Assembly (NCBI GenBank): GCA_950097015.1
Contig: CATNEN010000034.1
Location: 3,162,001-3,226,000, forward strand
Source of the DNA: Macrostomum hystrix
Taxonomy: Eukaryota; Animalia; Platyhelminthes
Length of the DNA stretch: 64,000 nucleotides
Reading direction: 5' to 3'
Shown here: piece by piece, positions 1 to 64,000 of the stretch
Layout of the letters: each line of letters begins with the position of its first letter
Position numbering within the stretch: the stretch's first letter is position 1
Position numbers and translations under genes: made by a program
Notes under the pieces: generated by a model
Told to the model about the DNA's origin: nothing
What the model saw: only the letters and a program-made list of their open reading frames with translations
Databases searched by the model: none

Positions 1-513
1 GAGTCCAATAAATTAACGATCTACCTTGATTGCTAACCATTAGCAGGCTGTTTTGTTTTACTTGACTCCCCATAAATCAGATTTTATCCCCAGACCATTA
101 GCGATCATATTAGATCTGAAAGTGTCATTTTGTGATTTACAAATCATCCTATATACGCTCGTATGAGAACCGCAAATCACTTCTGAAACCGTCGATAATC
201 ATCCAGTGTAATAAATTGGATATTTTGCTTTTTGATGTACGAGCTAGTTTGATTATTACGATCGAATCTTTAGTAGGCGACTGTTAATTACGAGCTACCT
301 CAATCAAGTCCAGCAGTTCATAAAATCTTTGATAAAGCACTTTTAACAGCCGAAACATTCCTCACTGTAATTTTATACCGTAGCTTACAAACTTTGAGAT
401 AAGGCACTTTGGTGCTATACAATGCAATGAAGGGGTAGAGGCTATTTCAATGTACATGCTATAAGTCATGCACAATGTATAGACCTTTTTATGCTGTCAT
501 TGGCGCAAGGGAT

Positions 514-903
514 AGAAATGAACCAATGTACACTCGATGCGTCACTCGTCACTGAAGGTCCTGGCGTGGGGTGGTTGGTGCATGGGGTACAAGTGAAGCA
601 ATGTACACTCTATGCGTCACTCGTCACTGAAGGTCCTGGCGTGGGGTGGTTGTCGTGTGGGGTAGAAGTGAAGCAATGTACACTCTATGCGTCACTCGTC
701 ACTGAAGGTCCTGGCGTGGGGTGGTTGGCGTGTGGGGTAGAAGTGAAGCAATGTACACTCTATGCGTCACTCGTCACTGAAGGTCCTGGCGTGGGGTGGT
801 TGGCGTGTGGGGTAGAAGTGAAGCAATGTACACTCTATGCGTCACTCGTCACTGAAGGTCCTGGCGTGGGGTGGTTGGCGTGTGGGGTAGAAGTGAAGCA
901 GTG
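514..903. repeat. 75-bp tandem repeat, ~5 copies (intronic to the ROR-like gene)
   Basis: gtcactcgtcactgaaggtcc recurs at 541, 616, 691, 766 and 841; explains the 25-aa periodicity of ORF 491..919. Confidence 0.95.
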
Positions 904-941
904 TAAACAATGGAACTAAATGAACGCAACCTGTTCCACAG

Positions 942-1220
942 TGCATAAAATGATGCGCGAAGTCTCGAACGAGACCTGCCTGCCGCCTCTGATGGAGGCG
1001 GTGTGTCGGCACAGCTTTCCGGAGTGCGCAGCCGCGGAGGACGGCACTGCCGATGTAGGCCACACCGGGATCAGCACCAGACGCCGTCGGCGCCAGAGAG
1101 TGCGGCAGCTCTGCCGTCAGGACTGCCAGAAGCTGACCCTGGGTGAACCTTGTCGCGGCAGCTTCAACCGCCTGAAGGACAGCCTGGAGTATTTCGATAG
1201 GCACAGTGCTAGCGGAGCTC
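942..1220 (+). CDS. ROR: ROR-like receptor, internal exon: Frizzled-type cysteine-rich domain
   Basis: CLPPLMEAVCRHSFPEC...LCRQDCQKL..PC fits the ROR CRD pattern (C..FAIPSLCHYAFPYC...LCRDECE.L..C); acceptor ttccacag|942, donor 1220|gtgagt, both phase 1; upstream exons not identified in the window. Confidence 0.8.
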
Positions 1221-1368
1221 GTGAGTGGCGACTGCAGCTGCCTGCCTGGGATAGACGGGATGGGGTGGGATGGAATCAGGTGTGAAACACCTTGCATGAT
1301 CGAGACTAGATGTGGCAAGCGGTTCGCCTGTAAAGCTGCGAACACCCACCTGAAACCCACCTGTACAG

Positions 1369-1641
1369 AACTGCGTCATCTGCTGCCCAGCTGCGACTCC
1401 CTGCCGTCCCAGACTCACCTGTGCGAGCCTCTCGCTACTCAGGCGTCCCCCGGCGACCATCCGGATGGCTGCTTCGTCTCTGTCGGCAGCCGAACTGGAC
1501 GGCGCTGCCTGCCGCCGGAGTCTCCGTGCCGACCGGCCGCGAGCGACGTCTCCGATCGTCGGCCGGGATCGCCTTGGTGCTACGTGGACCCCGGCGGCAT
1601 TGAAACTTGCAGACGGTTCGATCTTTGCGGTGATAGAGCAG
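1369..1641 (+). CDS. ROR: ROR-like receptor exon: end of CRD plus short kringle-like domain
   Basis: LPSCDSLP (cf. LPNCEDLP) then a 6-Cys unit with PWCY; acceptor tacag|1369 and donor 1641|gtgggt, both phase 1. Confidence 0.8.
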
Positions 1642-1696
1642 GTGGGTCTTACTCAGCCGGCGCCCAGGCCTAGCTAAATACAATGGCTCTTATCTC

Positions 1697-3299
1697 GGTT
1701 AGACCGACCATCCCCTGTTAGACAGACCCATCCCCTGTTAGACAGACCCATCCCCTGTTAGACAGACCCATCCCCTGTTAGACAGACCCATTCCCTGTTA
1801 GACAGACCCATCCCTGTTAGACAAACCCATTCCCTGTTAGACAGACCCATCCCCTGTTAGACAAACCCATTCCCTGTTAGACAAACCCATTCCCTGTTAG
1901 ACAAACCCATTCCCTGTTAGACAGACCCATCCCCTGTTAGACAAACCCATCCCCTGTTAGACAGACCCATCCTTGTTAGATAGACCTATCCCCTGTTAGA
2001 CAGACCTATTACCTGTTAGACAGACGTATTCCCTGTTAGACAGACCCATTCCCTGTTAGACAAACCCATTCCCTGTTAGACAGACCCATCCCCTGTTAGA
2101 CAAACCCATTCCCTGTTAGACAAACCCATTCCCTGTTAGACAAACCCATTCCCTGTTAGACAGACCCATCCCCTGTTAGACAAACCCATCCCCTGTTAGA
2201 CAGACCCATCCCTGTTAGATAGACCTATCCCCTGTTAGACAGACCTATTACCTGTTAGACAGACGTATTCCCTGTTAGACAGACCCATCCCCTGTTAGAC
2301 AGACCCATCCCCTGTTAGACAGACCTATTACCTGTTAGACAGACCCATCCCCTGTTAGACAAACCCATCCCCTGTTAGACAGACCCATCCCTGTTAGATA
2401 GACCTATCCCCTGTTAGACAGACCTATTACCTGTTAGACAGACGTATTCCCTGTTAGACAGACCCATCCCCTGTTAGACAGACCCATCCCCTGTTAGACA
2501 GACCTATTACCTGTTAGACAGACCCATCCCCTGTTAGACAAACCCATCCCCTGTTAGACAGACCCATCCCCTGTTAGACAAACCCATCCCCTGTTAGACA
2601 GACCCATCCCCTGTTAGACAAACCCATTCCCTGTTAGACAGACCCATCCCCTGTTAGACAAACCCATTCCCTGTTAGACAGACCCATCCCTGTTAGACAG
2701 ACCCATCCCCTGTTAGACAGACCCATCCCCTGTTAGACAGACCTATTACCTGTTAGACAGACCCATCCCCTGTTAGACAGACCCATCCCTGTTAGACAGA
2801 CCCATCCCCTGTTAGACAGACACATCCCTGTTAGATAGAGCTATCCCCTGTTAGACAGACCCATCCCCTGTTAGACAGACCTATTACCTGTTAGACAGAC
2901 GTATTCCCTGTTAGACAGACCCATCCCCTGTTAGACAGACCCATCCCCTGTTAGACAGACCCATCCCCTGTTAGATAGACCTATCCCCTGTTTGACAGAC
3001 CTATTACCTGTTAGACAGACCCATCCCCTGTTAGACAGACCTATCCCCTGTTAGACAGACCCATCCCCTGTTAGACAGACCCATCCCCTGTTAGACAGAC
3101 CAATCCCCTGTTAGATAGACCTATCCCCTGTTAGACAGACCTATTTACTGTTAGACAAACCCATCTCTTGCTAGAAGAACCTATTAACCTGTTAGACAAC
3201 CCAATTAACCTGTTAGACAAACCAATTAACCTGTTAGACAAACCAATTAACCTGTTAGGCAAACCAATGAACCTGTTAGACAAACCAATTAACCTGTTA
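1697..3299. repeat. 20-bp minisatellite (gacagacccatcccctgtta), ~80 copies, in a ROR intron
   Basis: Direct periodicity with 19-bp variants and degenerate 3' copies. Confidence 0.97.
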
Positions 3300-3393
3300 G
3301 AAAGGCTTAAGAAAAAACGCAGTTGAACTGGTTAAAATATCAAACACGGCATACCAGGTCCAGTCACTAACAGCCGAGGCTTCAGTAGTTCAG

Positions 3394-3688
3394 CGGTGCT
3401 GGATCAAGCTCCTCCCAGGCCGTCAGAATCTCCCGGCGACGTCGGCGAAGGACGTCCTCGAAGTCAGCCGGCGTTGGCGCCGATTTTCGGCAGCCTCGGC
3501 GGCCTTGCAGTCCTGGCTCTGCTGACGTTGCTGGCTTTTCTAGCCGGCTGTCGGTTTTATCGTCGAAAACGTCAACGTTGGACGATTCGGAGATTGGCTG
3601 GCGGCCGCGACGGCGGCAAACAGACGGCAGCGGAGCTGACAGCTGGTGATTGTGGCGGCTCCATGGACATTCCGCTGACCCGACTGCG
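3394..3688 (+). CDS. ROR: ROR-like receptor exon: stalk, transmembrane helix, juxtamembrane
   Basis: IFGSLGGLAVLALLTLLAFLAGC followed by RFYRRKRQR stop-transfer; ctaac branch site at 3367, acceptor ttcag|3394 (phase 1), donor 3688|gtgaga (phase 2). Confidence 0.85.
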
Positions 3689-3882
3689 GTGAGAGCTGAT
3701 ACAGGAGATGCTGACAATCTTTTTCACTTTTGAGATAATTCCAATGCCTAATTTGAAAAGTTTTAATGCTCTAATTAGGATTATTATAATGCGCTAATTA
3801 AGATAATTCCAATGCGCTTATTGGGATATTTCTAATGTGCTAATTGTGCTGATTCTAATGCGCTAATTGGCTAACTACACAG

Positions 3883-4975
3883 CTTTGGCGAGGAGCTTGG
3901 CGACTGGTGCTTCGGCCGGGCCTACCGCGGCGAGCTGATCGGCCTGCATTCGGCCAGCTCGCTGACGCCCGTGGCCATCCGCTGCCTGCGGGCCGGCGCT
4001 GACGCAGCCACCAGACGTCGCTTTCTGGCCGAATTCCACGCAATGGCCGAGGTCACGTCGGCGGGCGGCCATCCGAATCTGGTCCGGCTGCTGGGCGCCT
4101 CGTTGAGCCAGACGCCCTCGTGCGTCGTCACGGAGCTGGCCGCTGGGCGCGACCTGCACGAACTCCTCGTTGAAGCACGAGACAACAAAAACGCGGCGAC
4201 GTCCGCGGAGGAGGCCTACGACTGCGACGCCACCGAGCCGACATCCTGGCGGCTGCTCAGCCAGCACCAGATGCTGCACGCCGCCGCACAGGTGGCCTGC
4301 GCACTCGAGTACCTCGCCGACCGCGGCTTCGTCCATCGCGACGTCGCGGCCAGGAATGTCCAGGTGGACGCCGGCTTCGGCCACCTGCACTGCCGACTGG
4401 GCGATCTGGGCCAATGCCGGGACGCCTACTCGGCTGATTATTACCGGCTGCAGGTGTCACATGGCGGCGGCGGCGGCGGCGGCGGTGGCAGCTCTGGCAG
4501 CAGCGGCCGTCTGCCAATCCGCTGGATGCCGCCCGAGGCCATCCTGTTTGGCAGTTATTCGCCGCAGAGCGACGCCTACAGCCTGGGCGTCCTGCTCTGG
4601 GAGATCTGGTCGCTTGGCGCACAGCCATACAGCGGCCGCAGCAACAGCGCCGCCATCGATTTAATCAGGGCCAGGCGACTGTTGGCCTGCCCGGCCGAAT
4701 GTCCCGCCAGACTTTACGGCCTGATGCTGGGCCTGTGGGCGGATCCTGCGGCTGCCAGGCTGTCTGCGGGCAATGTTCGAGAGCAGTTGCGGCTGTGGCA
4801 CGCCGAGGAGCTGGCGATGCTGACGCCGATGCAGCCGCAGCCTCCGCTGACACCCGCAGGCGCGTCATCTTCGTCGGCGTCGTCTGCTTGTCTGATGCCG
4901 CCGCCACCACAGAAGCAGCAGCCACCTCAGCCGCCGATGTTTTCGTCCGGTTTTAGTACCTTCTTTCCGTATTGA
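3883..4975 (+). CDS. ROR: ROR-like tyrosine (pseudo)kinase domain, terminal exon
   Basis: Spliced IPLTRLR-FGEELGDWCFGRAYRGEL; HRDVAARN; DLG..RDAYSADYYR; LPIRWMPPEAI; WEIWSLGAQPY, all ROR-like; acceptor acacag|3883 (phase 2); AATAAA at 5064-5069. Confidence 0.92.
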
Positions 4976-5270
4976 AATGTGAAAAACTTCGGACGTAGGA
5001 AGAGAAGTGGAGCCATAAAACCGTTGTATCGATTTTTTAACTGAGGTACCGCACAGGCAACACAATAAATACAGTGCGTAATGTAGTTACCTTCTACTAA
5101 AAAAATTGCTTGTTGGTTTTCATCTTTTCAAAATGTTAAAACAGGCAAGCTCAGATATAAAGAATGAGTCGACCTCACAAAAACTTCTCAAAATATATAA
5201 TAAACTTAGAAAATTTAGGAACATGATTGACGAGGCCTTAAAATTATATGATAAGCGAGATAGATCTCAA

Positions 5271-5505
5271 GGGGTTTGAGTGGCAGAGCGGTCTAACGCA
5301 CCAAGGTCCCTAAGCTCGATTCCGCGCGGCGAGGCCACATTCATTTGGGGCGCAGCCGCCGAGCGAAGGCTTGGGGGCTTGTCGTGCAATTTAAGCCCTT
5401 GAGGCCCAACCTCCAAGGTACAGTGAGAGTGTACACACCTGTGTGAGTGTGTGCTCAGGAGTCAGCGAAATGGGGCAGAATGGGTCTAGTTTCAACTACA
5501 ATAAT
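5271..5505 (+). mobile_element. tRNA-derived SINE, family A (copy with internal deletions)
   Basis: A-box TGGCAGAGCGG, B-box-like GCTCGATTCC; body gtgtgtgctcaggagtcagcgaaatgg shared with copies at ~19.6-19.9, 43.5 and 52.7-53.2 kb. Confidence 0.75.
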
Positions 5506-5758
5506 AATATTAACCAAAGAAATGAGATCTTACATTCTAAGTCCTCAGATTTTCTTATTCGTAGCTTTTTAGGGTTCGATAACGTCTTTTTCGGTGTACA
5601 AGTGAACTCAGATTTATAAAAGACAATCAATAAAGCATTTTTAACAAGCAAATTTGTATTAAGTGCCAATAATTAGGTGGAGATTTCACTCCATTCTTTA
5701 AAAAGTTTTATTTAGATATATCAAACAATGGTCTCTTGAAAATAGTATAGTTAACCTG

Positions 5759-6055
5759 TTAACGCTTGCCAAACCTTGGCCTACTCATAGCGTGAAGGTA
5801 CTGATTGAGGTTTTTGATGTACTGGGCGGTAGCGGCGGCCTGGTTGTCATGGTAACCCGATGCCTCATTGCGCTTGCCAAACCTGGGTCGGCTAACGGAC
5901 TGGAAGTATTGATTAAGGTAGGCCAGGTAGTCCGACACGTCATCAGCCGAGTGGAATTCCTTCGGTGAGTTGTCAGGAATTTCGGCCATAGACTTTAACT
6001 GGGCCGGGGCAATAAGCGGCATGATTAGCAAAATCCAGTTGAAAATTTGAAGCAT
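5759..6055 (-). CDS. NPF: NPY/NPF-like neuropeptide precursor A (98 aa, two NPF-type peptides, intronless)
   Basis: Hydrophobic leader; two ...Y-x6-Y-x4-SRPRF-GKR units (Tyr at -10 and -17, amidation/cleavage signal GKR); AATAAA on - strand at 5707-5712. Confidence 0.93.
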   Translation of the reverse strand: MLQIFNWILLIMPLIAPAQLKSMAEIPDNSPKEFHSADDVSDYLAYLNQYFQSVSRPRFGKRNEASGYHDNQAAATAQYIKNLNQYLHAMSRPRFGKR

Positions 6056-6155
6056 ACTGCGGCCTTCTTATTGTGCTAACTTTCTTACTTGATTAACTTT
6101 TCGTCCAGTTTGGCTGCTATGAATGATTCTAGCTTGAATCAACACTAGCTATCTA

Positions 6156-6228
6156 TATTTATACTGGGGCGTCAGCTCTCTGTCTCAAACCTGTATCTCA
6201 TACCAATATTTTCATATCCTCTGATTGG
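6156..6228 (-). promoter_or_regulatory. Putative core promoter of NPF-A (TATA plus CCAAT)
   Basis: TATAAATA (6156-6163) ~100 nt upstream of the ATG; CCAAT (6224-6228). Confidence 0.55.
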
Positions 6229-6339
6229 ACAAATATACACTTACACAGTCAAGAGTGTGTTCCCACTACTCGGTCCCTCTCACAGATGGTCGTGACGAAG
6301 TTCTAGATCGAAACCATACCTGTCTGAGCTAAATTCTTG

Positions 6340-7640
6340 ACCCCGGGTGTGGGACGGCAGAGACACCCGGGTGTGGGACGGCAGAGACACCCGGGTGTGG
6401 GACGGCAGAGACACCCGGGTGTGGGACGGCAGAGACACCCGGGTGTGGGACGGCAGAGACACCCGGGTGTGGGATGGCAGAGACACCCGGGTGTGGGAGG
6501 GCAGATAAGAAATCTCACTAGATTCTAGACACCCGGGTGTGGCATGGCAGATAAGAAATCTCACTAGATTCTAGACACCCGGGTGTGGCATGGCAGATAA
6601 GAAATCTCACTAGATTCTAGACACCTGGGTGTGGCATGGCAGATAAGAAATCTCACTAGATTCTAGACACCCGGGTGTGGCATGGCAGATAAGAAATCTC
6701 ACTAGATTCTAGACACCCGGGTGTGGCATGGCAGATAAGAAATCTCACTAGATTCTAGACACCCGGGTGTGGGATGGCAGATAAGAAATCTCACTAGATT
6801 CTAGACACCCGGGTGTGGCATGGCAGATAAGAAATCTCACTAGATTCTAGACACCTGGGTGTGGCATGGCAGATAAGAAATCTCACTAGATTCTAGACAC
6901 CTGGGTGTGGCATGGCAGATAAGAAATCTCACTAGATTCTAGACACCCGGGTGTGGGAGGGCAGATAAGAAATCTCACTAGATTCTAGACACCCGGGTGT
7001 GGCATGGAAGATAAGAAATCTCACTAGATTCTAGACACCCGGGTGTGGGATGGCAGATAATAAATCTCACTAGATTCTAGACACCCGGGTGTGGGATGGC
7101 AGGTAAGAAATCTCACTAGATTCTAGACACCCGGGTGTGGGATGGCAGGTAAGAAATCTCACTAGATTCTAGACACCCGGGTGTAGCATGGAAGATAAGA
7201 AATCTCACTAGATTCTAGACACCCGGGTGTGGCATGGCAGATAAGAAATCTCACTAGATTCTAGACACCCGGGTGTGGCATGGCAGATAAGAAATCTCAC
7301 TAGATTCTAGACACCCGGGTGTGGCATGGCAGATAAGAAATCTCACTAGATTCTAGACACCTGGGTGTGGCATGGCAGATAAGAAATCTCACTAGATTCT
7401 AGACACCCGGGTGTGGGATGGCAGATAATAAATCTCACTAGATTCTAGACACCCGGGTGAAGGATGGCAGATAAGAAATCTCACTAGATTCTAGACAGCC
7501 GGGTGTGGCATGGCAGATAAGAAATCTCACTAGATTCTAGACACCCGGGAGTGGGATGGCAGATAATAAATCTCACTAGATTCTAGACACCCGGGAGTGG
7601 GATGGCAGATAATAAATCTCACTAGATTTTAGACACCTAA
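6340..7640. repeat. Composite minisatellite: ~6 x 24-bp then ~24 x 46-bp units
   Basis: gacacccgggtgtgggacggcaga (period 24) changes to gacacccgggtgtggcatggcagataagaaatctcactagattcta (period 46). Confidence 0.95.
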
Positions 7641-8074
7641 ATCTAGGTGTTGCTAGGTGTTGCTTTGCTCTATAAACTACTGATAGTAGAATGCAGATGA
7701 AAATTAGCATTATCTTCACCGCCATTTCAAGTGACGTTAATGCATTGCGAAATCAGAAGCTTAACGGAATACAAGGTGCAGCTGGAAAGCTTTGATATGG
7801 ACAATGAGGCATTAGCTGACATCAGGTATTGAGATTTGTTGAACCATTCTCTAGCTTTTTAATTTTAATCAAAATCGGAGTACTTTTTTAAGGTGGTTTG
7901 AGCTGACACCTCTGTCACGAACGCCTTTCTCATTGCGGTTAAATTTCTTGCTACAATTTAGAAGAAATTTAAGCTACCTAGTAAAGCAAAATGTTACCGA
8001 TAGACTGAAGGGAGTCATAAAATGAAAATAAGAAAGAGAAAAGTGCTTTCGAATGAACAGCAGCTTCGGCAGTT

Positions 8075-9962
8075 TTAGCTGCAGAAGCGGCAGCAGTAAA
8101 AGCAGATTATCAACACAAACAGCAGCAGTGAAAGCAGATTATCAACACAAACAGCAGCAGTGAAAGCAGATTATCAACACAAACAGCAGCAGTAAAAGCA
8201 GATTATCAACACAAACAGCAGCAGTGAAAGCAGATTATCAACACAAACAGCAGCAGTAAAAGCAGATTATCAACACAAACAGCAGCAGTGAAAGCAGATT
8301 ATCAACACAAACAGCAGCAGTAAAAGCAGATTATCAACACAAACAGAAGCAGTAAATGCAGATTATCAACACAAACAGCAGCAGAAAAAGCAGATTATCA
8401 ACACAAACAGCAGCAGTAAAAGCAGATTATCAACACAAACAGCAGCAGTGAAAGCAGATTATCAACACAAACAGCAGCAGTAAAAGCAGATTATCAACAC
8501 AAACAGCAGCAGTGAAAGCAGATTATCAACACAAACAGCAGCAGTAAAAGCAGATTATCAACACAAACAGAAGCAGTAAATGCAGATTATCAACACAAAC
8601 AGCAGCAGAAAAAGCAGATTATCAACACAAACAGCAGCAGTAAAAGCAGATTATCAACACAAACAGCAGCAGTAAAAGCAGATTATCAACACAAACAGCA
8701 GCAGTAAAAGCAGATTATCAACACAAACAGCAGCAGTAAAAGCAGATTATCAACACAAACAGCAGCAGTAAAAGCAGATTATCAACACAAACAGCAGCAG
8801 TAAAAGCAGATTATCAACACAAACAGCAGCAGTGAAAGCAGATTATCAACACAAACAGCAGCAGTAAAAGCAGATTATCAACACAAACAGCAGCAGTAAA
8901 AGCAGATTATCAACACAAACAGCAGCAGTAAAAGCAGATTATCAACACAAACAGCAGCAGTAAAAGCAGATTATCAACACAAACAGCAGCAGTGAAAGCA
9001 GATTATCAACACAAACAGCAGCAGTGAAAGCAGATTATCAACACAAACAGCAGCAGTGAAAGCAGATTATCAACACAAACAGCAGCAGTGAAAGCAGATT
9101 ATCAACACAAACAGCAGCAGTGAAAGCAGATTATCAACACAAACAGCAGCAGTAAAAGCAGATTATCAACACAAACAGCAGCAGTGAAAGCAGATTATCA
9201 ACACAAACAGCAGCAGTAAAAGCAGATTATCAACACAAACAGCAGCAGTGAAAGCAGATTATCAACACAAACAGCAGCAGTAAAAGCAGATTATCAACAC
9301 AAACAGAAGCAGTAAATGCAGATTATCAACACAAACAGCAGCAGAAAAAGCAGATTATCAACACAAACAGCAGCAGTAAAAGCAGATTATCAACACAAAC
9401 AGCAGCAGTGAAAGCAGATTATCAACACAAACAGCAGCAGTGAAAGCAGATTATCAACACAAACAGCAGCAGTAAAAGCAGATTATCAACACAAACAGCA
9501 GCAGTGAAAGCAGATTATCAACACAAACAGCAGCAGTAAAAGCAGATTATCAACACAAACAGCAGCAGTGAAAGCAGATTATCAACACAAACAGCAGCAG
9601 TAAAAGCAGATTATCAACACAAACAGCAGCAGTAAAAGCAGATTATCAACACAAACAGCAGCAGTAAAAGCAGATTATCAACACAAACAGCAGCAGAAAA
9701 AGCAGATTATCAACACAAACAGCAGCAGTAAAAGCAGATTATCAACACAAACAGCAGCAGTAAAAGCAGATTATCAACACAAACAGCAGCAGTAAATGCA
9801 GATTATCAACACAAACAGCAGCAGTAAAAGCAGATTATCAACACAAACAGCAGCAGTAAAAGCAGATTATCAACACAAACAGCAGCAGTAAAAGCAGATT
9901 ATCAACACAAACAGCAGCAGTAAAAGCAGATTATCAACACAAACAGCAGCAGTAAAAGCAGA
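8075..9962. repeat. 32-bp minisatellite (aaacagcagcagtaaaagcagattatcaacac), ~58 copies
   Basis: Direct periodicity. Confidence 0.97.
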
Positions 9963-10592
9963 TGATTTTCGACAGTGTTTCCTGCTATTGCTTGTAAGCT
10001 ATTGCAGTTTGATGTTGTAAAAAATAGGGGATAATTAACTGGCTTCAGACATCTCAGAACCTACAAGTAGTCAGGTTGTGTTCCAGCACCCCAAAGTAGG
10101 AAGGGACAACACTAATTTCCTTTCTTGGAAATAGAAACTTGGCTCTGATTATTATATTTTCTAAAAAAACTACTGTTTCCCGGACAAGGGCAGCGTTTGG
10201 CATCGAGTTATTTTTTAAACTGAATACTGTTAATTCAAGAAGGCACATATTTTAGTCGAAATCCTTTTTTTGTGAAATTATTCCCATAGCAGCTGTAGTT
10301 ACAAAAACAGCTCACAAGCTTTGAAAAGAAATAATTCAAAACATTGAAACAAAATTAGCATAACCGCATTATCCTGTGCTTCAAAATGTGCACTCAAACT
10401 ATTATACGAGCATATATTTGTCATCGTCAGAGCGAGAGACAGACAGATTTAAATCAGCTCAAAGCTCGCTTGATTTCTTGGGTCAGAAGAGACAGGTAGG
10501 GACAGGGCTCGCCAACACGACTTTCATCATTTCAAATTAAAAATTGTCCATCTATTATTTGATTTTCGCCTCTGAATCGTCGCTTAAAACAG

Positions 10593-11003
10593 TTAGTCGA
10601 AATGGTAGAGCCGCTTGCCGAAGCGAGGTCTGCTCATTGAGTGCAGGTACTGGTTGAGATTGTTGATGTACTCGGCCGCGGCGGCCGGCGTGTCGAAGGT
10701 CTTGCGCTTGCCGAAGCGGGGCCTGCTGACCGAGTGCAGGTACTGGTTGAGGCTCGTGACGTACTTGGCTGCGTCCGCGGGAGATCTGAAGTCGTAGGCG
10801 TAGGCGCCACCACCGGCGCGCTTACCGAATCGCGGCCGGCTAACGGAATGGAAGTACTGGTTCAGGTAGGCCAGGTAGTCGGCAACATCGTCGGCGGAGG
10901 TGAAGTCCTTGGATACCTCCTCGGGAGTCCGCGGCAGTGACTTGGTGTGGCCCAGGGCGAGGGCCGACAGAAGCAGAATTAGCAGGCTGGACAGTGGCGC
11001 CAT
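10593..11003 (-). CDS. NPF: NPY/NPF-like neuropeptide precursor B (136 aa, three NPF-type peptides, intronless)
   Basis: ATG at 11003, signal peptide MAPLSSLLILLLSALALG; three Y-x6-Y-x4-SRPRF-GKR units; short C-terminal LYHFD. Confidence 0.95.
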   Translation of the reverse strand: MAPLSSLLILLLSALALGHTKSLPRTPEEVSKDFTSADDVADYLAYLNQYFHSVSRPRFGKRAGGGAYAYDFRSPADAAKYVTSLNQYLHSVSRPRFGKRKTFDTPAAAAEYINNLNQYLHSMSRPRFGKRLYHFD

Positions 11004-11094
11004 TTTTTCCGTGTTCCCGTCTTCGAATTCGATGCCAGCTCGCAAGCAAGGTCTGAGCAAGGAGGAAAGTCTGGGTTCTGCTGGGATCAGGCCG

Positions 11095-11195
11095 ATTTAT
11101 AGGGAGATCGAGGGAGGGGAAGTCGCTAGAAGTGTGTGGGCGTTAGAACTGCCTCACTACCTGTCTCCATCTGTGTTTCTCAGCTTCTGGATTGG
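11095..11195 (-). promoter_or_regulatory. Putative core promoter of NPF-B (TATA plus CCAAT)
   Basis: TATAAAT (11095-11101) ~92 nt upstream of the ATG; CCAAT (11191-11195). Confidence 0.5.
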
Positions 11196-11309
11196 CTGTG
11201 CTGCTTTCGGTAAATTTTTGTCCTCAACTTCAAGACGAGACTAAATGAAATTTGACTATTGAAATTCTTACTGTGTCATTTTCGGCTTCCTGTGTGACAC
11301 CAGGGTTTA

Positions 11310-11660
11310 TCTTAGTGTCATGTCCATCTAAGTAGTGTCATGCTCATATAATTAGTGTCATGTTCATGCCCTCTTAGTGTCATGTTCATGCCCTCTTAGT
11401 GTCATGTTCATGCCCTCTTAGTGTCATGTTCATCTTGGTGTGATGTCCATCTGAGTATCATGTCCATCGTGGTGCCATGTCCATCTTACTGTCATGTCCA
11501 TCTTACTGTCATGTCCGTCGTGGTGTCATGTCCATCTTACTGTCATGTCCGTCGTGGTGTCATGTCCATCTTAGTGTCATGTCTATCTAAGTAGTGTCTT
11601 GCTCATATAATTAGTGTCATGTTCATGCCCTCTTGGTGTCATGTTCATCTTAGTGTCAAG
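11310..11660. repeat. Imperfect ~17-23-bp repeat (tagtgtcatgtccatct-like)
   Basis: Recurring gtgtcatgt core. Confidence 0.85.
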
Positions 11661-12097
11661 TTCATCTGGATTTCATTAAAATGTGTTTAATTTTTTTACT
11701 TTTATTATTAATAATGCGTCAAGTTTATAAAATTGTGTGACTTGCATGTAAGCTGCGAATCATACAATAACTAGCTAGCTATGCGAACACACATATATAA
11801 ATAGAACAACGAAAAAGTAAGCACTTTTTTATTATAAATTTCTATGCAGTACAAAGAAGCCAAAGAATGAATAACGAAACATAACTATTGAATTTAAAAT
11901 GGCTCAATATCTAAAACGAACTTTTATTAGGCTTCCGTGATTCCTTACATTATTATTAGCCTGTGCGAGTAATGAAATTTAACTGTAAGTTTGGCACGTG
12001 ATTCTTTCTAGCCGAAAATATAGCCCTTGACCCAAACATTTCCCACAAGTCCACCAGTTCCCACCAGTGGGCGCTTGTTAAAAGCACCTTTTAGCAA

Positions 12098-13800
12098 GGA
12101 TTCCTGTTGTGATTCTAGCTACGGTTCCTGTTGTGATTCTAGCTACGGTTCCTGTTGTGATTCTAGCTACGGTTCCTGTTGTGATTTTAGCTACAGTTCC
12201 TGTTGTGATTCTAGCTACAATTCCTGTTGTGATTCTAGCTACGGTTTCTGTTGTGATTCTAGCTACAGTTCCTGTTGTGATTCTAGCTACAATTCCTGTT
12301 GTGATTCTAGCTACGGTTCCTGTTGTGATTCTAGCTACAGTTCCTGTTGTGATTCTAGCTACAGTTCCTGTTGTGATTCTAGCTACAGTTCCTGTTGTGA
12401 TTCTAGCTACAGTTCCTGTTGTGATTCTATAGCTACAGTTCCTGTTGTGATTCTAGCTACAGTTCCTGTTGTGATTCTAGCTACGGTTCCTGTTGTGATT
12501 CTAGCTACAGTTCCTGTTGTGATTCTAGCTACAATTCCTGTTGTGATTCTAGCTACAGTTCCTGTTGTGATTCTAGCTACGGTTCCTGTTGTGATTCTAG
12601 CTACAGTTCCTGTTGTGATTCTAGCTACGGTTCCTGTTGTGATTCTAGCTACGGTTCCTGTTGTGATTCTAGCTACGGTTTCTGTTGTGATTCTAGCTAC
12701 AATTCCTGTTGTGATTCTAGCTACGGTTCCTGTTGTGATTCTAGCTACAGTTCCTGTTGTGATTCTAGCTACAATTCCTGTTGTGATTCTAGCTACGGTT
12801 CCTGTTGTGATTCTAGCTACAGTTCCTGTTGTGATTCTAGCTACAGTTCCTGTTGTGATTCTAGCTACAGTTCCTGTTGTGATTCTAGCTACGGTTCCTG
12901 TTGTGATTCTAGCTACAGTTCCTGTTGTGATTCTAGCTACAGTTCCTGTTGTGATTCTATAGCTACAGTTCCTGTTGTGATTCTAGCTACAGCTCCTGTT
13001 GTGATTCTAGCTACAGTTCCTGTTGTGATTCTAGCTACGGTTCCTGTTGTGATTCTAGCTACGGTTCCTGTTGTGATTTTAGCTACAGTTCCTGTTGTGA
13101 TTCTAGCTACAATTCCTGTTGTGATTCTAGCTACGGTTTCTGTTGTGATTCTAGCTACGGTTCCTGTTGTGATTCTAGCTACAGTTCCTGTTGTGATTCT
13201 AGCTACAGTTCCTGTTGTGATTCTAGCTACAGTTCCTGTTGTGATTCTAGCTACAGTTCCTGTTGTGATTCTAGCTACAGTTCCTGTTGTGATTCTATAG
13301 CTACAGTTCCTGTTGTGATTCTAGCTACAGTTCCTGTTGTGATTCTAGCTACGGTTCCTGTTGTGATTCTAGCTACAGTTCCTGTTGTGATTCTAGCTAC
13401 GGTTCCTGTTGTGATTCTAGCTACGGTTCCTGTTGTGATTCTAGCTACGGTTTCTGTTGTGATTCTAGCTACAATTCCTGTTGTGATTCTAGCTACGGTT
13501 CCTGTTGTGATTCTAGCTACAGTTCCTGTTGTGATTCTAGCTACGGTTCCTGTTGTGATTCTAGCTACGGTTCCTGTTGTGATTCTAGCTACGGTTTCTG
13601 TTGTGATTCTAGCTACAATTCCTGTTGTGATTCTAGCTACGGTTCCTGTTGTGATTCTAGCTACAGTTCCTGTTGTGATTCTAGCTACAATTCCTGTTGT
13701 GATTCTAGCTACAGTTCCTGTTGTGATTCTAGCTACGGTTCCTGTTGTGATTCTAGCTACGGTTCCTGTTGTGATTCTAGCTACAGTTCCTGTTGTGATT
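12098..13800. repeat. 24-bp minisatellite (gttcctgttgtgattctagctaca), ~70 copies
   Basis: Direct periodicity; produces the VPVVILAT pseudo-ORFs. Confidence 0.97.
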
Positions 13801-14232
13801 GACGATTTAAGCATCAAAAGCTGCGGCAGTGGGCGGCACCCACGAATACAGGCCGTCTGCTTCGCTTATACTGTGCAATTCTATGGATTCTCAATTCGCT
13901 GCTTAAATTAGAAGGGCATTGAAAAGTTAGAGCGAAACAGAGCAGCTAGATGGAAATTCAGGCGCTGATTTTCTACCTGAATGAGTTCCATTTCTTTGTA
14001 CTTTGCAGCCTGTTGCTTGACAGAATGAAAAATAGTAAACAGAGATGCGTCAGGACAAGAAGTGCCATTCAAAATTTACTTCGGCTCTTTCTGCTCGAAC
14101 TGAATCGGAGTCCAACAAAAGGCTGAGTGCTTGTGTTTATAGAATTACCGCTGCAATATTAGGTGATGCGTCATTTATTTCTCAATAAATGCGCGCCGAT
14201 TTGAATCAAGAAATACTTGCAGGCTTGTCTCA

Positions 14233-15508
14233 CTGAGGCAGTGGGAGCAGCAGAGGCTGTGGGAGCAGCAGAGGCAGTGGGAGTAGCAGCAGAGGCAGTG
14301 GGAGCAGCAGAGGCTGTGGGAGCAGCAGAGGCAGTGGGAGCAGCGGAGGCAGTGGGAGCAGCGGAGGCAGTGGGAGCAGCGGAGGCAGTGGGAGCAGCAG
14401 AGGCAGTGGGAGTAGCAGCAGAGGCAGTGGGAGCAGCAGAGGCAGTGGGAGTAGCAGCAGAGGCAGTGGGAGTAGCAGCAGAGGCAGTGGGAGCAGCAGA
14501 GGCTGTGGGAGCAGCAGAGGCTGTGGGAGTAGCGGAGGCAGTGGGAGGAGCAGCAGAGGCTGTGGGAGCAGCAGAGGCAGTGGGAGTAGCAGCAGAGGCA
14601 GTGGGAGCAGCAGAGGCAGTGGGAGTAGCAGCAGAGGCTGTGGGAGCAGCAGAGGCAGTGGGAGTAGCAGCAGAGGCAGTGGGAGCAGCAGAGGCAGTGG
14701 GAGTAGCAGCAGAGGCTGTGGGAGCAGCAGAGGCAGTGGGAGTAGCAGCAGAGGCAGTGGGAGCAGCAGAGGCAGTGGGAGTAGCAGCAGAGGCTGTGGG
14801 AGCAGCAGAGGCAGTGGGAGTAGCAGCAGAGGCAGTGGGAGCAGCAGAGGCAGTGGGAGCAGCAGAGGCTGTGGGAGCAGCAGAGGCAGTGGGAGCAGCA
14901 GAGGCAGTGGGAGTAGCGGAGGCAGTGGGAGTAGCAGCAGAGGCAGTGGGAGCAGCAGAGGCTGTGGGAGCAGCAGAGGCAGTGGGAGTAGCGGAGGCAG
15001 TGGGAGTAGCAGCAGAGGCAGTGGGAGCAGCAGAGGCTGTGGGAGCAGCAGAGGCAGTGGGAGCAGCAGAGGCAGTGGGAGTAGCAGCAGAGGCAGTGGG
15101 AGCAGCAGAGGCAGTGGGAGCGGCAGAGGCAGTGGGAGCAGCAGAGGCAGTGGGAGTAGCGGAGGCAGTGGGAGTAGCAGCAGAGGCAGTGGGAGCAGCA
15201 GAGGCTGTGGGAGCAGCAGAGGCAGTGGGAGTAGCGGAGGCAGTGGGAGTAGCAGCAGAGGCAGTGGGAGCAGCAGAGGCTGTGGGAGCAGCAGAGGCAG
15301 TGGGAGCAGCAGAGGCAGTGGGAGTAGCAGCAGAGGCAGTGGGAGCAGCAGAGGCAGTGGGAGCGGCAGAGGCAGTGGGAGCAGCAGAGGCAGTGGGAGC
15401 AGCAGAGGCAGTGGGAGCAGCAGAGGCAGTGGGAGCAGCGGAGGCAGTGGGAGTAGCAGCAGAGGCAGTGGGAGCAGTAGAGGCAGTGGGAGCAGCGGAG
15501 GCAGTGGA
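14233..15508. repeat. 18/21-bp composite minisatellite (gcagaggcagtgggagca / gcagaggcagtgggagtagca)
   Basis: Direct periodicity; stop-free in several frames on both strands. Confidence 0.95.
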
Positions 15509-16560
15509 GCAAATGACTGCTGTAAGCGTCGGACATCGCATTGGTATCTCGGAACATCCACACAAATCGCCGATTGCGGGGCCCTGGACACAGAGTGCCA
15601 CATTCTCTACGAGCGCCACCGAGAGGTGACTTTTTCAGGGCCCGGTTCGACTTCGATCACCCGGAAGAGGTGAAGCAACTTCTGAGGTCGTCATTTGGGG
15701 TATGACAGAAGAAGAAGCGGATAAAGTGATTCCGCCAGAAGAGACAAAGTTTTAGTCGTTAAGCCGGATTTTTGCAGGTGATAGGTTTTTGGATGGCATC
15801 CCCAGAAGGGAAAAAACTCTAAAAAAAGAGCTGCAATTCTGAAGGGGCCTGAAAGCACGCGCTTGGCCAGGGACACCGTCAAGAAAACGACGTGTCAGTT
15901 TGACCCGCGAGGCAATGAGCGGGCAGCGTCGTAGTAGGAGCCCCGAGGTACCGTGTCTTCGCTCCGAGTGACGAAGCTAACTAGAAGCTCCCCAAAGCCT
16001 CGGGCGCCAATCAGCAAGTTTGCTACTCGATTCGTGACGAAACTGTTTTGAAAATTCTAGCAAATAATTTTCCATATTTAGAAACTCGTTGGAGGAACTA
16101 AACAACGGTCTCGCATGAATTTGCGACAACTCAATCAACATGAATTGCATTGAACTGAGTTCCCTTTTTGACAAAAAGTTGAAGCTGACAAGTTTGAGCG
16201 CAATTTACGCTCGTAATCGCTGCTTTTAGAAGGCTTGGAAGTTCCCTAAAAATGTCTTTGAAGTGCACTCGTCAATAGCATTTTTCTGTTAATTTCCGCA
16301 AGCTTTTTTATCAGTAGGATTATGAGAAGGACCGTTTATTCAAAGATCAATGTGAAAAAACCACGGACAAGTTAAAAATTAACTACGACCTGCTTTGTCA
16401 AGGAAAAGCACGCGTTAAGAAAAAAACAAATTCACAGTAAGTAATTTGCAGCGAAATGCACTGATTCACAGGCGGACTCATTTTTAATGCAGTTTCATTG
16501 CGAAAAAGTTTTTTGGCTGTATCTGCGCCATCGGATGGCACACAAAGAACAAAGTTTCGG

Positions 16561-17396
16561 CTACTCATCGAACCTCAACGAGAAGTCGAACGGTGCGAAG
16601 GCTTTCTTGAATGCCTCTGCCGCGGCTGCCTCGTCCGCCTCCGAGTTCAGGCACTCGCGCCAGTCGACCCGTTCTGGCAGGTCGTAGACTCGACGCGAGG
16701 CCAGCACGTCGCGACCGAAGCTCAGCGGAAAGGTGTCGAATTGTTCGCGCGGAATGGGGCAGAACAGCCGCTCGCCTGTTGGCAGGTCGGCGCAGAAATA
16801 GGCGGCCCCTGGAGGCACGAGGTCGGCCAGATCCACACCAGGATGCAGCTCGCGCAGCTGCAGCCTAGGCTCGTGCTTGTCGGCCACGTCAATGAATGCA
16901 GCCTTCAGGCCTGGCAGGGTGTTCACAGGCACTGGGATACAGTGCAGCTGGGCGTGATAGCATTTGAAGTTGCGCTCGATGTACACAGGGGCCAGGCCGG
17001 ACTCGGCGTACAGCTGCGCCAGGCAGCGCTTGTAGCGAGCGAACTCGGACAGAACCTCGGCCGGACAGTCGGACAGGCATTTGTGATGCCCGATGGGCAG
17101 GGCAATCACGTGCTGGGGCACTAGGGGACCGCGAGCCAACGCCAAGTATGTCGCCTTGGCAACCGACACCACAAGGTGGCGTTGAACGTCCGGATTGCCG
17201 AGGCAGAACCAGCAAGCCGACTGCGGCCGCCGCTTCGCCTCGCCGCCGGCGCCTCCGTCGTCGCCTCTTTCGTTTCGGCCAGGTCCGCCGCTGCCGCCTC
17301 CTCTGCCGCGTCCACCGCGGTCGGGCCAGGAGCGCTTCTGACCCTGACGCGGCTTGCCAGTTGACTCGGCGAAGAAGAAGCTACGGGGACCGGTGT
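16561..17396 (-). CDS. CWF19L1: CWF19-like protein 1, exon 3 (CwfJ C-terminal domains)
   Basis: CWFCLGNPDVQRHLVVSV...RGPLVPQHVIALPIGH...ERNFKCYHAQLHCIPVP...AFKKAFAPFDFSL; acceptor tctgttctctccccag|17396 (phase 1). Confidence 0.93.
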
Positions 17397-17459
17397 CTGG
17401 GGAGAGAACAGATAGCTGCTTTAGCTTCTTCTGCAAGCAATACATTCAACTCAGCTAAC

Positions 17460-18420
17460 ACTTCAGTTCCTCAGCTGACTCTTCAGTTTCTCAGCTGACT
17501 CTTCAGTTTCTCAGCTGACCCATCCTGTTCCTATTGACCCTCAGCTGACCCCTCAGCTTCTCAGCTGACCCCTCAGCTTCTCAGCTGACCCCTCAGCTTC
17601 TCAGCTGACCCCTCAGCTTCTCAGCTGACCCCTCAGCTTCTCAGCTGACCCCTCAGCTTCTCAGCTGACCCCTCAGCTTCTCAGCTGACCCCTCAGCTTC
17701 TCAGCTGACCCCTCAGCTTCTCAGCTGACCCCTCAGCTTCTCAGCTGACCCCTCAGCTTCTCAGCTGACCCCTCAGCTTCTCAGCTGACCCCTCAGCTTC
17801 TCAGCTGACCCCTCAGCTTCTCAGCTGACCCCTCAGCTTCTCAGCTGACCCCTCAGCTTCTCAGCTGACCCCTCAGCTTCTCAGCTGACCCCTCAGCTTC
17901 TCAGCTGACCCCTCAGCTTCTCAGCTGACCCCTCAGCTTCTCAGCTGACCCCTCAGCTTCTCAGCTGACCCCTCAGCTTCTCAGCTGACCCCTCAGCTTC
18001 TCAGCTGACCCCTCAGCTTCTCAGCTGACCCCTCAGCTTCTCAGCTGACCCCTCAGCTTCTCAGCTGACCCCTCAGCTTCTCAGCTGACCCCTCAGCTTC
18101 TCAGCTGACCCCTCAGCTTCTCAGCTGACCCCTCAGCTTCTCAGCTGACCCCTCAGCTTCTCAGCTGACCCCTCAGCTTCTCAGCTGACCCCTCAGCTTC
18201 TCAGCTGACCCCTCAGCTTCTCAGCTGACCCCTCAGCTTCTCAGCTGACCCCTCAGCTTCTCAGCTGACCCCTCAGCTTCTCAGCTGACCCCTCAGCTTC
18301 TCAGCTGACCCCTCAGCTTCTCAGCTGACCCCTCAGCTTCTCAGCTGACCCCTCAGCTTCTCAGCTGACCCCTCAGCTTCTCAGCTGACCCCTCAGCTTC
18401 TCAGCTGACCCCTAAGCTCC
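17460..18420. repeat. 20-bp minisatellite (cctcagcttctcagctgacc), ~43 identical core copies, CWF19L1 intron 2
   Basis: Lines 17581-18360 are identical 60-mers. Confidence 0.98.
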
Positions 18421-18682
18421 CTCAGTTCCTTATATGACAACCCAGTTTCTCAGCTAATGCATCAGTCCATTAAATGACGGCTTTAGCCTCATGATTTACT
18501 GTTAGTAGAAACAAAGTGAGAAGCGAATATTTTATAAAAAACTTGAATCGAAGCAGAGCCACATTTCTTCAAGCTAATCCTGAATTCCTGAGACCAAATA
18601 GAAAAATCACTAAATTGACAGCCTAGTTCTAAACACACCGGTGGTTCTCGCTTGAACGATAACCGCCCAATGGGGCACTCAC

Positions 18683-19198
18683 CGGCAGCGCACAGGTCCG
18701 CAATGTCTGTCGGATAGGGACAGTCGGTGACGCCGGAGCCGCTGGGCGTCTGTCGCAGCAGTTCGCCGCGATCCATCTTAATCAGTGGGGTCAGCTGCAG
18801 CGCGTACAGGCAGCGCCGGCCGCTGGCAATGCCAGCCAGCGAGTGGAATCTAGTTGAGTGCCGCTCCCGCTCGGATCCGACCCGATGATTGCGATAGGGC
18901 CGACGCTCAAAGTCGAGGCCGCCGTCGGCTCCGAAGCCGCAGGCGCTGACGTGATAGCGCGGCCGCAGTTTAACGGCCAGCTTAGCCACAGCGGGCTGAG
19001 CGAACCGTTTGGCTGCGGCTTCAACGGCCTGGCACTCGTCAAGCGGCAGCCAGTCTTCGCAGCCGTTGACCACACCAGGTGGCCAGGCGCAGGTGAGCAG
19101 CAGATCAACGCCGGGGAATTCGTCCGCATCTGCTTGGCTAGCTAGCCAGGCCAGGTCTGTGTCGCTGAACTGACCGTTGCCCTCTCCGCGACTCGTGC
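18683..19198 (-). CDS. CWF19L1: CWF19-like protein 1, exon 2 (metallophosphatase-like region)
   Basis: FPGVDLLLTCAWP...KLRPRYH...FERRPYRNH...HSTRFHSLA; acceptor gctgtcag|19198, donor 18683|gtgagt, both phase 1. Confidence 0.92.
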
Positions 19199-19214
19199 CT
19201 GACAGCGGGGAGCC

Positions 19215-19415
19215 GTACGGCCTTAGTTCAGTTGTCCAGTCCGTGGACTGGGGAGGGCCTCAAACCTACCCAAACTGATGCTGGTACCAATTTTACAGTT
19301 GGGTGTGCAGAAGCATTAGGAAATTAAGCTTTTCTTGCTTAAGAGCAGAAATCGCTTTAATTGGGCTCAGATTCGAACTTCTGACTAATTTGAAGTTCTA
19401 ACCACTAGGATACAA
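19215..19415 (-). mobile_element. SINE family B (tRNA head, CORE-like body), CWF19L1 intron 1
   Basis: GTTCGAATC B-box on - strand; ctgatgctggtacc...ttacagttgggt motif shared with 32160-32390 and 54545-54665. Confidence 0.6.
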
Positions 19416-19559
19416 AAATGCTCCCTAAAGCCCTAAAGACGGCCCCTGAAGCGTAGAATTCTATGAGCTATTCAATTTGGGGAACTGATTGACTGGGATC
19501 AGTAACTGAGAAGAGTAAGATCCCAAAGAAGCAAAGTAAATTGTTAAGAGTTCCTATCG

Positions 19560-19899
19560 CAGGCTGTCTACGGGCTGCGTTTGCCTCGCGCACCAAGGTC
19601 CCTGAGCTCGATTCCTCGGCGAGGGTTCATTCATTTGGGGCGCAGCCGCGGAGAGAAGGCTTGGTGGCTTGTCGTTCGATTTACGCCCTTAAGGGTGAAC
19701 CAACAAGGAACCGCGAGAGTTTACACTGCCTGACAATGAGAAAGTCAGGTCAAATGTACACACCTGAGTGAGTGAGCGTGTGTGCTCAGGAGTCAGCGAA
19801 ATGGGCAGAATTGCCTCCGCTGGCTGCGGGTCTGGTGTCACCAAATAATGTACCAGTGCACATTAGCCCTCCTGCAATTATTATTTATTATTATTATTA
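19560..19899 (+). mobile_element. SINE family A, near full length with (ATT)n tail
   Basis: gcaccaaggtccctgagctcgattcc...gtgtgtgctcaggagtcagcgaaatgggcagaattgcctcc...attattatt. Confidence 0.8.
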
Positions 19900-19995
19900 G
19901 AAAGACAAAGACAGTGTCGTTCGACGTTGTGAAATTTCGGGTTTGAAAAACGCCCCCCCTCTCGGCGAGAACTCTAAAAGCCATCAGGCACTAAC

Positions 19996-20371
19996 CAGCC
20001 AGATAGGCCACCTTCAGTCCAGTCTGGCCGGTGAAGACGCCTCGCCTGCCCAAGTAGACAAGATTCGGTCCAATCTCGCAGCCGCCTGGATCTGACACTA
20101 GCGAGGCTGAGACAGCCCAGTCTGGCAGGGGTGACACCACATAGGTTGGTATAGGGGCTTTGGTGGCGCCGCTAGCATAGCGCTGAATCGAACCAGCTCC
20201 GGGTCCGGCTTCTTCGCCGAAGAAGTCGCCAATGCAGAATAGCATGCCGAATTGTTGGCCAGATTTCTTTTGGGCTCGCAGGCAACGCTTATAAAGATTG
20301 TCTAATTGGCCGCCGACACTGCCGCTCATGAGCAGCTTCACTAGCAAAGCTTGTTCACCTGCCTGAGTCAT
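19996..20371 (-). CDS. CWF19L1: CWF19-like protein 1, exon 1
   Basis: KLLMSGSVGGQLDNLYKR...QKKSG..F..LFCIGDFFG...KAPIPTYV...GCEIGPNLVYLGRRGVFTG..GLKVAYLAG; donor 19996|gttagt; joined CDS is 1728 nt = 575 aa. Confidence 0.93.
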
Positions 20372-21504
20372 ACCTTCCGCTTGAGTAGTTTAGTGCTCAG
20401 TTAATATTTAGCTAAGCAGTTTCTGAAGTTTGGTATCATATTTAAGCCTTTATTATTGCTTTTTTATCACTAAGCATCCGTATGATATGTTGCAGTGCAG
20501 TTGCAGTATGCAAATATGCTAGTATTGATCATCAATAGCAATGAGGCCAATGTTAAAGTTTTAATGTTAATATTAAAAATAGTTAATAGTTAGCAGCACT
20601 ACTATTTTAATTTTAAACTGACTTTTTGGTCATTTCTATACTAAAAAATTAAAAATGGTGAACTTATTTTTGTTGTTCATGCTATTTTATACCTTAATCA
20701 ATGCTTAAAGCAAAAACATACATGCTAAAGATTGACTTGTACATGTATGTGTGTTTTGTTCCGACTGCATGCTTCAAGCTTTCCTATGCTTTTAATATTT
20801 GTCAATAGCCAATTCATTAGCCTTTTTTAGCCTTGAAGTTCATAGTCAACTTAATTCAACTCAATTACAGATAGACCAATTGTGTCAGCAAGCTGTTGAC
20901 CACCAAAGCAGGAAGCTAGAAAAAGTATATTTGTTACTGCTGTCAAAAGTCAATGGTTATTTCTGAGCATGGAATAAGTGCCTTGTGCCAGCATGCTGAT
21001 CATGCCAAACACAAAATCAGCAATGAACCATCTTTAAACAATCTAATTTTGAGCCTAACAGAGCCAAAAAACAATAACATCCTTTTTTATCTAAATATGG
21101 ATCTGACAAAGACAGAGATACAACCAAACAACAATTGTCTCCAATTTTGAACATAGATTGCAATAAAATTTCTCAAGCTCAGCTAGGCTATGCCTACACC
21201 ATTAGCAGCCTTGTTCACAGAAATGCAAATAGTGCAGTCAAATGATTCACAAACAACCTCACTAAGACAAGCTTTTGGATTATAAACTGGAGAACCTCTT
21301 CACATGTAATGGAATATAAGTGCCTATAGACCAACCCTTTGCTATGTGTAGCATTGCCATTGTACATTTGGCACTCCCCTTCTCTGTATGTCTGTTGTTG
21401 TGGGTGTGCTGTGCAAGGGTTAGTGTTGCATTAGAGTGAGAGAATTTATTTTTCACCATGTAGCCACAGGGCAAATACTTGTGAATACTGCTGCATATTT
21501 TTAT

Positions 21505-21944
21505 GGCAGTGCTTATCCCCATGGTACAGTAGAGATATTTTTTGTCTTATTCCTATGGTACCATGGGAATAATTTCCTGCTTATCTTCACAGTGCACTGA
21601 TGAGATAACTGTCCTATGACTCCTATCTTCAACATATTCCATGGGAATAATTTCCTGCTTATCCACATGGCACACTGACAAGATAGCTGTCCTATCCTAT
21701 AACTGTCCTATGCCACTGTATTGGTTAACTAATTGCCATAAAATCAGAAAATTTTAATTTGTTTACTTTGCTTAAAAAAACTGGAATAAAAAAGGAAAAT
21801 TGCAGTCACAGTAAAAAGATAGATGATAGGACAGCTATCTCCTCAGTGTGCTGTGGTATGCAGATAAGCAGGAAATTATTCCCATGGTACCATAGGAATA
21901 AGACAAAAATTATTTCTACAGTAACCATGGGGATAAGCACTGCC
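21505..21944. mobile_element. MITE-like foldback element with ~120-bp inverted arms
   Basis: ggcagtgcttatccccatggt...gtcttattcctatggtaccatgggaataatttcctgcttatc at 21505 is mirrored at 21825-21944. Confidence 0.6.
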
Positions 21945-24260
21945 TTTTTTATAGCTGCAGAATTATTTATAAATTCTCTGTGGTAACTGGTAACATAGCT
22001 TTAGATCTATCATATTTACATAGCAGTTTAATTACTATTCTAGCCCTAGCCTTAGCCTCTAATTAATTATGGAGGTTTGGTAGGTCTCATTATAAAGTTT
22101 TAGAATAAAGTAACTGCTACCAAGTGCCTATAGGCCCTATAAGCATAAAAATATGCATTTCAGTTCATTATTATTATAAATGCATAGGCCTAACTTAGAC
22201 TAGGCCTAATTTAGTCAATCGAGCAGTGCAAGGCAGCAAGTGTCATGTAAGAGTAGCTAGGTAATTATAATACAATTGTATTAATAGACAGACGAATGAG
22301 AAAATATATGAAAGGCAAACGCGCTAACGGCTCTGCCACCGAACTAATTTTACTTATGCTGCACTTTATCAGAATTGATTTATTGTTTTTTATGGAATAT
22401 GACTGAAAAAACATTCAAATGCTATTCGTTTTGGACAGACATTTCTATAATTTTTATTATGTAAATACATTGGAGTACGACATAATCGCATAGGCCTAGA
22501 AATCGCGTCGTCATGGCATACAAAAATGGTCGCATCCCGACATTTTTGGCTTAATTTGGACTAACTTTAGCTTATAATATCTCTTGTCTAGCCTGGAAAA
22601 AAGCTTTATGGGCATTTTCTGATGTGAAACGATTATAATCTGATCACTCCCTTTTCACTCCATTATAAGAACAGAAAAACTAATTTTCTCCCTTATTTTA
22701 GCACGTCTAGGCCTGTGATTGTGTGCGCAAAGGTTATATACCTTGCGCAATCGTTTATTAATTTATTTTCACTGTTTCAGTTTCATCATTTTTGGGCGTG
22801 AAATCTGAGGCGTGAATTCAGTCTTCCGATAATAACGGTGCCACTCGGGTGCCGGCCACGTTCAAATTATCCCTCTAAACCATAAAAAATTCGCACTCGG
22901 AATGGGTTTTAAACTTGAAGTACGAGCACGAGAACACCGTGGGGAAACAAAATACTTCCCCAAACGAAGTATACAAAGTATAAAATACAAAGTATAAAAG
23001 TACAAAGTATACAAAGTATAACGAAGTATACGACGTATAACGTGCAACAGTACTTTTTATTTATCATCATTGTACAACATTCAACCGTGCCGAAAACGCC
23101 TATACATATGGAAAAATCCTATAGTCAAGCTGTGTAAATGATGGCAAATGAAAGAAAATTGTCGATCCATTTCAATAGACATTTGCCACCTATGCGTGGA
23201 GCCGCCCAGCTATAGTACGTAACCTTTGCCAAGAGCGCCCTCGTGTGGTACTGATCAGTAGTAGTAGGTTGCAATACAATGACAATCGTGGATGAAGTTG
23301 ACACGCCACTGTCGAGTGCGGAATCCATATAGCAGTGCCAAATAGCGACGCATGGACGAAGCCGGTTGGCATGGACAATGGCTGCGCAGATGAAGGCCAA
23401 CTTACGCGGCTGATCGGCATAAATTGCTCCATCATTCGCCGATAGCGTTGGCCATCCGACGGGCAGCCAAACCGATGCGATCCCATGAATAGCCCCTTCG
23501 TGTGATCAGGAATGTTTGGCGATCGTGTGAATAATCAGCTGTCTAGCCGGTCGTGCACTATTTCGTCAGTGGTCAGAAATCGACTGCATGGCGCTCATCG
23601 TCGCGCAGATGTTCTCTTGTTGCTGCCCAATTAACCCAATGCAAGCCTGCATATGTTAAGCGGGCAATTATAGCGAAAAATGCAGCAATTTTAACACTTC
23701 TTCATGCACGGTAAAGTAAAATTTTTGTGTACGGCAGACAAAAACAAAAACACAGCTGCAGCAACTGCTCACCATGATTGATTCGATTTGACAAATCTGC
23801 AGACCAACGACTGCAGTCTGGTGATAAGGACCGAGTGGAAGATCTGAACATGCGTTATCCAGATTGTTAGATATCCGCTGAGAGGGACGTTTATACTCCA
23901 ATCGAATCTTGCCACAAAATCGAATTGTGATGTCTTGCTACTGGCTAGATGCTTATAGGGATAATTCTTACTTGTAACTATGAAATGGCAGAATAAGCAG
24001 ACAGTCGCGGCGTCCATTATTGTTGCTGCAAGCCGATGACAAAAATTCTAGAAAATAAATATACGGGGCAGCGCAAGACCGCTGCTCCTTAAAACGCCCC
24101 CAGGCTGTACGCATGATTTTTCGCATAAAAACGACTTTTTTGTCTATGGAAAAATTTTATCTATTGAAATTATCTCTACAACCATTTTAATTCACGAGAT
24201 TGCGTACTTTTAGTAACTCTTGTCGTTTCATTAATCACATACGTGCGCATGCTTACAAAT

Positions 24261-24575
24261 TGTCGGAAATGCTTCCTCCAGAACTCCTTCTCGTCGTTTC
24301 CTTCGACTCTCCTCTTTTCTCTCTTGCTCACCAACTAGTTAATCAGTACGTTTCACTGCACTTTAATTGTTTCGCTTTCTATCGTCCTTTTAGCCCATAG
24401 ACTACGCATCCTGCCCGCCCCTTGTTACTCAATCGTTGTCTATGTTTCTAATGCCTTTCTCGGTACAGTTCCCCTTTAGTTGCTTCTAGTGCGCACTAAG
24501 CCCACAAGAGCTTCGAACCAAATACATTCGATATACAAGTCAATTACAAGCAAAGAAGTTTTGTCCCAAGCGACA
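24261..24575 (+). repeat. 5' LTR (TGTCG...CGACA)
   Basis: Direct repeat of 30655-30969; no mismatch seen by eye. Confidence 0.97.
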
Positions 24576-24578
24576 AAT

Positions 24579-24590
24579 TGGTAGCAGAGC
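24579..24590 (+). other. Primer-binding site, tRNA-iMet type
   Basis: TGGTAGCAGAGC 3 nt after the LTR; complementary to the ...GCUCUGCUACCA 3' end of animal initiator tRNA-Met. Confidence 0.8.
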
Positions 24591-24621
24591 GCACTAACGT
24601 ATCCACACAGCCAAGTCAAAA

Positions 24622-27600
24622 ATGAAGACGCGCAGCACCACTCGTGGAAAGCTCGGTCACAAATCTCAAAGCCGAGTAAGACCTACATACACTAACCTGA
24701 CTACCAGCGGCCTCGCCGCATCTGCCAGCGGCCTCGCAGCTCCTGCCAGCGGCCTCGCCGCACCTACAAGCGGCCTCGCCGCACCTACCAGCGGCCTCGC
24801 CGCACCTGCTAGCGGCCTCGCCGCACCTGCTAGCGGCCTCGCCGCACCTGCTAGCGGCCTCGCCGCACCTGCTAGCGGCCTCGCCGCACCTGCTAGCGGC
24901 CTCGCCGCACCTGCTAGCGGCCTCGCCGCACCCACCAGCGGCCTCGCCGCACCCACCAGCGGCCTCGCCGCACCTGCTAGCGGCCTCGCCGCACCTGCCA
25001 GCGCCCTCGCCTCACCCACCAGCGGCCTCGCCGCATCTGCCAGCGGCCTCGCCGCACCTACCAGCGGCCTCGCCGCACCCACCAGCGGCCTCGCCGCACC
25101 TGCCAGCGGCCTCGCCGCACCCACCAGCGGCCTCGCCGCACCCACCAGCGGCCTCGCCGCACCTGCCAGCGGCCTCGCCGCACCCACCAGCGGCCTCGCC
25201 GCACCCACCAGCGGCCTCGCCGCACCTGCCAGCGGCCTCGCCGCACCCACCAGCGGCCTCGCCGCACCTGCCAGTCCAGTCGGCTCTATCGCATTCGGTG
25301 TATCTAACCAACAGGACGCTGTACAACAACTTATTGGCGCAATGGCTCAGATGATGCAGCAGAACCAGCTGCTCGTACAACAGCTTCACATAAACCAGAC
25401 CACATCCCAGCCCGCCCCTCCGACGCCTCGACCGACGTCCCTCTTCGGCGACACCGTCCTCCGCAATGTTCAACTTCAAGGTTTCGACGGTGAAGACGCA
25501 GCTAGTTTCCCTGCATTTTGGAGTTCTTTCACTTACCGCATCGACAGCAGCAACTACACAGACGTTGATAAATTTGAAGCTCTTCGCGGGCTTCTCGCTG
25601 GCGCTGCCCTCCGGAAACTAGGTGGTCTGGACGCCTGTCAACCGGGGGCCTACAACCAAGCCTGCCAAATTCTCCAAGCTAATTATGGCGACCTGTGGGA
25701 GCAGAAGAGCACCTGCTTCAGGCGACTTCTCGCGTTGCCGCAGCTTTGCAACATCGACCACCAGAGCCTGGAGGAATTTTCGGACACACTTCGCCTCACA
25801 GTCGGCCAGCTAACCCGCCTCGGTGAAACCAGTGCTGCCCTGGATCCCTACGTGCATGCACTGTGGCCAAAGCTCCCACCGGCGCTCCAATCAGATATCC
25901 AGGATGTGCGTTGTAAGGCGTTGCAACCGCTAATTCCAACAATGCAAGAGCTCCAGGGACACCTCGACAACAAGCTTCGTGCCATCCGTGCCTCGCAAAC
26001 CAACTACGCAACAGCTGCTTTCGCCCCTTATGCCGGAGCTAGTCTAATCAACGCTGCCACAAACCGCTCCGTAACTTCATCCACTCCGAGTGCTGGTCAC
26101 GTGCACACACGTGCACATGCACCGATCTGCGTCTACTGCGAACGGCCAGGACACTCCAGTCAGACATGCGACGTAATTTCGAAGCCCGATGATCGGCTCC
26201 GCGTTATTCGAAGCAAGGCCCTGTGCCTCAACTGCCTGCGTAGCCATGCCACCTCAAACTGTAGCTCCCGGAACAGATGCCGCGAGTGTCGAGCATTGCA
26301 CCACACATCACTTCACGGAGCGCGTTTCAATCCACCACCGCATGTTCTTCACGTCGACTCAACAGCGAAAGCCAACAGCAACCTCGACTCGACGACCGCA
26401 TTGCCGACGGCATTCGCCAACTTAAAAGCCATGAACGATAACACCATCAATACCGTCTCCTGCATCTCCTCCACCTGCGACGAGTTGATAAGACCGTCCA
26501 TCATGGCCACATTCTCTGCCACTGCTGTAAACCCGACTAGCGGCGGAACTACGCGAGTGTCGGTCCTCATCGATGGCGGCTGCAGTTTCACGTACATAAA
26601 ACTCGATGTGGCTCGAAAACTCGGTCTTCGTTTACATCGCCGAATCTCGCTTGACAGCTCTTCATGTCACACCAACTCTCGACGCCGAGTGACCGCAGAC
26701 ATCGTCGAACTCGAACTCTCAACACCCGATGGCCGCCGTTTACCACTCCGAGTTCTGGCAACCGAGCACATCGCTCCACCAATCCACATACCAGCTGTCC
26801 AGCTACCAAGTGATATTCTGGCCACTCTGCAACACTTGCCCCATGGAATAGCCAATCTCCCACCTTCCCAAGACGGGGAACTTGAGTTAGATTTGCTCAT
26901 CGGTAACGACTATGCCCAGCGGTTAATAGGCCCGTGCGTTCCTGCAATCCCACTGCGGCCAAGTCTTACCGCGCACCTCACCCCGTTTGGTGCCGTCCTC
27001 ACAGGCTGCCTCGAAAATACCGACGATTGTAAATCCAGTGGGCTTCTCAACTCTAGTCAACTCATCGCCAACTCACTTCTGTCACAATCCCGTCCCGACA
27101 ACCTTGAATGTCTGGTCGACCGAATGACCAGCCTCGAGCTGCTCGGCATCGAAAGAGGGGCCGAACAACCCAATCCACGAGGCGACGTTTTGACGAAAGA
27201 CCTCCTGGACTCGGCCACACGTGGATCGGACGGTCGTTACTCGGTCGCATTACCCTTCAAGCCTGGAGCGGAGCAACTCCCATCAAACTTCGGACAAGCT
27301 TGGGGTCGCGCTCAGGCTACACACCGTCGTCTTTCACAGGCGGAGCGTCAAGAGTACTATGGAGAGTTTGAAAAGCACAAAGCAGAAGGGATCCTGGAAA
27401 TCGTCGATGACACTAGTCCAAAAGGAAAGATCATCCATGTCCTGCCGCACTTTCCCGTCATCAAGATGTCTTCAAACACCACAAAAGTACGACCAGTTGT
27501 AGACGCCTCAGCGCCAACATCTCTAGGGGGCGTCTCTCTCAACGACCTCATGGAGTCTGGGCCAAACTTGCTCACCAACCTCTTTAAGGTTCAGCTACGT

Positions 27601-30600
27601 CTCCGAACCTCAAAGTTTATCTGCCTCAGCGACATCCAGGCCGCCTTTTACCAAGTACTCGTGCACGAGCATTGTCGGGACGCCCAACGTGTTATCCTAC
27701 CCAAAAACATCGACCTGCCGCTTACACGTGACAATTTCCAAGTCTGGCGCTTCACCCGTATCGTCATGGGAGCCAGATCATCACCTTGGATCCTTGCCGC
27801 CGTCATTCGGAAACTCTGCCTGGATGCCATGGATTCCGGAAAATCAGGTCTTAGCTCTCGACAGCTTGAGCAGCTACCCTACAGCCTCTATGTCGACAAC
27901 TTGGTCCAGGGCTATGACGTTCAAGAAGAGGGCCCACGTATCGTTGCCGCAACCCGAGCTCTCTTCCAATCCGCTGGGTTTCACCTCCGCCAGTTTGCCG
28001 CCAGTGACCCAGGAGCGCTCTGCGACGTGCCCTGGGCAGATCAGATCCACGAACCAGTCGTCAAGAGCCTCGGAATCCTCTGGGACACACAGAGTGACCG
28101 ACTGAGCCTGGCCAGTCCACAGCTGAAATTGGACCCTAATCTCAACCGTGCCAGTCTTCTTAAGGGAATCTCTACGCCATACGACCCGTGCGGTTACGCA
28201 GCGCCCCTGCTTCTAGCTGGACGTCTTCTATATCACGAAAGCTTCGGTCCTATGGATGCATGGAACAAGCCTGCCTCAACCGATACTGTTGAGAGCTGGC
28301 GCAGACTCCTCAATGATTTCAACGAGATCTGCCGTATTACCGTTCCTCGTCGCTGCCTCGCAGACCAGGCACTACCCAGTAGGCTCGTGATCTTCAGCGA
28401 CGCCTCACCTCGAGCTTACGGGTACACAATTTACCTGCATCAGAATGGGAAGGACCTCACCAACTGCTGCCTCATCAACGCCAAGGCCCGCCTCGCTCCA
28501 TCTGGCCGCAAGAATGTACTCATCACGGTTCCTCGCCTTGAGCTCTGGGCCGCATTAATCGCCAACCGAGCCGCGATTTTCCTACGCGACTCCTTTAACC
28601 TAGGCAAGAGGCTCAGTGGCATAACCCACTTCATGGACAGTCAGATAGTCCTACATTGGATCCACAATGGGGCCAAGCTCCGTCCCTATGAGGCCCGTCG
28701 CGTTCAGGAGATCTTGGAGTCCAACCTGACTGACGACTACCGCTACGTCAACACCGCTGAGAACCCTGCCGATTGTTGCACAAGGCCACTTACACTCAGC
28801 CAACTTCTCAATTCAAATTTCTTCACCGGACCTCGATTCCTCCGACAGCCACATGGGGAGTGGCCATCTCAGACAACACCCACACCCACGAACTCCACGA
28901 TTCTCCAAGGCATCCCACCAGCCCAGAAAAAGACCAAGAAGACAAGCGCTTTCCTGTCTGCATCGAACAGATGCGTCCCCCCTGCAGACATGGACATCAA
29001 CCGCTTCGGCAAACTCAGTGCCCTTCTCGGAACTCTCGCATATGTTATCCGTTTCGTCAAGCGAAGAAACCGAGTCACCGCGCCAGATGCCTCGGAACGC
29101 CAGGCTGCTCTTCACTTGTGGATCAAATGGGTACAGAGAGAGCGCTACGCTGACGCAATCAATGCCACACAGGAAGGCAGACCCAAAAGCTGCAAGATAG
29201 TCGCGCAGCTTGACCTCTTCTTGGATGACGAAGGTCTGATCCGCCTCAATTCCCGTATGGCAAACGCAACCTTAGACGCAGACGCAATCTACCCAATGCT
29301 CCTTCCACCCGATCATCATCTCACTCACCTGCTCATACTCTACTTCCACAAACGAGATTGCCACAGCAGCGCCATATCTGTTCTACGGAGCCTTCGCGAC
29401 CGTTTCTGGATTGTCCGTGGTCTCTCCACTGTCCGCTCAAGCCTCCGCCAGTGTCTTCAATGCCGATTCACGAAGGGACGCACACTCCCTCCCCCACAGC
29501 ATGGCCAGCTACCACCAGAGCGCCTCAACTCATCAGGCCCGGCGTTCAGCTCTCTGCTCGTCGACCAGCTGGGCCCCGTCTTGACGACCGATACGAAGAC
29601 CCGCACTATCAACAAACGATGGGCAATGCTCCTCTGTTGCGCCTCAAGCCGCGCGGTCCATCTCGAGTACCTCCATGACTATTCTGCGGACTCAGTTCTC
29701 CATGCTTTCGAGCGATTCTGGGCCCGCCGGGGACTCACCGAAGCCAGCATCTTCCTAGACCAGGCAACCGCCTTCCAAGCGGCCGGCAAAATCATCGACT
29801 CTCTGCTAACACCAACGTTCCAGCACAAACTCCTAGCTGACCTCCAACCATTCGCCACTGCTAGACAACTCCACTTCAAATTCGCACCGGCACGCGCTCC
29901 GTGGCACCAAGGAGCCGTCGAGCGACTGGTTGGGATGGTCAAAGCCAGCCTTCGACCCGCACTTTGGCGCCGGCGGATCTCGGACGAAGAGTTCCTCACC
30001 CTGCTGACAAAGATCGAGGCTGTCTTGAACTCTCGCCCGCTGACATCTTTCTCGAATGACCCAAGCGATACGCGCCCCCTAACGCCAGCCGATCTCATCG
30101 CTCCTAGCGCTCGACTTGACTTGCCTGCAGCGCCTGAGCACCTTCTTCCATCTGCTGGGACCACGACCAGCAACCAACTACGAGCTCTCTATCGACGCCG
30201 CGAGCAAATCATTGACGCTTTCTGGGCGCGATGGAACCGCGACTACATTCAACAACTCCACTCGATCCACTTACAACACCGTAGACGACACGGCGAGCAC
30301 TCACACCAGCCCCTCGTTGGACAGCTCTACCTCCTCGCCGACCAGACTCCGCGGTCAAACTGGAAGACGTGCCGCGTCATCGAAGTCCATCCCGACAGTC
30401 AGGATATCACCCGTTATGTCACTGTCCGAACGAGCACCGGTCACGAGTCCCGCCGTGCCATCACGCATCTCGTCCCTCTCGAGGCCGACATTATCGATTT
30501 CCAAACCGCGGCCAACGCCGGCAGGACTCTAGTTCCACCCGTTTCTGGCAGCAAGGACGATCCGGTACAAACCAACCGCGCTCGACGGGCCATGCGACGA

Positions 30601-30636
30601 CAACTTCTACGTGACTCTCCTTTTAACATTGCGTAA
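24622..30636 (+). CDS. BEL/Pao Gag-Pol polyprotein (2004 aa)
   Basis: Triple Cys/His knuckle (CVYCERPGHSSQTC, CLNCLRSHATSNC, CRECRALHHTSLH); protease LIDGG; RT SDIQAAFYQV and YVDN; RNase H FSDAS, PRLEL, ENPAD; integrase VDQLGP, LDQATAF, PWHQGAVERLV. Confidence 0.97.
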   Translation: MKTRSTTRGKLGHKSQSRVRPTYTNLTTSGLAASASGLAAPASGLAAPTSGLAAPTSGLAAPASGLAAPASGLAAPASGLAAPASGLAAPASGLAAPASGLAAPTSGLAAPTSGLAAPASGLAAPASALASPTSGLAASASGLAAPTSGLAAPTSGLAAPASGLAAPTSGLAAPTSGLAAPASGLAAPTSGLAAPTSGLAAPASGLAAPTSGLAAPASPVGSIAFGVSNQQDAVQQLIGAMAQMMQQNQLLVQQLHINQTTSQPAPPTPRPTSLFGDTVLRNVQLQGFDGEDAASFPAFWSSFTYRIDSSNYTDVDKFEALRGLLAGAALRKLGGLDACQPGAYNQACQILQANYGDLWEQKSTCFRRLLALPQLCNIDHQSLEEFSDTLRLTVGQLTRLGETSAALDPYVHALWPKLPPALQSDIQDVRCKALQPLIPTMQELQGHLDNKLRAIRASQTNYATAAFAPYAGASLINAATNRSVTSSTPSAGHVHTRAHAPICVYCERPGHSSQTCDVISKPDDRLRVIRSKALCLNCLRSHATSNCSSRNRCRECRALHHTSLHGARFNPPPHVLHVDSTAKANSNLDSTTALPTAFANLKAMNDNTINTVSCISSTCDELIRPSIMATFSATAVNPTSGGTTRVSVLIDGGCSFTYIKLDVARKLGLRLHRRISLDSSSCHTNSRRRVTADIVELELSTPDGRRLPLRVLATEHIAPPIHIPAVQLPSDILATLQHLPHGIANLPPSQDGELELDLLIGNDYAQRLIGPCVPAIPLRPSLTAHLTPFGAVLTGCLENTDDCKSSGLLNSSQLIANSLLSQSRPDNLECLVDRMTSLELLGIERGAEQPNPRGDVLTKDLLDSATRGSDGRYSVALPFKPGAEQLPSNFGQAWGRAQATHRRLSQAERQEYYGEFEKHKAEGILEIVDDTSPKGKIIHVLPHFPVIKMSSNTTKVRPVVDASAPTSLGGVSLNDLMESGPNLLTNLFKVQLRLRTSKFICLSDIQAAFYQVLVHEHCRDAQRVILPKNIDLPLTRDNFQVWRFTRIVMGARSSPWILAAVIRKLCLDAMDSGKSGLSSRQLEQLPYSLYVDNLVQGYDVQEEGPRIVAATRALFQSAGFHLRQFAASDPGALCDVPWADQIHEPVVKSLGILWDTQSDRLSLASPQLKLDPNLNRASLLKGISTPYDPCGYAAPLLLAGRLLYHESFGPMDAWNKPASTDTVESWRRLLNDFNEICRITVPRRCLADQALPSRLVIFSDASPRAYGYTIYLHQNGKDLTNCCLINAKARLAPSGRKNVLITVPRLELWAALIANRAAIFLRDSFNLGKRLSGITHFMDSQIVLHWIHNGAKLRPYEARRVQEILESNLTDDYRYVNTAENPADCCTRPLTLSQLLNSNFFTGPRFLRQPHGEWPSQTTPTPTNSTILQGIPPAQKKTKKTSAFLSASNRCVPPADMDINRFGKLSALLGTLAYVIRFVKRRNRVTAPDASERQAALHLWIKWVQRERYADAINATQEGRPKSCKIVAQLDLFLDDEGLIRLNSRMANATLDADAIYPMLLPPDHHLTHLLILYFHKRDCHSSAISVLRSLRDRFWIVRGLSTVRSSLRQCLQCRFTKGRTLPPPQHGQLPPERLNSSGPAFSSLLVDQLGPVLTTDTKTRTINKRWAMLLCCASSRAVHLEYLHDYSADSVLHAFERFWARRGLTEASIFLDQATAFQAAGKIIDSLLTPTFQHKLLADLQPFATARQLHFKFAPARAPWHQGAVERLVGMVKASLRPALWRRRISDEEFLTLLTKIEAVLNSRPLTSFSNDPSDTRPLTPADLIAPSARLDLPAAPEHLLPSAGTTTSNQLRALYRRREQIIDAFWARWNRDYIQQLHSIHLQHRRRHGEHSHQPLVGQLYLLADQTPRSNWKTCRVIEVHPDSQDITRYVTVRTSTGHESRRAITHLVPLEADIIDFQTAANAGRTLVPPVSGSKDDPVQTNRARRAMRRQLLRDSPFNIA

Positions 30637-30654
30637 CTTCGCCCCCCCCCACCC

Positions 30655-30969
30655 TGTCGGAAATGCTTCCTCCAGAACTCCTTCTCGTCGTTTCCTTCGA
30701 CTCTCCTCTTTTCTCTCTTGCTCACCAACTAGTTAATCAGTACGTTTCACTGCACTTTAATTGTTTCGCTTTCTATCGTCCTTTTAGCCCATAGACTACG
30801 CATCCTGCCCGCCCCTTGTTACTCAATCGTTGTCTATGTTTCTAATGCCTTTCTCGGTACAGTTCCCCTTTAGTTGCTTCTAGTGCGCACTAAGCCCACA
30901 AGAGCTTCGAACCAAATACATTCGATATACAAGTCAATTACAAGCAAAGAAGTTTTGTCCCAAGCGACA
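30655..30969 (+). repeat. 3' LTR
   Basis: Matches the 5' LTR; followed by TSD CAAAT. Confidence 0.97.
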
Positions 30970-31399
30970 CAAATAATAGTGTGGCTTTTAACCATAGATA
31001 ACATAAGATGGCCACATAAATTGCGATTCTGATCGACCTTCGATTAGCCTACGCTCTTCTGGGCATGCGTGCGCAAGACTATATCGAAGAATATTCTGCC
31101 ACGTCAGCGCCAAAGCCTTTTCCATAGACAACAGTTTATGATTTTTAGAAATACAGTACGCAGTTCTTTTGGTCTTTGGAATATGGTAGTCGCCAATCGT
31201 AGTGATGATTCATACAGTTTTCACGGAGAAACATAAATATGTTGCATATATATATGATGGGGCCATAGACAATAAAGCAAATGACACGATGCATATTTTG
31301 TTCCTGTTTATAGTCTGGGCCTTAGAGTCTGGATTGGTGACACAATTCCAGAAAGTACACTGTCTGACGATGAGAAAGTTTATCTTTTTTTCTGAACTT

Positions 31400-31885
31400 T
31401 TGATTGTTCCTGAAGTTTAGATTATTTCCTGAAGTTTAGATTATTTCCTGAAGTTTAGATTATTTCCTGAAGTTTAGATTATTTCCTGAAGTTTAGATTA
31501 TTTCCTGAAGTTTAGATTATTTCCTGAAGTTTAGATTATTACCTGAAGTTTAGATTATTTCCTGAAGTTTAGATTATTTCCTGAAGTTTAGATTATTTCC
31601 TGAAGTTTAGATTATTTCCTGAAGTTTAGATTATTTCCTGAAGTTTAGATTATTTCCTGAAGTTTAGATTATTTCCTGAAGTTTAGATTATTTCCTGAAG
31701 TTAAGATTATTTCCTGAAGATTCGATTATTTCCTGAAGTTAAGATTATTACCTGAAATTTAGATTGTTCCTGAAGTTTAGAAACTCGTATTTCCTGAAGT
31801 TTAGATTGTTCCTGAAGTTTAGATTATTTCCTGAAGTTTAGATTGTTCCTGAAGTTTAGATTATTTCCTGAAGTTTAGATTGCTC
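31400..31885. repeat. 19-bp minisatellite (tttagattatttcctgaag), ~25 copies
   Basis: Direct periodicity. Confidence 0.95.
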
Positions 31886-32159
31886 CTAAAGTCTAAGCCT
31901 AGTCTTCTGCTTGGATTTCGTTAATGTTTTAAGTGACTCAATTCGCCCACCAAGTCACGGTTCTATGAAACTTTTAGCGAAGAAATAAAAAAAACTTTTG
32001 TTTTATTTTTTTCTTTTCAAAACTAACTTTTTTAATTTTAACAATTTTCGATGGAGGAGTGCTTTGAATTTTTATTTATTTTACTCCTAAAACAAACAAA
32101 AGATAAGAGTGCTACTACTCATTGCATTTCTATGAATTACACAATGTGTTTAATAATAA

Positions 32160-32390
32160 TAATGATTAATAATTGATTACACCTGCCCCAATTGGGTCAG
32201 ATGTGCAGCCGACAGCACAGCCGCAGCTAATGCGCGGCGCATCTGAAGGCTGCGTACAGCTGTTCAGTCCACGGACTGGGGGGACGCCACACCCACCTTC
32301 AATTATCCCAGCTGATGCTGGTACCCATTTAACAGCTGGGTGAACTGAAGCAATGCAGAGTTAAGTGTCTTGCTAAAGGACGCAAATGAA
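32160..32390 (-). mobile_element. SINE family B copy
   Basis: cagctgatgctggtacccatttaacagctgggt...gagttaagtgtcttgctaaagga (reverse complement of a CORE-like gcaagacacttaac); related to 19215-19415. Confidence 0.65.
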
Positions 32391-32452
32391 ATGTGTTTAA
32401 AAAAGGAAACAACAGACTAGATAATTGCTCGTATCGAATTATTAGTTTTTGT

Positions 32453-33082
32453 TTAAACGCATCGCCACCAATAGCCGAAGCAAGGGAACCCAGCCGCGAC
32501 GCCCCGCTGACCGCGTACTCTACTGCCCACAACCCAGAGTCCGCTGACGCCGCAGACTTCGGAGCGGCGGCCGCCTGCGCCGTCGCAGAAGTCGCCGCAG
32601 TGCAGCCGAACATACCTATCGTATTTTTGCTCCACCGACAGTCTGGCGTCGAACAGATCCTCTGACAGTTTAACAAGTCGTCTCCTGGGATGCTGTTTTT
32701 GAGGCGGTGTTGAATGTGTCGGCGTTGGGGGAGGCGGCTTGTCCAGCTTATCGGAATCCGTCGGAGATATTACAGGCGGCTCATCGCCGAGGTCTGCCAG
32801 ATTTCGACGCGATCCGCTCATTTTTCGCTGATCCAGAGCCTGCATGGCGGCGCGCCAGTCGATGCCACCGCCTCCACCTCCGGCTTCACCTCCGTTTCCG
32901 CTTCCGCCTCCGCTTCCGCCTCCGCTTCCACCTCCGCTTCCGCCTCCGCTTCTGCCTCCGCTTCCGCGTCCGCTTCCGCCCCGTGTTCCTCGGCCTCCGC
33001 CTGTAACCAATAGTTCCAACTTCGATAAGTCGCCATTGATTATTTTTCGCCGCTCTAATGTCGCTGCTGCTTTCGTCTGCAT
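32453..33082 (-). CDS. Candidate orphan ORF (209 aa) with a Gly/Ser linker and Cys-containing C-terminus
   Basis: GC-rich ORF, ATG at 33082, TATA-like TATTTATA ~110 nt upstream; no family recognised. Confidence 0.35.
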   Translation of the reverse strand: MQTKAAATLERRKIINGDLSKLELLVTGGGRGTRGGSGRGSGGRSGGGSGGGSGGGSGGGSGNGGEAGGGGGGIDWRAAMQALDQRKMSGSRRNLADLGDEPPVISPTDSDKLDKPPPPTPTHSTPPQKQHPRRRLVKLSEDLFDARLSVEQKYDRYVRLHCGDFCDGAGGRRSEVCGVSGLWVVGSRVRGQRGVAAGFPCFGYWWRCV

Positions 33083-33509
33083 TTTGTTGCATAAAAAACT
33101 GCGTAGCAAAAAGTCTTTAATAATCTGTTTTCCAGTTCAGATACTTTCTGTTGCCTTCGTAGTCCACCATCTCACGTCGACTCCGACGGGCTATAAATAG
33201 TGAGAGCCGATGCTACTTGAGCAGGTATGAATATTCATAAAAGCTTGAGTTCTTCCTAACCAAACTCCGCCTGATGTGCTGTGCGCAACAGCGCTTGCAG
33301 GGTTGAATCCAATAATATGACTGTCAGCTCAGTGGACTCAACTATATAAAAATATTCAATTGTGCACTTGCCATTTCGGTGTGCGACCAGCAACAATAGC
33401 TTGGACCCGGGCTTCACTTCCGATTCTCTCCGTAGCTATCGCTCTCATTTTATGACTTGAATTACTGTGCCTTTATCGCCATTTCATTTGCAATAATTTA
33501 TAAACACAT

Positions 33510-34790
33510 CTCTACCCCACCGCCACTCTCTACCTCCTCCCTCTCTCCCTCTCACGCCTCTCTCTAACTCTTCCCACCACTCTCTACCTCCCCCCTCTCC
33601 CTCTCACGCCTCTCTCTACCCCTCCCACCACTCTCTACCTCCCCCCTCTCCCTCTCACGCCTCTCTCTACCCCTCCCACCACTCTCTACCTCCCCCTCTC
33701 TCCCTCTCACGCCTCTCTCTACCTCCCCCCGCCCCTCTCTACCTCCCCCCGCCTCTCTCTACCTCCCCCGCCTCTCTCTACCTCCCCCCTCTCTCCCTCT
33801 CACGCCTCTCTCTACCTCTCCCGCCACTCTCTACCTCCCCCCTCTCTCCCTCTCACGCCTCTCTCTACCTCCCCCTCTCTACCTCTCCTGCCTCTCTCTA
33901 CCTCCCCCGCCTCTCTCTCCCTCCCCTGCCTCTCTCTACCTCCCCCGCCTCTCTCTACCTCCCCCGCCTCTCTCTACCTCCCCCCTCTCTCCCTCTCACG
34001 CCTCTCTCTACCTCTCCCGCCACTCTCTACCTCCCCCTCTCTACCTCTCCTGCCTCTCTCTACCTCTCCCACCTCTCTCAGCCTCCCCCTCTCTCCCTCT
34101 CACGCCTCTCTCTACCTCTCCTGCCTCTCTCTACCTCCCCCGCCTCTCTCTACCTCCCCCGCCTCTCTCTCCCTCCCCCGCCTCTCTCTACCTCTCACGC
34201 CTCTCTCTACCTCCCCCGCCTCTCTCTACCTCCCCCGCCTCTCTCTACCTCTCCCGCCTCTCTCTCCCTCTCCTGCCTCTCTCTACCTCCCCCGCCTCTC
34301 TCTACCTCCCCCGCCTCTCTCTCCCTCCCCCGCCTCTCTCTCCCTCTCACGCCTCTCTCTACCTCCCCCGCCTCTCTCTACCTCCCCCGCCTCTCTCTCC
34401 CTCCCCCGCCTCTCTCTCCCTCTCACGCCTCTCTCTACCTCCCCCGCCTCTCTCTACCTCCCCCTCTCTCCCTCTAACGCCTCTCTCTACCTCTCCCGTC
34501 TCTCTCTACCTCTCCCGTCTATCTCTACCTCTCCCGCCTCTCTCTACCTCTCCCGTCTCTCTCTACCTCTCCCGTCTCTCTCTACCTCTCCCGCCTCTCT
34601 CTACCTCTCCCGTCTCTCTCTACCTCTCCCGCCTCTCTCTACCTCTCCCGTCTCTCTCTACCTCTCCCGTCTCTCTCTACCTCTCCCGTCTCTCTCTACC
34701 TCTCCCGCCTCTCTCTACCTCTCCCGCCTCTCTCTACCTCTCCCGTCTCTCTCTACCTCTCCCATCTCTCTCTACCTCTCCTGCCTCTTA
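33510..34790. repeat. CT-rich degenerate minisatellite (ctctctctacctcccccgc-like)
   Basis: Low-complexity pyrimidine array. Confidence 0.9.
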
Positions 34791-35683
34791 CTCCGATCTG
34801 TCTCACTTTCCCTCGGAAACACAAACAAATATTTGGCTTTCTTCATTGACTGCTTAATGACAAAAATTCGTAAATATATTTTTTATAGTTCGCACAGAAG
34901 CAATAATAAGCAACAAATAAAATCTGTTTCCTGATGAAACAGCGGTTGCAACAATCAAGACAGGATTGTGAGATAAAGAAGCTGCGTTACTTTTACATAA
35001 AATATTTAACATGAAAAAATGCTAAGCACAGAGTTTTTCAATTATTCAATTTCAAAATCCTTGTCAAGGGAATCTTTTCGCATCTTTCATTTTTCATACT
35101 TTATATAGTACTCTAAGTAGAAGCCTGGACATAGAGATTATTTTCATTAAAAACATCCAATTTTAATGTTGTGAAGTTTTTCATTGCTAAAAGATAGCTT
35201 AAATAAAAACACAGCATTATTGTCAAAACGCTAACAAAATACATAATACGAGTACAAACATAATTCGCAGATTATTGCCAAAAAGCAAGACTAAAAGCAA
35301 CCAAATATTCAATATTATTTCAATTATAGAATAATGTTTAATTAGTGTATTGCGTCACATTATTAAGTGTTTAGAATGGCAAAGTGGCATTGGGTTATGT
35401 GTGTAAGTTAAATGACAATAACAGAGAATTAAACACTGGTGTCTAGCAAATCCGGAACTCTATGACTCAGTTGCACTCAATTCCGATTCCGAAGTGGCGA
35501 GGTATTTTCTTTGCTCAGATTCGATGACAAATACTGCTCATTTAATTAATTAATTGATTGAGCCTTAGCAACCGTTTCGAGCTCGTGACCCTACAAGCCA
35601 GAGCCGGGTTTGTGTAACCGATCTGCCCCGGTTTCGGTTAATAAGTTCTAGATCCCGTCCTTAAGTAGAATGTGGATAATCAA

Positions 35684-35787
35684 TTAATAGGCCAGTAGTC
35701 GGATGATGGTCGGCATAGCAACAGCCAGGGCCAGGACCCAGCAGCTGTGCACACTGGGCACCAGGGCTGCATTGGGGCTGCCAGTCT
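35684..35787 (-). CDS. Ig/FN3 adhesion protein, last exon: GPI-anchor signal
   Basis: tttttatag|35787 (phase 1); E-TGSPNAALVPSVHSCWVLALAVAMPTIIRLLAY-stop, i.e. small residues, spacer, hydrophobic tail and no cytoplasmic domain. Confidence 0.7.
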
Positions 35788-36369
35788 CTATAAAAAGGTA
35801 CAGTTTAATGTCATAATTTTTTAACTAAATACTAATAAATATTAGTCTGAAAACCTACCTCGGTATTTCGGATTGTTCGGGTCGTTGAAGGTCTTGTCTG
35901 AAATTTTTGTTCAAATTGGAAAATGTACTTTTAGAATACTATTGCCCGTTTCGTCGAAACACTTCTTGGAAAAAAAACTATTGGGGATTTTTACAACGCA
36001 ATTGCTTATGGAACGGGATTTCCCTAACTAAAAACCGCGAGCTGGAAATCCCCACCCAACCGTGCTTAATTAGGATTTCCCTACGAAATAAAAGTCCATT
36101 TGAGTTTCCCAAAACCCGTTTGTAACTAAGTGGGAATCCACGACCCTAAGAAAAAACTTAGGATTCTCCTACCCAATAGGTTATTAATTGGGATTTCCAT
36201 TCCCTACAAAAACAACTAGCAACTAGCAGGGAATCCCCTATCCGATTGTCTACTGATTAGGATTTCCCTCCTTTTTAAGTGTGACTCGCTGGGATTTCCC
36301 TCCCTTTTGGGTAACTCATCGTAATTTTCCTGCCTACTGGATGTGATTCGTTTAGATTTCCCTGCCTGT

Positions 36370-36945
36370 TGAGTATGAATTATTGGGATTTCCCTACCTT
36401 TTGAGCATGAATTATTGGGATTTCCCTGCCTTTTGAGTATGAATTATTGGGATTTCCCTACCTTTTGAGTATGAATTATTGGGATTTACCTGCCTTTTGG
36501 GTATGAATTATTGGGATTTCCCTACCTTTTGAGTATGAATTATTGGGATTTCCCTACCTTTTGAGTATGAATTATTGGGATTTACCTGCCTTTTGGGTAT
36601 GAATTATTGGGATTTCCCTACCTTTTGAGTATGAATTATTGGGATTTCCCTGCCTTTTGGGTATGAATTATTGGGATTTCCCTACCTTTTGGGTATGAAT
36701 TATTGGGATTTCCCTACCTTTTGAGTATGAATTATTGGGATTTCCCTACCTTTTGAGTATGAATTATTGGGATTTCCCTACCTTTTGAGTATGAATTATT
36801 GGGATTTCCCTGCCTTTTGGGTATGAATTATTGGGATTTCCCTGCCCTTTGAGTATGAATTATTGGGATTTCCCTGCCTTTTGAGTATGAATTATTGGGA
36901 TTTCCCTGCCTTTTGGGTATGAATTATTGGGATTTCCCTGCCTTT
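36370..36945. repeat. 32-bp minisatellite (tatgaattattgggatttccctaccttttgag), ~17 copies
   Basis: Direct periodicity. Confidence 0.95.
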
Positions 36946-37004
36946 TGGATGTGACTGAGAAGGACTACTCAGGAGTTCTCCTTGCCAGCTACAAAAGTAC
37001 TCAC

Positions 37005-37233
37005 CGCTCTGAGCAGCAGTTCGCACACTGACAGGCGCTGAGAATTCGCTGCATCCGTGCCGATTGCACGCCTTCAGGCTGATGTTGTGCGCAGCCTCCG
37101 GCAGCAGGTTGAACACCACGCCGTTGTGCCGCCGATGCCCGGCCGCCTTGTCGTCCTCCGAGCTCACCATGGCAACCTGGCCAAGACTGACGCCTGGGGC
37201 AAAGCTTGACTCGGTGGTGTTGAGAGCGGTGCC
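37005..37233 (-). CDS. Ig/FN3 adhesion protein exon: second half of FN3
   Basis: VVFNLLPEAAHNISLKACNRHGCSEFSAPVSVRT (FN3 L.P...Y.I.V.A.N..G.S..S pattern); acceptor cggcag|37233 (phase 0), donor 37005|gtgagt (phase 1). Confidence 0.82.
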
Positions 37234-37887
37234 CTGCCGAGGCAATTTATTAAAAGTGAAATATTCAACTAGCAGGACAAAAAACAGCCGCTCACTCACT
37301 CACTCCCCAAATCTCAATAGACTCAAATTATAGTTATCGAGAGAGCGCGAGCCAGAGAACAGTAATGAGAACTCTAAATGGAGATTGATAAAGTGGTCCG
37401 TTGGCAATCCAAAATTCAGGCCTGTCGTGTGAGAACAAAGTTGTGCTCAAGAACTCCGCCCGGCTAACTTGAGCACTCACTCCAGAGGCACTCGAACTCA
37501 TGTGCACAAGCGGGTTATACTAGCGCGTAGTAGTTCTATATAACACATAATGTAGGAGAAATATGATTTCTACTTCTGTAACAAAAATATCGCGAGAGAA
37601 ACGAAAAACAACTGCTGTAGCTCCGCTTGCTTTGAAGGATAATTTCTGCTAGAGGTTGAGCAGCAAGCTTAGTTGAAGTGACTCTCTCAGCTGTTCTAAA
37701 TGACATGCCTAATTACGATCACGTTCCTTCTATACTGCAGCTTGCGAAATGAATGAGCTGAATGTAAGAATTTCAGCAAGCTTCTTACGTCACAATTGCA
37801 TGTTGGAGACTGACATTTGCTTACATTTGCTTGCTGCTGGAATTCACAGACTAAATGGTAGAGAAACCTTAGAGAAACCTCATAAAT

Positions 37888-38597
37888 TACACTTTGACAC
37901 TCGATACATCAAAGCACACTTTGACACTCGATACATCAAAGCACACTTTGACACACGATACATCAAAGCACACTTTGACACACGATACATCAAAGCACAC
38001 TTTGACACACGATACATCAAAGCACACTTTGACACACGATACATCAAAGCACACTTTGACACTCGATACATCAAAGCACACTTTGACACACGATACATCA
38101 AAGCACACTTTGACACTCGATACATCAAAGCACACTTTGACACTCGATACATCAAAGCACACTTTGACACTCGATACATCAAAGCACACTTTGACACACG
38201 ATACATCAATGCACACTTTGACACACGATACATCAAAGCACACTTGGACACACGATACATCAAAGCACACTTGGACACTCGATACATCAAAGCACACTTG
38301 GACACACGATACATCAAAGCACACTTTGACACACGATACATCAAAGCACACTTTGACACTCGATACATCAAAGCACACTTTGACACACGATACATCAAAG
38401 CACACTTTGACACTCGATACATCAAAGCACACTTTGACACTCGATACATCAAAGCACACTTTGACACTCGATATATCAATGCACACTTTGACACTCGATA
38501 CATCAAAGCACACTTTGACACTCGATACATCAATGCACACTTTGACACACGATACATCAAAGCACACTTTGACACTCGATACATCAAAGCACACTTT
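37888..38597. repeat. 27-bp minisatellite (gacactcgatacatcaaagcacacttt), ~26 copies
   Basis: Direct periodicity. Confidence 0.96.
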
Positions 38598-39529
38598 CAC
38601 ACATGAAGCGATTCGACCCTCAATAGGAAAGTCTCTGTGAAGCAGTTGCCACAAATAGGTAGCCGTAGTCATGCCAACGGCCTCTCCAAACACAATACGG
38701 AGGAAATCAGGCTTGTCTGACACAATTTCAGCAAGAAATATTTTTGGCAATTGTTGAGCAGTGGGAGCAATGATTCGGGGATAAGGAGAAGAGGAAGCGA
38801 AATCCCGGCATGGGATTAAGGCGCACTGTCTCTTGCCAAAGTCGGGTATTCATTAACTGACTGCCCGAAGATCTGATTTATTGCCACTCCCGGAGCTCTA
38901 GTTTGATGGGTCGATGGGCCCAACCAGGCTTGAGAGCTCGGGCCTGCCCAACTCACTCTTGAGTCCTATCTACTATCGTTTGAGTTCTCACTTCCGTGTT
39001 GGGCGTAACGGCACACATATATTTATTTATTGCTTCCTATCACTTACCATTCAATTCCTTTTCCAGCCCTCCAATCTTATCTATTTACTAGTTTATATCA
39101 GTCTGAGTCACTGCCTCTGTGGGCGGTTCAGATGCACTTTTACTTAGCGAGAATAGATATTGATATCGCTCTAAACACTGGGAAACAGGGATCTCTTTTC
39201 GACTCGTATTTTTTACCTATATGTAACTATACTGTATTCCTATGCAACTTCCTGTCTTGATGAAAATCTTATGATAGAAAGCTAAGAAGCTATTTTTAGA
39301 AAATCTACTAGGAAAACCACTATAAGTCACGTGACTTATCTGAGCCAATCAGAACTTATGAAACCAAGTTTAACCCTTACACTTCCTGCTAAACTATGCC
39401 GGCGACAAGAAAGTCGCTTTACTTCAGAACAGGCGCCTGAGGCACTTCAGAAGCGGTTCAGTGTTGATTTAAAAAACTACTGAAAATAAACGACTAAACG
39501 CCACGAAGTTTGAACCGTTAGTAAGATTT

Positions 39530-40632
39530 TGAGTCGTTGGAAAAGCGGATGGTTCATTAAAGAAGCCATTGAGTCGTTGGAAAAGCGGATGGTTCATTAA
39601 AGAAGCCATTGAGTCGTTGGAAAAGCGAATGGTTCATTAAAGAAGCCATTGAGTCGTTGGAAAAGCGAATGGTTCATTAAAGAAGCCATTGAGTCGTTGG
39701 AAAAGCGGATGGTTCATTAAAGAAGCCATTGAGTCGTTGGAAAAGCGAATGGTTCATTAAAGAAGCCATTGAGTCGTTGGAAAAGCGGATGGTTCATTAA
39801 AGAAGCCATTGAGTCGTTGGAAAAGCGGATGGTTCATTAAAGAAGCCATTGAGTCGTTGGAAAAGCGGATGGTTCATTAAAGAAGCCATTGAGTCGTTGG
39901 AAAAGCGGATGGTTCATTAAAGAAGCCATTGAGTCGTTGGAAAAGCGAATGGTTCATTAAAGAAGCCATTGAGTCGTTGGAAAAGCGGATGGTTCATTAA
40001 AGAAGCCATTGAGTCGTTGGAAAAGCGAATGGTTCATTAAAGAAGCCATTGAGTCGTTGGAAAAGCGAATGGTTCATTAAAGAAGCCATTGAGTCGTTGG
40101 AAAAGCGGATGGTTCATTAAAGAAGCCATTGAGTCGTTGGAAAAGCGGATGGTTCATTAAAGAAGCCATTGAGTCGTTGGAAAAGCGGATGGTTCATTAA
40201 AGAAGCCATTGAGTCGTTGGAAAAGCGGATGGTTCATTAAAGAAGCCATTGAGTCGTTGGAAAAGCGGATGGTTCATTAAAGAAGCCATTGAGTCGTTGG
40301 AAAAGCGGATGGTTCATTAAAGAAGCCATTGAGTCGTTGGAAAAGCGGATGGTTCATTAAAGAAGCCATTGAGTCGTTGGAAAAGCGGATGGTTCATTAA
40401 AGAAGCCATTGAGTCGTTGGAAAAGCGGATGGTTCATTAAAGAAGCCATTGAGTCGTTGGAAAAGCGGATGGTTCATTAAAGAAGCCATTGAGTCGTTGG
40501 AAAAGCGGATGGTTCATTAAAGAAGCCATTGAGTCGTTGGAAAAGCGGATGGTTCATTAAAGAAGCCATTGAGTCGTTGGAGAAGCGAATGGTTCATTAA
40601 AGAAGCCATTGAGTCGTTGGAAAAGCGGATGA
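39530..40632. repeat. 40-bp minisatellite (gagtcgttggaaaagcggatggttcattaaagaagccatt), ~27 copies
   Basis: Direct periodicity, no spacers. Confidence 0.97.
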
Positions 40633-40836
40633 GTCATCAGAGAAGCAAGATTGAGTCATTAAAAATCGTTAGAAATTTGTTCGAGCAGTTAGAGAGAGAA
40701 GCGTTGAGTCAATAGAGAATTCTTTGAGTAGTTAGACCAGTACTCGTCGTACATTAAGTGTTTAGAGCCTCTATAAAGACGCTTGTCACAGCACTGCCCC
40801 CTGGAGCACATGACAATGGACTTATCAATCACTTAC

Positions 40837-41199
40837 ATCCGGTCTCAGGTAGACAATCTGAATTCTATAGCTGTCAATATTTGCATTGACGTGATGCTGC
40901 CAGGTCAGGTGGTAGCTGTTCCACCAGCTGGTCCTGCCGTCGCTTGTGATGTCCGGTCGCGGCGCCTTCGCTGTCAGAACTATCTCCACGCTGCTCTGGC
41001 CGATACTGTTAGTTGCGATGCAATTTATTCTAGTGAGATTGCGCACTCGATCCAGGTTAGCATACTCCAATCGATACTGGGCGTAGTAACTCTTCGGATC
41101 GTAGCTAATTAGCCGCTTCGGCGAGTCACTGTCCTCAGCAGCCTCTGGTGGATCAGCGCTGCAAGCCAGACTGGGCTCCGGGTTGGCACGAACTCGGAG
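40837..41199 (-). CDS. Ig/FN3 adhesion protein exon: most of the last Ig domain and first half of FN3
   Basis: LRVRANPEPSLAC...INCIATNSIGQSSVEIVL then PRPDI...SYHLTW...IDSYRI; acceptor tttttttgacag|41199, donor 40837|gtaagt, both phase 0. Confidence 0.82.
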
Positions 41200-41227
41200 C
41201 TGTCAAAAAAATAATTAAGATTAATAA

Positions 41228-41416
41228 GGAATGTGCATCTCTTCCGCACTTTTGAATGTACATCTCGGCAATTAGGAATGTACATCTCGGCAATTAGGAA
41301 TGTACATCTCGGCAATTAGGAATGTACATCTCGGCAATTAGGAATGTACATCTCGGCAATTAGGAATGTACATCTCGGCAATTAGGAATGTACATCTCGG
41401 CAATTAGGAATGTACA
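41228..41416. repeat. 22-bp repeat (aggaatgtacatctcggcaatt), ~7 copies
   Basis: Direct periodicity. Confidence 0.9.
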
Positions 41417-41959
41417 AATAGAGAATGAATAATGTACAAATGTGCTTCATTGCGTATTTTCTCGGAAATTGTAGAATAGATAGATAACCAAAAACTCAAA
41501 CTAACCCCGGTATTTAAGTGAAAAATATTGATGGAGAAATCTTTGTTAAAATCTTTCCATCAGCGAGAGGCAGATGAGAACTAGAAAATTTGAGTAGTAG
41601 CTATAAAAAACACGATGACATAAAATTGTTCCGACCAGAAGAGTAATAGGAAAACACTAGAGTGGAAATGGGATCCGTAGAGCCTCGCCCATGCCACCTG
41701 CCCTAGGCCGCAGTTACGCAATGCCCCCCTCTGGCAGCGACTGAGTCTCTGCTTTAAATAAATCTAGCCAACAAACTCGCTATTAGAGTAGGGAAAACAA
41801 GATAGGAGACATGAGAAGCAACATCTGTCAACTTGTTCCTTAATCATCGGCATCAAAATTTGAAAAGGGAAAATAACAAGCTGCGAGTAGTCAATCTATC
41901 TGCAAAAAAAAATAAACTGGTATTTGAATTTACATAAAGAAGAGGCAAAAACAGAGAAA

Positions 41960-42290
41960 GGGAATAAGAGAGAGTGGAAAGAGAAAGAAAGAGAAGGAGA
42001 AAGAGAGACAGAGAGAAAGAGAAAGAGACGGAGAGATACAGCGAGAGACAGAGAGAAATAGAAAGAGACAGAGAGATACAGAGAGAGACAGAGAGAGACA
42101 GACAGAGACAGAGAGAGACAGAGACAGAGACAGACAGAGACAGAGACAGACAGAGACAGAGAGAGACAGAGAGAGACAGACAGAGAGAGACAGAGAGAGA
42201 CCGAGAGAGACAGACAGAGACAGAGACAGACAGAGACAGAGACAGACAGAGACAGAGAGGCAGAGACACAGATAGAGACAGGCAGAGAGA
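41960..42290. repeat. GA/GACA microsatellite
   Basis: Low-complexity agagac repeats. Confidence 0.9.
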
Positions 42291-42699
42291 CACGTTTGAT
42301 TATACTCGTACGTATAAAGCGAGTGAAAAAAATAAGTTCCTTTCCCTAACAAAACTTTGTCCGCATGCCTCGTCCGCTCTCTGCGATGCAGAAGGAGGTC
42401 CGGTGAAGAGGGAGGCGGAGAGATTTCTATGAAATGCAAGGCAATGGAATGAGAGACGGAGCGGTGGGAATTCGAGCACACACAGAGATGGATAGAGTGA
42501 GTAGAGGAGCGGCTGAGTTGTATGCAGAGAAACTCCAGGAAAGCCTGCTCTACAGAGGATACTCACTGCTCTCTCCTCACTGTGCTCATCACTGGCTATC
42601 CCCACCCTAATTGGAGGGAGATGAGTTCGCCAGTCTGATCCTGAGAAGGGAAGGAAGCTATTCTTATCTTCCCTAGGGATCTTACGGTGATGCTCAGCG

Positions 42700-43180
42700 G
42701 TCCATAGTTATCCACAGTTATCATTAGTTATCTATAGTTATCCATTATTATCCATCATTATCCACTATTATCCACTTTATCCATCCTTATCCACAGTTAT
42801 CCATAGTCATCCATAGTTACCCATAGTTATCCATTATTATCCATCATTATCCACTATTATCCACTTTATCCATAGTTATCCATAGTTATCCATAGTCATC
42901 CATAGTTATCCATAGTTATCCATAGTTATCGATAGTCATCCATAGTTATCCATAGTTATCTATAGTTATCCGTAGTTATCCGTAGTTATCCATAGTTATC
43001 CATAGTCATCCATAGTTATCCATAGTTATCCGTAGTTATCCGTAGTTATCCATAGTTATCCATAGTCATCCATAGTTATCCATAGTTATCGATAGTCATC
43101 CATAGTTATCCATAGTTATCTATAGTTATCCGTAGTTATCCGTAGTTATCCATAGTTATTCATAGTTATCCACAGCTATC
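42700..43180. repeat. 10-bp repeat (catagttatc)
   Basis: Direct periodicity. Confidence 0.92.
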
Positions 43181-43464
43181 CCGTGTACTATGATGGACAT
43201 TGGAGGAACTCTCCCCTTATATGCCAGATTTCTAAGATTTCTAAAAATAATAAATTAACTCTCAGCAACTTATATTGCTTGCGCAATCTGATAAAGATAA
43301 TAATAATAATAATTTCATAGTTGAGAGGTGAGGGGTGAGAATAGGCCAAACTTCAGAAACCAAGGGCTCTTTGCTACTATCCAGAGAGCAGTTTAAACAC
43401 TGCGAATAACGTAATGAACGACTACTTGAAAACATAATTACGGAAGCGGTCGTAGTTTAGGCAA

Positions 43465-43615
43465 AAAATAATATTTGCAGGAGGGCTGCGGGCAATGGCG
43501 CATCATTTGGCGACAATCGAACCGACCACAGCCAACGAGGATGCAATTCTGCCCATTTCGCCGATCCCTGAGCTCCCACTCACACAGATGTCATACACAG
43601 GTACATGCGCACAGG
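43465..43615 (-). mobile_element. SINE family A, 3' part
   Basis: Reverse complement reads gagctcagggatcggcgaaatgggcagaattgcatcc...agccctcctgcaaatattat. Confidence 0.65.
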
Positions 43616-44204
43616 TATATTGGCCCTCTTGTGAGAAAATTGTACGAAAAATTGTACGAATCACGTAATCGAACTCAGGGACTGCGGCGCGAGTGTCACG
43701 CGGATAATTGATTCCGCTTCAAAATTCATGGTTGGGGCAATAGAATGGCGCGTAATCAGTTGAGATTTTCTCAATCTCAAAAAGGCGGCGTCTGTTAGCC
43801 ATCGATCAAGTCCGGCTCATCAAGGGATTAAGCAGCGTGGATGAGGAGGAGATGGGAGAATTTTCCACCTAATGAAGGAGAATAAAAGAGCCTCACCTGG
43901 GACACAAGCTGGATGAGAAGATTAAAAATTTTCAGCGAGATTGGCCGAGCAAGATAAGGGCAGTGAAAGGCCGAGCTTAAAAGCTCGCCGAAGATGCGAG
44001 GCGAGGCGGCGAGAGATTGGCGCTGGCTTGCAATTCTTAAGATGGGAGCTGAAATACAAACTGAATAGATTAAATGAATTACATGCAATATGAATGGACA
44101 AAAATAAACTAAGTGGAACAGAAGGGACACAGTGAGGGTGAGAGAGAAAGGATTGAGAATAAAGAAGAGGGACAAAGAGTTTGATGGCTGCGATAGAGGG
44201 ATAC

Positions 44205-45030
44205 AGAGAGACACAGAGAGACAGAAAGAGAGACACGGAGAGACGGAGAGAGTCTGAGATAGACAGAGAGAGACTGAGAGAGACGGAGAGAGACGGAGAG
44301 ATACGGAGAGAGACAGAGAGAGACTGAGAGAGACGGAGAGAGACGGAGAGATACGGAGAGAGACAGAGAGAGACGGAGAGAGACGGAGAGATACGGAGAG
44401 AGACAGAGAGAGACAGAGAGAGACAGAGAGAGACAGAGAGAGACAGAGAGAGACAGAGAGAGACAGAGAGAGACAGAGACAGAGACAGACAGAGACAGAG
44501 AGAGACAGACAGAGAGAGACAGAGAGAGACGGAGAGAGACGGAGAGATACGGAGAGAGACAGAGAGAGACAGAGAGAGACAGAGAGAGACAGAGAGAGAT
44601 GGAGAGATACGGAGAGAGACAGAGAGAGACAGAGAGAGACAGAGAGAGACAGAGAGAGACAGAGAGAGACAGAGAGAGACAGAGAGAGACAGAGAGAGAC
44701 AGAGAGAGACAGAGAGAGACAGAGACAGAGACAGACAGAGACAGAGAGAGACAGACAGAGAGAGACAGAGAGAGACGGAGAGAGACGGAGAGATACGGAG
44801 AGAGACAGAGAGAGACAGAGAGAGACAGAGACAGAGACAGACAGAGACAGAGAGAGACAGACAGAGAGAGTCAGAGAGAGACGGAGAGAGACGGAGAGAT
44901 ACGGAGAGAGACAGAGAGAGACAGAGAGAGACGGAGAGATACGGAGAGAGACAGAGAGAGACAGAGAGAGACAGAGAGATACGGAGAGAGACAGAGAGAG
45001 ACGGAGAGAGACGGATAGAGACAGAGAAGG
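44205..45030. repeat. GA-rich 10-bp repeat (agagagagac / ggagagagac)
   Basis: Direct periodicity. Confidence 0.92.
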
Positions 45031-46414
45031 GAAGAGAGACATCTGCCTCAGAAAGAGACAAAAAGATAGACAAAGAGACTGAGAGGCTGAGAGATAGTGG
45101 GAGACAGAGGGATAAAAACTGAAATATACCTAAAGCGATAAACAGAAAAAAGAAAATAGACGGTAAATAGAAGGTGAAAAGAAGGAGACTAAGGAAAGGG
45201 AGCAGAGCAGGTGGCAGAGTACTCAGGCCCACAGAAAGCGCATCTGGTAGATCTGAGTCTGATATGGCAGACAACTCAAAAGCATGCTGGCTAGTAGCTC
45301 GTATTGTTAAGCTGCTGAGATTGGACTCAGGCTGATCCTGTCCGACACGCGATGAAGTCATCGAGTGAGAGTGAGAGAGGAGAGAGAGAGGTAGGGAGAG
45401 AATGATTTCGTGGCATTCTCCCCCCGACTCGAATCTGAAATCCCAGGAGAAGAGAACACTAGAGTTCGCTCCTTTAATCCCCTCGCCAACGCCGCTGTTT
45501 GTTGTTGAGTTGTTGGCGAAAGCAGATTTTTTTCTGTCGTGCCACGAGTGGGGTAGTGGGCGGTGGACAGGCTTCAAGGTCTGGGCTTGAAGCAAATAAT
45601 TACAGGCTTGCTCGGGATTACACAGCGGGTTTCTGGATTTATTTTTTTTCTATCTCGAGACGGTCTTAAAAATATCCCCTCTAGTAATCTATCTGCGTGT
45701 GCGTGTGTGCTCAGCGGCTGACTCAGCCCAGCAAAGCCAAGAAGTGCCAAAGCCAGGGGCTGTGTCCCAATTTATCCCTACTTTCCATCGCTCCCTCAGG
45801 ATAACTCGACCGGTAGCACGACAAAGGCGGAGCCCGGAGAGAGACAGACAGACAGCTCAACTGAGAAGGCATGGAGAAGCTCTCTTCTATATAAACAAAT
45901 CTATTTTTGCTCACCGAGACACAGAAAGTAAAGGAAGTGCGGTCCCGTACTGTCGAATCCACCCGACCTCCCCAACGCCTGTAATTAGCTGCCACCCGAA
46001 ATCAGCCCCTCCCCAATGGCACTAATTGTCCCTTTATGACTGCCTAATTCCCCTAGCTCTATGAAGGCATCTCCCATGCCCTGCCCCGCTTGAAATTCTG
46101 AAAGTCGTGCTCAGTTGATTTCCGCTCCTCATTTCTATTTCGCTAATTATCCCACTCAGCTCCTGAAGCTGTGGCTGCAGTAGAAATTCATCCCGTAATG
46201 ATAAGGCTGACTTTCTGATTGACTCATGCCCACGTTGTCTTGACGACGGCCAGGTTGCGGCTAATAACTATGAGTTGGCCAATTACTTTAACTATTACGC
46301 AATCGAGTTTCGTTGTCGCCTTTGAGCTGGCATAGCATAGCTTTGCTCTAAGCTCAAGTCGGATATGAAATTCCGCTTCAGGCAAAGAAAGCTTCAGACA
46401 AGCAATCACAAGTT

Positions 46415-47278
46415 CAGGTGGAAGGAACTTCTGATGAAAGGAGCCTCAGGTGAACATTATTTCAGGTAGAATAAACTTCAGGTAGAAGGAGCTTCAGGCG
46501 GCAAAAACTTCAGGTGGAAGGAAATTCAGGTAGAAGGAACTTCAGGTGAAAGAAACTTCAGGTGGTAGGAACTTTAGGTGGAAGGAACTTCGGTAGAAGG
46601 AACTTCGTTTAGAAGGAACTTCAGATGGAAGGAAATTCATTTTGAAGGAACTTCAAGTGGAAGGAACTTCATTTCGAAGGAACTTCAGGTGGAAAGAACT
46701 TCAGATGGAAGGAACTTCAGATGGAAGGAACTTCAGGTGGAAGGAGCTTCAGGTGGAAGGAGCTTCAGGTGGAAGGAACTTCATTTCGAAGGAACTTCAG
46801 GTGAAAAGAACTTCATTTTGAAGGAACTTCTAGTGAAAGGAACTTCAGATGGAAGGAATTCAGGGAAAAGGAACTTCAGATGGAAGGAACTTCAGGTGGA
46901 AGGAGCTTCAGGTAAAATGAACTTCAGATAGAATGAGCTTCAGACGGAAGGAACTTCAGGTGGAAGGAATTCAGGGAAAAGGAACTTCAGGTGGAAGGAA
47001 CTTCAGGTGGAAGGAGCTTCAGGTAAAATGAACTTCAGATAGAATGAGCTTCAGACGGAAGGAACTTCAGGTGGAAGGAATTCAGGGAAAAGGAACTTCA
47101 GATGGAAGGAACTTCAGGTGGAAGGAGCTTCAGGTAAAATGAACTTCAGATAGAAGGAGCTTCAGACGGAAGGAGCTTCAGATGGAAGGAAATTCAGGTA
47201 GAAGGAACTTCAGGTGGAAGGAACTTCAGATAGAAGGAGCTAAAGGTGGAAGGAACTTCGGGTCGAAAAAACTTCAGC
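46415..47278. repeat. Degenerate ~15-bp repeat (ggaaggaacttcaggt)
   Basis: Recurring gaacttcag core. Confidence 0.88.
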
Positions 47279-47777
47279 CAGCTGAGAATTTCAGGCAAGT
47301 GTTCATGCTCACGGCTCATGTGAACGGAGAAATATTTTCACTCAGTTGTTTTTCGCAATACAGCTTCCTTACCAGCCAGCAGTTAACAGGTTGACCATTG
47401 GAGCGGTAACAAATTCGCTAATTTCAGCTGCTTCTCCTGCATCTCCTGTCCTCCCCTGCTGTTCTTCAGTTTTCCCAAACCCTTAGATCCCAAGCCGCAG
47501 CCTTCCCGCCAACCCAGTGGTTCAAGAAAAGTGATGAGCGGAATGATTGAATTTCTGATTTTGCCAGAGAGCCGCGAGCGGCGCGAAGGTGTTTCTAGGG
47601 GGGGTGCGGATTACGAATGGCGCCAAATTAATTCGATCAGCATCAGCACCGCCCACCTTCAGGGGGAGTCTGGAAGGAGGGGAAGAGAGTTGGAATTTTT
47701 TTTGCCTATCCCAATGCCAATCGGAAGAGACATTCGGGTATAGGGATGTGTTGGCAGGTCCATTGTTGGCTTGGCAA

Positions 47778-48030
47778 GTGGGATTAGAGTGACAGTGGGA
47801 TTAGAGTGACACTGGGATTAGAGTGACACTGGGATTAGAGTGACAGTGGGATTAGAGTGACACTGGGATTAGAGTGACAGTGGGATTAGAGTGACACTGG
47901 GATTAGAGTGACAGTGGGATTAGAGTGACACTGGGATTAGAGTGACAGTGGGATTATAGTGACTCTGGGATTAGAGTGACAGTGGGATTAGAGTGACAGT
48001 GGCATTAGAGTGACAGTGGGATTAGAGTAG
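47778..48030. repeat. 17-bp repeat (gggattagagtgacagt), ~14 copies
   Basis: Direct periodicity. Confidence 0.94.
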
Positions 48031-48090
48031 GGACAAAAGAGACTAAGCATTGTACATTCACGCTGCCAATGAATTTCAAGGTCATCTCAC

Positions 48091-48158
48091 CTCGAAGCTT
48101 TCCCGCTGTCCGACAGCTGTGAACCGAAAAATCTCCCTCACGTCGAATATCGGCGCGA
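48091..48158 (-). CDS. Ig/FN3 adhesion protein, 68-nt exon: start of the last Ig domain
   Basis: gttttcag|48158 (phase 1), 48091|gtgaga (phase 0); splicing yields LVVK-F-APIFDVREIFRFTAVGQRESFE-LRVRANPEP, a typical Ig-Ig junction. Confidence 0.72.
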
Positions 48159-48221
48159 CTGAAAACATGTACAAACCATTTGTTCATAAATATGTAAATC
48201 TGGAAACATTATACAGATTTC

Positions 48222-49640
48222 CCCTCTCATCTCCCACTGTCTCATCTCCCACTGTCTCATCTCTCACTGTCCCATCCCCACTGTCTCATCTCCCACTGTC
48301 TCATCTCCCACTGTCTCATCCTCCACTGTCTCATCCTCCACTGTCTCATCTCACACTGTCTCATCTCCCACTGTCAATCGTCTCATCTCCAAATATCTCA
48401 TCTCACACTGTCTCATCCCCCACTATCTCATCTCCCACTGTCTCATCTCGCACTGTCTCATCTCCCACTATCTTATCTCCCACTATCTCATCTCCCACTA
48501 TCTCATCTTCCACTATCTCATCTCCCACTGTCTCATTTCTCACTGTCTCATCTCCCACTGTCTCATCTCCCACTATCTCATCTCCCACTATCTCATCTCC
48601 CACTATCTCATCTCCCACTGTCTCATCTCCCACTGTCTCATCTCCCACTGTCTCATCTCCCACTATCTCATCTCCCACTGTCTCATCTCCCACTATCTTA
48701 TCTCCCACTATCTCATCTCCCACTATCTCATCTTCCACTATCTCATCTCCCACTGTCTCATCTCTCACTGTCTCATCTCCCACTGTCTCATCTCCCACTG
48801 TCTCATCTCCCACTGTCTCATCTCCCACTATCTCATCTCCCACTGTCTCATCTCCCACTGTCTCATCTCCCACTGTCTCATCTCCCACTGTCTCATCTCC
48901 CACTGTCTCATCTCCCACTATCTTATCTCCCACTATCTCATCTCCCACTATCTCATCTTCCACTATCTCATCTCCCACTGTCTCATCTCTCACTGTCTCA
49001 TCTCCCACTGTCTCATCTCCCACTATCTCATCTCCCACTGTCTCATCTCCCACTGTCTCATCTCCCACTATCTCATCTCCCACTATCTCATCTCCCACTA
49101 TCTCATCTCACACTGTCTCATCCCCCACTGTCTCATCTCCCACTATCTCATCTCCCACTGTCTCATCTCGCACTGTCTCATCTCCCACTATCTTATCTCC
49201 CACTATCTCATCTCCCACTATCTCATCTTCCACTATCTCATCTCCCACTGTCTCATCTCCCACTGTCTCATCTCCCACTGTCTCATCTCGCACTGTCTCA
49301 TCTCCCACTGTCTCATCTCCCACTGTCTCATCTCCCACTGTCTCATCTCCCACTGTCTCATCTCCCACTGTCTCATCTCCCACTGTCTCATCTCCCACTA
49401 TCTCATCTCCCACTGTCTCATCTCCCACTATCTTATCTCCCACTATCTCATCTCCCACTATCTCATCTTCCACTATCTCATCTCCCACTGTCTCATCTCC
49501 CACTGTCTCATCTCCCACTGTCTCATCTCCCACTGTCTCATCTCCCACTGTCTCATCTCCCACTGTCTCATCTCCCACTGTCTCATCTCCCACTGTCTCA
49601 TCTCCCACTGTCTCATCTCCCACTATCTCATCTCTCACTG
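48222..49640. repeat. 15-bp minisatellite (tctcatctcccactg), ~95 copies
   Basis: Direct periodicity. Confidence 0.97.
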
Positions 49641-50019
49641 ACTTAAGAGTTGTAAAACTGTTGCCGACCCCTCGAATTTAAAGAATTTTTGCATATTCGT
49701 GTGGTATCGAAACATTTTTAGTACCATGTTCGTTCTCCAAAAAATGTATTCGAAAAAAGCTGGTCCCTGGATAAATTTTCTTCTGTATTCCAAGCAGTTT
49801 GTTTAAGCTAGAAGAAAATTTCTTAGAAAATAATGGCATAATGCTACATGCCAATTACCCCCGAAGCGAGTCTGCTTCTTTTCAAACTGCTCTTTGCTGC
49901 CCAAGTGAAGCTTTTCCGTTCTCTTCTGCTTCCGCAGTCCTTGGTTCTCTGCCACTAACCCCTTATCTAGTTTCGTTCACTCCCTTGTCAGCCATGTTTT
50001 CAGCGTCTGGTCCGCTTAC

Positions 50020-50176
50020 ATTTCACCACCAGGCTGAAGTTGGTAGCGGCCCAGTTAATACCCCGCCGAATGAGCGGCTCGAACTCGCTGACTCCCTCGC
50101 AGTGGTAGAGACCGGAGCTAGCCGGCTGCGCACTGGCGATATCCTCCGTGACCTCGTCCTGATACTCGCGCAGAAC
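50020..50176 (-). CDS. Ig/FN3 adhesion protein exon: C-terminal half of an Ig domain
   Basis: DIASAQPASSGLYHCEG...NFSLVVK (SG.Y.C F-strand motif); ccgcag|50176 (phase 0), 50020|gtaagc (phase 1). Confidence 0.75.
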
Positions 50177-50207
50177 CTGCGGTGGGTTGCGGCGGAGAGT
50201 TGCGATT

Positions 50208-50812
50208 GAGAACAGACTGACAGACATCCAGAACAGACTGACAGACATCCAGAACAGACTGACAAACACTCAGAACAGACTGACAAAAACACCCTGAACA
50301 GACTGACAGACACACACAGAACTGACTGACAGACATCCAGAACAGACTGACAGACATCCAGAACAGACTGACAGACACACACAGAACTGACTGACAGACA
50401 TCCAGAACAGACTGACAGACATCCAGAACAGACTGACAGACACCCAGAACAGACTGACAGACATCCAGAACAGACTGACAGACATCCAGAACAGACTGAC
50501 AGACATCCAGAACAGACTGACAGACACCCAGAACAGACTGACAGACACATCCAGAACAGACTGACAGACATCCAGAACAGACTGACAGACACCCAGAACA
50601 GACTGACAAAAACACCCTGAACAGACTGACAGACATCCAGAACAGACTGACAGACATCCAGAACAGACTGACAGACACCCAGAACGGACTGACAAAAACA
50701 CCCTGAACAGACTGACAGACACACCCAGAACAGACTGACAGACAAACACAAAACAGAATAGATTGACAGACACACAGAACAGATTGACAGACACACAGAA
50801 CGGACACAGATA
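50208..50812. repeat. 21-bp minisatellite (cagaacagactgacagacatc)
   Basis: Direct periodicity. Confidence 0.93.
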
Positions 50813-51444
50813 GATGGACAGCTGCTGTGAGCATTTGAGCTGTCAGTCTGTCAAAAAGCGTGTCGCATCAGCGACTGGCAGATTACGCAATTCATCCTGA
50901 ATTCTTCTTGCTAAGCTGCACTAATTTTAACTTGGATTTTCTCAGAAGCTCAGCGTATGCCTGCCCCGGGTTAAGTTGCATATTTTTCAACGTGTCCCTC
51001 CTATTTGGTGAGTGTCAAATCAAACTGCCGCATAACTCTCTTCCCTTCTCTCTCGATCTCCAGCGCAGTCTAACGTGAGAATGTCGCCCTACCTCCCTCC
51101 GTGTCGCGGCAAGGATTTGAGGATTTCCGGATTTTCGAATGACAATCGCCTTGCCGGACATGACAGGGAGATTTACTGCGTCAAAGGGTGTCGGGGGGGA
51201 GAGGTCCGGGCTGGGAGAGGTCCGGGCTTTCACCAGCAGGGATTATCGCCCCCCTCCCGGCTCCGCCACCTGTCAGTCAGCGGCTAGTCTGGCGTGCCGA
51301 TGTTGGAGAGAAGCTGCTTGTGAAGGCAGAAAGAGACAAAGAGCAACTGATTCAGTTTCCATGGAATGTGTTTCTTGCTGCTTTTTCTTCAGCTAGCAAA
51401 GAGAGGAAGCTAATAAATTCTTGCAGATGGAGAAACAAACTGAA

Positions 51445-52158
51445 AGAGAGAGGGAGAGAGGGAGAGAGAAAGGGAGAGAGGGAGAGAGAAAGGGAGAGAG
51501 GGAGAGAGAAAGGGAGAGAGAGGGAGAGAGAAAGGGAGAGAGAGGGAGAGAGAAAGGGAGAGAGAGGGAGAGAGAAAGGGAGAGAGGGAGAGAGAGGGAG
51601 AGAGGGAGAGAGGGAGAGAGAAAGGGAGAGAGGGAGAGAGAAAGGGAGAGAGAGGGAGAGAGAAAGGGAGAGAGAGGGAGAGAGAAAGGGAGAGAGAGGG
51701 AGAGAGAAAGGGAGAGAGGGAGAGAGAAAGGGAGAGAGGGAGAGAGGGAGGGAGAGAGGGAGAGAGAAAGGGAGAGAGGGAGAGAGAAAGGGAGAGAGGG
51801 AGAGAGAAAGGGAGAGAGGGAGAGAGAAAGGGAGAGAGGGAGAAAGAAAGGGAGAGAGGGAGAGAGAAAGGGATAGAGGGAGAGTGAAAGGGAGAGAGGG
51901 AGAAAGAAAGGGAGAGTGAAAGGGAGAGAGGGAGAGAGAAAGGGAGAGAGGGAGAGAGAAAGGGAGAGAGGGAGAGAGAAAGGGAGAGAGGGAGAGAGAA
52001 AGGGAGAGAGGGAGAGAGAAAGGGAGAGAGGGAGAGTGAAAGTGAGAGAGGGAGAGTGAAAGGGAGAGAGGGAGAGAGAAAGGGAGAGAGGGAGAGAGAA
52101 AGGGAGAGAGGGAGAAAGAAAGGGAGAGATGGAGAGAGAAAGGGAGAGAGGGAGAGAG
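51445..52158. repeat. Purine-rich ~20-bp repeat (gggagagagaaagggagaga)
   Basis: Low-complexity GA array. Confidence 0.92.
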
Positions 52159-52729
52159 CGTGGAAAATGACAAAGTCGCCTTGGAGACCGACAGGGTGAC
52201 CTATGCAACGCAGAAACTGTAATTGAAATTCAGGTTGCCAATATTCTAAATATATAGTTTTTAATGAATTGTAGTTTCACTCAAAAGTCACTGAATGTCA
52301 AATTTTCATGCTTTAAATTTCGGTGTGTATTTATCCTGAACTGTTCATCATAAACCTTGACTATTTCTAGCGTGCAATACGGATAGCTGTACAGCAGAGT
52401 GAATCTCGATGATAATATATTGAATTAGTAAATTACACGGGTGCCCAAGCCAGTCTCCCACGGACTGGCAATTTTATCGTGTTTCACGGTCTAGCTAATT
52501 AGCCGTGCATGAAACCAGTCTCAGTGGGATATTGCCGGCAACTTGCCTATCAATAATGTTGCTCGAGCAATGCTTTCTGTCTCCTTAATTGCCTGACTAA
52601 ATCTGAAGGTTGCAGTCCCTCGTGCTGTTCTGCGACTAGATTTTATCAGTGTTAGTGTTTACACTTGGATTATAGAGTGTAAACACTACTTTGTTGAAAA
52701 CTCTTTTCCACTCTTTGTCATCCTAGATG

Positions 52730-52992
52730 GCTCTGGCTGTTGAAAATTGCTCGTTCCACTGACCTTGAGCACACACTCAAACAGCTGTGTACATCTACAT
52801 GAGACTTTCTTATCGTCAGGCAATGTACACTGTCACTGTGGTCATCCCCTAATGAGTGTGAATTGCACAACAAGCCACCAAGCCTTCTCTCCGTGGCTGC
52901 GCCCCAGATAAATGTGGCCTCGACGCGGAATCGAGCTCAGGGACCTTGGTGCGAGAGAGACAAACGTGTTAACCGCTCTGCCACTCACCCCC
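52730..52992 (-). mobile_element. SINE family A with intact tRNA-like head
   Basis: Reverse complement: gggggtgagtggcagagcggttaacacg...gcaccaaggtccctgagctcgattcc. Confidence 0.8.
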
Positions 52993-53173
52993 AATGCCTG
53001 ACGATGAGGAGAAAGTCAAGGCAAATGTTCACACCAAGGCAAACATGGCCTGAATCTGTGTGCGTGTGTGCTCAGGAGTCAGCGAAATGGGCAGAATTGC
53101 CTCCTCACTGGCTGCGGGTCTACTGTCATCAAATGATGTGCCATTGCCTGCAATTATTACAATTATTATTATA
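52993..53173 (+). mobile_element. SINE family A, 5'-truncated 3' half with (ATT) tail
   Basis: gcctgacgatgaggagaaagtc...gtgtgtgctcaggagtcagcgaaatgggcagaattgcctcc...attattat. Confidence 0.75.
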
Positions 53174-54544
53174 GCTAGGGCTGCGAAATTTGAAATTAAT
53201 GAGGCCTTGACATGGAGCCATGGTCAGGGGCCATGGTTACCCAGTTGTGCCATAGAATTTTGAAAATGTCAGTTAAACAACATTTAGAAGGAAAATAAGT
53301 TCGAGAATCACTTGTTTGACAAATTGATTAGAGCACCGATAATGCATTGATATATTGATACATTTATATACAGCATGAGCCATGCATATGCATGTTAGAC
53401 TCATCTGAAGCCTATAGTACCGATAGCTATTGGCGTCCGGGGCATCTACTTCCCGTTTTCATCAATATCTGCTACTAGGAGAGACTCTAGCAGACCTACC
53501 TCGCCGGAAATTAATGCTTCGCGCAAATCCTATCTGAACCTGTTTTTTTCTTGGTTCCGGAATTCGGAAAATTAATGAATCTACCGCCATGACTTCAAAG
53601 AGATTTTTCGGACAACCTCAAATGCGCAAACTTGGCCTGAATACAGCTGAACGAATTTCTCAATCCAGAAAAATTCTTTTAAAATGGAAGAAATTTAATT
53701 CGATCCCTAAATCGTGGCAAATACGATAGCGGCAACGGACAGTTTTGTCTCTGACGTCATCTCGATGGGTGAAGATTTGGAATGAATTTTCCAATTTAAA
53801 TTCGACCAGCCAAGACACTGTAGACGGCAGCGCTGGTCTCGCTGTCTCATCTGTCTCATTCTGGGCTGCAGCCTTCACTGATACGTCTCCGAATCAATCG
53901 ATTCTTTGCAATGCTCCCCTGTCTCGCCTCTCTGTTAGATTTATCTGGCAGAGAAGTTACCCAGCCTTAGGAATCCGGGGCCGTTCGGAAAATCTACTTT
54001 TTTACTTAGTCATCATTACGAATCAGATCTATCGATGCCAGAAAATTACACTCGTAAATATATATTTTATCATAAAAGTAGGACTTATTCATTACTACAC
54101 TTTACTAAAAAACTCTAAAAAACTTAGTGTCTTCCACCCCCCTCCGTGCCCGTTCAATCTGCATTGATCGATCACGACGACGCAATTCAGGGACGGGGTA
54201 TGATTTTGGGGTACTCCAAATAGCAAATTGAGTAGCCCTGTGTGATTCTACTCCGCTCCTCAGCTCTCCTGGTGACTAATATATCAAAGCGTCAAAGCTG
54301 CTCCTGATAGCTGTGTGTGTGCTTTTTTCTGCTTGACACACACACATCAGCCTCTCCTTTCATGCCTCTCTTTCTTAGAACCAGACTAATCCCCATCCGA
54401 CAGATGGTACAACGCTAAATAGATCCCCACTATACCGAGATGTCAATGGACATCCCCGATTCTCCTCAAGTAAACTGCAGATGCGTAGTTTACGGATTTG
54501 AAATTCTGGTGTGCTCTCATTTTTTATCATCTCAGCCTAAGGGA

Positions 54545-54665
54545 GACAATTTGAGTCTTTGAGCAAGACACTTTATTCAAACAACTAAGCTGTAAAAGGG
54601 TTAGAAGTTTGGGTGCGTGTGGCAGCCACGTTTCTGTCCACGGACCGAACAGTTGTACACAGTCT
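54545..54665 (+). mobile_element. SINE family B fragment
   Basis: ctttgagcaagacacttt...gtccacggac, shared with the 19.2 and 32.2 kb copies. Confidence 0.45.
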
Positions 54666-55629
54666 TGGTACTATTATTCTTCACTAAAAAAGAATGTCTG
54701 AATCTAGCTTTAGAGAAATTCTCGTAACACTAAATGATCTAATCATTGATTCCAAAATGGAAAATCTCTGTTAAACATCTGACCGCTTTTGACAAGCGTC
54801 TCGGTAAAACTCAGAAACTTCTTGACCGAAACTTTATCCTCAGCCGCGGACCTAGCAGAGAAAGAGAAGAAAAGAGGTGAGAGGTGATGCTCAATGGATT
54901 TCGCCTCATACTACATATAGATTTGAGAAGTAAACAGGCCAAGGACAGGATCGATCTATCCTAGGAGCCGCTCGGTTGCCTTATTACGTAATCATTGCCA
55001 GCCTCATCTGCTGGCATGTCCAGCCCCGCACAGCGAGCGGACAATCCGCTGGTGGAGGAGATTCTCGATTGAGGCAGTTCAAATTTAACTACGGGGGTTG
55101 ACCGTAGTGGGGGGAAAGAGTGAGAAACTGAGTAGGGGTCAGAGGCGAGGCTAATCTCCTTCACTTAATATCCTATTTAGCATTGCGACTAGGGCGAAAA
55201 TTATTCTGGCACTAACAAATCGAGTCACAGCTTGCCCCCCTGCATTCTCATTAACGACAGCTAAAGTAGGACTCCTCGGCCCGCTTTCATTGATTGTTAA
55301 CCAGAAAACTCTGATAAGCTATAAATTGTGTAGAGAAACTGTTTTGTAATACTTTAGGATAATTTATTTGAAGAGTGAATGACTCAACAGCTGCTAGGCA
55401 GAATTATTGGGGATTAAACAATTGGTGTTTGGCGCATTAATTAAAGTAGCAATTTGCAGGGTAGCGTTGAAGGAATGTAGGCATGTGGTAGCTTTTACTC
55501 TCATCTTTGAGTGACACTTGCCGTCGTGGCTTGCCTTGGATAAACAGGATGGCCACAAGGTAGCTATTTTAGGTACTCGTAAGTACGAGCGAGGACTTTT
55601 TTGAGGGCGCGAGGCACGAAGTTCGCGCT

Positions 55630-55960
55630 GTGGGGTAGAAAGGATTGAAATTTTTGGGATGTGACCGGCGTGAGGTGGGTGCATTGAGGCAGCAAGGACG
55701 GAAAGAAACTTGTTAGGTTTGAAACGGGCCGTGAAGTGGGTGCTTCGCGGCAGAAAGGATGGAAAGAAATATATTGGGTTTGATACGGCGTGAGGTGGGT
55801 GCTTTGACGCTGAAAGTATGGAAAGAAATATATTGGGTTTGATACGGCGTGAGGTGGGTGCTTTGAGGCAGAAAGGACGGAAAGAAATATATTGGGTTTG
55901 ATACGGCGTGAGGTGGGTGCTTTGAGGCAGAAAGGACGAAAATAAATGTTCGGGCGTGGG
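55630..55960. repeat. ~59-60-bp tandem repeat, ~5 copies
   Basis: gaaagaaatatattgggtttgatacggcgtgaggtgggtgcttt recurs at 55761, 55821 and 55880. Confidence 0.88.
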
Positions 55961-56937
55961 CGGGGCGTGGGGTGGGTGAATCAAAACAAGTATTAAGAGC
56001 CAGTGCATGGCAGACTCCAATCTAATGGGCGTATTCGTACGCATTGTGATTCAAGGAATCTAAATTGCTTTACAAGCATTTGCCCAAGAAAGGAATAAGT
56101 AAAGCAATTTTTGTTCATGTATCCCTCTCTAATAAGAGCTGAATCAGTCAGAAATTACTCTAAAACTATTCAGTATCAATTTCCCAGTTCTCGATAGGTT
56201 AAGCCTGCTGGCGTGACTGGGCGGATCGCTGCACTTTGCTTGGAAAAGGCTACTCAGGCAGGTAGCCGGCAGTGGGCCATCTGAGAAGCTGTTTCATATA
56301 GGAATAAAACCCTACATTCTTCCTCTCGAGCCCTGCCTCTTGCTCTGCTCTCTTGCCCCACGTCACGCCCCCTTCCTTCCGATCTGGTCGGGTCACCAGC
56401 CGGCCTCTCATCTCCGCCATCCCTTGGTCCCCTGTGGCAGCTAAGCCCTCCCGCTACCGGACCGGTACAACATAAAATCTCAAAAAATCCTCATTCTTTG
56501 CTGCTCCTCCGACACCGCCTCTTTGAGTCTAGGCCCGGCTGACAGGCGCAACGATCCTGGCATTGATTTGAAGGCAACTCGGACTCGAGAATAGGAGAAC
56601 AGGGATACCGCGCCGGGGAAGCCCTTTGAGTTCACTCGTCATTGCTCTCCCTATTCGACATTGTCCAGCCTCATGCTCCTGGCCTCTCTATGTCAGCCGT
56701 CAATTCTCCGTCCTGGCTGTGCTTTTTTCTCGCTCTCCGCGTCGAGCGTCCACTCGATCTTCCGCCAGCCAGCTTGCATCTCGACAATCCCACTGCCCCG
56801 CATCTGAAGGATGCATTGGTACTAACAGGGGATGCATCATCATCATTAGCTTAGCTGATAGATGTCCACTGACAATTTATAGCTAGCATACTTCTCTGTC
56901 TTCTATTCTCTGTCTTTTATTTCATGTTTTGCACCCC

Positions 56938-57360
56938 ACAAACCTCACTCCTCCTCCGACCTCACTCCTCCTCCGACCTCACTCCATCCTCCGACCTCAC
57001 TCCTCCTCCGACCTCACTCCTCCTCCGACCTCACTCCTCCTCCGACCTCACTCCTCCGCCCACCTCAATCCATCGCCAACCTCACTCATCCGCAAACCTC
57101 ACTCCTCCGCCAACCTCACTCATCCGCCAACCTCACTCATCCGCCAACCTCACTCATCCGCAAAACTGACTCTTCCGCCAACCTCACTCCTCCGCCAACC
57201 TCACTCCTCCGCCAACCTCACTCATCCGCAAAACTGACTCTTGCGCCAACCTCACTCATCCGCAAAACTCACTCTTCCGCCAACCTCACTCCTCCGCCAA
57301 CCTCACTCCTCCGCCAACCTCACTCCTCCGCCAACCTCACTCCTCCGCCAACCTCACTCC
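56938..57360. repeat. C-rich ~17-20-bp repeat (cctcactcctccgccaa)
   Basis: Direct periodicity. Confidence 0.88.
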
Positions 57361-57399
57361 ACTGTTAACATCAATCCAGCGTCCACCTCAATCGCTTAC

Positions 57400-57545
57400 C
57401 AATCCATCCTTGAGCAGCCTAGCAGTGACTTTGCCGATGCCGGTGACGCTGCAGACAATGGTCAGCGAGTCATTCTGCCGCATCTGGTGTGTCACGCCGG
57501 AACCCAGCTCGTTGCCATTGCCGCTCATCCAGACGAACGGACGAT
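57400..57545 (-). CDS. Ig/FN3 adhesion protein, exon 3: start of the second Ig domain
   Basis: RPFVW...QMRQNDSLTIVCSVTGIGKVTARLLKDG; catgcag|57545 (phase 1), 57400|gtaagc (phase 0); 72-nt intron to exon 2. Confidence 0.7.
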
Positions 57546-57617
57546 CTGCATGGGAAATTGTGATGCTGGGTTCGCAACGTTGAATGTGCAATATTGGGGT
57601 GAAGTTTATTCACTTAC

Positions 57618-57968
57618 TGAGGAGTCGAACCTCGGCTCGCCGGGTCGGCGAATAGCTGTAGGTGTTGGCGCTTTGCGCGCACACTAGGCACTGACCAGCG
57701 GCCTGTGGTCCGACGCTCACCGTGATCTGCCGATCATGGGCGCCGGGCTTGTCAACCAGGCGCAGAACCGCAGTCGATGCTAAATGATTGGGATTCACGA
57801 AGGGACCGTCGATGCCGCGGCCAAATTTGTCACGATAGGACTTGTTGGGACCGATCAGCATGCCCATCCAGATGGCTGCGGCAGTGGCGGAGTTCCCATC
57901 TGCTGGGATCTCACTGGGAGCATTTTCGGAGCAGGAAGATAGAAGGAACACCGCAGCCTCACCGGGGC
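57618..57968 (-). CDS. Ig/FN3 adhesion protein, exon 2: divergent N-terminal Ig-like domain
   Basis: cattctttcag|57968 and 57618|gtaagt, both phase 1; ends ...AGQCLVCAQ...RAEVRLL. Confidence 0.6.
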
Positions 57969-58109
57969 CTGAAAGAATGAGTGAGGCCAGTGTCACATTT
58001 TCATTTGTGGTTCTATTGGTTTATGGGCACATAGGTAGTTTAATTTAATGGGCCATTTAATTTAGTAAATTAAATGGTAAATGGTAAATTTAATTTAATT
58101 TACCAAATG

Positions 58110-58680
58110 CACTCTGCCTCACCCAAATCAACCCCTTCACCCACCTCACTCCTTCACACACCTCGCTCCTTCGCCCACCTCACTCCTTCACCCAACTCAC
58201 TCCTTCACCTCCTTATTCCTTCATCCACCCCACTCCGTCACCCATCTCACTCCTTCCCCCACCTCACTCCTTCAACCACCTCACTCCTTCAACCACCTCA
58301 CTCCTTCAACCACCTCACTACTTTACCTACCTCATTCCTTCACCCCCTCACTCCTTCGTCCAACTCACTCCTTCAACATCCTCACTCCTTAAACCACCTT
58401 ACTCCTTCACCCCCTCATTCCTTCATCCACCCCAGCCCTCCAGCCCTCACTCTCTCCCTCTCTCCCCTCACTCTCCCCCTCTCTCCCCTCACTCCCCCCA
58501 CTCTCTCCCCCTCACTCTCTCCCCTCACTCTCTCCCCTCACTCTCTGCCCTCACTCTCTGCTCTCACTCTCTCCCTCTCTCCCCATACTCCCCCTCACTC
58601 TCTGCCCCCACTCTCCCTCACTCTCCCCCTCACTCCCCCCACTCACCCCACTCTCTCCCCCTCACTCTCTCTGCTACTCC
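58110..58680. repeat. Pyrimidine-rich low-complexity array
   Basis: cctcactccttc and ctctccccctca units. Confidence 0.85.
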
Positions 58681-58702
58681 CAGTCGCCTCCAAATCACTC
58701 AC

Positions 58703-58814
58703 CGTTTCTATCGATCTCGGGATTGTACTGACAGACGAATTCCTCCCACCCGTTTTCCACAATGTCAACAAACTCGAGCGCTAGTTTTGCGGCTGGAGCC
58801 GCTGTGACCGTGCC

Positions 58815-58847
<33 letters not shown>

Positions 58848-58886
58848 CTTAAGTCGCGGCATGACAGCGATATCTTGAATAGCCAT
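58703..58886 (-). CDS. Ig/FN3 adhesion protein, exon 1: signal peptide
   Basis: M(P)RLKLLLLLLLLLLFGTVTAA (alternative ATG at 58862); donor 58703|gtgagt (phase 1) matches exon 2. Confidence 0.7.
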
Positions 58887-59417
58887 TTCGAGGCAGCTAA
58901 ATCGAAACAGAAAGCTACTTAAAATTTGTCTTTTTTCCAGTCTGCTGTGCTAACGCTGCTCACACAGTTAATCCCTTTGAATCCGGGGGTTTCTCTGATT
59001 TAGTGACGCGCTGAAAGAAAAACAGAAGCGACACCCTCCTAGGATATTTATTCGGCCTTCCTTTTTATTTCATTTCTTATCTATCCGTGCTTCTAGAAGA
59101 GTGTGGGGAGAGCGCCAGCACCCACCCCAACTCCGCCCGACCGAACCAGTCGCTGGCTTCCTCCAGGGCCCTGCGTCTCATCACTGGCGGTCGACTGTTA
59201 TTCTAAAGAAATTTCTTCTATTCTTTTTGTCTGAAACAGAATAGTAAGCATGTTGCTTCTTTTAGGAAGAAGAATTGAAATTCCCTCCCCCCTTATGCGA
59301 TTGCATTATTTGAGAAAATCCCTTATGCATTTTTAAATGCACAAACTGATTTACTTCGTCCCCTTCATTCTCATTCTTTCTCGACGCTCTCCAATCTTTC
59401 TGTTTGTCAATTAGTTA

Positions 59418-59700
59418 TCCCTCTCTCACCTAACTCTCCCTCTCTCACCTAACTCTCCCTCTCTCACCTAACTCTCCCTCTCTCACCTAACTCTCCCTCT
59501 CTCACCTAACTCTCCCTCTCTCACCTAACTCTCCCTCTCTCACCTAACTCTCCCTCTCTCACCTAACTCTCCCTCTCTCACCTAACTCTCCCTCTCTCAC
59601 CTAACTCTCCCTCTCTCACCTAACTCTCCCTCTCTCACCTAACTCTCCCTCTCTCACCTAACTCTCCCTCTCTCACCTAACTCTCCCTCTCTCACCTAAA
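59418..59700. repeat. 19-bp repeat (ctctccctctctcacctaa), ~14 copies
   Basis: Direct periodicity. Confidence 0.95.
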
Positions 59701-60181
59701 TCTCCCGATCTCTTACTTTTACTTGACCCTACCATGCTATCTCTTTTTTCTGTCTTCTGTACCATTTTAAAATGCGCAGAATTTTTATATTTAATTTTCG
59801 CTTGAAAGACTGTCTTAGTGACTATTCTCCCAGCCTACTCACAGGTCACGGCATTTCTATGTAATAATCTCCTGATTTAAACTACTACTCGGCGCTCGAT
59901 GGCTCGTGACGACTTAAACAAGCACGAAGATTATGATTGAGATTTGTAGATATTTAACAGATTTTACTAATAGCATTATTCATTGTCAAAAAGGTTATTT
60001 AGCTTTTGGCTCTTATTAAAAAAAGTTGAAAAAAGCCGACTACTACAAGTAGCTCGGTCTTTGCTTTGCGAACAATTAAAATTAGTCTATGGCCAAAACA
60101 ATAGAAACTAGGAGCTAATAAAAGAAAGTGATTTGTCAGCAACAGATTAACAATCAAAGTCTGTCTTAGCGAATACCAACA

Positions 60182-61012
60182 ATGTGCGACTCGGGTCAAC
60201 CGCAGGAACCGTCGGCGAGTCGACGCGACAACAACGTCGAGCAGCCTTGCCCGTCGATGCGGCTATCGCTTGACAACAGCGGACCGGGGGGTGAATTCCA
60301 GTGGCTGGTGGCCACACTGCACAGCCTGATGCTGGAGTGTGGATTTACGACTCTGGACGACGATGACGAAGCGAAATCTGAAGCGGAAGTGAAATCTGAA
60401 GCGGAAGTGAAATCTGAAGCGGAAGTGAAATCTGAAGCGGAAGTGAAATCTGAAGCGGAAGTGAAATCTGAAGCGGAAGTGAAATCTGAAGCGGAAGTGA
60501 AATCTGAAGCGGAAGTGAAATCTGAAGCGGAAGTGAAATCTGAAGCGGAAGTGAAATCTGAAGCGGAAGTGAAATCTGAAGCGGAAGTGAAATCTGAAGC
60601 GGAAGTGAAATCTGAAGCGGAAGTGAAATCTGAAGCGGAAGTGAAATCTGAAGTGAAAACTGTTTCGATGGACAAAAGGCCTGAAAAGCTTCAAGCTTCA
60701 AATTTAAATTTGCCAAAGTCGGTTCTAAGCCAGCTGAATCGGTTCAATCACGGTTCCGCTGTTTCAGTCTCCATTCGGTACGCCTACAAGCCATGTCATG
60801 CTTCTACAATAGCGACCACAGGCTATGCACTGCTGAAGGTGGTGCGCGAAGGCAAGCTGGCCGGCTGCCACTGCGGAGTGGCCGCGGCCAGGAGCCAGCC
60901 GGCCGCACCGTGCGCGTCCCGGCACTTCAACGCGGCCAGGTTCTTCGGCAGCGACAACGACTCGCGCACTGGAACTGACCTGCGCGATCTCGAAGTGCAG
61001 TTTAAAGATTCA
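60182..61012 (+). CDS. FBXO7: FBXO7-like protein, exon 1 (FP/PI31-type domain interrupted by EAEVKS repeats)
   Basis: LVATLHSLMLECGF (cf. LIHLLMLESGY) and RDLEVQFKDS (cf. KDLQKLSRLFKD); donor 61012|gtgagt (phase 0). Confidence 0.72.
60380..60649 (+). repeat. 15 perfect in-frame 18-bp repeats (gaagcggaagtgaaatct = EAEVKS)
   Basis: 270 bp exactly, within the ORF. Confidence 0.97.
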
Positions 61013-61019
61013 GTGAGTC

Positions 61020-61205
61020 TATTCCATCAAGCTACTGATGCTGATTCCATCAAGCTGCTGATGCTGATTCCATAAGCTATACAAATTCCACCAAGCTGCT
61101 GATGCTGATTCCATCAAGCTGCTAATGCTGATTCCATCAAGCTACTGACACTGATTCCATCAAGCTGCTGATGCTGATTCCATCAAGCTACTGACACTGA
61201 TTCCA
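61020..61205. repeat. 23-bp repeat (attccatcaagctgctgatgctg), ~8 copies, in the FBXO7-like intron
   Basis: Direct periodicity. Confidence 0.88.
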
Positions 61206-61229
61206 CAAAGCCGTTGAATGCACTCGCAG

Positions 61230-61736
61230 ATCGCTTTGCCAGCCCGGGCAGCCCTCCTGGAGCTAGCCGGTCTGCCTCAGCCTCAGTCTAGTCTGACGGC
61301 GCTGCCACCAGAGCTCCTGCTGAAGGTCCTCCGCAGCTGCTTCAGTTTCGCCGATGTCTGCCGCCTCGGCCAGACATGCAAAGCCTTGGCCGCGCTGCAT
61401 CGCGATGGCTCAGTTTGGCGACCGTTGCTATGGCAACAGTTTGAGTGTCATCCGCCAGCTGGCGCGGACTGCTATGAAGTTTTCAAAAGCCGACACGCGG
61501 AGCGGATTAAGCGAGCGCGGATAATCGCCCGAATGGGCAGTCGGGAGCTGACTCCGCTGCCAAATTCGCTGCTTTTGGCCGCCGCTGCAGCTGCCGCCGC
61601 TGCCACAGCTGCCGCTCTGGACTACAGATTCTCCTCTGGTAGGCACCCGTCGTCTTCTAGTAGATTTGGCAGCGGTCGACGCTCCCTTCAAGAACTGCTG
61701 CCGCCTTCGCCGTACAGTGGAAGCAGTGGCGGCTTC

Positions 61737-61767
<31 letters not shown>

Positions 61768-61823
61768 GGCAGTCAGACTGGGATTCAGGAGAGTTTGCCT
61801 ATCCGCATTTCCGATTTCGATGA
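61230..61823 (+). CDS. FBXO7: FBXO7-like protein, exon 2 (F-box and low-complexity tail)
   Basis: LTALPPELLLKVLRSCFSFADVCRLGQTCKAL...VWRPL is an F-box; acceptor ctcgcag|61230 (phase 0); joined CDS is 474 aa; AATAAA at 61927-61932. Confidence 0.82.
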
Positions 61824-62344
61824 TGAAGGGAAAATTAGTTTTCGTTTAAACATTTTCGTGCTTCCTTGCCAACAGCGGCTGAGTTTTCGCGTTGTCAAGT
61901 TGGCCAAGTTGTATATTTTTACAAAAAATAAACAAAATTCTTTTATTTAGATAAAGTTTGTTTTTATTGTCAATACTTTTGCTTTAAATATTACTGACAG
62001 TAGTGTGCACCGACTACTCGATTACAACTAAGGTCAAAATGAAGTCAATTTAGGAAACAATGAGGTTTTATGTTACATGGTTTCAGTATTACATATTCTT
62101 GGCTGTTTAACAGTAGAATGACAACGCCATTTTCGCCCTGGGGAACGACGACAGGGTAATTCACAATAGCTCCAAAACCAACTGACCGAATTCGTGAAAG
62201 TCCACCATCTGAATCAGCCTGTCAGTCAGTCTCACCCTGTTTATGATGTGCAGGATATAGATGCTAAATATAGTGTATAGTGGACTTTCATTCATATTTA
62301 CAGCCATTGGTGAAAGTTAATTTGAGTTTTCATAATGTGGAATA

Positions 62345-62945
62345 CATTGCATTTGGGATTCTAGGTTTTGGGATTCTTTGAGTTGGGGTTCTAGGAGTTG
62401 GGATTCTAGGAGTTAGGATTCTAGGAGTTGGGATTCTAGGAGCTGGGATTCTAGGAGCGGGGAGGATTCTAGGTTTTGGGATTCTTTGAGTTGGGGTTCT
62501 AGGAGTTGGGATTCTAGGAGTTGGGATTCTAGGAGTTGGGATTCTAGGAGCTGGGATTCTAGGAGCTGGGATTCTAGGAGCTGGGATTCTAGGAGCTGGG
62601 ATTCTAGGAATAGGGATTCCAGGAGTTGGGATTCTAGAAGTCAATTTAGAATTAGGATTCTAAAAGTCGGGAATCTAGGAGTTAGGATTCCAGGAGTTGG
62701 GATTCTAGGAGTTGGGATTCTAGGGGTTGGGATTCTAAGAGTTGGGATTCTAGGGGTTGGGATTCTAGGGGTTGGGATTCTAGGAGTAGGGATTCTTGGG
62801 GTTGGGATTCTAAGATTATAAAAGTGAGGATTCTAGGAAATGGGATTCTAGGAAATGGGATTCCTTGAATTGTGATTCTGCGAATAAGGATTCTAGGATC
62901 ATAGAAGTGAGGATTATTGGAGTTTGGATTCTAGGAGTTAAGATA
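62345..62945. repeat. 15-bp degenerate repeat (gggattctaggagtt)
   Basis: Recurring ggattctag core. Confidence 0.92.
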
Positions 62946-63259
62946 GTTGATTAGGGATTCTTCCAGTCCGCAGACTCTTTTCTCGCCTCAATCTTCGTTT
63001 TCCTCTCGCAAAAGTTTCTAACTTTACTTTGGTATGCGCAGCCTACAAACGCGTGAGGCGCTGGGCCAGTTCTAGCAAAAGTGCACGGAGTTTGAAGTGC
63101 TTCCTCTAGCGATCAGACTATTAGACTATTTAAAAAAGCGACAGAGACTGAAAAAAGATGAAAAGTCTAAATTAGAAGTCAGTTTTAGCTGTCAATGGCC
63201 TGCCACTTTGTATTAGGCAGACCTGATTAGCAGAAACGGCACCGATCAGCCATCTCTGA

Positions 63260-63294
<35 letters not shown>

Positions 63295-63767
63295 GACAGA
63301 CCGAGTAGTATCTACCAATTGGCTAGCCAGCCCCCCTCCAATGTCCCCACGAGCCAATCAGAGTTGGTGCAGTGTGAAATAGAGCAGTAGAAAGGCGGAG
63401 ACTTCATGGTGAGTTGTAGTCAATATCGAAGACTTCTATAATAGTAAAATTTGTCGATTAAAATTTTCCTAGAAAAGCCTTTCTTCTTAATCCCCGCAAA
63501 ACATTCTTAGATCGGATTGCAAACAATTGCACAGGTGAGTAATCTGTTCGCTGTATAAAAGTGCACACTGGTAGTTTATCGTGTCATCACATTGACAAAC
63601 AGTTAAAATCTAAAAGAAAGCCATTCGTAAACTTTTTGCTCATGGCTTTTGTTTTTTTCAAAACGTTTGCCACTTTTTCCTTGATTTCATCAAAAATATA
63701 TTAAACATGTATTCGTTTATTAAAAAAAAATTATTAACTCATTATGAAAACATCATCATGGTCGTAG

Positions 63768-64000
63768 TGGACGAAGTACACAAGGATTTGGAGTAATAGA
63801 TGAAGTACACAAGGATTTGGAGTAATAGATGAAGTACACAAGGATTTGGAGTAATAGATGAAGTACACAAGGATTTGGAGTAATAGATGAAGTACACAAG
63901 GATTTGGAGTAATAGATGAAGTACACAAGGATTTGGAGTAATAGATGAAGTACACAAGGATTTGGAGTGGTGGATGAAGTACACAAGGATTTGGAGTGGT
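63768..64000. repeat. 29-bp repeat (gatgaagtacacaaggatttggagtaata), runs off the window end
   Basis: Direct periodicity. Confidence 0.93.

Follow-up and report, generated by a model that had tools for sequence, protein, structure and literature searches.

The open reading frame at positions 5759-6055 (minus strand) of the window, the 64,000-nt stretch of Macrostomum hystrix DNA analyzed here, is very probably a functional, single-exon and independently transcribed Macrostomum gene for two NPF peptides; it is referred to below as gene A. The sequence-only reading had presented it as an independently expressed bi-NPF prohormone. The analysis supports a separate gene encoding two NPF-type peptides, the expression of which is presumed. 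Gene A represents an unusual layout of a well-known hormone family and is no new kind of system.

The reading frame comprises 98 codons, from ATG to TAA, with no intron. A genome-wide search showed it to be intact and present in a single copy, with a 100% match to itself only. The Pfam profile PF00159 (Hormone_3; NPY/PP/NPF) matched the whole gene A protein twice (63.2 bits, E 2.3e-17), and the amidation and cleavage signals are intact, in agreement with the bi-NPF description. Analyzed alone, unit 1 scored 42 bits over profile positions 6-36, which is above the cut-off of 28.7 bits, and unit 2 scored 26.9 bits (E 5e-6) over positions 10-36, just under the cut-off; compared with unit 1, unit 2 is N-terminally shortened and proline-free. 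For the protein of gene A and for that of its paralogue in the window, gene B, no exact-sequence match was found in a collection of 15 billion proteins.

The N-terminus of the precursor (residues 1-22; 5990-6055, minus strand) is predicted to be a cleavable signal peptide, on the basis of hydropathy, the -3/-1 rule and alignment with the leaders of paralogues and orthologues. Its hydrophobic core spans residues 4-16. A leader of 22 residues had been proposed: cleavage after residue 22 (L-K-S/M) is indeed allowed, but the -3/-1 rule also permits cleavage after residue 18 (A-P-A/Q) or 24. Of the two peptide lengths suggested at the same time, about 37 and 33 aa, the second stood, and the first became a predicted range of 37-41 aa, set by the choice of the leader cleavage site.

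Unit 1, of type U1, covers residues 23-59 (5879-5989, minus strand), was assigned by Pfam and by identity to unit 1 of gene B, carries two prolines in its N-terminal part and ends with RPRF at 5879-5890 (minus strand). It is followed by Gly-Lys-Arg (codons GGC AAG CGC; 5870-5878, minus strand), which provides an amidation donor and a dibasic site. Unit 2, of type U3, covers residues 63-95 (5771-5869, minus strand), was assigned by Pfam and by identity to unit 3 of gene B, and ends with RPRF at 5771-5782 (minus strand). Its terminal Gly-Lys-Arg is followed directly by TAA (5759-5770, minus strand). The precursor anatomy was therefore as first described: two units each ending in G-K-R, the stop codon right after the second, no C-terminal flanking peptide, and, in each peptide, a tyrosine at -10 and another at -17 counted from the final Phe. 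These tyrosines, Tyr20 and Tyr27 in NPY numbering, are a hallmark of flatworm NPF. Both units end in RPRF-G-K-R, in line with the pattern R-x-R-F/Y followed by Gly and a basic site. When 14 units of the gene family were aligned, only Tyr20, Leu24, Tyr27 and R-P-R-F-G were invariant.

We infer transcription, processing, amidation and receptor action of gene A, the processing scheme being drawn from established prohormone biochemistry. The 98-residue product would enter the secretory pathway via its N-terminal signal peptide, which would then be removed; a prohormone convertase would cut behind the internal Lys-Arg, and a carboxypeptidase would trim Lys-Arg at both C-termini. Since the protein ends at the second GKR, no endoproteolytic cut should be needed there, only trimming. 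Peptidylglycine amidating monooxygenase would then use the exposed Gly residues to amidate both C-termini. The expected products are a 37-41-residue U1 peptide and a 33-residue, N-terminally shortened U3 peptide, both with an RPRF-amide end; each would form an amphipathic helix bearing the two tyrosines of the family and would presumably act on NPF/NPY-type G-protein-coupled receptors. The monoisotopic masses calculated for the amidated products are 4335.03 Da for a 37-mer, 4791.30 Da (free) or 4774.28 Da (pyroGlu) for a 41-mer, and 3777.82 Da for the 33-mer.

Gene B (10593-11003, minus strand) is located 4.5 kb upstream of gene A on the same strand and encodes an intronless three-unit NPF prohormone (three Hormone_3 matches, E 7e-29). 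The two genes belong to one subfamily and resemble each other in promoter layout, in the leader and in having no intron; gene B differs by a middle U2 unit and a five-residue C-terminal tail, by an evolution about three times slower and by a higher GC3 (values below). The orthologue of gene B in Macrostomum lignano is located at L006 1930-2421 (Mlig009822).

On the other side of gene A, the last exon of a ROR-like receptor tyrosine kinase gene, which encodes the kinase domain, was found at 3875-4975 (plus strand; PK_Tyr, 188 bits). The gene had been described as convergent with gene A, and this was confirmed: the stop of the kinase reading frame is at 4975, 783 bp from gene A. The best solved relatives of the kinase exon are ROR1 (3.9e-56) and ROR2 (5.5e-51), and an upstream exon gave a weak match to the Fz domain, which makes the label ROR-like reasonable. 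The kinase reading frame (3971-4975, plus strand) contains a run of nine Gly and, behind it, a Ser/Gly stretch, immediately ahead of the conserved P-I-R-W-M-P-P-E segment; this is an insertion that is unusual for the activation-loop region.

The same genes occur in the same order and orientation on M. lignano contig NIVC01000624.1 (L006): a three-unit gene, a match to gene A and a convergent kinase. Over 323 aa, the kinase exon shares 73% identity with L006 12269-11370 (minus strand), and further exons of the kinase gene are collinear between the window and L006. The shared order and orientation make Mlig007142/Mlig003006 the positional orthologue of gene A, and the conserved synteny implies that the A/B duplication is older than the split between M. 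hystrix and M. lignano. A word-based homologue search with gene A retrieved only two M. lignano proteins, with 58-59% identity. Mlig007142/Mlig003006 (PAA79627.1, PAA66725.1, PAA75755.1), with 58% identity to gene A, are like it intronless, with U1 followed by U3 and with equal flanking genes. The advance made here is modest in that the M. lignano orthologues are already in public databases, entered as hypothetical proteins or under automatic names; the UniProt entry A0A267G2R3 carries the automatic name 'Neuropeptide Y'.

Gene A had been credited with its own TATA box and poly(A) signal, and both were located. The TATA box (TATAAAT; 6157-6163, minus strand) precedes the ATG by 108 nt, and comparable boxes lie at -98 in gene B, at -110 in gene D, and at -124 and -77 in the M. 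lignano genes. A CCAAT box is found at -173; the CCAAT-box 12-mer (6219-6230, minus strand) is an exact match to the promoter of the M. lignano orthologue. A word of this length common to both promoters was reached in 6 of 2000 shuffles, and it has been kept although the synonymous divergence between the two genes is greater than 1. The layout of TATA and CCAAT boxes is common to other members of the family. An AATAAA poly(A) signal (5707-5712, minus strand) is located 47 nt past the stop codon. These three elements fit an independent transcription unit.

It is extremely improbable that gene A is instead part of a gene B transcript, either as a cistron further downstream or as an alternative 3' exon. 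Such an arrangement would agree with the common strand of the two genes and the 4.5 kb between them, with the absence of a canonical AATAAA within 400 nt of the gene B stop codon, and with spliced-leader trans-splicing, which PMC10468722 attributes to Macrostomum, an AG being located 1 nt before the gene A ATG. However, gene A carries TATA and CCAAT boxes of its own, placed as in the rest of the family, together with a complete leader and a start codon, and the M. lignano annotation treats the orthologue of gene A as a gene in its own right. The spacer itself also argues against co-transcription, since about 3.2 kb of it consist of three tandem arrays: a 24-bp unit repeated 6.8 times (6342-6505), a 46-bp unit repeated 25 times (6481-7637) and a strongly A-skewed 32-bp unit repeated 58.6 times (8090-9963). 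An independently transcribed gene A remains the preferred reading.

With regard to the repeats themselves, translated pieces of the 24-bp array match a repeat just 3' of the M. lignano orthologue (L006 10740-11024). Further short tandem arrays, with units of 17-34 bp, are present at 11313-11500 of the window, about 300-500 bp upstream of the gene B start codon.

Selection on gene A was estimated by the Nei-Gojobori method; the cores are the 55 codons of the helix plus RPRFGKR of both units. In the comparison with the M. lignano orthologue, where dS (1.18 for the whole gene) is near saturation and the ratios are consequently rough, dN/dS was 0.36 for the whole gene, 0.13 for the core codons (Fisher p 1.3e-7) and 0.95 for the leader, the N-terminal parts and the spacer. 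The core of unit 2, with a dN/dS of 0.075, is the more constrained of the two gene A units. A ratio near 1 relative to gene B had been named in advance as the mark of a decaying pseudogene; the ratio obtained was 0.22 for the whole gene, and in the 55 core codons a pN of 0.078 stood against a saturated pS of 0.75 (p 8e-16). Gene B compared with its own M. lignano orthologue, with the same caution as to saturation, gave dN/dS values of 0.125 for the whole gene, 0.05 for the cores and 0.22 for the leader, N-terminal and spacer regions, which are thus constrained. GC3 is 0.64 in gene A and 0.82 in gene B; the lower value could reflect a lower expression of gene A. These comparisons indicate that gene A is selectively maintained and is no pseudogene, its cores being under purifying selection.

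The opposite view, in which gene A would be a copy of gene B that is silent or in decay, a young pseudogene with a still open reading frame, is very improbable. It could draw on the faster evolution and lower GC3 of gene A, on the loss of its C-terminal tail, and on a degenerate copy in M. lignano, with units ending LSRF and RPRY, which shows that such copies can decay. Yet the conserved synteny dates the duplication to before the divergence from M. lignano, and the RPRFGKR signals, the tyrosine pairs and the reading frame are intact in spite of the saturation of synonymous sites between the two paralogues. The low dN/dS in the cores, and above all in unit 2, and the conserved promoter word are likewise at odds with decay and in line with a functional gene.

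The near-neutral N-terminal halves suggest that the activity is carried by the helix and the amidated end. Gene A shows in this way where selection on the peptides persists: in the RPRF-amide end and the helix of the C-terminal part, and not in the N-terminal half. This could be taken further, to a real gene whose active products are effectively short: the last 20-26 residues (helix plus RPRF-amide) would matter, the N-terminal halves would be spacers, and the peptides would have ceased to function as folded 'long' NPF/NPY molecules. We consider this version unlikely, although it is the least improbable of the alternatives. In its favor are the contrast in dN/dS between the leader, N-terminal and spacer codons and the cores, the lack of proline in unit 2, with its match restricted to profile positions 10-36, and the structure model of gene A, which has low confidence (pLDDT 60.8) and consists of isolated helices at residues 37-54 and 70-90 with an unpacked N-terminal segment. 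In the PP-fold, a peptide of 36-40 residues has its proline-containing N-terminal segment folded back on the helix; unit 1 (37-41 aa) has two prolines and unit 2 (33 aa) has none. On the other hand, unit 1 keeps these prolines and matches profile positions 6-36, the matching regions of paralogue B are constrained, and dN is inflated by alignment error in divergent regions. In addition, inspection of the sequence revealed no basic cleavage site inside either unit, so that the peptides released would keep a length of 33-41 residues.

Units were typed by comparison of the 19 residues preceding RPRF. Unit 1 of gene A is identical to unit 1 of gene B at 17 of these 19 positions and to that of its own M. 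lignano orthologue at 13. Unit 2 of gene A shares 14 of 19 residues with unit 3 of gene B, 10 with unit 2 of gene B, and 14 with units 2 and 3 of the M. lignano orthologue. Gene A is accordingly composed of U1+U3 and gene B of U1+U2+U3. The higher identity of unit 1 to the paralogue than to the orthologue had raised the possibility of a recent gene conversion between A and B, which was ruled out by the saturation of the synonymous sites (pS 0.74-0.76).

Two more intronless genes of this kind were found in the genome, both on the plus strand: one on contig 38 (C38:10193169-10193393; L003 1381-1725), composed of U1+U2, and one on contig 5 (C5:5302711-5302866; L005 about 1426-1803), with two divergent units. 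Both precursors end RPRFG-stop, that is, at the amidation donor, and would need no C-terminal trimming. M. lignano Mlig025228 (P0005/P0029) likewise ends RPRFG-stop, so that an end at the amidation signal is conserved across all three genes, which speaks for a functional gene A.

The M. lignano orthologue of gene A has the composition U1+U3+U3 in all three genomic copies (L006 10001-10426, L007 9001-9426 and L008 9001-9426), each with a reading frame of 141 codons. It differs from gene A, with its two units and no tail, by this extra U3 unit and by an 8-residue C-terminal tail. The extra unit is a recent one; it is 99 nt long and shows two synonymous differences from its twin; in the L008 copy it reads RPHF instead of RPRF. 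The 108-aa models of the databases splice out the 99-nt unit as an 'intron'. The degenerate M. lignano copy mentioned above is a third, two-unit NPF gene located between the two others (L006 about 6055-6366, plus strand), with a dN/dS of 0.42 relative to the three-unit gene. No TATA or CCAAT box was found in the 300 nt upstream of it, and no counterpart of it was found in the window. Taken together, these compositions point to repeated gain and loss of whole peptide units in the Macrostomum subfamily, and the two-unit U1+U3 arrangement would most simply be the older state of the gene A lineage.

The frequency of multi-unit precursors was assessed with a profile of the 14 units in a search of 1.84 billion representative proteins, which yielded 26 matches at E <= 0.001. 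Real two- or three-unit proteins among them were three M. lignano clusters, one metagenome ORF and one krill model. Of the others, P0012-P0015 proved to be precursors with one unit, and the remaining short matches likewise lie in one stretch; the long matches in several stretches (P0006, P0009-P0011, P0020 and P0022), which cover positions 4-30 only, were taken for low-complexity noise. The krill protein, 'Neuropeptide F' of Meganyctiphanes norvegica (CAL4093327.1), resembles gene A in having several complete NPF units, three in this case. Its model spans 48 kb and must be multi-exon, unlike the intronless gene A. The metagenome ORF, on the 334-kb contig ENA ERZ25767047:ctg37439 (L009 3001-3609), is intronless and has two units, ending SRPRFGR and GRPRFGR. 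In both precursors, as in gene A, the units are separated by Gly plus basic sites, but they are of the GRPRF type, unlike those of gene A, and the two layouts look like independent inventions. The multi-unit layout of NPF is thus unusual, not unique. A description of multi-copy Macrostomum NPF was not found in the openly searchable literature. In Thiel et al. 2018, M. lignano is included in Figure 2, and the sequences in the NPY/F panel of the supplement are from Schmidtea and human.

NPY/NPF is among the best-conserved hormone families of bilaterians, and its gene structure serves as an orthology criterion. The hallmarks of these genes are a single peptide beside the signal peptide, a C-flanking peptide (CPON), and a phase-2 intron that splits the codon of the penultimate residue, Arg (PMC7314547, PMC2953531). 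Gene A departs from this layout in three respects: it encodes two peptides, has no C-flanking peptide and lacks the phase-2 intron, AGG TTT being contiguous in both units.

A six-frame census of the genome with PF00159 gave 19 matches. Profile position 36 is reached only by the units of gene A, gene B and the contig-38 gene. In the other 12 loci the match ends at profile positions 34 or 35, and there, precisely at phase 2 within the Arg codon, the sequence reads AG/GT in 11 of the 12 and AG/GC in one. These 12 canonical single-unit loci (L010-L013, L015, L016, L020-L024, L027) have exons ending R-x-R, RQR and RPR types among them. The genome thus contains a canonical NPF/NPY set and, separate from it, an intronless multi-unit subfamily without the canonical C-flanking peptide (gene B has its five-residue tail).

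The best match of gene A among solved structures is Moniezia expansa NPF (PDB 1K8V). Like gene A, the canonical flatworm NPFs (1K8V; Schmidtea mediterranea npy-1 to npy-11) have an RPRF-amide end, Tyr at -10 and -17, a helical C-terminal half, and Gly plus a dibasic site as the processing signal. The canonical flatworm genes, in contrast, encode one peptide with a C-flanking peptide and have the intron in the Arg codon, whereas gene A encodes two peptides and has neither of the other features.

In the gene A subfamily the conserved intron and the C-flanking peptide have probably been lost, and whole peptide units multiplied or dropped. There is perhaps an even chance that the genes found here, at least four, make up a lineage-specific Macrostomum NPF subfamily of intronless, CPON-less poly-peptide precursors, with gain and loss of units like that of FMRFamide-type multi-copy precursors, in which the separately constrained peptides of gene A may address different receptors. 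The twelve canonical genes beside the intronless subfamily provide a natural case of a single-peptide gene becoming multi-copy. In planarians NPY-8 controls germline maturation (PMC2953531), which makes the NPF peptides of Macrostomum candidate ligands in this model of reproduction and regeneration. Among the canonical loci, two on contig 34 (838587 and 840963) are only 2.4 kb apart.

Follow-up and report, generated by a model that had tools for sequence, protein, structure and literature searches.

On the reverse strand of a 64,000-nt stretch of Macrostomum hystrix DNA (the window), we identified a gene in which three neuropeptide F (NPF)-type units are joined in one prohormone. The locus is very probably a functional, transcribed neuropeptide gene with a single coding exon. 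Its product carries a signal peptide and three NPF units and would be cleaved and amidated to three long peptides, an architecture that would have been reached by intron loss followed by duplication.

Three NPF-type units in one open reading frame

Translation of the open reading frame (ORF) bore out the original prediction of a signal peptide and three SRPRF-GKR units in one reading frame. A hydrophobic N-terminus is followed by three units, each ending in SRPRF and then GKR, and by a 5-residue tail (Table 1). There are no spacers between the units, the next one starting straight after GKR, and no internal dibasic site was found in any of the three. Searched in six frames, the 64-kb window contained five RPRFG[KR] motifs, three of them in this ORF (11003..10593) and two in a paralogous gene (6055..5759).

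The original prediction had named a search with the Pfam profile PF00159 (NPY/pancreatic hormone, Hormone_3) as a check beforehand. The whole precursor matched this profile in three stretches with 100 bits (E 7e-29). Because each unit alone (Table 1) also scored above the gathering cut-off of 28.7 bits, the match is not due to chance. The profile covered 27-28 residues per unit, both Tyr positions included; the matches began at profile position 8-9, and the N-terminal polyproline part of the PP-fold was unrecognised in any unit. By the usual NPF convention, in which the C-terminal Phe is position 1, all three units have Tyr at positions 10 and 17. The claim that Tyr lies exactly at -10 and -17 holds on this count, but not for the literal offsets, at which Gln and Asp/Lys/Glu are found. 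Judged by profile and C-terminal signature, the predicted precursor is a poly-NPF prohormone belonging to the NPY/NPF family.

The units differ at their N-termini. If unit 1 starts at Leu23 (LPRTP, 37 aa), as had been proposed, its second and fifth residues are Pro, an NPY-like pattern. The N-terminus is not fixed by sequence, and the -3/-1 rule, applied by eye, favours cleavage after ALG (residue 18), which would give a 41-residue peptide 1 starting HTKS. Orthologues read ALG↓Q or APA↓Q at the signal-cleavage site. Units 2 (35 aa) and 3 (27-28 aa) have no polyproline N-terminus and are shorter than classical NPFs of 36-40 aa. A single-sequence AF2 model of low confidence (mean pLDDT 53) gave each unit a single helix (residues 37-54, 75-92 and 106-122), each stopping just before SRPRF, as in NPY-family peptides.

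Table 1. Positions of the three-unit NPF gene, its parts and its tandem partner within the window.
Feature	Positions	Strand	Details and basis
Three-unit NPF prohormone coding sequence, complete and uninterrupted	10593..11003	-	136 aa + stop; ORF list, translation, PF00159, dN/dS
Signal peptide, residues 1-18 (predicted)	10950..11003	-	Hydrophobic core and -3/-1 rule, by eye; ALG favoured
Signal peptide, alternative end after residue 22	end at 10938	-	
Unit 1, long NPF-type peptide, SRPRF end	10827..10937	-	37 aa as drawn; 41 aa if signal ends at residue 18; PF00159 36.1 bits alone
GKR site 1, amidation donor Gly and dibasic cleavage	10818..10826	-	Sequence; kept in all Macrostomum paralogues
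Unit 2, 35-aa NPF-type, SRPRF end, 'middle' unit type	10713..10817	-	PF00159 36.1 bits alone
GKR cleavage/amidation site 2, then one more Lys	10704..10712	-	Sequence
Unit 3, 27-28-aa NPF-type, SRPRF end, 'last' unit type	10620..10703	-	PF00159 32.6 bits alone
GKR site 3 and 5-residue C-terminal tail, no CPON-like peptide	10596..10619	-	Sequence
Transcript, minimum extent	10364..11032	-	Logan contigs; 5' UTR at least 29 nt, 3' UTR at least 229 nt
TATAAA box	11096..11101	-	Within 11-base block CCCTATAAATC; 98 nt upstream of ATG; upstream-region alignment
Paralogous two-unit NPF prohormone gene	5759..6055	-	98 aa; PF00159 twice, 63 bits; tandem partner, same strand

The gene is transcribed

Two runs (39 and 47 million letters) each yielded one Logan contig on positions 9900-11600, extending over 10407-11007 and 10364-11032 with a word depth of about 227 and 199, respectively, with no joints and with empty flanks. 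Since a depth of about 200 in such small runs exceeds the genomic coverage of an animal genome, these contigs are transcripts; the RNA status of these two best runs rests on depth and contig limits. Two more runs, flagged as probable RNA, contained parts of the ORF at low depth. The three-unit NPF gene is transcribed. The original prediction had named the lack of a transcript as evidence that would count against it, and what we found were high-depth contigs spanning the ORF. Its description of the gene as intronless held for the coding sequence, with which the contigs are colinear across 10364-11032. Ahead of this colinear coding sequence, the transcript may still carry a further 5' UTR exon or a spliced leader.

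At window positions 11003-11008, the longer contig has an extra T in a T-run, which read on the coding strand is the A-run preceding the ATG. The variant is a length polymorphism of the 5' UTR and leaves the start codon untouched. Further upstream, alignment of the two species showed the block around the TATAAA box, CCCTATAAATC, to be identical in the window and in M. lignano.

A syntenic orthologue under purifying selection

The best database match was Mlig009822 of M. lignano (PAA66726.1, 137 aa), with 83-85% protein identity; the exact window protein had no record in the assembly index. Mlig009822 shares with the window gene three units in identical order, an uninterrupted ORF, its syntenic position and the TATA block. 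The two genes differ by a dS of 0.79, by an indel of 4 residues at the start of unit 2, by their unlike C-terminal tails and in the residue right after the predicted signal cleavage, which is Gln in Mlig009822 and His in the window gene. Gene order matches that of the M. lignano contig: a CwfJ-domain gene comes first, then the NPF gene with three units, another NPF gene with two or three, and a conserved block downstream, and nucleotide identity in the syntenic blocks is 71-82%. The window accordingly derives from a Macrostomum-type flatworm other than the sequenced M. lignano line. On its upstream side the NPF pair has kept the CwfJ-domain gene (PF04677/PF04676) as its neighbour, represented on the minus strand of the window by blocks at about 16537-19201 that share 77-82% identity with the M. 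lignano gene.

Codon comparison with the orthologue gave a dN of 0.091 and a dN/dS of 0.11. All segments of the precursor are constrained (pN 0.00-0.18 vs pS 0.38-0.61), and in each of units 2 and 3 the last 18 codons differ by 5 synonymous and 0 nonsynonymous changes. Over the last 24 residues, unit 3 is 100% identical to unit 3 of M. lignano, and unit 2 is 96% identical to its counterpart. The three-unit NPF gene is under purifying selection.

The pattern of constraint also bears on which peptides the precursor would release. If it were processed in the manner of FMRFamide or short NPF (sNPF) precursors, its units would be cut at single basic residues, the active products would be short RPRFamides, and the N-terminal parts of the units would be mere spacers. 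Several copies per precursor are the typical arrangement for sNPF/FLP (PMC7314547), conservation is highest in the C-terminal halves of the units, and the indel between the species lies at the start of unit 2. The units also contain single Arg or Lys residues, and monobasic cleavage at them may be compatible with the sequence. The N-terminal halves are nevertheless still constrained (pN 0.09-0.17 vs pS 0.38-0.61), and every unit fits the NPY profile over 27-28 residues that include both Tyr positions. Because the units contain no dibasic site and their internal single basic residues differ across the paralogues, long products are favoured, and we regard processing to short RPRFamides as unlikely.

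The likeness to known sNPF/FMRFamide-like precursors lies in the release of several RFamides from one precursor at dibasic sites, but the peptides of that class have a length of only about 6-20 aa and show no match to the NPY helix profile, whereas the window units are 27-41 aa and all match it. The combination of short RFamides, basic sites and acidic spacers by which that class is recognised is not found in the window precursor. Nematode flp-34 is placed among these short NPF/FMRFamide-like multi-copy precursors. The reading originally put forward, a prohormone with three NPY/NPF units, gained support from expression and conservation, and long amidated products are expected from it.

It is also conceivable that the locus is a functionless retrocopy or a decaying duplicate, with an ORF left open by chance or by recent origin, and both the intron-free coding sequence, unlike that of canonical NPF genes, and the G+C content of the ORF (62%, against 38-41% in 2 kb of flanking sequence on each side) would suit such a history. 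This is scarcely credible for a gene that has kept a low dN/dS over the divergence of the two species, that is conserved in synteny and TATA block, that is abundantly represented among transcript contigs and whose three units have stayed intact in both species.

Departure from the canonical NPF architecture

According to the literature, NPF is a single-copy peptide (PMC3749230), and an NPY/NPF precursor consists of the peptide followed by a C-flanking peptide, CPON (PMC2953531). A hallmark of the family is a phase-2 intron that splits the Arg codon preceding the terminal Phe/Tyr between its bases 2 and 3; it occurs from vertebrates to flatworms, and among the 11 planarian npy genes 10 have it (PMC7314547; PMC2953531). 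Set against canonical NPFs (Moniezia expansa NPF, Schmidtea mediterranea npy-1 to npy-11, mollusc and arthropod NPF), the window gene shares the PF00159 match, the RPRF-Gly-dibasic ending and Tyr 10/17. Like them it also has a predicted helix before the C-terminal tail, in the low-confidence AF2 model, and a first unit of 37-41 aa directly behind the signal peptide. It differs in that it encodes three peptides instead of one, ends in a tail of 5 residues with no C-flanking peptide, and lacks the phase-2 intron in the Arg codon before Phe, as do the M. lignano genes. The absence of a polyproline N-terminus from units 2 and 3 is a further difference. A short family member has been described in planarian NPY-8A, of only 29 aa (PMC2953531). 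Read from its sequence, the window gene fails both architectural criteria for NPF while passing those at the peptide level, namely the profile, RxRF-Gly-basic and Tyr 10/17. The departure from the rule of one peptide plus a C-terminal extension, noted in the original prediction, was confirmed against the published rule.

Paralogues and evolution of the units

The tandem partner in the window encodes two units and lies 4.5 kb downstream of the three-unit gene, syntenic with Mlig007142/Mlig003006. Its stop codon comes straight after the second GKR, and a C-terminal tail is absent. Just upstream of it, at 6280-6564, the window contains a tandem repeat with a period of 24 nt that is open in several frames (PSHTRVSL-type translation).

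M. lignano has three families of multi-unit NPF genes. Mlig009822 encodes three units and is present in three gene copies, Mlig007142/Mlig003006 encode two or three units, and Mlig025228 encodes two units and ends in RPRFG; its genomic ORF of 318 nt (105 aa and stop) has no interruption. The two-unit model of Mlig007142 (108 aa) cuts out a 99-nt 'intron' that corresponds to exactly one unit (NIVC01000624.1, 18072-18497). At this site the genome reads through and gives, as in Mlig003006, a 141-aa product of three units; two of these are near-identical. By eye, the repeat junction has AG↓GT...AG boundaries. Gene copies that differ in unit number, a mapping artefact or genuine splicing that skips a unit could each account for the 99-nt stretch; unit number at Mlig007142 is either still variable or mis-modelled. 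By sequence, Macrostomum has at least three intronless multi-unit NPF genes, one of them being the neighbour of the three-unit gene. A word-index homologue search with the signal peptide and unit 1 returned no candidates, a blank that does not speak for absence, and Macrostomum may keep a single-copy NPF gene of canonical form as well.

This discrepancy in M. lignano lends some colour to the idea that unit number is an artefact of repeat expansion or collapse in assembly and that the true gene has one or two units, but for the window gene the idea is too improbable to retain, as its three units are only 54-71% identical (last 24 residues) and too different for an assembler to collapse or expand, independent transcript contigs from two runs span the ORF without indels, and the M. 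lignano orthologue likewise has three units in three gene copies. The pseudogene and assembly-artefact readings were both rejected on the evidence of transcription, synteny, selection, the conserved TATA block and unit divergence.

Compared over their last 24 residues, the units fall into types that follow their position in the precursor. First units of both paralogues and both species form one group (75-92% identity), last units of both paralogues and both species form another (71-100%), and the middle unit of the three-unit gene is a type of its own. These position-specific types imply that the units predate both the gene duplication and the split of the species, and that each has been kept in its own right.

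Multi-unit precursors outside Macrostomum

The layout was also found in other animals. In Meganyctiphanes norvegica (Northern krill), in which we observed several three-unit NPF precursors, CAL4093327.1 (143 aa) has a signal peptide and three PF00159 units with GRPRF-GKR ends (105 bits). Its units measure about 30 residues each, and from a gene model extending over 48 kb it follows that the krill gene has introns. Krill units are alike among themselves (67-79%) and not like flatworm units (21-42%), and for this reason we take the multiplication in krill to be independent. In ice krill, an NPF2 was described as partial, with a dibasic site upstream, and a single copy was concluded (PMC3749230); this 'partial NPF2' may be a fragment of a multi-unit precursor. 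Marine metatranscriptomes contain proteins with 3-6 RPRF-GKR units, some with a canonical NPF-like first unit, although these units score below the Pfam PF00159 cut-off. Finally, positions 2001-2609 of a 334-kb contig of ENA ERZ25767047 hold an uninterrupted ORF with an internal signal peptide and two long NPF units ending in RPRF-GR, which we interpret as another intronless multi-unit NPF gene outside Macrostomum.

The window gene had originally been called an unusual polyprotein NPF system. The layout is indeed rare, but it is not singular, given the M. lignano genes, the krill precursors and the marine metatranscriptomes. The M. lignano orthologue and two more multi-unit NPF genes are already public, as 'hypothetical protein' at NCBI and under the automatic name 'Neuropeptide F/Y' in UniRef, where Mlig009822 is called 'Neuropeptide F'. 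Full-text search with five peptide strings from these units returned no paper, and we found no description of multi-copy NPF in flatworms in the searchable literature; an earlier listing of Macrostomum NPF in print is possible. The multi-unit NPF architecture is therefore rare and apparently undiscussed, yet not unique.

Proposed processing and origin

The following steps of processing are taken from established prohormone biochemistry. After removal of the signal peptide, a PC2-type prohormone convertase would cut after each Lys-Arg, a carboxypeptidase would trim the basic residues, and a peptidylglycine alpha-amidating enzyme would use the Gly to amidate the Phe. A neural PC2 homologue is known in M. 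lignano, where it is essential for post-embryonic development (PMC4490696). The expected products are three RPRFamides of about 37-41, 35 and 27-28 residues, which would share the C-terminus Y-(F/L)-H-S-(V/M)-S-R-P-R-F-amide and the amphipathic helix preceding it and would differ in their N-termini. NPY/NPF-type G-protein-coupled receptors would be their expected targets, and the near-identity of the C-terminal decapeptide suggests a common receptor type or types. It is a matter of speculation that the distinct, separately conserved N-terminal parts confer differing potency, receptor preference or stability.

As to the origin of the gene, an NPF gene would first have lost the conserved intron, which would have placed the whole peptide-plus-GKR module in one exon. 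Duplication of units by unequal exchange would have come next, and tandem duplication of the gene later.

A wider reading extends this scenario to the whole Macrostomum NPF family of at least three genes, which would have switched to an intronless, CPON-less, multi-unit layout. On this reading, the intron would have been lost once in an ancestor, through retroposition or cDNA-mediated conversion, and this loss would have enabled the duplication of whole units; the 'first', 'middle' and 'last' units would be conserved as distinct ligands that differ in receptor preference or stability; unit number would still be changing, as between 2 and 3 among M. lignano gene copies; and a parallel, independent multiplication would have taken place in krill and other marine arthropod-like animals. 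Taken as a whole this is a tentative proposal, and we lean somewhat against its holding in every part.

Implications for NPF orthology and function

NPY/NPF is among the best-conserved neuropeptide systems of bilaterians. The layout of one peptide plus CPON and the intron in the Arg codon both serve as criteria of orthology (PMC7314547, PMC2953531). In one flatworm lineage every detectable NPF gene is multi-copy and intronless, which means that these criteria can fail. If the wider reading is true, the NPF family can become a cocktail precursor, and single copy and Arg-codon intron are weaker as orthology criteria.

The predicted products would also form a natural set of three to five ligands with a common receptor-binding end and differing N-termini. 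Macrostomum lignano is transgenic-ready and amenable to RNAi, and the purpose of the cocktail, whether dose, different receptors or different stability, is directly testable in this species. Planarian NPY-8 controls sexual maturation, which makes a reproductive role a concrete hypothesis for the Macrostomum peptides.
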